This document shows positions 1 through 32,000 of a stretch of DNA of 32,000 nt, piece after piece. Source of the stretch: Candidatus Omnitrophota bacterium (lineage in GTDB: Bacteria > Omnitrophota > Gorgyraeia > Duberdicusellales > 4484-171); the NCBI GenBank assembly GCA_021735045.1, contig JAIPHU010000006.1, positions 1 to 32,000 on the forward strand, given 5' to 3'. The position numbers and the translations under genes were made by a program. Position 1 is the first letter of the stretch. Every line of letters starts with the position of its first letter. The notes beneath the pieces are model-generated. The model did not search any database, had not been told where the DNA came from, and saw only the letters and a program-made list of their open reading frames with translations.

Positions 1-63
1 TAGTGCCTCTTGCTGTTTTAATTTTATTTATATTAATAAGCCTATTATTTTTTAGATAAAAAC

Positions 64-141
64 ATCTAACAACTCATTCGAGCTGACCTTTTTGCGCCGC
101 AAAATCAGCTTCGAAAAGGCAGCTCAATTCGAATGTTATCT
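64..141 (+). repeat. attC site 1
   Basis: ATCTAAC (fits RYYYAAC) at 64-70, followed by AACTC. GTTATCT lies at 135-141, preceded by TCGAAT. The inner arms ATT[C]GAGCTG and CAGCTCAAT pair, leaving one bulged C on the + strand. Confidence 0.75.
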
Positions 142-160
142 GGAGAAAATAATTAAAAAG

Positions 161-355
161 ATGAAAATATTTATTATATTTTTCGGAACAATTCTAATAA
201 TAAATGGCACACTTATTATTAAACACAAAAAATATGGTCAGGAAGAAGGTTTGCCATTCGGCAATTGCTTCGAGGGCAAAACAGCTATTGTTATAGGTTA
301 CATATTAGCTTCTATAGGAATTCTCTTATTGATTATTGGAATATTTTACTGGTGA
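161..355 (+). CDS. Small hypothetical membrane protein (64 aa, two hydrophobic segments); cassette ORF
   Basis: This is the ORF-track frame 92..355. I trimmed the start to ATG 161 because residues encoded by 92-160 lie inside attC 1. The product MKIFIIFFGTILIINGTLII...IGILLLIIGIFYW is hydrophobic. Confidence 0.5.
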   Translation: MKIFIIFFGTILIINGTLIIKHKKYGQEEGLPFGNCFEGKTAIVIGYILASIGILLLIIGIFYW

Positions 356-426
356 TATAATTTAATTAACAATCAAAAATAAAAAAGCGATATAAAAATA
401 ATAAAATAGATATTTTTTGGAAGAAA

Positions 427-435
427 TGATATAAT
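427..435 (+). promoter_or_regulatory. Extended -10 promoter (TGATATAAT) for the MNT/HEPN pair; probably a leaderless transcript
   Basis: TG at 427-428 and TATAAT at 430-435. The ATG at 442 lies 6 nt downstream, with no room for a Shine-Dalgarno sequence. Confidence 0.45.
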
Positions 436-441
436 TTATCT

Positions 442-711
442 ATGATTAGCGAAAAAGATAAAAGAATAATCAGAAAATTATCGGAAAAATACCATGTAAG
501 AAAAGTGTTACTTTTTGGTTCTAGCTTAGACCCTGCCCAAGAAGGACGTGACATCGACTTGGCTGTAGAAGGCATTGATCCTCGGAAATTTTTTAAGTAT
601 TATGGGGATCTTATGTTCGGTTTATCCAAACCTGTTGATTTAATTGACCTATCTGATAAATCAAAATTTGTAACCCTGGTTAGAAGGGACGGTGTGCAAA
701 TATATGGCTAG
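442..711 (+). CDS. mntA: Minimal nucleotidyltransferase (MNT) antitoxin of a type VII HEPN/MNT toxin-antitoxin pair
   Basis: LFGSS...GRDIDLAV matches the GS...DxD nucleotidyltransferase motif. The protein is 89 aa and overlaps the downstream HEPN gene by 8 nt. Confidence 0.8.
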   Translation: MISEKDKRIIRKLSEKYHVRKVLLFGSSLDPAQEGRDIDLAVEGIDPRKFFKYYGDLMFGLSKPVDLIDLSDKSKFVTLVRRDGVQIYG

Positions 712-1117
712 CTATAAAGAAATGATCGAGGCCGAATATGAAGCAATTGAAAAAACAATTTCAATGTTGCCAAAAAAGCCTCTTGCTCAATTGTCCGAAT
801 TGGAGCTTGCCGGAGTATCAACACTGCTAAGCAATTTTTATAACGGCACAGAAAATATTTTAAAACAATTATTCAAAAAGTTATCTTTGGAAGTGCCTAC
901 CGGCCCGGCTTGGCACCAAAGCTTAGTTATCGGTGCAGTCCAAGAAAAAATTCTCTCTAAAGAACTCGCTGACAGGATTAAAGAATACCTTACCTTTAGA
1001 CATGTTGTAGCTCACGGATATGCTTTCAATTTAAAGCCCGAAAGACTCCAAGAACTTATAAATAATGTTTCGGAAATATTTAAAGATTTTAAAAAAGAAA
1101 TAAATAAATCCATATAA
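704..1117 (+). CDS. hepT: HEPN-domain (DUF86/HepT-like) RNase toxin
   Basis: FRHVVAHGY matches the Rx4HxY HEPN catalytic motif. The gene is paired with the upstream MNT. I chose ATG 704 over GTG 692 because the AAGGGA at 684-689 is better spaced for it. The stop codon lies inside the R'' box of attC 2. Confidence 0.75.
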   Translation: MASYKEMIEAEYEAIEKTISMLPKKPLAQLSELELAGVSTLLSNFYNGTENILKQLFKKLSLEVPTGPAWHQSLVIGAVQEKILSKELADRIKEYLTFRHVVAHGYAFNLKPERLQELINNVSEIFKDFKKEINKSI

Positions 1118-1185
1118 CAACTCACTCCACCTGACCCTCGCAGCGCGTTAACTAAAGCTCGGGCAGGTGAGTTCAAATGTTAGGT
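1112..1185 (+). repeat. attC site 2
   Basis: ATATAAC at 1112-1118 plus AACTC. GTTAGGT at 1179-1185 is an exact GTTRRRY. ACTC[C]ACCTG[A]CCC pairs with GGGCAGGTGAGT, leaving a bulged C and a bulged A on the + strand. Confidence 0.8.
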
Positions 1186-1218
1186 GTAAAGAATAATTGA
1201 GAAAGGAGGAGAAAAAAA

Positions 1219-1551
1219 ATGAAAAAGAAAGAAAGAATGAATTTAATTATAGGGTGTATAATTTTACTTTTTTTAATTGGACGCTCCGCTGTTGGTATTA
1301 CGCAGAATACTGAAAAAGTTAATATACCTCAAGAATCGAAAAATCTTTTTGTTTTTTTGAATTTATTTTTATTAATCTTTGGGTTAAGTTTTGCGATTTT
1401 TGGAAAAAAACTAGCAAATTATTTTTATAAAAATGTTGCTGGATTAAAAAATAAGTTTTCCTTAAAATATTTATCGACAGGCATGATAATGATTGGAGTA
1501 GGGTCAAGCATATTTGCAACATTGTCTTTTGTAAAACTTATTTTAAAATAA
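1219..1551 (+). CDS. Hypothetical membrane protein (110 aa, about 3 TM); cassette ORF
   Basis: A strong SD (GAAAGGAGGAG) precedes the ATG. There are hydrophobic segments and I recognise no motif. Confidence 0.55.
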   Translation: MKKKERMNLIIGCIILLFLIGRSAVGITQNTEKVNIPQESKNLFVFLNLFLLIFGLSFAIFGKKLANYFYKNVAGLKNKFSLKYLSTGMIMIGVGSSIFATLSFVKLILK

Positions 1552-1580
1552 ATAACAGTTGGATGTCTAAGGGGGGGCAA

Positions 1581-2090
1581 ATGAAAAGAGATAGGTCGAA
1601 AGGAGTAACATTTTGGGGATGGACATTTATTATTATTGGAATTTTTGGTTTATTGTTAACTATTTTATTATTTAATAAATTTATCAACTATCAAGGCGAA
1701 ATACCTAAAAAACAGATTTCTTATTTTTGGGATTTTTTAGCATTTTCTTTATCTATCGTCGGAGGAATTTATTTATTAAAACTAAAAAATTGGGCGAGGT
1801 GGATGATATTAATTCTCTGCTTTCTGGGGATAGTAGATACTATCTTAACTTCACCTATTGTATTTAATAATTCTGCAGTTGAACAAAAACAAGAAGAACT
1901 TATTAAAAAATATAAACCTGAACATCAACAAAAAGTTAGAAAACAAATGGAGTGTATGGATAAAACATTGCCTTTTGTTAACTATTTTACTATTTTTATA
2001 TTTATAATTTTGTATTTATGCCCGATTATTTTTTTCACTCGTCCTAAAGTAAAAGAACAATTTAAAAATAAAATAGATAAGATTCAATAA
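1581..2090 (+). CDS. Hypothetical membrane protein (about 169 aa, about 4 TM); second gene of the same cassette
   Basis: The ORF-track frame starts at 1563. ATG 1581 is preferred because the G-rich SD (AAGGGGGGG) precedes it. There is no attC between this gene and the previous one. Confidence 0.5.
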   Translation: MKRDRSKGVTFWGWTFIIIGIFGLLLTILLFNKFINYQGEIPKKQISYFWDFLAFSLSIVGGIYLLKLKNWARWMILILCFLGIVDTILTSPIVFNNSAVEQKQEELIKKYKPEHQQKVRKQMECMDKTLPFVNYFTIFIFIILYLCPIIFFTRPKVKEQFKNKIDKIQ

Positions 2091-2097
2091 ATTAAAC

Positions 2098-2194
2098 TCA
2101 TAACAACTCACCCCAGCGGACCCAACTTCGCCCTAGATAGAGTTGGGGGCAATTCCTACGGGCTACGTAGGGCCGCTGAGTTCGGATGTTAGGT
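2098..2194 (+). repeat. attC site 3
   Basis: TCATAAC at 2098-2104 plus AACTC. GTTAGGT at 2188-2194. ACCC[C]AGCGG[A]CCC pairs with GGGCCGCTGAGT. The central region holds two inner hairpins (CCCAACT/AGTTGGG and CCTACG/CGTAGG). Confidence 0.8.
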
Positions 2195-2221
2195 AGAAAA
2201 AGTATTAAAAAAGGAGGGCTC

Positions 2222-3205
2222 ATGAAAAATTTTAAATTTCCACTATGCTTATTGCTTGCAATGTTTTTGTTGTGTTTATCTTTTATTTCTTACAGCCAAG
2301 AAAACTATGACACTGAAAATTTTACAAAAAACATAATGGAGGCAGCAAAAGCTGGCCGTATGGGGCGACTAAACGCAAGGTTTACTTGTCCCCGTTATTT
2401 ACTAAGATATAGCATGACTTTATATAATGTAGGCAGCAGAGAAAATGCTATTGAAATAGCAACAGTTGCAAAAACAATAGCATCTCTCGTAAAAAAAGCT
2501 CTAGCTGTAAATTATATAAGTGATTTAGAAGCAAAGACATTCGCTAAAGAAATAAATGATCCAAAAATTAAATCTAAAATGATAGATTACACAACAGCTT
2601 TAAAAAATGCAGCCGCAGCACATATAAAATATTTTAAAACCGGTGACAAAGACATAATCTATACGATAGATGAATATCTTGATAAAGCTTTCCAGTATGA
2701 CAGTGATTTAGAAAAAATATTAAAAAAACCAATTATTACTAATGCCGCTCGCATAATGTTTAACGCTGTTTATTATTGTCCGCGGTGGCTGACAACTTTG
2801 GCTGAATCCTATATGGATTATGCTATTGAAGGGGAATACGCATCAAGAGGCTATAGGAAAGATTTTGTACTTTGCCCGGACTGCATAAAGCTTACTAAGT
2901 GTGCAAAAGATATAAACGACGTATGGTCAGAAAACTTAAAGAGAACTTCAGATAAAGATATAGATCCAAATTATAAAAAAGTTTGCCTAGAATATACAGA
3001 TACTTTTAAAAAGTATTCAGGTTGTCAAATGGAATTTTTGAAGCTCGGCGAAAAAATTATGAAATCGCCTTTAAAAAAAGAAATTCCTACTGAAATTACA
3101 TCAAAAGTCAATAAAGACCTCTGTCCTAATTTAAATAAAGATTACCAAAAAAAATTATTTCCGCTTATGGAAAAAATAAATAATTTTGTTTATAAAAAAG
3201 AATAA
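2222..3205 (+). CDS. Secreted Cys-rich hypothetical protein (327 aa) with an internal duplication; cassette ORF
   Basis: The start was trimmed to ATG 2222, which has the SD AAAGGAGGG; the 2186 start lies inside attC 3. There is an N-terminal signal-like segment (LCLLLAMFLLCLSFISYS). The motif NA.[FY].CPR[YW]L occurs twice. Confidence 0.6.
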   Translation: MKNFKFPLCLLLAMFLLCLSFISYSQENYDTENFTKNIMEAAKAGRMGRLNARFTCPRYLLRYSMTLYNVGSRENAIEIATVAKTIASLVKKALAVNYISDLEAKTFAKEINDPKIKSKMIDYTTALKNAAAAHIKYFKTGDKDIIYTIDEYLDKAFQYDSDLEKILKKPIITNAARIMFNAVYYCPRWLTTLAESYMDYAIEGEYASRGYRKDFVLCPDCIKLTKCAKDINDVWSENLKRTSDKDIDPNYKKVCLEYTDTFKKYSGCQMEFLKLGEKIMKSPLKKEIPTEITSKVNKDLCPNLNKDYQKKLFPLMEKINNFVYKKE

Positions 3206-3227
3206 ATAAATATTTCATATTCATTCT

Positions 3228-3318
3228 ACATAACAACTCACTCCAGCGGACCCAAAAGCGGCCCTAAATAAAATTATAGAAGAACCCGCTTTTGTGCCGC
3301 TGAGTTCGAATGTTATGG
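3228..3318 (+). repeat. attC site 4
   Basis: ACATAAC at 3228-3234 plus AACTC. GTTATGG at 3312-3318, preceded by GAGTTCGAAT. ACTC[C]AGCGG[A]C pairs with GCCGCTGAGT, and the stem continues as AAAAGCGG/CCGCTTTT. Confidence 0.8.
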
Positions 3319-3345
3319 GGAATAGACTAAAAAAATGAAAATATC

Positions 3346-3374
3346 TTGACATGTACATCTAAATAATGTACAAT
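3346..3374 (+). promoter_or_regulatory. Sigma70-type promoter of the brnTA cassette (TTGACA-17 nt-TACAAT) with a repeated ATGTACA box
   Basis: TTGACA at 3346-3351, TACAAT at 3369-3374, and a spacer of exactly 17 nt. ATGTACA occurs at 3351-3357 and again at 3366-3372, which is a possible operator. The GTG start at 3381 lies 6 nt after the -10. Confidence 0.6.
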
Positions 3375-3380
3375 TGAATT

Positions 3381-3659
3381 GTGAGATACGAGTGGAATCC
3401 CGAAAAAAACGAATGGCTTAAAGAGAAAAGAAATATTTCTTTTGAGCAAATTGTTTTCCATCTATCTCAAGGTGATGTCTGGAGAAAGTCTGATCATCCA
3501 GACAAAAAAAGATATAATAAGCAAAAAATATATTTTGTCATCGTTGAAAATTATATTTATTTAGTACCACATATTGTTGAAAAGGAATATATATTTTTAA
3601 AGACGATAATTCCCAGTAGAAAGGCAACTAAAATGTATAAAAGAGAGCAGGAGGGTTAA
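3381..3659 (+). CDS. brnT: BrnT-family (DUF497) ribonuclease toxin
   Basis: MRYEWNPEKNEWLKEKRNISFEQI is a typical DUF497/BrnT N-terminus. The protein is 92 aa and is immediately followed by a BrnA-like gene. Confidence 0.8.
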   Translation: MRYEWNPEKNEWLKEKRNISFEQIVFHLSQGDVWRKSDHPDKKRYNKQKIYFVIVENYIYLVPHIVEKEYIFLKTIIPSRKATKMYKREQEG

Positions 3660-3661
3660 TT

Positions 3662-3970
3662 ATGAAATACGAAAAGGAAGAAAAATACATATTGAATGCT
3701 TTAGAAGACGGAAAAATAAAGCTTTCTAAACCATCAAAAGAAGAGATAGAATCAATTAAAACAGCCGCTAATAATACTTTTAAAAAAAACCGTCGGATTA
3801 CAATTAGACTTTACAACCATGATTTTATAGGAATCCAAAAAAAAGCAGTTGAAATGGGCATACCTTACCAGACACTGATTTCAGGCATAATCCATAGGTA
3901 TATTGAAGGCGATATAAAAATAAAGCCCCATAACAACTCACCCCAGCGGACCCAACTTCGCCCTAGATAG
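3662..3970 (+). CDS. brnA: BrnA-family antitoxin (CopG/RHH-like)
   Basis: RITIRL...KKAVEMGIPYQTLISGIIHRYIEG matches the BrnA consensus. The SD AGGAGGG is present. The last ~14 codons (from 3928) are encoded by attC 5. Confidence 0.8.
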   Translation: MKYEKEEKYILNALEDGKIKLSKPSKEEIESIKTAANNTFKKNRRITIRLYNHDFIGIQKKAVEMGIPYQTLISGIIHRYIEGDIKIKPHNNSPQRTQLRPR

Positions 3971-3984
3971 AGTTGGGGGCAATT
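3928..3984 (+). repeat. attC site 5, truncated (R''/L'' half only)
   Basis: Positions 3929-3984 are identical base for base to 2099-2154 of attC 3. The sequence then diverges, and no L'/R' (GAGTT..GTTRRRY) half follows. Confidence 0.75.
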
Positions 3985-4217
3985 AGAGTTTTCTGAAAAA
4001 ATTTTCTAATATCTATGTGAGCTCACAGAGCCTGCTTTGCAAGGAAGCGACCCTTTGCAGTTTCGAGAACAAAACACTTAATTATTGAAAGTGTTCCCAC
4101 CAAAAGTAAATATAGTCTTACCGCTAACATCTGGAAAAAGAGAAAATTAATGCGATTAAAAGTGCTTGAGCTCCGCTGTATTTCTGTTAAAATCCTTCTT
4201 AGCTATCTTTTGATTGT

Positions 4218-4289
4218 GCCAAGGTAGCTCAGGGGAAGAGCAGGGCATTCGTAATGCTCAGGCCGAGAGTTCGAATCTCTCCCTTGGCT
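4218..4289 (+). tRNA. tRNA-Thr (anticodon CGU), no encoded CCA
   Basis: The cloverleaf folds by hand. Acceptor stem GCCAAGG/CCTTGGC. D stem GCTC/GAGC. Anticodon stem GGGCA/TGCTC with loop TTCGTAA. A 5-nt variable loop. T arm GAGAG-TTCGAAT-CTCTC. Confidence 0.9.
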
Positions 4290-4304
4290 TATTTATAGAT
4301 AATT

Positions 4305-5579
4305 ATGATAATTCCTTATTTTAAAATCCTCGCGAAAAGAAATTTTACTTTACTCTGGTCTGGCCAAATAACCTCCCAGTTTGGCGACAAGCTGACTCAA
4401 CTTGCCTTAGTCTCGTTGGTAGGATTTTTCTTTAAAGATTCATCTAGCTTAGGATTAGCCGTTATCTTTAGCATGACCATCATTCCGGTGATTCTATTTT
4501 CTCCGGTAACCGGCGTTTATGTGGATCGCTGGGACAAAAGAAAAACGATGTATCTCTGTGACTTTTTTCGCGGAGTATTAATCATCCTCATCCCAATTTT
4601 ATTTTTAAAAGCTGTCTACTTTCCTTTAATTTGTTTGATAGTTTTTATTTCTGCTACTTTGGGACGATTCTTTATCCCCGCTAAAATGGCATTTATCCCT
4701 CAGATAACTGAAAAAAAAGATATTTTTATCGCAAATACTTTAGTTTCAGTAACTGCAACTACCGCGGCTATCTTTGGGATTGGACTAGGTGGGATTATTG
4801 TCGATAGCTTAGGCCTTAAGGCTACCTTTTACATTGATGCGATAACTTTTTTTGCTTCGGCAATATTTATTTTCTTTATTGCTAAAACTGAAAAAAAACA
4901 CTTTTCTCCCAATGATATTGTAGGCATCAGTCGAGAGGTAGTGGAAAATATAAAAAAGTCATTCGTAAAGGAATTGACCGAAGGGATCAAATACATCCTT
5001 GCCACAAAAGAAACCAAATATGCTTTTAGAACTTTTTTGTTTTTATTTTCTTACTTAGGGGGGATTTCTACAGTTTATATTCGTTTTATTCAAAATACAA
5101 TCGGCACCTCTTCTCAAGAAGTAAAAGAAGTTGCCTTTATCGGTATATTTTTGGGAGCAGGAATATTTATTGGTTCCCTAATTTACGGAAGATTTGCTCA
5201 TAAAATATCAATAAAAAAAGTGATCGACCTATCTTCATTGACTGCTTCTTTTTTTCTCCTATTTTTTGTGCTCTGGATTAAACATAATCCTTATATTTTA
5301 CACGCGATGGCTCTTTCTTTCTTTTGGGGAATTTCGCTTTCACCGATTTTTATTGGCGTAAATAGTTTGATTCACAACACAACAAAGGAAGCTCTGTTAG
5401 GTAGAATTTTCAGCAGCTTGGAATTTATCGCTCACCTCGGTTTTTTAATCACAATGTTTATAGCTTCCTTTTTATCAGACTTACTGAACCCCTTTACAAT
5501 AATAACTTCAATTGGTATAATTGGTTCCATTTTTTCAGTGATTTTTTTAATAAAAGATGCTAAAAGTCAAAGAATTTAA
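4305..5579 (+). CDS. MFS transporter (about 12 TM)
   Basis: The protein is 424 aa and hydrophobic throughout. The N-terminus NFTLLWSGQITSQFGDKLTQLAL and the motif DRWDKRK after TM2 are MFS-like. The 3' end overlaps rnfC by 23 nt. Confidence 0.75.
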   Translation: MIIPYFKILAKRNFTLLWSGQITSQFGDKLTQLALVSLVGFFFKDSSSLGLAVIFSMTIIPVILFSPVTGVYVDRWDKRKTMYLCDFFRGVLIILIPILFLKAVYFPLICLIVFISATLGRFFIPAKMAFIPQITEKKDIFIANTLVSVTATTAAIFGIGLGGIIVDSLGLKATFYIDAITFFASAIFIFFIAKTEKKHFSPNDIVGISREVVENIKKSFVKELTEGIKYILATKETKYAFRTFLFLFSYLGGISTVYIRFIQNTIGTSSQEVKEVAFIGIFLGAGIFIGSLIYGRFAHKISIKKVIDLSSLTASFFLLFFVLWIKHNPYILHAMALSFFWGISLSPIFIGVNSLIHNTTKEALLGRIFSSLEFIAHLGFLITMFIASFLSDLLNPFTIITSIGIIGSIFSVIFLIKDAKSQRI

Positions 5580-6840
5580 GTACCCTCAACATAATCTTGA
5601 AACTGAAAAGTTTTTATCAGCAGAAAAACTCTACCTGCCTCTTTCTCAACACACCGGAAAACCTTCTAAAGCTTGTGTCCAAAAAGACCAAATAGTCCAA
5701 AAGAATCAAATAATCGCTGAAAATGATGGTTTTATTTCAGCCTCACTTCATGCTCCTGTGAAAGCAAAAGTTTCTGAAATAAAAAAACATTTTCACCCCA
5801 AGTTTGGTAAAATTAAAACTATAGTTCTTTCTGCTTTAGGCAAAACTAAAGATGAACCCCTTAATCAATCTACCGGGCCAAATCAATCCCGAAAAGATAA
5901 ACTATTAGCTGCTATCGCTAAAGCTGGAATAGTGGGGATGGGGGGTGCAGGTTTTCCTACTCAGGTAAAGTTAAAACCACCTAAAGGTATTAATACTTTA
6001 ATAATTAATGGTTGTGAATGCGAGCCATACCTTGCTTCTGATTGCCGCCTGATGCTTGAAAATTTAGAAGAAATAGTTAAAGGAGTGGAGATAATTTCTA
6101 AAATAGTTGAACCAAAAGAAATAATTTTTGCAGTTGAGGAAAATAAAAAAGAAGTCATAAAAAAAATTAATCTTTTTATTAACACCAAAAAAAACTCTTC
6201 TCAAAAGATAAAATTAAAAGTTTTAAAATCAAGATATCCTCAAGGGGGAGAAAAACAGTTAATTTATTCTGTAACCAAAAGAAAAGTTTCCGGCCAGATG
6301 CTTCCCTTTGATCTTGGCTGTATGGTAAATAATGTAGCAACCTGTTTTGCTATTTATGAAGCGGTTTATTTTAATCAACCTCTAACCAGGCGTATTGTAA
6401 CTTTTGCCGGAGACGCTTTAATTGAACCAAAAAACCTTTGGGTAAATATTGGCACTACCTTGGCTGAATTAATTGAAAAGAAAGTCATTGAACTCAAAAA
6501 AGATCCTAAAAAAATAATATTTGGTGGCCCAATGATGGGAGATACAATCACTAACTTAAAAACTCCGATTTTAAAAACAACAAGTGGTGTATTATTTCTA
6601 GAAAAACTATCTGAAAAAAAAGAAGAATCAGCTTGTATAAGATGTGGCCGTTGTATAAACTCCTGTCCAATGAATCTTATGCCGCTTGAATATGTAAAAA
6701 TGGTAAAAAAGAAAAAATATCAAGGGTTAAAAGATTACTACATAAAAGATTGTATTGAATGTGGTTGTTGCAGCTACGTTTGTCCAGCTCAAATACCAAT
6801 TTTAGATTATATAAAATTAGGCAAGGAGCAGATAAAATGA
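5557..6840 (+). CDS. rnfC: Rnf complex subunit C (ferredoxin:NAD+ oxidoreductase)
   Basis: GMGGAGFPT NADH/FMN-site motif. Two 4Fe-4S motifs, CIRCGRCINSCP and CIECGCCSYVCP. It sits at the head of an rnf operon. Confidence 0.9.
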   Translation: MLKVKEFKYPQHNLETEKFLSAEKLYLPLSQHTGKPSKACVQKDQIVQKNQIIAENDGFISASLHAPVKAKVSEIKKHFHPKFGKIKTIVLSALGKTKDEPLNQSTGPNQSRKDKLLAAIAKAGIVGMGGAGFPTQVKLKPPKGINTLIINGCECEPYLASDCRLMLENLEEIVKGVEIISKIVEPKEIIFAVEENKKEVIKKINLFINTKKNSSQKIKLKVLKSRYPQGGEKQLIYSVTKRKVSGQMLPFDLGCMVNNVATCFAIYEAVYFNQPLTRRIVTFAGDALIEPKNLWVNIGTTLAELIEKKVIELKKDPKKIIFGGPMMGDTITNLKTPILKTTSGVLFLEKLSEKKEESACIRCGRCINSCPMNLMPLEYVKMVKKKKYQGLKDYYIKDCIECGCCSYVCPAQIPILDYIKLGKEQIK

Positions 6841-7799
6841 GCCAGCCGGTAAAACTAATAGTCAGCGGATCGCCTCACTTAAAAGAGAGGGTAAAAACAT
6901 CTCATATTATGCGAGATGTAATTATGGGGCTTATTCCTGCCGCGGGGGCTTCAATCTATTTTTTTGGCATCTCGGCAGCTATCTTAATTTTTAACTGTAT
7001 AGTTACTGCTTTGATAACTGAACGGATTATAAATCAAATCAGAAAACAAAAAAACAGTCTCTCTGACTATAGTGCGGCAGTTACAGGACTATTGGTCGCT
7101 TTAATCCTTCCACCTTCAATCGCCTGGTATGGAGCAACAATGGGTGCGGTTTTTGCAATATTGGTAGGAAAACATCTATTTGGCGGATTAGGTTCAAATA
7201 TATTTAATCCTGCCCTTTTAGGTAGAGCTTTTTTAGCTGCAGCTTATCCAAAAATGCTTACAACTTACATAAGCCCTAGTCAACCTGATGCAATTACCGA
7301 AGCAACCCCCTTAATGCTTCAAAAATTCAGTCATAAACTAACATCTCTAGATAAATTATTTTTAGGAGATGTTTCTGGAAGCTTGGGAGAAACTTCAGCA
7401 ATTTGCCTGCTAGTCGGAGGAGTTTACCTACTTTTACGAAAAAGTGCTGGCTGGAGAATACCGGTTAGCTTGTTAGTTACTGTAATTTTGATTTCAACTG
7501 TTGGGTATTTAATAAATCCAAATTTTGGAGCGCCTATCTTCCATCTTTTAGCCGGAGGGTTGCTTTTGGGAACATTTTTTATGGCAACAGATCCAGCCAC
7601 AACCCCGGTGACCATAAAAGGGAGATTTATTTTTGGCGCAACTTGCGGTATCTTGATTATGTTAATAAGGTATTTCAGTAACTTACCAGAAGGGGTGATG
7701 TATTCAATACTTTTCTGCAATGCATTGGTACCTTTGATAAACCGCTATACGCGGCCTAAAGCATTTGGCCGAGGGAGAAAAGATGAAAGAAGTAGTTAA
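6837..7799 (+). CDS. rnfD: Rnf complex subunit D
   Basis: Polytopic NqrB/RnfD-like protein with the ITEATPL region and FFMATDP motif. The start was set at ATG 6837, which forms an ATGA overlap with the rnfC stop. Confidence 0.88.
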   Translation: MSQPVKLIVSGSPHLKERVKTSHIMRDVIMGLIPAAGASIYFFGISAAILIFNCIVTALITERIINQIRKQKNSLSDYSAAVTGLLVALILPPSIAWYGATMGAVFAILVGKHLFGGLGSNIFNPALLGRAFLAAAYPKMLTTYISPSQPDAITEATPLMLQKFSHKLTSLDKLFLGDVSGSLGETSAICLLVGGVYLLLRKSAGWRIPVSLLVTVILISTVGYLINPNFGAPIFHLLAGGLLLGTFFMATDPATTPVTIKGRFIFGATCGILIMLIRYFSNLPEGVMYSILFCNALVPLINRYTRPKAFGRGRKDERSS

Positions 7800-8328
7800 A
7801 ATTTCTACCACCTTAACTTTAATTTGTTTGATTTGCGCCTTTTTACTTGCCTTAGCCTACGATACAGCCGAAGGAAAAATAGAAGCAAATAAAAAAAAGG
7901 CAATACAAGATTCGATAAACAAGCTAGCTCCGGAAACAACCAAACAAGATAAAATTAAAATTGGCAACAAAACCTTATGGAAACTTTATCAAGATAATGA
8001 ATTGGCCGGCTATGCTACCATCGCCTCAGGCCAAAGTTACAGCGGAGAAATTAAAATGATGGTAGTTATTGACCTCGCCTTAGAAAAAATTAAAGGAATT
8101 GAAATAATTGAATCAAGTGAAACCCCTGGCCTGGGTTCAAAGATTCAAGAAAAATATTTTAAAGACCAATTTAAAAACCTAAATGTTAAAAAACCAATCA
8201 GTTATACCAAAGAAAAACCGACTAAATTAAATCAGATTCAAGCCATAACCGGCGCTACTATATCATCAAAATCTGTAGTCAAGATATTAAATAAAGAGAT
8301 AGAGAAACTAAGAAATAAAATTCAATGA
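7783..8328 (+). CDS. rnfG: Rnf complex subunit G (FMN-binding)
   Basis: N-terminal TM segment. ITGATISS matches the covalent-FMN (S/T)GAT motif. The SD GAGGGAG precedes ATG 7783. Confidence 0.88.
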   Translation: MKEVVKISTTLTLICLICAFLLALAYDTAEGKIEANKKKAIQDSINKLAPETTKQDKIKIGNKTLWKLYQDNELAGYATIASGQSYSGEIKMMVVIDLALEKIKGIEIIESSETPGLGSKIQEKYFKDQFKNLNVKKPISYTKEKPTKLNQIQAITGATISSKSVVKILNKEIEKLRNKIQ

Positions 8329-8915
8329 AAAAACAACAAATCTTAAAAGGCTTTTGGGAACAAAATCCTATTTTTCGCCAGTTATTAGGGATGTGTCCTA
8401 CTTTAGCAGTTACAACTACTGCAGAAAACGGCTTAGCAATGGGGTTGGCAGTAATATTTGTTCTTTTCTTTTCAGAGCTAGCTGTAACTTCTATAAAAAA
8501 AATAGTACCACATCAAGTCCGAATCGCGGTCTATACTGTAATAATTGCAACTTTTGTGACTATAGTTGATATATTTCTAAAGGCACAATTTCCCCAAATA
8601 AGTAAGAATCTGGGGCCGTATGTACCTTTAATTATTGTAAACTGTATAATCTTAGGCAGGTGCGAAGCCTTTGCTTCAAAAAATAAGCTATCTAATTCTC
8701 TTTTAGATGCACTGGGAATGGGGGCGGGATTTTGTTGGGGGCTTTTGGTTTTAGGCTCAATCCGAGAACTTCTGGGTGCAGGCAATATTTTTGGGTTTAA
8801 ATTGATGCCGGCAGGTTTTAATCCATTGGTAGTTATGATTTTACCTGCGGGTGCTTTTTTAGTTTTAGGATTTCTAGTAGCTTTAATGAACCGGGTTGAA
8901 CAATGGAAAACTTAA
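8325..8915 (+). CDS. rnfE: Rnf complex subunit E
   Basis: NqrD/RnfE-like 6-TM protein (NPIFRQLLGMCPTLAVTT). ATGA overlap with rnfG. Confidence 0.88.
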   Translation: MKKQQILKGFWEQNPIFRQLLGMCPTLAVTTTAENGLAMGLAVIFVLFFSELAVTSIKKIVPHQVRIAVYTVIIATFVTIVDIFLKAQFPQISKNLGPYVPLIIVNCIILGRCEAFASKNKLSNSLLDALGMGAGFCWGLLVLGSIRELLGAGNIFGFKLMPAGFNPLVVMILPAGAFLVLGFLVALMNRVEQWKT

Positions 8916-9484
8916 TCTTAATCTTTATATCAACTATTTTAATCAATAACCTTGTCTTAAGCTATTTTTTAGGAATTTGCCCTTTTCTTGGTGTGTCCGG
9001 CAAAATGGAATCTGCTTTAGGAATGGGCATGGCAGTAACTTTTGTAATGACCCTGGCAACCTCAATTAGTTGGTTGATCTATTATCTAGTATTGGAAAGA
9101 TTTGGTTTATTATTTTTAGAGTATATCGTTTTTATTTTAGTTATTGCTTCACTTGTCCAGATTGTAGAGATGTTTATCCGAAAATATTCAGCAAATCTTT
9201 ACCAGTCCTTGGGTATATATCTACCCTTAATTACCAGCAACTGTGCAATCCTTGGAGTAGCCCTGTTTATGGTAGTTAAAGATTACTCTTTTTTAGAAGC
9301 AGTAATTTTTGGCTTTTCGGGAGGATTAGGTTTTTCTTTAGTTTTGGTAGTTATGGCCGGGATAAGAGAAGAGCTAAAATTTGCTGACATTCCCAAAGTT
9401 TTTAAAGGAGCTCCGCTTACCTTAATTACCGCTGGTATTTTAGCTTTAATCTTTATGGGATTTTCGGGGTTAGGAGGAGGATGA
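8903..9484 (+). CDS. rnfA: Rnf complex subunit A
   Basis: NqrE/RnfA-like protein (NNLVLSYFLGICPFLGVS, LPLITSNCAILGVAL). It overlaps rnfE by 13 nt. Confidence 0.88.
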   Translation: MENLILIFISTILINNLVLSYFLGICPFLGVSGKMESALGMGMAVTFVMTLATSISWLIYYLVLERFGLLFLEYIVFILVIASLVQIVEMFIRKYSANLYQSLGIYLPLITSNCAILGVALFMVVKDYSFLEAVIFGFSGGLGFSLVLVVMAGIREELKFADIPKVFKGAPLTLITAGILALIFMGFSGLGGG

Positions 9485-10287
9485 TGAATCAAATAATTAC
9501 TGCTACACTAGCTTTTGGTTTAATCGGCCTGGCTTTTGCTTTACTTTTAGCTTTTCTAAACAGAAAATTAAAAGTACCTGAAGATCCTAAAGTAAAAGAA
9601 ATATTAAATATATTACCCGGGTTAAATTGTGGAGCCTGTGGTTTCAGCAGTTGTAAATCTTATGCTCAAAATGTAGCAAAAAATCCAGATAAGTTCAAAC
9701 CTTGCCGCCCCGGAGGGGATCAGGTAAATGAAAAAGTCCTAGCACTAATTGGAAAAAAGAGGTCTTCTCAAAAGCAAGAGAAGATGATAGTTGTTTGTCG
9801 ATGTGGAGCCGAAGAAAAAGATAAAAAAACAAGCATTGACTATCAAGGCTTACCAAACTGTCAAACCGCCCATGCTATGGGAGGAGCTATTGACTGCACC
9901 TATGGTTGTCTGGCTTTTGGAGACTGCAAAGAAGTTTGTCCTGCAAACGCTATCACCATAAAAAACAAAAAAGTCCATATTGATCAAAAAAAATGCATTT
10001 TATGCGGAAAATGTATAGAAATATGCCCGCGTAATCTTTTTAAAATGATCCCTAATAAAAATTTAGGAAATTATTTTGTCGCCTGTCAAAATAAAGATAA
10101 GTTAAAAGAAGTAAAAGATGTCTGCAGCCGCGGCTGCATAGGCTGCGGCCTTTGCACAAAAGTAGAAAACTCCCCTTACCAAATAAAAGAAAACTTATCT
10201 GAAATAAATTATGACCAAGTTCAGAAAAAAAAACCAGTTGAAGAGGGCAAAAACAAATGCCCAACTAAATGCATCGATTCTTTTTAA
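9481..10287 (+). CDS. rnfB: Rnf complex subunit B (polyferredoxin)
   Basis: N-terminal TM segment, a CGACGFSSC cluster motif, then several CxxCxxC...CP ferredoxin motifs. ATGA overlap with rnfA. Confidence 0.88.
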   Translation: MMNQIITATLAFGLIGLAFALLLAFLNRKLKVPEDPKVKEILNILPGLNCGACGFSSCKSYAQNVAKNPDKFKPCRPGGDQVNEKVLALIGKKRSSQKQEKMIVVCRCGAEEKDKKTSIDYQGLPNCQTAHAMGGAIDCTYGCLAFGDCKEVCPANAITIKNKKVHIDQKKCILCGKCIEICPRNLFKMIPNKNLGNYFVACQNKDKLKEVKDVCSRGCIGCGLCTKVENSPYQIKENLSEINYDQVQKKKPVEEGKNKCPTKCIDSF

Positions 10288-10289
10288 AT

Positions 10290-10691
10290 ATGCACAAAGA
10301 AGTTGCTAGAGTCAAAAAGGTAACTGAAGACAGAATTTTTATACAAGTTGATAAAAAAGCAATGTGCGGTTGTTGTAGAATTGCTTCCGCTTGTGACAAA
10401 AGTCAAGGCCTCTTTGAATTTCCTAATAATAATTTATATTTAAATGAAGGAGATAAAGTAGAGGTAGGAGTTGAGACTCGTAAAGCAATTTCTGCAATCT
10501 TTCTAATATTTATTGCCCCTATTACCATCTTTGTAACAACTTTGGTTTTATTCCAAAATAAAGAAGAATTGACAAGTTTTTTACTTGCGTTATCAGCTAT
10601 ATTTATCTATTATGGAGTAGCTAGATTTTTTTTAAAAAATACCCAAAAATTTAATATAAAATTTTTGCGAAAAATTAATGATGAAGAATAA
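10290..10691 (+). CDS. RseC/MucC-family (SoxR-reducing system) membrane protein
   Basis: An N-terminal Cys cluster (CGCCRIASAC) followed by two TM segments, resembling RseC. It lies directly after rnfB. ATG 10290 is preferred over 10269. Confidence 0.6.
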   Translation: MHKEVARVKKVTEDRIFIQVDKKAMCGCCRIASACDKSQGLFEFPNNNLYLNEGDKVEVGVETRKAISAIFLIFIAPITIFVTTLVLFQNKEELTSFLLALSAIFIYYGVARFFLKNTQKFNIKFLRKINDEE

Positions 10692-11292
10692 AAATAACTT
10701 AGCAATCTTTGCGTCTGGTAGGGGAAGTAATTTTGAGGCCTTAGTTCAAGAAATTAAAAAAGGTAAGATTAATGTAGCTAAGTGCGTTCTTTTTACTGAT
10801 AAAAAAGATTCTTTGGTAAGGCAGAGGGCAAAAAAGTATGGGGTAAAAGATATATTTATTGACCCGGTTCGATTTAAAGATAAAAAAGAATTTGATCAAG
10901 AAGTCATCGACACCCTGGATAAAGAAAAAATAAAAGTAATTGCCTTAGCCGGTTACATGCGAATACTCTCACCGTTTTTTGTAAAATATTTTGAAAATAA
11001 AATTTTAAATATTCACCCATCCTTGTTACCGAGTTTTGCCGGTAACAATGCAATAGAAGATGCTTTTAACTATGGCGCAAAAGTTACAGGGGTTACAATC
11101 CATTTTGTAAGTGAAGAAGTTGACCAGGGGCCAATCATTGCTCAAAGGCCAGTAGGCATAAAAGACAAGATGAGTTTAGAAGATCTAAGAAAAAAGATCC
11201 ATGAAACCGAACATAAACTTTATCCACAAATATTAAAATTATTTTTAGAAAATAAAATAAAACTTGAAGGTCGTCATGTCAAAATTACCTAA
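10678..11292 (+). CDS. purN: Phosphoribosylglycinamide formyltransferase
   Basis: AIFASGRGSNFEAL, NIHPSLLPSFAG and VTIHFVSEEVDQGPII are PurN signatures. Confidence 0.88.
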   Translation: MMKNKNNLAIFASGRGSNFEALVQEIKKGKINVAKCVLFTDKKDSLVRQRAKKYGVKDIFIDPVRFKDKKEFDQEVIDTLDKEKIKVIALAGYMRILSPFFVKYFENKILNIHPSLLPSFAGNNAIEDAFNYGAKVTGVTIHFVSEEVDQGPIIAQRPVGIKDKMSLEDLRKKIHETEHKLYPQILKLFLENKIKLEGRHVKIT

Positions 11293-11740
11293 ACTATTTT
11301 TTATTATTTTAGGAGTTTTTGTTTTTCTCGGATTTTTTCACAGAAACTCCGAGAACAAAAATGAGAATGATCTCAAACCAATTAAAGTTGAGATCAGTAA
11401 AAATAAAGTAGCCACCGGCGAAATATTTTCCTATTTAATTACAATCGAAGGTAAATTTGAAAATCCTAAACTGCAGATGCCAGATTTAGATCAGTTTAAA
11501 GTAGTATCGACAAAGAAAACAAAAAGCTTTTCTTACCAAAAAGATAAATTAAAAACTACTGTAACCATAACTTATTTTTTATTTTGTCCGAAACCGGGTT
11601 CCTTTACGATCGAACCGGTTAAACTTATTGACAACAATAAGACCCACCAAAGCAAATCTTTTAAGATTATTGTAACAGGTAAATCTCTGAAGAAAAAAAG
11701 AAAAATTGTACCTTATATTGAAGGCGGGACGAAAATATAA
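11276..11740 (+). CDS. Hypothetical exported protein, BatD-N-terminal-like
   Basis: A signal or anchor segment followed by a beta-rich pattern (VATGEIFSYLITIEG...GSFTIEPVKL) reminiscent of BatD. This is a weak assignment. Confidence 0.4.
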   Translation: MSKLPKLFFIILGVFVFLGFFHRNSENKNENDLKPIKVEISKNKVATGEIFSYLITIEGKFENPKLQMPDLDQFKVVSTKKTKSFSYQKDKLKTTVTITYFLFCPKPGSFTIEPVKLIDNNKTHQSKSFKIIVTGKSLKKKRKIVPYIEGGTKI

Positions 11741-11745
11741 CTATT

Positions 11746-12579
11746 TTAATCAAATAGTGCCGCTTGGGTAAAAGTGCTGCTTTTCTTGCTGGAGCTATCG
11801 GTGACTTCAATTTCTACAATTTCGGCCGGCCGATTATAAATTTCTAAGTATTCCTTAATAATTTCTTTAGCTTTCGAAAAAGGTTCCGGTATGCTTTTTT
11901 GTTTCTTTTTGATATCAATATCAAAAATTATTCCCAGTTTTTTCTGTTGATAATAAGATTGGATTTTTTTAACTTCCACCTGATCTGGATAAGAAATATA
12001 AATATTGTTTAATCTTTGCCGCAGAAGATATCCAATAAAATCACCAATAGTAATATTGTAGGGATGGATATGTTTCCCTTCGGTGTCACCTAAGGCTTGT
12101 TTGTTCTTCGCAGATAAAACAACAATTCTTTGGTTTATCTGTTGTAAAGAAATCAAACCCATTTGAAATTTTATAAAATCACGCACAAACCCAATACGAT
12201 AAAGATCAAGGCCTTGGTCTTCTACATCGGATAAAACAAACGAATAGAATTGAGGTGGATTATCCATATTTAAAAAAGCTCTGCGTAGAGTTAAAAAAAT
12301 CTGGCGGGTGTTTTTGGTGAAATCAGCAGTCGGTTGGCCAGTTTGGTCAACAATATTTCCAAAAGGAACATAGACCCATAGGGTTTCATCAGTCAGCCAA
12401 GAATTAACTTTAGTCTTAAATTCTTTTTGACAAATTCGCTCGATAACTTCTTCAATATCTTTTCGAGAATAATTGGTGGGGGTGATGCAAGAAAAGTTAA
12501 ATAATAAAAAAAAACTAACTAGAAGAGCCTTTGGGCCTATTTCTATTATATTTTTGAAAAATTCTTTCAATTTGTTCAT
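11746..12579 (-). CDS. Hypothetical lipoprotein-like or exported protein (277 aa), co-directional with the FtsH paralogue
   Basis: The N-terminal hydrophobic segment ends in FNFSC. I recognise no motif. The start overlaps the upstream ftsH-like ORF by 65 nt. Confidence 0.55.
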   Translation of the reverse strand: MNKLKEFFKNIIEIGPKALLVSFFLLFNFSCITPTNYSRKDIEEVIERICQKEFKTKVNSWLTDETLWVYVPFGNIVDQTGQPTADFTKNTRQIFLTLRRAFLNMDNPPQFYSFVLSDVEDQGLDLYRIGFVRDFIKFQMGLISLQQINQRIVVLSAKNKQALGDTEGKHIHPYNITIGDFIGYLLRQRLNNIYISYPDQVEVKKIQSYYQQKKLGIIFDIDIKKKQKSIPEPFSKAKEIIKEYLEIYNRPAEIVEIEVTDSSSKKSSTFTQAALFD

Positions 12580-14182
12580 AGTTTAGTTCTTCTTCCTTAA
12601 TTAACTGAGTAGAGAAATAATCTAAAATATCTTTCTCGCGTTTTAAAATTTCTTCTACATCGTCTAAGCAACAACGCAAAATATCTTGAACATCAGCATC
12701 AAGTTTCTTTTTTGTTTCAGCAGAAATAATGCCTCTCTCCTTTAATAATTGATCAAAATTCCCTATATATTCACTCTTTCCCATTCCCCAACGCCACACC
12801 ATATTATAAGCAATCTTTAAGGCACTGTTAAAATCTGCATCTACACCTGAAGATGTATAGCCGAACTTTAATCTTTCAGCCACATAAGAACCCAAACATA
12901 TTTTTATATTGCCAAGCAGTTCTTTTTGCTTAGGCATCGTTTCTCCAATTTGCGCACCCCACATAACCCCGCCGGTTTCTTTGCGGCGAATGATAGAAAC
13001 TTTTGAAACCTCTCGATGTGGTGCACATAAATAAAGCGCAAGCGCATGGCCAGCTTCATGATAAGCAACCCATTTCTTTTCTTCTGCTGTGTACTTTGCC
13101 GGATGACGAAGGCCAAGCTCTATCCTTTCAAGAGCTTCTGTTAAGTCATCTAGTTGAACTTTTTCTTTTTTCTTTCTTGCTGTTATAAGCGCTGCCTCTC
13201 TGATTATATTCGCAATATCAGCAGGGGAGCGACCTGCCGTCAAACGAGCAAGACGGACATTTTTAACTTCTTTTTTATCATATTCTATGCGACGTAGATA
13301 ATAATCAAATATCTGTTCCCTTTCTTCTAAGGAAGGTAGGCTCACATATATTTTTCTATCGAACCTGCCTGGCCGCAAAATAGCTGGATCAAGCGTATTT
13401 TCTTTTACGTTTGTAGCTCCGACTACAACAATGTTTTGCTCTGATTCTTTTAACCCATCTAACTCAACTAAAAGCTGGTTTATCGTTTGATTATATTCTG
13501 ATTGCCCACCAGATGAACCAACTGAACGCCTACGAGCTAAAGCATCAATTTCATCGATAAAGATAATACATCCACCTTCAACATAAGCCGCATGTCTAGC
13601 CTGTTTAAATAATTTGCGAATTCTAGCTGCACCCACCCCAACATACATCTGAACAAATTCAGAACCGGCTGTACTTAAAAAAGGGAGACCACATTCTGTA
13701 GCAATTGCTTTAGCTAGATAAGTTTTCCCACAACCAGGAGGGCCTAGCATAAGTAAACCTCTTATTATTTTCCCGCCTACTCGATGTACTGCTCTTCTAT
13801 CTTTAATTAAATTAACTATTTCCTTTGCTTCAATTTTAACTGCTTCCATACCAATAACATCAGACCATTTTATCTGAATATCTTCTCCTTTAGTTACTTT
13901 TTTATGCAAGCGACCCATTTTTTGAAGGCCACCTCTTTGCACCCACATCATCAAAAGCATACTTAAAGGTAAACTGATAAGATGGACTATAACAAAGACA
14001 TAAAGGAGGAGAGCATATTGAACAAAAAGAGTTTTCTTAAAATAATATTCTGAGTCAGCCCAAGCTAATATGGCATTGCGGATAAATATAGATAAAGTTA
14101 TAGTTACCGCAATAGAAAAGATAACAACAATTACACCTATCCAGTGGAATTTAAAAAATAATTTTACCTTACGCCAATTCAT
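12515..14182 (-). CDS. ftsH: FtsH-family AAA+ zinc metalloprotease paralogue with a very short extracytoplasmic loop
   Basis: Walker A GPPGCGKT, Walker B IIFIDEID, SRH region DPAILRPGRFDR and zinc motif HEAGHAL. The two N-terminal TM segments are separated by only about 20 residues. Confidence 0.85.
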   Translation of the reverse strand: MNWRKVKLFFKFHWIGVIVVIFSIAVTITLSIFIRNAILAWADSEYYFKKTLFVQYALLLYVFVIVHLISLPLSMLLMMWVQRGGLQKMGRLHKKVTKGEDIQIKWSDVIGMEAVKIEAKEIVNLIKDRRAVHRVGGKIIRGLLMLGPPGCGKTYLAKAIATECGLPFLSTAGSEFVQMYVGVGAARIRKLFKQARHAAYVEGGCIIFIDEIDALARRRSVGSSGGQSEYNQTINQLLVELDGLKESEQNIVVVGATNVKENTLDPAILRPGRFDRKIYVSLPSLEEREQIFDYYLRRIEYDKKEVKNVRLARLTAGRSPADIANIIREAALITARKKKEKVQLDDLTEALERIELGLRHPAKYTAEEKKWVAYHEAGHALALYLCAPHREVSKVSIIRRKETGGVMWGAQIGETMPKQKELLGNIKICLGSYVAERLKFGYTSSGVDADFNSALKIAYNMVWRWGMGKSEYIGNFDQLLKERGIISAETKKKLDADVQDILRCCLDDVEEILKREKDILDYFSTQLIKEEELNYEQIERIFQKYNRNRPKGSSS

Positions 14183-14278
14183 AATTAAAACAAAGATACC
14201 ATAATTTGGCGATTTTGTCTATATAAATAGCTGGCTAATGGGAGCAGGCTGTACCCTCTACGGATAAAAGAAAACCCC

Positions 14279-14306
14279 TTGCGTAAAAGTTTATCTATGG
14301 TACAAT
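14279..14306 (+). promoter_or_regulatory. Putative hflKC promoter (TTGCGT-16 nt-TGgTACAAT)
   Basis: TTGCGT at 14279-14284, TG at 14298-14299 and TACAAT at 14301-14306. The ATG at 14316 is only 9 nt downstream and has no SD. Confidence 0.45.
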
Positions 14307-14315
14307 TTTTACACT

Positions 14316-15314
14316 ATGGATTTTGAAGCAAAATCACCAGACGAGATAATTAATCAATTTAAAAATAAGTTTAAATTTAAAGGGCCAAAATTTTTATCCG
14401 GCCCTGTTTTGATCGTCGCTATAGTTTTAGTAATTATTCTAGCCAGTAACATTTTTTATACGATTTCGCCCAATGAAGTAGGAGTGGTATTGCGTTTTGG
14501 AAAGTACGTACGCACAACGCAACCCGGCCTACATTTTAAAATACCTTTTGTCGAAGGTGTTACTCCGATTAAAACAAAATATGTTTACAAGCAAGAATTT
14601 GGTTATAGGACTACCCAGCCGGGGATAAGAACCCGCTATAGCCAACGCTCATACAGCAATGAATCCTTGATGCTTACCGGAGACCTAAACGTACTTGATT
14701 TAGAATGGATTGTGCAATTTCGGGTTAAAGATCCTTATAAAATTCTTTATAATATCCGCAATCCAGAAAGAACTTTAAGAGATATCTCAGAAGCAGTGAT
14801 GCGCCAAGTTGTGGGTGACTACACCTTTACCGAAGTTTTAACTCTAAAACGGATTGAAGTGAATAATAAAGTTCAAAAAATGTTACAAGGAATTCTTGAT
14901 AACTACGGATCTGGAATTCATATTGTAACTGTAAAACTGCAAGACGTTAACCCGCCAGATCCGGTAAAACCGGCCTTTAATGAAGTAAACGAGGCTAAAC
15001 AGCAAAGAGAAACTTTAATTAATCAAGCTTGGAAATACTACAACCAAAAAATACCCCAAGCTCGAGGAAAAGCAAAACAAAAAATTCAGGAAGCAGAAGG
15101 TTACGGACTAGAGGTGGTAAACAACGCCCAAGGTGACGCAGAAAGATTTCTGCTTCTTTATCAAGAATACATACAAGCAAAAGATATCACTAAAAAACGC
15201 ATCTACCTTGATCATTTAAGTGATGTCTTGCAAAAAGCTGGTAAGAAATATATCGTTGATCCAAAAGAAAAAGGAATTTTACCAATGTTGAGGTTAGATC
15301 ATGAAACAGAGTAA
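14316..15314 (+). CDS. hflK: HflK (SPFH/band-7 protease modulator)
   Basis: A TM anchor followed by the SPFH domain (GVVLRFGKY...PGLHFKIPF). It is paired with hflC. Confidence 0.85.
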   Translation: MDFEAKSPDEIINQFKNKFKFKGPKFLSGPVLIVAIVLVIILASNIFYTISPNEVGVVLRFGKYVRTTQPGLHFKIPFVEGVTPIKTKYVYKQEFGYRTTQPGIRTRYSQRSYSNESLMLTGDLNVLDLEWIVQFRVKDPYKILYNIRNPERTLRDISEAVMRQVVGDYTFTEVLTLKRIEVNNKVQKMLQGILDNYGSGIHIVTVKLQDVNPPDPVKPAFNEVNEAKQQRETLINQAWKYYNQKIPQARGKAKQKIQEAEGYGLEVVNNAQGDAERFLLLYQEYIQAKDITKKRIYLDHLSDVLQKAGKKYIVDPKEKGILPMLRLDHETE

Positions 15315-16260
15315 CGCCAAAGGTTTAATTGCTCTAATTATAGTTATTTTACTTATTCTAATCGGAAATCCGTTTTATACCTTAAAGGAAGGCAAACAAG
15401 TGGTGATTACCCAGTTTGGCGATCCAATTGGTGACCCAATTACAAAAGCCGGCTTGCACCTAAAGATACCTTTTATCCAGAAGGTAAATACTTTCGAAAA
15501 AAGAGTTCTTGAGTGGGATGGTGATCCAAATCAAATCCCCACCAAAGACAAACGATATATCAAGATAGACACAACCGCTCGTTGGCGTATAGTTGATGCT
15601 CTAAAATTTTTTCAATCAGTTTATGATGAAGTCGGGGCCCATGCACGCCTGGATGACGTTGTCGATGCAGCAGTACGAGACGTTATAACTTCTCATAATT
15701 TAGTTGAAATTGTAAGAAGTTCAAACCGAATTTTAGAAAACTTTGATAAAATAAAAGAGGAAGGAAAGCTTTTTATTGAAGAAAGCCAAATCGAAAAGGT
15801 AAGAAGTGGAAGAAATGATTTAAGAACAATGATTATATCTAATGCTAAAGAGGGATTACGTTCACAGTTTGGAATAGAACTTCTTGATGTAAGAATAAAG
15901 CGGCTAAACTACGTTGAAGAAGTTCAACGTAAAGTTTATGACCGAATGATCTCTGAACGAAAACGCGCTGCCGAAGAATACCGCTCTGAAGGTAGAGGCG
16001 CCCAAGCTGAAATTACTGGAAAAACCGACAAAGAACTTAAACTAATTCAATCGGAAGCTTATAAGAAAGCTCAGAAAATAAAAGGAAAAGCTGATGCAAA
16101 AGCAACCAAAATTTATGCAGATGCTTACAGCAAAGATCCTGATTTTTACTCGTTTTTGCAAACACTTAAAACTTATCAAAACACTGTCGATAGCGACACT
16201 GCTTTGATTTTAACCACTGACGCAGAATATTTCAAGTATTTACAAAAATCTTCTCCTTAA
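15301..16260 (+). CDS. hflC: HflC (SPFH/band-7 protease modulator)
   Basis: SPFH domain (GLHLKIPFIQKV), with a 14-nt overlap with hflK. Confidence 0.85.
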   Translation: MKQSNAKGLIALIIVILLILIGNPFYTLKEGKQVVITQFGDPIGDPITKAGLHLKIPFIQKVNTFEKRVLEWDGDPNQIPTKDKRYIKIDTTARWRIVDALKFFQSVYDEVGAHARLDDVVDAAVRDVITSHNLVEIVRSSNRILENFDKIKEEGKLFIEESQIEKVRSGRNDLRTMIISNAKEGLRSQFGIELLDVRIKRLNYVEEVQRKVYDRMISERKRAAEEYRSEGRGAQAEITGKTDKELKLIQSEAYKKAQKIKGKADAKATKIYADAYSKDPDFYSFLQTLKTYQNTVDSDTALILTTDAEYFKYLQKSSP

Positions 16261-16273
16261 CCCCACTCTTTTT

Positions 16274-17125
16274 ATGAGTACAGCAATACTTTTAATTTCT
16301 TCTCCTGATCAAAAAGGTATTACTGCCTCAGTAACTAACTTTATCTATCAAAATAACGGTAATATCGAACACGCTGACCAACATATAGATTCTAATTCAA
16401 ACACTTTTTTTATGCGCATAGAGTGGTCGCTAAAAAACTTTTCTATTCCACGAAAAAAACTAAAAGAAGCTTTTAAGCCTTTAGCTGATAAATTTTCTAT
16501 GAACTGGTCGCTTCACTTTAGCGATAAAAACGAAAGGTTAGCTATCTTTGTGTCAGATAAGTATCACTGCCTCTATGACCTTCTGCACAAATATAAGCAA
16601 GGCTACCTGAACGGCAACATATCGTTGATTATAAGCAACCACAAACAAGCCGAACCAATAGCAAAATATTTTAAGATGCCATTTTATTATTTTCCTAAAA
16701 ATATTGACAATAGAGAAAAAATAGAAGCTAAAGAAATTTCGCTTTTAAAAAAAGAAAAAATAGACCTGGTGGTTTTAGCAAGATATATGCAGGTATTTAG
16801 TAAAAAATTTGTCGATATTTTCAAAAATAAGGCAATTAACATCCATCATTCATTCTTGCCAGCTTTTGCCGGCAATAATCCTTATCGACAAGCCCATCAG
16901 CGCGGAGTAAAAATAATTGGAGCAACCAGCCATTACATTACAGAAAAATTAGATAATGGGCCGATCATTGAACAAGATACAGCCCGGATAAGCCATCGCA
17001 ACTCACTAAAAGACCTAATGCGCAAGGGGCAAGATCTAGAAACAATGGTTTTAAGCCGAGCTGTACGGCTTCATCTTGATAAAAAAATATTAGTTTATGG
17101 AAATAAAACCGTTATTTTCGACTAA
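16274..17125 (+). CDS. purU: Formyltetrahydrofolate deformylase
   Basis: An N-terminal ACT-like domain plus a formyltransferase core (NIHHSFLPAFAG, HYITEKLDNGPII). The 283-aa length is typical. Confidence 0.85.
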   Translation: MSTAILLISSPDQKGITASVTNFIYQNNGNIEHADQHIDSNSNTFFMRIEWSLKNFSIPRKKLKEAFKPLADKFSMNWSLHFSDKNERLAIFVSDKYHCLYDLLHKYKQGYLNGNISLIISNHKQAEPIAKYFKMPFYYFPKNIDNREKIEAKEISLLKKEKIDLVVLARYMQVFSKKFVDIFKNKAINIHHSFLPAFAGNNPYRQAHQRGVKIIGATSHYITEKLDNGPIIEQDTARISHRNSLKDLMRKGQDLETMVLSRAVRLHLDKKILVYGNKTVIFD

Positions 17126-17168
17126 TTAAGATTATCCAAATTATAATATTGATGAAGAGCATTAAACA

Positions 17169-17177
17169 TGTTATAAT
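17169..17177 (+). promoter_or_regulatory. Extended -10 promoter (TGtTATAAT) for the ABC transporter operon
   Basis: TG at 17169-17170 and TATAAT at 17172-17177. A canonical SD (AAGGAGG, 17189-17195) and ATG 17200 follow. Confidence 0.4.
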
Positions 17178-17199
17178 TATTGACTTTTAAGGAGGAAAG

Positions 17200-18489
17200 A
17201 TGCGTAAATTTTTTACTTTTACAATCATTTTATTAGTTTGTTTTAGTTTAGTCGGCTGTGGAAAATCAAAGCAAGAAACCAGCCCAAAAGTTACTATTTG
17301 GCATTGGATGTCAGACAGACAAGATGCTTTTGAACAGTTAGCCAAAAAATATAAACAAGAAAATCAAATAAATATTAAGTTTGAACTTTTTCCTCACAGC
17401 GCTTATACCCAAAAGATAAATGCTGCCGTTGCTGCCAATGACCTGCCTGATTTATTTGGAATATTAGGCGAAAAACGGGTTCTGGCTAGCTTTGCTAAAG
17501 AGGGAAAAATTGAAGATTTAACCTCTTATATGCAAGAGGCACAATCTAGTTGGAAGAGGCGCTTTATAGATATCTGCCTAAAAGTTAATTCTTTTAAAGA
17601 TAATAACATTTACGATGTTAACCCGGGAATCTATGGAGTGCCGATAGATGCTATGAGCATTCAATTTCTCTATAACAAAAAATTGTTGAAAGAAGAAGGC
17701 TTTGATCCAAACACACCCCCCCAAACATTTACAGATCTCCTAAACATTGCTAAAAAAGCTGCAAATAAAAAAGATGTTTATGGATTTGCTTCGGGTTGGG
17801 GAGAAACATGGTTAATCTACTGTATGGCAACAAACTATGCTTTTGATATAATGGGGCAAGAAAAATTTCTTGATACAATCAAAGGAAAAGTTTCCTATAC
17901 CGATCCTGATTGGATAAAAGTTTTTTCTCTTTTTAAAGACCTGCAACAGTCAGGCAGTTTAGCCCCTGGCATAATCACTATGAACAATAAAGAAGCTGAG
18001 CAAATTTTTGCAACTAACAGGACTTTCTTTACTTTTAACGGTAGCTGGGGAGTAAATACTTATCAGCAGATCAATCCAGAGCTAGAATATTCAACTATGG
18101 CCCCGCCGCGTGCTAATCAAAATTATGCACCTGGTGTTTGGGCTGGAGCCGGAGCTTCATTTGTAGTAAACGCACAATCAAAAAATAAAAAACTAGCAAT
18201 TGAGTTTCTAAACTGGCTAACAGAAAAAGAACAGCAAATTTTTCTAATCAAAGAAACTAGCAATCTACCTTCGATTAAAGGCCTTAAAAAAAATATTCAA
18301 AGTGACATGAAATATTTTTTAGATAATCAACAATATTTTACCCATCCTAGGCTTTGGCCGGAAAATGAAAATTCACGAGTAGTGGAGGCAATAAATAGAG
18401 GGATACAAAATATTGTAATTGGTGAAAAAACGCCTCAAGAAGTAGCAGAAGAGGTTGCAAAAACTAAAAAACAATATAGTCAACAATAA
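17200..18489 (+). CDS. ABC transporter sugar-binding lipoprotein (CUT1 family)
   Basis: Lipobox LVGCGKS. The 429-aa length and motifs are typical of an extracellular solute-binding family 1 protein. Two permease genes follow. Confidence 0.8.
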   Translation: MRKFFTFTIILLVCFSLVGCGKSKQETSPKVTIWHWMSDRQDAFEQLAKKYKQENQINIKFELFPHSAYTQKINAAVAANDLPDLFGILGEKRVLASFAKEGKIEDLTSYMQEAQSSWKRRFIDICLKVNSFKDNNIYDVNPGIYGVPIDAMSIQFLYNKKLLKEEGFDPNTPPQTFTDLLNIAKKAANKKDVYGFASGWGETWLIYCMATNYAFDIMGQEKFLDTIKGKVSYTDPDWIKVFSLFKDLQQSGSLAPGIITMNNKEAEQIFATNRTFFTFNGSWGVNTYQQINPELEYSTMAPPRANQNYAPGVWAGAGASFVVNAQSKNKKLAIEFLNWLTEKEQQIFLIKETSNLPSIKGLKKNIQSDMKYFLDNQQYFTHPRLWPENENSRVVEAINRGIQNIVIGEKTPQEVAEEVAKTKKQYSQQ

Positions 18490-18493
18490 AAAA

Positions 18494-19573
18494 ATGAACA
18501 AAAAAGAACAACTGATAAATTTTTCTTTTGTGGCGCCAGCCTTAGCAATTTTTTCTTTTTTTTATATTATTCCGTTTTTTTATACTTTTTGGCTCTCTCT
18601 GCATAAGGCATCTCCAACAAATGTTTTGGACTTAAATTTTGTTGGTGCCCAAAACTTTAAAGATATTTTTTCTCCCCAAATTTTTATTGTTTTGGTTGCA
18701 GTTGTAGGCATTTTTTTAATACTATTTGCTTTAAAAAATAAATTTCAAAAACTATCCTTAAACAACAAAAAAGGACTAGCTCAAACCCTCCAGTTTGCAA
18801 CAATAGCTATTGGCGGGGCCTGCCTTATCTATGCGGCTACAACTTTTATCACCATATCTAGGCAAGCAATTGATTTTAACCCGGATCTGCAATGGTGGAA
18901 TTCAGTACGACGCTCTTTCTACATAACTTTATGGGGCTTAACTTTTCAAAATTGTTTAGCATTTATTCTAGCCCTGGGGGTAGACCGGGCGACAAGAACC
19001 GGAAAATTATACCGGGTAATATTTTTTCTTCTCCCTGTTTTAGGAGAAGTAATCATTGGTTTACTGCTTAGAATCATGCTTTCTCACTACCCAGGCGTCT
19101 TTAACCACCTCCTGGAAAATATTGGCTTAGGCCAGTGGGCCCAAAACTGGTTAGGAAAAGACATGGCTTTGGCCACTTTAGCCGTAAGCCATTGCTGGCG
19201 TGGTTTTGGTTATGGTTTTATAATTTTACTGGCCGGCTTACAAACTATACCTGAGCAGTTATATGAAGCAGCCCGCATCGACGGAGCTAATGCTTGGCAT
19301 CGATTTACCAAAATTACTGTTCCGATGTTAGTTCCAATTATTTTTTTAGTAATAATTTTGACAATTCTAGGAACAGTACAAATCATTGGATTACCGATGG
19401 CTTTAACCCGCGGTGGGCCAGCCGGTAAAACCACTGTTTCGGTATTGCGAATATTCTATGACCTAAATAATAGCCACGTGGGTTATGCTTCGGCCGAAGG
19501 GTTGATATTAGGATTAATTTTAGTAACATTATCATTTGGTATGCTTAAGATATCAAAAAAAATGAAAAGTTAA
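18494..19573 (+). CDS. ABC sugar transporter permease (MalF/UgpA-like) with an extra hydrophobic insertion
   Basis: EAA-type loop (EAARIDGANAWHRFTKITVPM). The start was set at ATG 18494. It is about 70 residues longer than typical, with additional TM-like segments. Confidence 0.75.
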   Translation: MNKKEQLINFSFVAPALAIFSFFYIIPFFYTFWLSLHKASPTNVLDLNFVGAQNFKDIFSPQIFIVLVAVVGIFLILFALKNKFQKLSLNNKKGLAQTLQFATIAIGGACLIYAATTFITISRQAIDFNPDLQWWNSVRRSFYITLWGLTFQNCLAFILALGVDRATRTGKLYRVIFFLLPVLGEVIIGLLLRIMLSHYPGVFNHLLENIGLGQWAQNWLGKDMALATLAVSHCWRGFGYGFIILLAGLQTIPEQLYEAARIDGANAWHRFTKITVPMLVPIIFLVIILTILGTVQIIGLPMALTRGGPAGKTTVSVLRIFYDLNNSHVGYASAEGLILGLILVTLSFGMLKISKKMKS

Positions 19574-20419
19574 ATGCCAGAACAAGTTAAAAAAACACTT
19601 TATCTCTTAGTCATCCATACTCTTTTAATAGCAGTTGCCCTCAGCTGTATATTCCCCTTTGTCTGGATGATTAACTCTTCACTAAAACCAAATAGTGAAT
19701 TTATTCAAGACCATGGTTTTGAACCTCCTAGTGAAGTAAATTTCGAAAACTATATCTACACTTTTACCAAAGGCAACTTAGGTACCTACTTTTTAAACAG
19801 TATTCTTTATACTTTTCTTACGGTAATCGCAATTGTCATAATATCCTCACTGGCTGGTTACGGAATATCCCGCTTGAAATTTAAAGGAAAAAATCTTATC
19901 TTTTATATGATTCTGGCTGCAATGATGATTCCGATTCCCGCCGCTTTTGTCCCATTATATGTTCTTTTAAAAGGAGTAGGGCTTCTCAACACCAGAATTG
20001 GTTATATTTTAGCTATGGTTAATGTAGGGCTTTCTTTGAGTATTTATCTTTACAAAACCTTTTTTGACCAGTTACCTAAAGACCTAGAAGAATCAGCCCG
20101 TATTGATGGTTGTGGAAAATTACGAATCTGGTGGCACGTAATGTTTCCTTTAGCTAAGCCAGCAACCGGTGTAGTGGTGATCTTTAATGCCTTAAATGTT
20201 TGGAATGAACTAATATTAGCATTGGTTATCTTAAGCCGTAAAGGCCTGATGCCTTTACAAGTTGGGCTGTTAAAGTTTTCCCAAAGCAGTGTAGGGTTAA
20301 CTCAATACACAACCCTTATGGCAGCTTTAACAATTGCTGCCTTGCCAATTATCATAATTTACCTTATAATGCAGAAACACATTATTAAAGGAATGACAGC
20401 CGGAGCAACCGTAGGATGA
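19574..20419 (+). CDS. ABC sugar transporter permease (MalG/UgpE-like)
   Basis: EAA loop ESARIDGCGKLRIWWHVMFPL. Six TM segments. Confidence 0.8.
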   Translation: MPEQVKKTLYLLVIHTLLIAVALSCIFPFVWMINSSLKPNSEFIQDHGFEPPSEVNFENYIYTFTKGNLGTYFLNSILYTFLTVIAIVIISSLAGYGISRLKFKGKNLIFYMILAAMMIPIPAAFVPLYVLLKGVGLLNTRIGYILAMVNVGLSLSIYLYKTFFDQLPKDLEESARIDGCGKLRIWWHVMFPLAKPATGVVVIFNALNVWNELILALVILSRKGLMPLQVGLLKFSQSSVGLTQYTTLMAALTIAALPIIIIYLIMQKHIIKGMTAGATVG

Positions 20420-20432
20420 TAAAGATAACGGA

Positions 20433-20475
20433 TAATCAACGAATTTACGAACCTATTACGAATATACGAATAAAT
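20433..20475 (+). repeat. Intergenic repeat element, copy A (two ACGAATWTACGAA 13-mers 19 nt apart)
   Basis: 36/43 identity to 29597-29639. The 13-mers lie at 20439-20451 and 20458-20470. Confidence 0.7.
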
Positions 20476-20525
20476 ATAAAGAATAATGGAGGGAGCAGGC
20501 CTGCCTGTTCTATTAACAGATTAGG

Positions 20526-22841
20526 ATGAAGAATATGAAAAAAATAAATGATAAAAAAAATAAAATCAAAAAATCGCTGTTATGCATAGTTTTTCTATCT
20601 TCTATCTTCTATCTTCTCCCTTCTTTATGCTACGGGCAGGATTCAGGGAAATTTGTAAGCAAAAGTTGGTCTGCGCTTGGCCAACGGAACTTTGATAAAG
20701 TCTATCAACTAACCGATGAATGTATTCAAACCTTCACAACAAAGGCAAAAAAACAAGCTAGCAAACTAAATGATTTTCCTGCCAAAAAAGAAGAAGCCAA
20801 CTATAAAGTTATGAACGATGTTGCTACTTGTTACTTTATAAAAGCTGAAAGTTATATGCGAGAAGAAAAAAAAGAAAAAGCAATTGAAACATTTCAAGAA
20901 GTTATAGAAAAATACCCCTATGCGCAAAGTTTTGACCCGCGCGGTTGGTACTGGTCAATACAAGAAAAAGCTAAAAGCTCAATTGAAAAACTCAAAACCG
21001 GAAAAATTGGAAAAGAAGAATCAAAAGAAGAGGTAGTTATTACTCAGGTTAAACTTTATGATCCAGGAAAAAAGTTACCAATTGACTACGAAAAATTCGG
21101 AGAATTTAAAGGAGCCGGAACAAAAAATTATGAATATATCATTAAAAAGCCTATAGAACTGGCTGAAGCAGTGGGAGAAGGAATTTTCCCCAACACAAAC
21201 TCAGTCAAATTTGACCCACGCTATCAAGAGATAAAAAATAAACTTTATAAGATTGATCATTGGAAAGTATTAAACTCGCGAAACCTAAACGCTGCTTTTT
21301 ATAAATGGATAAAAACTCCTGAACCAGCGGGAATCCGTCAATTTCATATTGGAGAAATTTTAGAAAAAAGTGGCTTGATTGAACACGCCGTTAAAGCTTA
21401 CTATGCAGTAATAGTTCATTTTCCTGAAACTTATGGATGGACCTATTGGCATACTCCTTGGTATGTAGGTAATGCTGCTTTATACAGAATAAAATACCTT
21501 CTTCAAAATCATCCTGAACTAGGCCTGAGATTAGAAGATGCAGAAATTACTATAATCAATGGCTTTGATAACAATATTAGAAATGATAGTTTCATTGTAA
21601 ATCCTGGAAAAATTACTAAAAAACCGTTTTGGGAAAAATTGTTTAGTAAAGACGGTTGCGCAAAAAAGAAAAGAAAACTGGGAAAAGTCATAAAAGAATC
21701 AGGTAAGAAAGTAAAATTAGTTCAATATCAAAATGGAGATTGGCAGCTTAAGGTCAATGGGAAACCCTTTATTTTAAAGGCTGTAACCTATGACCCAACT
21801 CGAGTCGGTGAATCGCCAGACGAAGGAACTATGGAAAATTGGACAGTTCAAGATATAAATAATAATGATTTGATTGATGCTCCCTATGAAGCTTGGGTCG
21901 ATAAAAACAACAATAATCAAAAAGACAAAGGCGAAAAAAAAGTAGGAGATTTTCAACTAATGGCTGATATGGGGGTAAATGCAATCAGGCTTTATCATCA
22001 ACCATTTGAAAGAAATAAAAAAATTATTAGACAAATGTATGAAAAATATGGTATATATACCCTAATCGGCGATTTTTTAGGCAAATATACTTTAGGGAGC
22101 GGGGCTAAGTGGGAAGATGGTACAGATTACGAAAACCCTGCTGATCAAGAAAATATGCTCAAAAGCGTAAAAAAAATGGTCACAACTTGGAGGGATGAAG
22201 ACGCTATTTTATTTTGGGTCTTAGGAAATGAAAATGTTTATGGGTTAGGCTGTAATGCGGATAAAAAACCAGACAGTTTTTTTAAGTTTGCCAACCGAGC
22301 AGCTAAATTGATAAAAAAACTAGATCCTAAAAAACGCCCCGTGGCAATTGCTTCAGGTGACACTTTATATCTGGATCTATTTGCTAAAAATTGTCCCGAT
22401 ATTGATATCTTTGGCACCAACTCTTATCGGGGTAAATATGGCTTCCTAGGGCTTTTTGAAGACGTAAAAAGGATCTCGGGAAAGCCAGCTATTATCACCG
22501 AATATGGAGCACCATCTTATGCCAAAGGCTACAGCCAAGAAGAAGCACAAGACTATCAGGCTCAATACCATCAAGGTTGTTGGAATGATATAATCTGTAA
22601 TTCAGCCGGTTATGGAGCTGGAAATGTATTAGGAGCTGTTGCTTATGAATGGATTGATGAATGGTGGAAAGCATATGAACCAACTTACCATGATAAGGAA
22701 GGACTTTTTAGCGGACCTTTTTTAGACGGTTATATGCATGAAGAGTGGCTAGGTTTAATCAGTCAAGGAGATGGCAGCAAATCTCCTTTTCTTCGACAAC
22801 CTAAAAAATCTTACTTTAAATATAAAAAGCTTTGGAATTAA
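20526..22841 (+). CDS. Exported TPR-like plus clan GH-A (beta/alpha)8 glycoside hydrolase-like protein (771 aa)
   Basis: A signal-like N-terminus and a helical-repeat region. The C-terminal half carries MGVNAIRLYH, WVLGNENVYG (putative acid/base NE), IITEYGAPSY (putative nucleophile E) and YEWIDEWWK. It is a paralogue of 24059..25324. Confidence 0.6.
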   Translation: MKNMKKINDKKNKIKKSLLCIVFLSSIFYLLPSLCYGQDSGKFVSKSWSALGQRNFDKVYQLTDECIQTFTTKAKKQASKLNDFPAKKEEANYKVMNDVATCYFIKAESYMREEKKEKAIETFQEVIEKYPYAQSFDPRGWYWSIQEKAKSSIEKLKTGKIGKEESKEEVVITQVKLYDPGKKLPIDYEKFGEFKGAGTKNYEYIIKKPIELAEAVGEGIFPNTNSVKFDPRYQEIKNKLYKIDHWKVLNSRNLNAAFYKWIKTPEPAGIRQFHIGEILEKSGLIEHAVKAYYAVIVHFPETYGWTYWHTPWYVGNAALYRIKYLLQNHPELGLRLEDAEITIINGFDNNIRNDSFIVNPGKITKKPFWEKLFSKDGCAKKKRKLGKVIKESGKKVKLVQYQNGDWQLKVNGKPFILKAVTYDPTRVGESPDEGTMENWTVQDINNNDLIDAPYEAWVDKNNNNQKDKGEKKVGDFQLMADMGVNAIRLYHQPFERNKKIIRQMYEKYGIYTLIGDFLGKYTLGSGAKWEDGTDYENPADQENMLKSVKKMVTTWRDEDAILFWVLGNENVYGLGCNADKKPDSFFKFANRAAKLIKKLDPKKRPVAIASGDTLYLDLFAKNCPDIDIFGTNSYRGKYGFLGLFEDVKRISGKPAIITEYGAPSYAKGYSQEEAQDYQAQYHQGCWNDIICNSAGYGAGNVLGAVAYEWIDEWWKAYEPTYHDKEGLFSGPFLDGYMHEEWLGLISQGDGSKSPFLRQPKKSYFKYKKLWN

Positions 22842-22861
22842 CTAAACAAAAGGAGGTTTAG

Positions 22862-24046
22862 ATGAAAAAAATAGCTTTATTTAGCATCTTAGGTGCCTTT
22901 TTAATTTTAACTCTCTCAGCAGGAGCTCAAGAAGCGGCCTGCGAAACAGATGATTTTTACATCTATGCTGATAAAAACTCACCTAAAAACCACTTTATCC
23001 CTTCTGGTTGGATGGGAGATACCAACGATTTGGCCTTTAATGATCAAGCTACCGAAGAAGCACTTTCTGGTGGCACATCAATCAAATTAACCTATGAGCC
23101 GGAAAAAGGACAAGGCCAAGGCTGGGCTGGAATCTATTGGCAATCTGCTCAAAATAATTGGGGAACCAGAGATTCTGGTTACGATCTATCTCAATATAAT
23201 AAGTTGGTTTTTTCCGCAAAAGGCACAGAAGGCGGGGAAGTAATAACGAAAGTAAAAGTTGGTGGAATAACTACAAAGGGAATGACTGGTGAACCAGTTG
23301 CTTACCCAGACACTGCTAATGTAGAAGCAGGGCCATTTAGAATCACTGACAACTGGCAAGAGTATCAGGTTAATTTAGCTGACAAAGATCTTTCCTATAT
23401 AAATGGAGGGCTTTCAATAATTTTTAATGCTGATCAAGCAGAAGAAGAACAAACTATCTACATCGATGATATCCGCTACGCCTACGAACCTGACCTAACT
23501 GCCAAAGACGATTCAACCAACTTCCCATTTTATGTATATGCAGATAGTAACTCTTTAGATAATCATTTTGTTCCATCTGGTTGGATGCCAGCTACTGCCG
23601 CAAAAGATGTTCGCATAGATACCAATTGGAAAAATTATCCTTTTAGCGGAAATACTTGCATTAGAGTGGAGTATAACAACAACTCTGGAACTCGCTGGGC
23701 CGGCGTATATTGGCAACAGCCTGCTAACAACTGGGGAACAATTCCCAACGCTGGTTATGACCTTCAAGGAGCCAAGAAACTTACTTTTTGGGCCAGAGGC
23801 GATAAGGGAGATGAAGTTATTTATGAGTTTAAAATGGGGGGCTTATCTAGCGGTCAATATATTGACTCAGATAGTGCAAGTATAGGCCCTATTGAACTTT
23901 CAAAAGAATGGGAAAAATATGAAATTGATCTACGCGGCAGAGATCTTTCCTATATAATCGGTGGGTTTGCTTGGGCAACTAATATTGACATCAACGACCC
24001 AGAAGGTATTGTTTTCTACATTGACGAAATTAAATACGAAAAGTAA
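22862..24046 (+). CDS. Secreted protein with two tandem CBM-like beta-sandwich repeats
   Basis: A signal peptide followed by two about 180-aa repeats. The repeats share FY[IV]YAD.NS..NHF[IV]PSGWM, WAG[IV]YWQ, NNWGT, GYDL and YID[DE]I.Y. Confidence 0.6.
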   Translation: MKKIALFSILGAFLILTLSAGAQEAACETDDFYIYADKNSPKNHFIPSGWMGDTNDLAFNDQATEEALSGGTSIKLTYEPEKGQGQGWAGIYWQSAQNNWGTRDSGYDLSQYNKLVFSAKGTEGGEVITKVKVGGITTKGMTGEPVAYPDTANVEAGPFRITDNWQEYQVNLADKDLSYINGGLSIIFNADQAEEEQTIYIDDIRYAYEPDLTAKDDSTNFPFYVYADSNSLDNHFVPSGWMPATAAKDVRIDTNWKNYPFSGNTCIRVEYNNNSGTRWAGVYWQQPANNWGTIPNAGYDLQGAKKLTFWARGDKGDEVIYEFKMGGLSSGQYIDSDSASIGPIELSKEWEKYEIDLRGRDLSYIIGGFAWATNIDINDPEGIVFYIDEIKYEK

Positions 24047-24058
24047 ATCTAAAGTTAA

Positions 24059-25324
24059 ATGAACTATTTTCAAAAACCAATAAAACATACAGGATGTATC
24101 CTCTTAGTTTTTACTCTTTTTTTATTTTTAGCTAACAGTAGCTATGCTGAAGCTAACTCAGTAGAAATTGAGAAAAATATACAAGGAGGATACACCCTGT
24201 ATGTAGACCAGAAACCATTTTTAGCTAAAGGAGTTATCTACAACCCCACTCCAATTGGAAAAGGCCCCGAGTATAACTTTTTCACCCACAAGCCAAAACC
24301 TTGGATGACTGGTGATGGAAAACTTATGGCCGAAATGGGAGTAAACGCAGTAAGAGTTTATTCAACCGGTGACGATATAGAGGCGATGAAGGAGTTTATC
24401 AGTGATCTTTACCAAAATTACGGAATTTATACAGCAGTAAGTGATTGGTTAGGACTTTGGGACCACCCCAGAGCAAACTATGCTGATCCAATTTTTCGCC
24501 AAACAACAAAAAAAAGAATTTTAAATATTGTCAGGGAACTAAAAGATCAAGAAGGAATATTGATGTGGATCTTAGGTAATGAAAATAACTACACTTTTTC
24601 CGGAAAAATTGGTTTTTGGACTTCTCCTGAAATTGAAAAAATTGACAAAATATATAAAAAACAACAAAAAAGAGCAGAAATTTACTACTCTTTTATCAAT
24701 GAGCTAGCAACTGAGATTAAAAAAATAGACCCTAACCATCCAGTTGCTTTAGGTAACGGAGAGGCTAGTTTTCTCGATATCGCCTCAGAAAATTGTAAAA
24801 ATATTGACGCTTTAGCGATTATAATTTATCGCGGCAAGACTTTCGGAAATATTTTTGATAATATACGCAACACCTTTGATAAGCCGATTATTCTCTCTGA
24901 GTTTGGCTGTGATTCATATAATGCTTACCGAAAAAAGGAAGATCAAGATATTCAGTCGGAGTTTATTATTTCTCAATGGGAAAAAGTTTACAGCAACAGC
25001 ACAATCAGCGGTAATGAGGCTGGAAATGTCTTAGGCGGTTTTGTTTTTGAATGGACTGATGAATGGTGGAAGTTCAACGAAGGTTTTCCTGAGGGTTGGT
25101 CAGAACATGATGCTCAAGCTGGTTGGTCAAACGGTTCTTATTATTATGATATTCGTGCAAAACACAATCAAAATATGAATGAAGAATGGTTTGGAATTAT
25201 ATCTTTGCGTAAACAAAAAGAAGACGGCTTAAACAAAAGAATACCTAAACAAGCTTACTTTAAACTAAAAGAATATTTCCAAAAAATAGAAGAAAGAAGA
25301 GTTTTACCTGCCGATAAAAAATAA
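24059..25324 (+). CDS. Exported clan GH-A (beta/alpha)8 glycoside hydrolase-like protein (421 aa)
   Basis: MGVNAVRVYS, WILGNENNY, IILSEFGCDSYN, FVFEWTDEWWK and EEWFGIIS. The catalytic-core motif order is the same as in 20526..22841. Confidence 0.6.
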   Translation: MNYFQKPIKHTGCILLVFTLFLFLANSSYAEANSVEIEKNIQGGYTLYVDQKPFLAKGVIYNPTPIGKGPEYNFFTHKPKPWMTGDGKLMAEMGVNAVRVYSTGDDIEAMKEFISDLYQNYGIYTAVSDWLGLWDHPRANYADPIFRQTTKKRILNIVRELKDQEGILMWILGNENNYTFSGKIGFWTSPEIEKIDKIYKKQQKRAEIYYSFINELATEIKKIDPNHPVALGNGEASFLDIASENCKNIDALAIIIYRGKTFGNIFDNIRNTFDKPIILSEFGCDSYNAYRKKEDQDIQSEFIISQWEKVYSNSTISGNEAGNVLGGFVFEWTDEWWKFNEGFPEGWSEHDAQAGWSNGSYYYDIRAKHNQNMNEEWFGIISLRKQKEDGLNKRIPKQAYFKLKEYFQKIEERRVLPADKK

Positions 25325-25379
25325 CCAACCTTTTTAACTAGTTAAATAAATCTATCATCTTTATTTATTTTTTCATTTT

Positions 25380-25388
25380 TGATATAAT
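25380..25388 (+). promoter_or_regulatory. Extended -10 promoter (TGaTATAAT), probably leaderless
   Basis: TG at 25380-25381 and TATAAT at 25383-25388. The ATG at 25395 is 6 nt downstream. Confidence 0.45.
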
Positions 25389-25394
25389 AAAAAT

Positions 25395-26024
25395 ATGAAA
25401 AAACTTTGGCTAAACTCTTTACTGCTTTCAATTTTAATTCATTTTTTTCTTTTTTCTGGCTTTTTATTTTTCCCTTTTTTCAGCAAACCGAAACAAGCTA
25501 AAAAAGAAGTTAAGAAAATTGAAATTATCCCCGAGGACCCTCCCCAAGAAATAAAAGCTCCACAAAAATTTAAATTAGTAAAAAAAGAACCTCTTCCTTA
25601 CAAAGAAAATATAATAAACAAGCTCCTAGACACAGGTAAAACTAAACCTTCCTTGGATAAAATAAAACAAATTAAAGATTCCACCGGAGATATTCTCCTC
25701 TCTAACCTAATAAAACAAGAAAATTTACAAAAAAGTTCTGCTTACATGAACTATTATCGAATAATTCGCGAAAAAATAAGAAAAAAAGCACATCAAAGTT
25801 ATAAAGGGCAAGGACAAGGTAAGATTTATCTAAATTTCAACATTACCAATAATGGCTTTCTCCAGACCATTCAAGTAGGGCAACGCTCAGCAAAAAACTT
25901 AAACCTAAAAAAAATTGCTCTTACCAGCATAGAAAGCTCAGCCCCTTTTCCCTCATTTCCCAAAGGATTAAGAGGATACTCGCAGCTCCAATTTAATATA
26001 TCTATCTATTTTAAAAACAATTAA
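25395..26024 (+). CDS. TonB C-terminal-domain-like membrane-anchored protein
   Basis: An N-terminal TM segment, a Pro/Lys-rich linker and a C-terminal region (GKIYLNFNITNNGFLQTIQV...APFPSFP) resembling the TonB_C fold pattern. Confidence 0.5.
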   Translation: MKKLWLNSLLLSILIHFFLFSGFLFFPFFSKPKQAKKEVKKIEIIPEDPPQEIKAPQKFKLVKKEPLPYKENIINKLLDTGKTKPSLDKIKQIKDSTGDILLSNLIKQENLQKSSAYMNYYRIIREKIRKKAHQSYKGQGQGKIYLNFNITNNGFLQTIQVGQRSAKNLNLKKIALTSIESSAPFPSFPKGLRGYSQLQFNISIYFKNN

Positions 26025-26053
26025 TTTTAAAACAGCTAAACCTATCAACAGAC

Positions 26054-26082
26054 TTGACATTTTCATTTTCGACTGATATTGT
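26054..26082 (+). promoter_or_regulatory. Putative promoter TTGACA-17 nt-TATTGT
   Basis: TTGACA at 26054-26059 and TATTGT at 26077-26082. The ATG at 26091 is 8 nt downstream and has no SD. Confidence 0.4.
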
Positions 26083-26090
26083 ATTCTCTT

Positions 26091-26894
26091 ATGATCAGAA
26101 AAGCTATAGCTAATGGCCAGTTTTATCCTGACAAATTAGAGCAGCTTACTGCTCTAATAAAAGAACTGAGCCCAAAAAAAGTTCAATCTCGGTGCCGGGC
26201 CAAAGGGGTTATATTACCTCATGCCGGCTATCCCTTTTCTGGTAAGGTTGCAGCTACTACAATTTCTAAAATATCTGCACCGAAAAACATAGTGATGTTG
26301 GGGCCAAACCATACTGGTCTAGGTAAAAAATTTTCTCTGTCAGCAGCAAAAAGTTGGCAGACACCTCTCGGAGATGTTGAAGTTAACCAACAGCTGAAAA
26401 AAAGAATATTAAATTCAGGTAGTTATATCCATGAAGATTCTTTAGCCCATAAAGCTGAACATTCACTGGAGGTAGAGCTACCTATAGTTCAATATTTTTT
26501 TAAAGATTTTCAAATTGTTCCTATCTCCTGTAGTTTATCAAGCAAAGAAACTTATAAGAATGTTGCAAGCCAAATATACCAAGGTGTAAAAAATGATCTA
26601 GCTAATACGTTAATTTTAGCATCAACAGACCTTAGCCACTACGAACCTGATCAAGCCGCAAGAAAAAAAGACAGAAAGGTTATTGAAGCTATCGTAAAAC
26701 TAGATCCAGAAAAATTAATAGAACAAGTAAATAAAGAGAATATTTCAATGTGTGGAGTCGCTCCAGTAGCTATTATGTTATTTTGCCTTAGCAGTGAAAT
26801 AAAAAAAACAGAAGTTGTACTTTACCAAACCAGTGGTGATGCAACCGGTGACTACAGTAGCGTTGTAGGTTATGCTGGAATAATTGTTCGCTAA
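26091..26894 (+). CDS. Memo-family protein (AmmeMemoRadiSam system protein B type)
   Basis: AIANGQFYP, GVILPHAGYPFSG, GPNH and STDLSHY are Memo/AmrB signatures. ATG 26091 is preferred over TTG 26079. Confidence 0.8.
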   Translation: MIRKAIANGQFYPDKLEQLTALIKELSPKKVQSRCRAKGVILPHAGYPFSGKVAATTISKISAPKNIVMLGPNHTGLGKKFSLSAAKSWQTPLGDVEVNQQLKKRILNSGSYIHEDSLAHKAEHSLEVELPIVQYFFKDFQIVPISCSLSSKETYKNVASQIYQGVKNDLANTLILASTDLSHYEPDQAARKKDRKVIEAIVKLDPEKLIEQVNKENISMCGVAPVAIMLFCLSSEIKKTEVVLYQTSGDATGDYSSVVGYAGIIVR

Positions 26895-26931
26895 AACCAA
26901 ATTAATTTAAAAAATAAATGGGGGTCAAATT

Positions 26932-27273
26932 ATGGATGAAAAACAAAAAAAAACTGTGGATCAGGATTGGAAAGAACAAGTAGACAAAGAGAAAAAAACC
27001 TATCAGCAACAAAACCAAACTTACCATAAACCAGATTTTAAAATTTTCATTTCTTCATTAAGCATGCAATCGATGATAGCGCTAGGGCGCCTGGAAAATC
27101 CAGTAACCAAAAAAACTGAGAAAAATTTTGATCAAGCCCGTTATCTTATTGATACTTTAGAAATTATTGAAGCTAAAACAAAAAATAATCTGGATCAAGA
27201 AGAAAAAAAGTTACTTGAGGAATCACTGTTTAGCTTAAGAATGGCTTATCTGGAGGAAAAGAACAAAAAGTAA
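26932..27273 (+). CDS. DUF1844 domain protein
   Basis: FISSLSMQSMIALG...ARYLIDTLEIIEAKTKNNL..EEKKLLEESLFSLRMAYLE matches the DUF1844 pattern. Confidence 0.75.
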   Translation: MDEKQKKTVDQDWKEQVDKEKKTYQQQNQTYHKPDFKIFISSLSMQSMIALGRLENPVTKKTEKNFDQARYLIDTLEIIEAKTKNNLDQEEKKLLEESLFSLRMAYLEEKNKK

Positions 27274-27369
27274 CGCAGATAAACGCAAAAAAACGCAAAT
27301 AAAGAGATACGAATGAACGCAAATAATATTAGTGGTTATTCATTAAAAATTAGCGTTCTTTCGCGTTTA
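27272..27369 (+). repeat. Phased AACGCA(A) box array with inverted partners
   Basis: AACGCA occurs at 27272, 27282 and 27292 (exact 10-nt phasing) and at 27316. Inverted GCGTT boxes lie at 27353 and 27363. TAAACGCAAAAAAACGCAAAT matches the reverse complement of 27350-27369 at 17 of 20 positions. Confidence 0.65.
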
Positions 27370-27384
27370 ATGGAGGAGAAAAAA

Positions 27385-27543
27385 ATGGATAAAAAACTAT
27401 TGGAAATTTTGGTTTGTCCAGTCTGTAAGGCAGAGGTAAAACTGGTTAAAGAAGAAATAATTTGTCAAAAATGCGGTAGAATTTATCCAATAAAAAACGG
27501 TATCCCAATTATGTTAGAAAAGGAGGCAAAAATAGATGAGTAA
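27385..27543 (+). CDS. Trm112-family (UPF0434) small zinc-ribbon protein
   Basis: LLEILVCPVCK...CQKCGRIYPIKNGIPIML. The start was set at ATG 27385 after the SD GGAGGAG. Confidence 0.8.
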   Translation: MDKKLLEILVCPVCKAEVKLVKEEIICQKCGRIYPIKNGIPIMLEKEAKIDE

Positions 27544-27991
27544 AAAAATATTAGTGGTGCACGGCCCCAACCTTCATCTGTTAGGGCAAAGAGAACCAAA
27601 TATCTACGGCAAAACAACTTTAGAAGATATTAATAAAAAAATATCTGCTAAAGCAAAAAAAGCCGGGCTTGATGCAGATACCTATCAATCAAACCAAGAA
27701 GGACAAATTATTGATAAAATCACTCAAACTAACTCCGAGCTTATTATTATAAATCCAGCCGCCTATACTCATACATCAATAGCTATAAGAGATGCTTTAG
27801 CAGCCATAGAACAACCAGTAATTGAGGTTCATCTTTCTAATATCTACAAAAGAGAAGAGTTTCGAAAAAAATCTTTAATTAGTGGTGTTGCTACTGGAAC
27901 CATAAGTGGTTTCGGCGAAAATAGCTACTATCTAGCAGTTCAAGCAGCAGCTGTACTTTTAAATAAAATCAATGAAAAAAAGAATAAATAA
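27536..27991 (+). CDS. aroQ: Type II 3-dehydroquinate dehydratase
   Basis: ILVVHGPNLHLLGQREPNIYG and INPAAYTHTSIAIRDA are AroQ signatures. Confidence 0.9.
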   Translation: MSKKILVVHGPNLHLLGQREPNIYGKTTLEDINKKISAKAKKAGLDADTYQSNQEGQIIDKITQTNSELIIINPAAYTHTSIAIRDALAAIEQPVIEVHLSNIYKREEFRKKSLISGVATGTISGFGENSYYLAVQAAAVLLNKINEKKNK

Positions 27992-29012
27992 TCTCTCAAA
28001 AAAGATTAAGAAAAATAATCTTGATGGTTTCATTACTAAAAATCCAGCTAATATCAACTACCTTACCGGAATAAATGAAGCTGAAGGATGGCTGCTTGTT
28101 ACCGCCGGCAAAGAACTCTTTTTCTTTACTGCTCCAATCTATACTAAACTTATCAAGAATCTGCCATATCTAAAGGTAATATCCACCAAACAAAATTTTG
28201 AAGAAAAAATAGTCCGAAAAGCCAAAAAACTAAAATTAAAAAAAATAGGTTTTTCTAAACAAGCTATAAGCCTAACTAACTACCAAAAATTAAATGAAAA
28301 CTTTAAGGTAAAAGATATAGGCTTTGTCTTCAGTAAGCCTTTAATTAATAGTTTACGGATGCAAAAAGATAAAAATGAGATAAGGTTAATAAAAAAGGCT
28401 GCTTCCGTCAGCTTAGAAGCTTTTGACTATGCTGGTGAAATTTTTCAACAAACTATGAGTGAAAAAGATTTAGCCATTGAAATAGAACGTTTTTTAAAAA
28501 TAAAGTCAGACAATAAAGTAGCCTTTCCGCCAATTGTAGCTTCCGGGAAAAATACCGTTTTTGCTCACCATCAGCCAAAAGAAAACTTAATTAACAATTT
28601 TTTTCTAATTGACTTAGGCGCAATGCATTGTGGATATTGTGCTGACTTGACAAGGATATTTTTTTGGGGTAAAATGCCCTCTCTTTTTCAAAAGGCTTAC
28701 GATACAATAAAAAAAGCCCATGATACAGCAATCAGCAAGATAAAAGAAGGTAAAAAGGTTTCAGAAATTGATAAAGTTGCGCGAGATATAGTTGAAAAAG
28801 AAGGTTTTGGCAGTTACTTTCTTCATGGTTTAGGCCATGGGGTTGGACTAGAAGTTCACGAACCACCTTATCTTAAGCCGAATCAAGACGAAACCTTAAA
28901 AGAGGGGATGGTAGTAACCATCGAACCCGGCATATACTATAAAAATCAATTTGGACTACGATTAGAAAATATGGTCGTAGTTCATTCAAAAAATGGTGAG
29001 GTAATAAGTTGA
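27972..29012 (+). CDS. M24-family Xaa-Pro aminopeptidase/dipeptidase
   Basis: DLGAMHCGYCADLTR, HGLGHGVGLEVHE and VVTIEPG are metal-ligand motifs of M24B peptidases. The gene lies in the conserved position upstream of efp. Confidence 0.85.
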   Translation: MKKRINNLSKKIKKNNLDGFITKNPANINYLTGINEAEGWLLVTAGKELFFFTAPIYTKLIKNLPYLKVISTKQNFEEKIVRKAKKLKLKKIGFSKQAISLTNYQKLNENFKVKDIGFVFSKPLINSLRMQKDKNEIRLIKKAASVSLEAFDYAGEIFQQTMSEKDLAIEIERFLKIKSDNKVAFPPIVASGKNTVFAHHQPKENLINNFFLIDLGAMHCGYCADLTRIFFWGKMPSLFQKAYDTIKKAHDTAISKIKEGKKVSEIDKVARDIVEKEGFGSYFLHGLGHGVGLEVHEPPYLKPNQDETLKEGMVVTIEPGIYYKNQFGLRLENMVVVHSKNGEVIS

Positions 29013-29569
29013 GTATATCTGTATCCCAACTTAAGCCATCTCTTACGATTGAATACAACGGACAGCCCCATATAATTTTAGAGTCAGAACATGCCAAACT
29101 AGCCCGTGGCTCATCTTTTGTCCGGGCAAAAATAAAAAATTTAATCACCTCACAAGTATTAAGTTGTACTTTACGTGATTCTGATAAAATCAATACAGCT
29201 TTTGTTGAAAGAAAAAAATTAATGTTTAGCTACAAAGAAGGGGAACGTTATCATTTCCTTGATGTAGATAACTATCAGGATTTTATCCTAAATCAAACCG
29301 CAGTAGAAGATAAGGTTGGTTATCTTAAAGAAAATTTGGAACTAGCAGGACTATTTTATAAAGACAAACTAATTAATTTAGAACTTCCAACAGCCATTAC
29401 TTTAGAAGTTGTTAAAACAAATCCTGGTTTTAAAGGAAATACGGTAAAATCCGGAACCAAACCGGCTAAACTTGAAACTGGTTTAGCGGTAGAAGTCCCC
29501 TTATTTATAAAAAACGGGGACAAAATAAAGGTCGACACCCGAAAGGGAGAATATTTAGAACGAGCGTAA
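29009..29569 (+). CDS. efp: Elongation factor P (Arg at the modification-loop tip)
   Basis: Full-length alignment by eye to bacterial EF-P (GFKGNTVKSGTKPAKLETGL, VDTRKGEYLERA). The TTG start overlaps the pepP-like stop (TTGA), with the SD GGTGAGG. The loop reads KLARGSSFVR. Confidence 0.88.
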   Translation: MSISVSQLKPSLTIEYNGQPHIILESEHAKLARGSSFVRAKIKNLITSQVLSCTLRDSDKINTAFVERKKLMFSYKEGERYHFLDVDNYQDFILNQTAVEDKVGYLKENLELAGLFYKDKLINLELPTAITLEVVKTNPGFKGNTVKSGTKPAKLETGLAVEVPLFIKNGDKIKVDTRKGEYLERA

Positions 29570-29596
29570 AATACAACAATTATTTGCAAATTTAAG

Positions 29597-29668
29597 TAAT
29601 CAACGAATATACAAATCAGTTACGAATATACGCATTAATAAATTCTTATTCGTAAATTCGTCGATAAT
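29597..29668 (+). repeat. Intergenic repeat element, copy B (three 13-mers, the third inverted)
   Basis: The 13-mers lie at 29603-29615, 29622-29634 and, inverted, at 29649-29661. The inverted copy's reverse complement (ACGAATTTACGAA) is identical to 20439-20451. Confidence 0.7.
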
Positions 29669-29696
29669 ACCCAATTAACCAAACAGGGGGGACAGA

Positions 29697-30119
29697 ATGG
29701 ATTTAAAAAAGCTAAAGAAATTTATAAAATTCATGAATGATAATAACTTAAGTGAATTAGAGATAGAAGAAGGCAAACAACGAATCCGGCTCAAAAAATA
29801 TGAGAGCCAGAAACCACAAGTATCTTACCAGCAAGCTCCAGAAAAAACAGAAGCAGAAACTAAAAAAGAAAAAGATGAAAATTTAATTGAAATAAAATCA
29901 CCGATGGTAGGAACTTTTTATCGATCTCCTTCCCCCGGAGCCAAGCCTTATGCAGAAGTAGGTAAGGCTGTCGGAGAAGAAGATGTTATCTGTATTGTCG
30001 AAGCAATGAAAGTTATGAATGAAGTAAAAGCCGAAACAAATGGAAAAATAGCTCAGATTTTAGTTGAAGACGGCCAACCAGTTGAATTTGGACAAACACT
30101 TTTTACTGTTCACCCTTAA
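29697..30119 (+). CDS. accB: Biotin carboxyl carrier protein of acetyl-CoA carboxylase
   Basis: The C-terminal biotinyl domain carries EAMKVMNEV. The SD is GGGGGGA. Confidence 0.9.
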   Translation: MDLKKLKKFIKFMNDNNLSELEIEEGKQRIRLKKYESQKPQVSYQQAPEKTEAETKKEKDENLIEIKSPMVGTFYRSPSPGAKPYAEVGKAVGEEDVICIVEAMKVMNEVKAETNGKIAQILVEDGQPVEFGQTLFTVHP

Positions 30120-30137
30120 ATAAAAAAAAGAGGAAAA

Positions 30138-31484
30138 ATGTTTTCAAAGATTTTAGTAGCCAATCGCGGTGAAATTGCAATCAGGATATTACGAGCAGCT
30201 CGAGAATTAGGTATAAAAACAGTAGCTGTCTATTCTGAAGCTGATAAAAACTCGCTTCACCTAGCCTTTGCCGATGAAGCAATATGTATTGGTAAAGGCC
30301 CTGCTTCAGAAAGCTATCTAAATATCTCATCTATTATCAGCGCAGCTGAAATAACTGATTCAGATGCCATCCATCCTGGCTACGGCTTTCTAGCTGAGAA
30401 TCCCCATTTTGCCGAAATCTGTGAATCCTGTGGAATTAAGTTTATTGGGCCTTCAGCTGAAAATATCCGATTGATGGGTGATAAAATCCAAGCAAAAAAA
30501 ACAATGCGCAAAGCTGGTGTACCTCTTATTCCAGGAAGTGATGATCGAGTTAACACAAAGGAAGAAGTAATAAAAGTTACAAAAGATATTGGATTCCCGG
30601 TAATTCTAAAAGCAAAATCTGGTGGTGGAGGTAAAGGGATGCGAATTTGCCATAGTGAAATAAGTTTAGCTGCATCTTTACATACTGCACAGACTGAAGC
30701 TGGCGCTGCTTTTGGAGACTCTGGGCTTTATGTAGAAAGATATCTAGAGAACCCCCGTCATATCGAAATTCAAATAGCTGCTGATTCCCACGGTAATATG
30801 ATTCACTTAGGCGAAAGAGATTGTAGTATCCAAAGAAACCATCAAAAAATAATAGAAGAATCTCCTTCCCCGATCATTGATAGTCATACTAGAAAAAAAA
30901 TGGGCCAATATGCTTTACGGGGAGTAAAAGAAATTAACTATCAAAGTGTAGGAACTGTAGAATTTTTGCTTGATAAAAACGGTAATTTTTATTTTATGGA
31001 AATGAACACAAGGATTCAGGTAGAACATACCATAACTGAAGAAGTAACCGGAGTTGATCTCCTGAAACTTCAAATTTTAATTGCTGCTGGCCAAAAGCTT
31101 CCTTTTAAACAGAGTGATATCAAAGTTAAAGGCCATGCGATTGAATGCCGGCTAAATGCCGAAGATCCAGAAAAAGATTTTAGGCCTTCTCCAGGTAAAA
31201 TTGATTTTTGTTATTTTCCCGGAGGTAGAGACATAAGAGTTGACACTCATATTTATTCGGGTTATCATATTCCACCTCACTACGATTCACTTATTGGAAA
31301 GATAATTGCAAAAGGTAAAAACCGAAAAGATGCGATTAGTAAAATGAACCGAGCTTTAACTGAATTTTTGATTGAACCGATCAAAACAACAGCTGATTTT
31401 TGTCTTAAAGCAATGAATAATTCCGATTTTATAACTGGTAAATATAATACCGGTTTTTTAAAAAAATTTATGGACAAACAATAA
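30138..31484 (+). CDS. accC: Biotin carboxylase
   Basis: KILVANRGEIAIRI, GGGGKGMR and MEMNTRIQVEH are signatures. The 448-aa length is typical. Confidence 0.92.
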   Translation: MFSKILVANRGEIAIRILRAARELGIKTVAVYSEADKNSLHLAFADEAICIGKGPASESYLNISSIISAAEITDSDAIHPGYGFLAENPHFAEICESCGIKFIGPSAENIRLMGDKIQAKKTMRKAGVPLIPGSDDRVNTKEEVIKVTKDIGFPVILKAKSGGGGKGMRICHSEISLAASLHTAQTEAGAAFGDSGLYVERYLENPRHIEIQIAADSHGNMIHLGERDCSIQRNHQKIIEESPSPIIDSHTRKKMGQYALRGVKEINYQSVGTVEFLLDKNGNFYFMEMNTRIQVEHTITEEVTGVDLLKLQILIAAGQKLPFKQSDIKVKGHAIECRLNAEDPEKDFRPSPGKIDFCYFPGGRDIRVDTHIYSGYHIPPHYDSLIGKIIAKGKNRKDAISKMNRALTEFLIEPIKTTADFCLKAMNNSDFITGKYNTGFLKKFMDKQ

Positions 31485-31496
31485 AAGGAGGTAAGA

Positions 31497-32000
31497 ATGG
31501 GATTTCTAACTATTTTAATATATATTGTCTTATCTTTTAGTATCGGCACTCTTTTGGTTATAGTTCCCACCGGCATCCTTAATATTAAAGATGCTGCAAA
31601 CTACCTAGACCAAAACACATTAGCTAATTTCTCCTCAAGCGCCACCTTGATTTTAATTGGCCTGATTATCATTCTCTTAGCTTTACGTTATATTCAAAAG
31701 ATGGTCTTAAGCACCCGCCAAAATAAAAATATATCGCTTGAGTCAAAGGAAGGAAAAGTTAATATCACTGTAGTGGCCGTTGAAGATATGTTAAAAAAAA
31801 TGTTAGAAGAAAGAGATGAAGTTTCTCACATAAAAGTCAAGGTGAGCCTAAAGAAAAAAATAATATCGGTACAAATTAAAGGTTACCTAAACTATGAAGT
31901 TAATTTAGTTGATTTTACAAAAGAAATACAGGAAAAAGTTAAAGAAAAATTGGAAATTCTTCTTGGTGAAGATAAAAAGGTTGAGGTAAATTTACAAATC
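31497..32000 (+). CDS. AmaP-like (alkaline shock response membrane anchor) protein, 3'-truncated by the window edge
   Basis: An open frame runs from ATG 31497 (SD AAGGAGG) to the window end; I translated it by hand. It has two TM segments followed by KVNITVVAVEDMLKK...VKVSL. It occupies the position after accBC that Asp23-family operons take in Firmicutes. Confidence 0.5.
   Translation, partial: MGFLTILIYIVLSFSIGTLLVIVPTGILNIKDAANYLDQNTLANFSSSATLILIGLIIILLALRYIQKMVLSTRQNKNISLESKEGKVNITVVAVEDMLKKMLEERDEVSHIKVKVSLKKKIISVQIKGYLNYEVNLVDFTKEIQEKVKEKLEILLGEDKKVEVNLQI

What the first reader, a model, noticed from the sequence alone, without database searches (positions are those of the whole stretch)
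1..3984. Integron gene-cassette array with textbook attC geometry and no integrase in view
Five GC-rich imperfect palindromes lie at 64-141, 1112-1185, 2098-2194, 3228-3318 and 3928-3984. Each sits directly 3' of a gene or gene pair, all are in one orientation, and they are about 1.0-1.1 kb apart.

Each begins with an RYYYAAC-like box plus AACTC. Each complete one ends with a GAGTT/CAATT + CGAAT/CAAAT/CGGAT spacer and a GTTRRRY-like box (GTTAGGT twice).

The inner arms pair and leave an unpaired C on the + strand in all four complete sites, plus an unpaired A in sites 2-4. These correspond to G and T on the bottom strand. That matches the extrahelical-base pattern that defines recombinogenic attC bottom-strand hairpins in the established model.

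The central parts vary in sequence and length; the four complete sites are 74-97 nt.

The cargo also fits: two TA pairs with their own promoters, and otherwise small unknown membrane or secreted ORFs.

Either intI/attI lies left of position 1 (a sedentary chromosomal integron), or this is an integrase-less attC cluster (CALIN).
Basis: partly seen in the sequence, partly recalled or inferred. Interest (0 to 1): 0.8.

Follow-up and report, generated by a model that had tools for sequence, protein, structure and literature searches.

The report
Integron gene-cassette array, integrase found off-window
The first 4 kb of the window is the far end of an ordinary chromosomal integron (a bacterial gene-capture array) in an uncultured Omnitrophota bacterium; its integrase gene lies on a neighbouring contig of the same genome assembly, so this is a new example of a well-known system.

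Summary
Four complete repeats (64-141, 1112-1185, 2098-2194, 3228-3318) and one truncated repeat (3928-3984) occur only here in 32 kb. All are on the + strand, each just 3' of a gene or gene pair.

They meet the published attC geometry:
- R''/R' boxes.
- Unpaired spacers of 5 and 6 nt.
- Bottom-strand extrahelical G16 and T23 separated by a 6-bp stem.
- A variable centre, with total lengths of 74-97 nt.

A covariance model built only from class 1/3 resistance-cassette attC sites finds exactly these four sites (E 2e-8 to 4e-6) and nothing else. The reciprocal model finds known attC sites and, in integrase-anchored metagenome loci, only the cassette side.

The window comes from an Omnitrophota MAG. 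That MAG encodes a bona fide integron integrase (TIGR02249, 400 bits) on another contig. In a sibling MAG, the integrase contig runs intI-attI-cassettes and ends in 14 nt identical to window bases 1-14, with the ORF continuing in frame.

So this is most likely one small sedentary chromosomal integron of about six cassettes, split by a contig break. It ends at a degenerate attC next to tRNA-Thr. It is a new member of a known kind, of modest interest.

The parts
1..59 (+). 3' end of a cassette ORF encoding a small membrane protein (C-terminus ...VLILFILISLLFFR, stop TAA at 57-59). It appears to continue the 99-aa partial ORF at the end of sibling-MAG contig L206.
   Evidence: The last 14 nt of L206 equal window 1-14, and the frame is kept. 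The composite protein is not in the protein collection, so the join is inferred.
64..141 (+). attC site 1 (78 nt): R'' ATCTAAC, R' GTTATCT. The inferred crossover is between G135 and T136.
   Evidence: R1 83.0 bits. R2, the class 1/3-trained model, 43.4 bits, E 1.6e-8.
136..1179 (+). Cassette carrying three genes: a small membrane ORF (164-355), an MntA-like nucleotidyltransferase antitoxin (442-711) and a HepT-like toxin (704-1117). A promoter-like site lies at 407-435. No attC separates the small ORF from the TA pair, so this may be two fused cassettes.
   Evidence: Pfam PF18765 34.3 bits (cutoff 26.9) and PF20797 75.4 bits (cutoff 27). NCBIfam MntA and HepT matches are sub-threshold. Promoter scan 10/12 with TG. 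In L100 a site-1-type attC lies directly before the homologous MNT promoter.
1112..1185 (+). attC site 2 (74 nt): R' GTTAGGT. The inferred crossover is between G1179 and T1180.
   Evidence: R1 77.0 bits. R2 41.3 bits, E 5.5e-8. The bottom-strand fold shows a bulged T and G.
1180..2188 (+). Cassette with two small predicted membrane ORFs (1219-1551; 1581-2090, alternative start 1563). Function unknown.
   Evidence: ORF list. No Pfam family above cutoff. 1219-1551 equals NCBI MCF7873657.1, K9M00_02375.
2098..2194 (+). attC site 3 (97 nt): R' GTTAGGT. The inferred crossover is between G2188 and T2189.
   Evidence: R1 70.5 bits. R2 35.8 bits, E 1.2e-6.
2189..3312 (+). Cassette with one 327-aa ORF (2222-3205) that has a signal-peptide-like N-terminus. 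Function unknown.
   Evidence: ORF list. No Pfam hit. Equals MCF7873659.1.
3228..3318 (+). attC site 4 (91 nt): R' GTTATGG. The inferred crossover is between G3312 and T3313.
   Evidence: R1 83.8 bits. R2 33.8 bits, E 3.9e-6. Bottom-strand DNA fold z = -6.3.
3313..3984 (+). Last cassette: promoter-like site 3346-3374, BrnT-like toxin 3381-3659, BrnA/CopG-like antitoxin 3662-3970.
   Evidence: Promoter TTGACA-17-TACAAT, 11/12. PF04365 BrnT 25.7 bits is below the cutoff of 34.5. NCBI names it a BrnT family toxin. Homologous pairs occur in other arrays: L110, L018, L100, L093.
3928..3984 (+). Truncated attC site 5. It keeps R'', L'' and part of the centre, is identical to site 3 over 56 nt, and lacks L' and R'. 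It presumably cannot fold or recombine, so the last cassette is fixed in place.
   Evidence: Alignment. blastn 3929-3984 = 2099-2154. No R1 or R2 hit. The junction is reproduced in Logan contig L121.
3985..4158 (.). Unassigned 174-nt spacer between the array end and the tRNA promoter.
   Evidence: No Rfam match above chance. No homology to any fetched locus.
4159..4289 (+). Right-hand chromosomal boundary: tRNA-Thr(CGT) gene (4218-4289) with its promoter-like region (4166-4193).
   Evidence: ARAGORN. Rfam RF00005 64.8 bits. Promoter scan. 83% identical to L014 2171-2278, where only the first 48 nt of the tRNA remain, next to intI.

Best explanation
Bases 1-3984 are the distal part of a small sedentary chromosomal integron in an uncultured Omnitrophota bacterium.

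Each unit is a gene cassette: one to three genes followed by an attC site. [quoted passage not shown] In that hairpin R'' pairs with R' and L'' pairs with L'. A 5/6-nt internal loop and two flipped-out bases (G16, T23) mark the strand and register for the integron integrase.

IntI would cut between the C and the AA of the bottom-strand AAC, which is G|TT on the top strand. That would excise cassettes as circles (attC x attC) and re-insert them at attI next to intI.

The integrase and attI lie just left of position 1, across a contig break. Two cassettes are toxin-antitoxin pairs with their own promoters, which in known chromosomal integrons stabilise the array.

The last attC has lost its 3' half. 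The terminal BrnT/BrnA cassette is therefore frozen in place, and the array ends 174 nt before the tRNA-Thr promoter.

Shown here: attC sequence and structure membership, cassette organisation, an IntI gene in the same MAG, and cassette turnover at attI among close relatives.

Inferred: physical contiguity with intI, present-day recombination activity, and the stabilising role of the TA pairs.
For: Structure:
- R box TAAC(A)/(T)GTTA.
- Spacers of 5 and 6 nt.
- L stem of 3 bp, bulge, 6 bp, bulge, then at least 3 bp.
- The bulges sit at top-strand positions 16 (C) and 23 (A), which are bottom-strand G16 and T23. This matches the published rule (Nivina 2016, PMC5027507).
- 93.7% of cells pair and five pairs show compensatory changes.

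Membership, tested both ways:
- Model R1 (window sites plus 9 relatives) finds class 1/3 attC sites exactly at the 3' ends of aadA1, catB3, blaGES-6, cmlA6, blaVIM-1 and aacA4. It has no off-target hit in 47 kb.
- Model R2 (those class 1/3 sites only) finds the four window sites and nothing else in 32 kb.

Link to IntI:
- In 40 loci fetched by IntI homology alone, all 10 R1 hits lie upstream of intI on the opposite strand.
- L014, an Omnitrophota MAG, carries intI (TIGR02249, 400.5 bits) + attI + a cassette + a site-4-type attC.

Same genome:
- IntI P0002/MCF7873590.1 is in the same accession block as the window proteins MCF7873657-60.
- The 14-nt overlap and the in-frame ORF link the sibling contig L206 to the window.

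Cassette turnover:
- L014, L206 and L207 share intI+attI at 91-96% nucleotide identity.
- The homology stops inside the GTTAG core, and different first cassettes follow.
- MNT/HepT and BrnT/BrnA cassettes recur in other arrays in different orders.

TA cassettes with their own promoters are typical of chromosomal integrons (PMC13108822).
Against: - No integrase or attI lies within the 32 kb, and the window's own upstream sequence could not be fetched.
- Contiguity rests on a 14-nt end overlap with a sibling MAG's contig. The composite 113-aa protein is not on record.
- IntegronFinder's own attC model was not available.
- R2 was aligned with the help of R1. Its parameters come from class 1/3 sites, but its column assignment is not fully independent.
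- Folding energies of sites 1-3 are barely better than shuffles.
- Nothing here shows recombination activity.
- The BrnT assignment is below Pfam's cutoff.
Confidence: 0.88

Rival explanations
1. A true CALIN: an attC cluster detached from any integrase, left by rearrangement or integrase loss. Its cassettes could be mobilised only in trans by the IntI encoded elsewhere in the genome.
For: No intI lies in the 32-kb window. In the window's own MAG, intI is on a different contig. The composite junction-spanning protein is not on record. CALINs are common, and half occur in genomes that encode IntI (PMC4889954).
Against: The sibling MAG's intI contig runs out of sequence inside a cassette ORF whose last 14 nt equal the window's first 14 nt. 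The frame continues to a stop 4 nt before attC 1. Chance identity of two contig ends over 14 nt is about 4e-9. Cury et al. state explicitly that draft assemblies split single integrons into an integron plus CALINs.
Confidence: 0.1
2. Non-integron intergenic palindromes, such as REP/BIME-like elements, MITEs or shared Rho-independent terminators, that merely resemble attC sites.
For: They are GC-rich imperfect palindromes placed after genes in an AT-rich genome. Folding z-scores for three of the four are modest.
Against: - They occur only within the 4-kb array and in one orientation.
- No terminator-like T-tract was found at them.
- They are detected by a model trained only on resistance-cassette attC sites.
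- The same repeat type sits on the cassette side of IntI genes in independent loci.
- The bulged bases are conserved at positions 16 and 23 while the stems covary.
Confidence: 0.02

Closest known systems
Sedentary chromosomal integrons (for example the Vibrio cholerae superintegron, Xanthomonas and Treponema denticola integrons)
   Same: A chromosomal location between housekeeping genes. An array of same-orientation cassettes with related attC sites. Mostly unknown small membrane or secreted ORFs. Promoter-bearing toxin-antitoxin cassettes. A divergent intI/attI layout in the relatives L014 and L206.
   Different: It is very small, about six cassettes and about 5 kb, against tens to hundreds. 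The attC sites fall into at least three sequence subtypes rather than one homogeneous repeat. The host phylum (Omnitrophota) is uncultured. The last attC is truncated.
attC sites of class 1 mobile-integron cassettes (attC of aadA1, catB3, cmlA6)
   Same: Nearly the same register: xxxTAAC-AAxTC-NNN-C-NNNNNN-A-... on the left and ...-TCRRRY-GTTRRRY on the right. They have the same G16/T23 extrahelical bases, 5/6-nt spacers and a 6-bp inter-bulge stem. The models cross-detect each other.
   Different: The centres are longer (74-97 nt against 60-72) and the context is AT-rich. The cargo is not antibiotic resistance, and the sites are not on a transposon or plasmid.
CALIN (clusters of attC sites lacking an integron-integrase; Cury et al. 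2016)
   Same: Within the window there are at least two attC sites less than 4 kb apart on one strand, with no intI.
   Different: The genome encodes IntI at a contig end that points into an array, and that end overlaps the window's start. The CALIN call is most likely an artefact of assembly.

Membership tests
Integron attC recombination site | Inverse-core R'' (RYYYAAC) at the 5' end and core R' (GTTRRRY) at the 3' end of the top strand, with the AAC/GTT triplets conserved | tested here: met
   TAAC and GTTA are invariant in all 13 aligned sites, and R-box pairs hold in 96.9% of cells. Site 1 fits RYYYAAC fully; sites 2-5 have 1-2 departures in the degenerate positions. The R' boxes are GTTATCT, GTTAGGT (twice) and GTTATGG.
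Integron attC recombination site | Extrahelical bases on the bottom strand: G at position 16 and T at position 23/24, separated by a 6-bp stem (Nivina 2016, PMC5027507) | tested here: met
   Alignment columns 16 (C) and 23 (A) of the top strand are unpaired in all four window sites. Six pairs (columns 17-22 with 77-82) lie between them. The bulged T and G are visible in the bottom-strand folds of sites 2-4.
Integron attC recombination site | An unpaired central spacer of about 5-6 nt per arm, a variable terminal structure, and a total length of 57-141 bp | tested here: met
   Spacers are AACTC (5) and TCRRAT (6). The centres are unrelated in sequence. Lengths are 78, 74, 97 and 91 nt.
Integron attC recombination site | Detected by an attC covariance model | tested here: met
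   IntegronFinder's own model was not available. The surrogate R2, built only from seven class 1/3 attC sites, gives 33.8-43.4 bits (E 1.6e-8 to 3.9e-6), full length, at the four sites and nowhere else in 32 kb.
Integron attC recombination site | Recombined as a folded bottom strand by an integron integrase | not testable with these tools
   This needs an in vivo or in vitro recombination assay.
Complete integron (intI + attI + at least one attC) | An integron integrase (tyrosine recombinase with the IntI-specific region) in the genome | tested here: met
   P0002 (MCF7873590.1, same MAG accession block as the window proteins) scores 400.3 bits on TIGR02249 against a cutoff of 265, covering profile positions 1-315 of 315.
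Complete integron (intI + attI + at least one attC) | intI and attI physically adjacent to this array (within 4 kb of the first attC) | tested here: inconclusive
   They are not in the window. Sibling-MAG contig L206 carries intI, attI and two cassettes, and it ends in 14 nt identical to window 1-14 with the frame kept. No sequence spanning the junction was found.
Complete integron (intI + attI + at least one attC) | An attI site at which cassettes are inserted | tested here: met
   Tested in relatives only. L014, L206 and L207 share 91-96% identity from intI up to a GTTAG core and diverge immediately after it into different first cassettes.
CALIN | [quoted passage not shown] | tested here: inconclusive
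   This is met operationally inside the window. The window starts at or near a contig end, inside a cassette ORF that matches the end of an intI contig.
REP/MITE-type dispersed repeats | Many copies dispersed in both orientations, independent of an integrase | tested here: not met
   Five copies lie in one 4-kb cluster on one strand, and none in the other 28 kb. The whole genome was not available.
Type VII MntA/HepT toxin-antitoxin pair | An adjacent minimal nucleotidyltransferase and a HEPN (HepT) RNase | tested here: met
   PF18765 34.3 bits (cutoff 26.9) for 442-711 and PF20797 75.4 bits (cutoff 27) for 704-1117; the genes overlap. The NCBIfam equivalogs are below cutoff.
BrnT/BrnA toxin-antitoxin pair | A BrnT RNase toxin followed by a CopG/RHH-type BrnA antitoxin | tested here: inconclusive
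   PF04365 scores 25.7 bits against a cutoff of 34.5. The antitoxin has no family hit. The L206 homologue has a weak CopG_antitoxin hit. NCBI names the toxin a BrnT family toxin.

The most novel reading that the evidence does not exclude
In this Omnitrophota lineage the whole integron (intI + attI + array) may behave as a relocatable island tied to tRNA-Thr, not as a fixed chromosomal fixture.

- The 1.45-kb platform is 91-96% identical in three different flanking contexts: MATE + a 48-nt tRNA-Thr 5' fragment in L014, MATE alone in L206, and TonB/glycosidase genes in L207.
- In L014 the intI stop lies 27 nt from a tRNA-Thr promoter plus the first 48 nt of the tRNA.
- In the window the other end of the array abuts the same promoter plus an intact tRNA-Thr.

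If both ends occur in one genome, the integron would be bracketed by direct repeats of more than 100 bp of tRNA-Thr 5' sequence. That is the signature of integration into a tRNA gene.
Probability: 0.1. Interest if true: 0.6.

Novelty: new member of a known kind. Interest (0 to 1): 0.27.

Why it matters
It adds a well-documented chromosomal integron from an uncultured phylum, Omnitrophota. It shows that attC geometry down to the G16/T23 bulges and the 5/6-nt spacer is conserved between clinical class 1 cassettes and a deeply divergent lineage.

It is also a worked example of how a contig break turns a complete integron into an apparent CALIN. The cassettes themselves are a small pool of uncharacterised genes: small membrane or secreted proteins and two TA pairs. 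Nothing here changes the understanding of integrons.

Tried and rejected
- Fetching the window's own upstream sequence failed. Look-ups with window proteins returned only short Logan contigs (L001, L120, L121). The long source contig was counted but never shown.
It returned 118 stretches from many phyla (Pyrinomonadaceae, Xanthomonadales, Omnitrophota, Thermoplasmatota and others) but not the window's contig. It did supply the key relatives L014, L100 and L110.
- My first regular expression for right ends was too strict, matching 5 of 134, and was abandoned in favour of covariance models.
- None of the 80 IntI-anchored metagenome loci shares DNA with window 1-4320.
- Exact and homology look-ups for a protein spanning the L206/window junction found nothing.
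- MAFFT could not align long class 1 attC sites (CARB-2, arr-3, GES-6) at both ends (A3, A4). R2 was therefore built from the R1-guided alignment A5.
- I asked whether the truncated last attC marks array ends in general. It does not: in L110 a truncated attC is internal, and that array ends at a different degenerate attC next to a gene that by eye looks like D-aminoacyl-tRNA deacylase.
- I asked whether IntI recombination at a GTT in the tRNA T-arm made the L014 breakpoint. The break lies 5 nt upstream of the GTT, so this is not supported.
- Rfam gives nothing credible in the 174-nt spacer.

Full report
**1. The observation**

TAACAACTCA occurs exactly five times in 32 kb, at 67, 1115, 2101, 3231 and 3931, always on the + strand. 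The right-end motif GAGTTCRRATGTTA, or CAATTC... in site 1, occurs at the four complete copies only.

Each repeat begins 4-25 nt after a stop codon or overlaps one. The repeats have GC 0.42-0.56 in a region of GC about 0.28-0.34.

Site 5 (3928-3984) is identical to site 3 over 56 nt (3929-3984 = 2099-2154) and then breaks off, so it lacks the 3' arm. That junction is also present, base for base, in a Logan contig assembled from a different run (L121). It is therefore not a one-off misassembly.

**2. Structure**

The 7-nt R'' box counts as positions 1-7. Aligned that way, the four window sites and nine relatives (A2) share one architecture:
- TAAC(A) pairs with (T)GTTA.
- AACTC (5 nt) and TCRRAT (6 nt) stay unpaired.
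- Three pairs follow, then an unpaired C at position 16, six pairs, an unpaired A at position 23, and at least three more pairs.
- The centre is unrelated in sequence. Total lengths are 74-97 nt.

On the bottom strand the two unpaired bases are G16 and T23. This is the published definition: G at position 16, a conserved T at 23/24, a mandatory 6-bp stem between them, a spacer of 5-6 nt, and a length of 57-141 bp (Nivina et al. 2016, PMC5027507).

Pair counting gives 93.7% standard pairs, against 23-41% with the partner slid by 1-3 columns. Five pairs carry compensatory changes, and 0 of 500 shuffles reach the observed covariation.

Single-sequence folding is a weak witness: z is -1.1 to -2.7 for sites 1-3 and -6.3 for site 4. 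In site 1 the palindromic TTCGAA also offers an alternative pairing.

**3. Are they attC sites?**

IntegronFinder's model was not available, so I tested membership in both directions with my own covariance models.

R1 was built from A2. I ran it with filters off on the window plus four plasmid integrons fetched by IntI homology and annotated by others: L122, L123 and L125 carry annotated IntI1, and L124 carries a different, unclassified integron integrase.
- It returned the four window sites at 70-84 bits.
- It returned seven further hits, each on the cassette strand at the 3' end of aadA1, catB3, blaGES-6, cmlA6, blaVIM-1 or aacA4 (found twice).
- There were no off-target hits at E <= 1.

I then located those attC sites independently from the annotation and aligned the seven matches to the model (A5). 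From them alone I built R2.
- R2 finds 64-141, 1112-1185, 2098-2194 and 3228-3318 full length, at 33.8-43.4 bits (E 1.6e-8 to 3.9e-6).
- It finds nothing else in the window.

One caveat applies. The column assignment of A5 was guided by R1, although the parameters of R2 come only from the class 1/3 sequences.

**4. Association with integron integrases elsewhere**

A scan of GTDB genomes with the left-arm motif returned over a hundred stretches from many phyla. Nearly all show the full R''...R' layout by eye.

One of them, L014, is from an Omnitrophota MAG with GC 0.34. It is a complete integron containing:
- An ORF matching TIGR02249 'integron integrase' at 400.5 bits (cutoff 265, full profile).
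- A divergent attI region ending in GTTAGAT.
- A first cassette.
- A site-4-type attC.
- A promoter-bearing AbrB-type antitoxin cassette.

Separately, I fetched 80 metagenome loci by homology to that IntI alone and searched 40 of them with R1. All 10 hits lie upstream of intI on the opposite strand, the canonical geometry.

**5. The integrase of this genome**

Exact look-ups show that the window's proteins are NCBI MCF7873657.1, MCF7873659.1 and MCF7873660.1. Their locus tags are K9M00_02375 and K9M00_02385, from 'Candidatus Omnitrophica bacterium', on a 60,262-bp contig.

The closest relative of the L014 integrase, P0002 (89% identity), has accession MCF7873590.1. That number is 67 below the window's proteins and so in the same MAG, on a 71,887-bp contig. 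A second accession, MCF7894255.1, belongs to a sibling MAG with locus tags K9L84. P0002 scores 400.3 bits on TIGR02249.

The sibling's contig (L206), read on its - strand, carries these features in order:
- ...MreB, PBP2, RodA ... spermidine synthase, MATE.
- intI on the opposite strand.
- attI (GTTAGCT).
- A BrnT-like/CopG TA cassette with its own promoter.
- A 55-nt attC, detected by R2 at 41.4 bits.
- A second cassette ORF that runs off the contig end.

The last 14 nt of that contig, TAGTGCCTCTTGCT, are the first 14 nt of the window. The ORF continues in frame through a hydrophobic stretch to TAA at 57-59, 4 nt before attC 1.

Chance identity of two sequence ends over 14 nt is about 4e-9. 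No record spans the join, so I rate contiguity as likely (about 0.7), not proven.

On this reading the integron is about 6.5 kb: intI, attI and six cassettes, lying between a MATE transporter gene and tRNA-Thr(CGT). The window alone would be scored as a CALIN. Cury et al. 2016 warn of exactly this effect in draft assemblies (PMC4889954).

**6. Evidence that the system has been active in this lineage**

L014, L206 and L207 share intI+attI at 91-96% nucleotide identity. The homology ends inside the GTTAG core, and each locus has a different first cassette. L014's second cassette recurs in L207.

MNT/HepT and BrnT/BrnA cassettes homologous to the window's (45-76% amino-acid identity) occur in other AT-rich arrays (L100, L093, L110, L018) in different orders and next to different attC subtypes.

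In L100 a site-1-type attC lies directly before the MNT promoter. The window has an extra small ORF (164-355) there with no attC, so the cassette at 136-1179 may be two fused cassettes.

**7. Cargo and likely function**
- 442-711 and 704-1117 form a MntA/HepT-type pair: PF18765 at 34.3 bits and PF20797 at 75.4 bits, both above cutoff.
- 3381-3659 and 3662-3970 form a BrnT/BrnA-like pair. It is sub-threshold on Pfam, and NCBI names the toxin BrnT.
- Both pairs are preceded by the two best promoter-like matches in the region. These are consensus matches only.
- Promoter-bearing TA cassettes are a recognised feature of chromosomal integrons and stabilise arrays (Richard et al. 2024, PMC13108822).
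- The other ORFs are small predicted membrane or secreted proteins with no family assignment.

Site 5 lacks L' and R', so it cannot form the hairpin. By inference, the terminal TA cassette can no longer be excised. Internally deleted attC sites also occur in known integrons; an example is the aadA1 attC in L123, reduced to GTCTAAC|TCAAGCGTTAGAT.

GC skew is positive over most of the window, and nearly all genes are on the + strand. That suggests the attC bottom strands lie on the leading-strand template, the usual orientation in sedentary integrons (25 of 30; Loot et al. 2017, PMC5371416). This is a weak inference from 32 kb.

**8. What remains odd**

In L014 the 144 nt between MATE and the intI stop contain the tRNA-Thr promoter and the first 48 nt of tRNA-Thr. 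They are 83% identical to window 4159-4265, and ARAGORN finds no tRNA there. L206 has an unrelated 62 nt at that position. In the window the intact tRNA-Thr sits at the opposite end of the integron.

The nearly identical platform also appears in an unrelated context, next to TonB and glycosidase genes in L207-L210. There intI carries a deletion of about 185 nt.

These facts could mean local rearrangements. Less likely, the integron has moved as a unit with tRNA-Thr as a target. I could not test this because the distal end of L014's array and the window's proximal end were out of reach.

**9. Verdict**

Both the observation and the interpretation are supported. This is an integron cassette array with textbook attC sites, almost certainly the distal part of a complete, small chromosomal integron of an Omnitrophota bacterium. 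It is a new member of a known kind, and its interest is modest.

Noticed in passing
L014 2171-2278 (- strand), compared with window 4159-4265: In the related Omnitrophota integron L014, the intI stop codon lies 27 nt from a tRNA-Thr promoter plus only the first 48 nt of tRNA-Thr. The break falls just before the T-arm, and ARAGORN finds no tRNA. In the window the intact tRNA-Thr flanks the other end of the array. The sibling L206 has an unrelated 62 nt instead of the fragment.
   Followed up: partly
L207 3902-5160, L208 325-1583, L014 680-2134, L206 1005-2464: The intI+attI platform is 91-96% identical in three different genomic contexts (MATE/tRNA fragment, MATE alone, TonB/glycosidase genes). 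In L207-L210 intI carries an internal deletion of about 185 nt, so it is probably inactive.
   Followed up: partly
window 136-441, especially 364-374: The first full cassette holds a small membrane ORF (164-355) upstream of the MNT/HepT pair, with no attC between them. In L100 an attC lies directly before the homologous MNT promoter. AATTAACAATC at 364-374 might be a remnant of an R'' box from a lost attC.
   Followed up: partly
window 4267-4276 compared with 3302-3311: The right arm and spacer of attC site 4 (GAGTTCGAAT) are identical to the T-arm/T-loop 10-mer of the adjacent tRNA-Thr. This is probably coincidence, since GTTCGAAT is the near-universal T-loop motif.
   Followed up: no
L110 5100-5420 (- strand): Downstream of an internal truncated attC in this related array there is a tandem duplication of a non-coding unit of about 180 nt, followed by another TA cassette. 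The array ends at a degenerate attC (R' GTATTAT) next to a housekeeping gene.
   Followed up: no
L010, L015, L078 (Thermoplasmatota MAG contigs): Archaeal MAG contigs carry repeats with the same left-arm motif and a matching GTTAGA-type right end. This is in line with reported archaeal integrons (PMC9668308, which I listed but did not read).
   Followed up: no
L123 3364-3510 (- strand): In this class 1 integron the aadA1 attC is reduced to GTCTAAC|TCAAGCGTTAGAT, with both hairpin arms deleted. It is a known-integron parallel to the damaged site 5.
   Followed up: no
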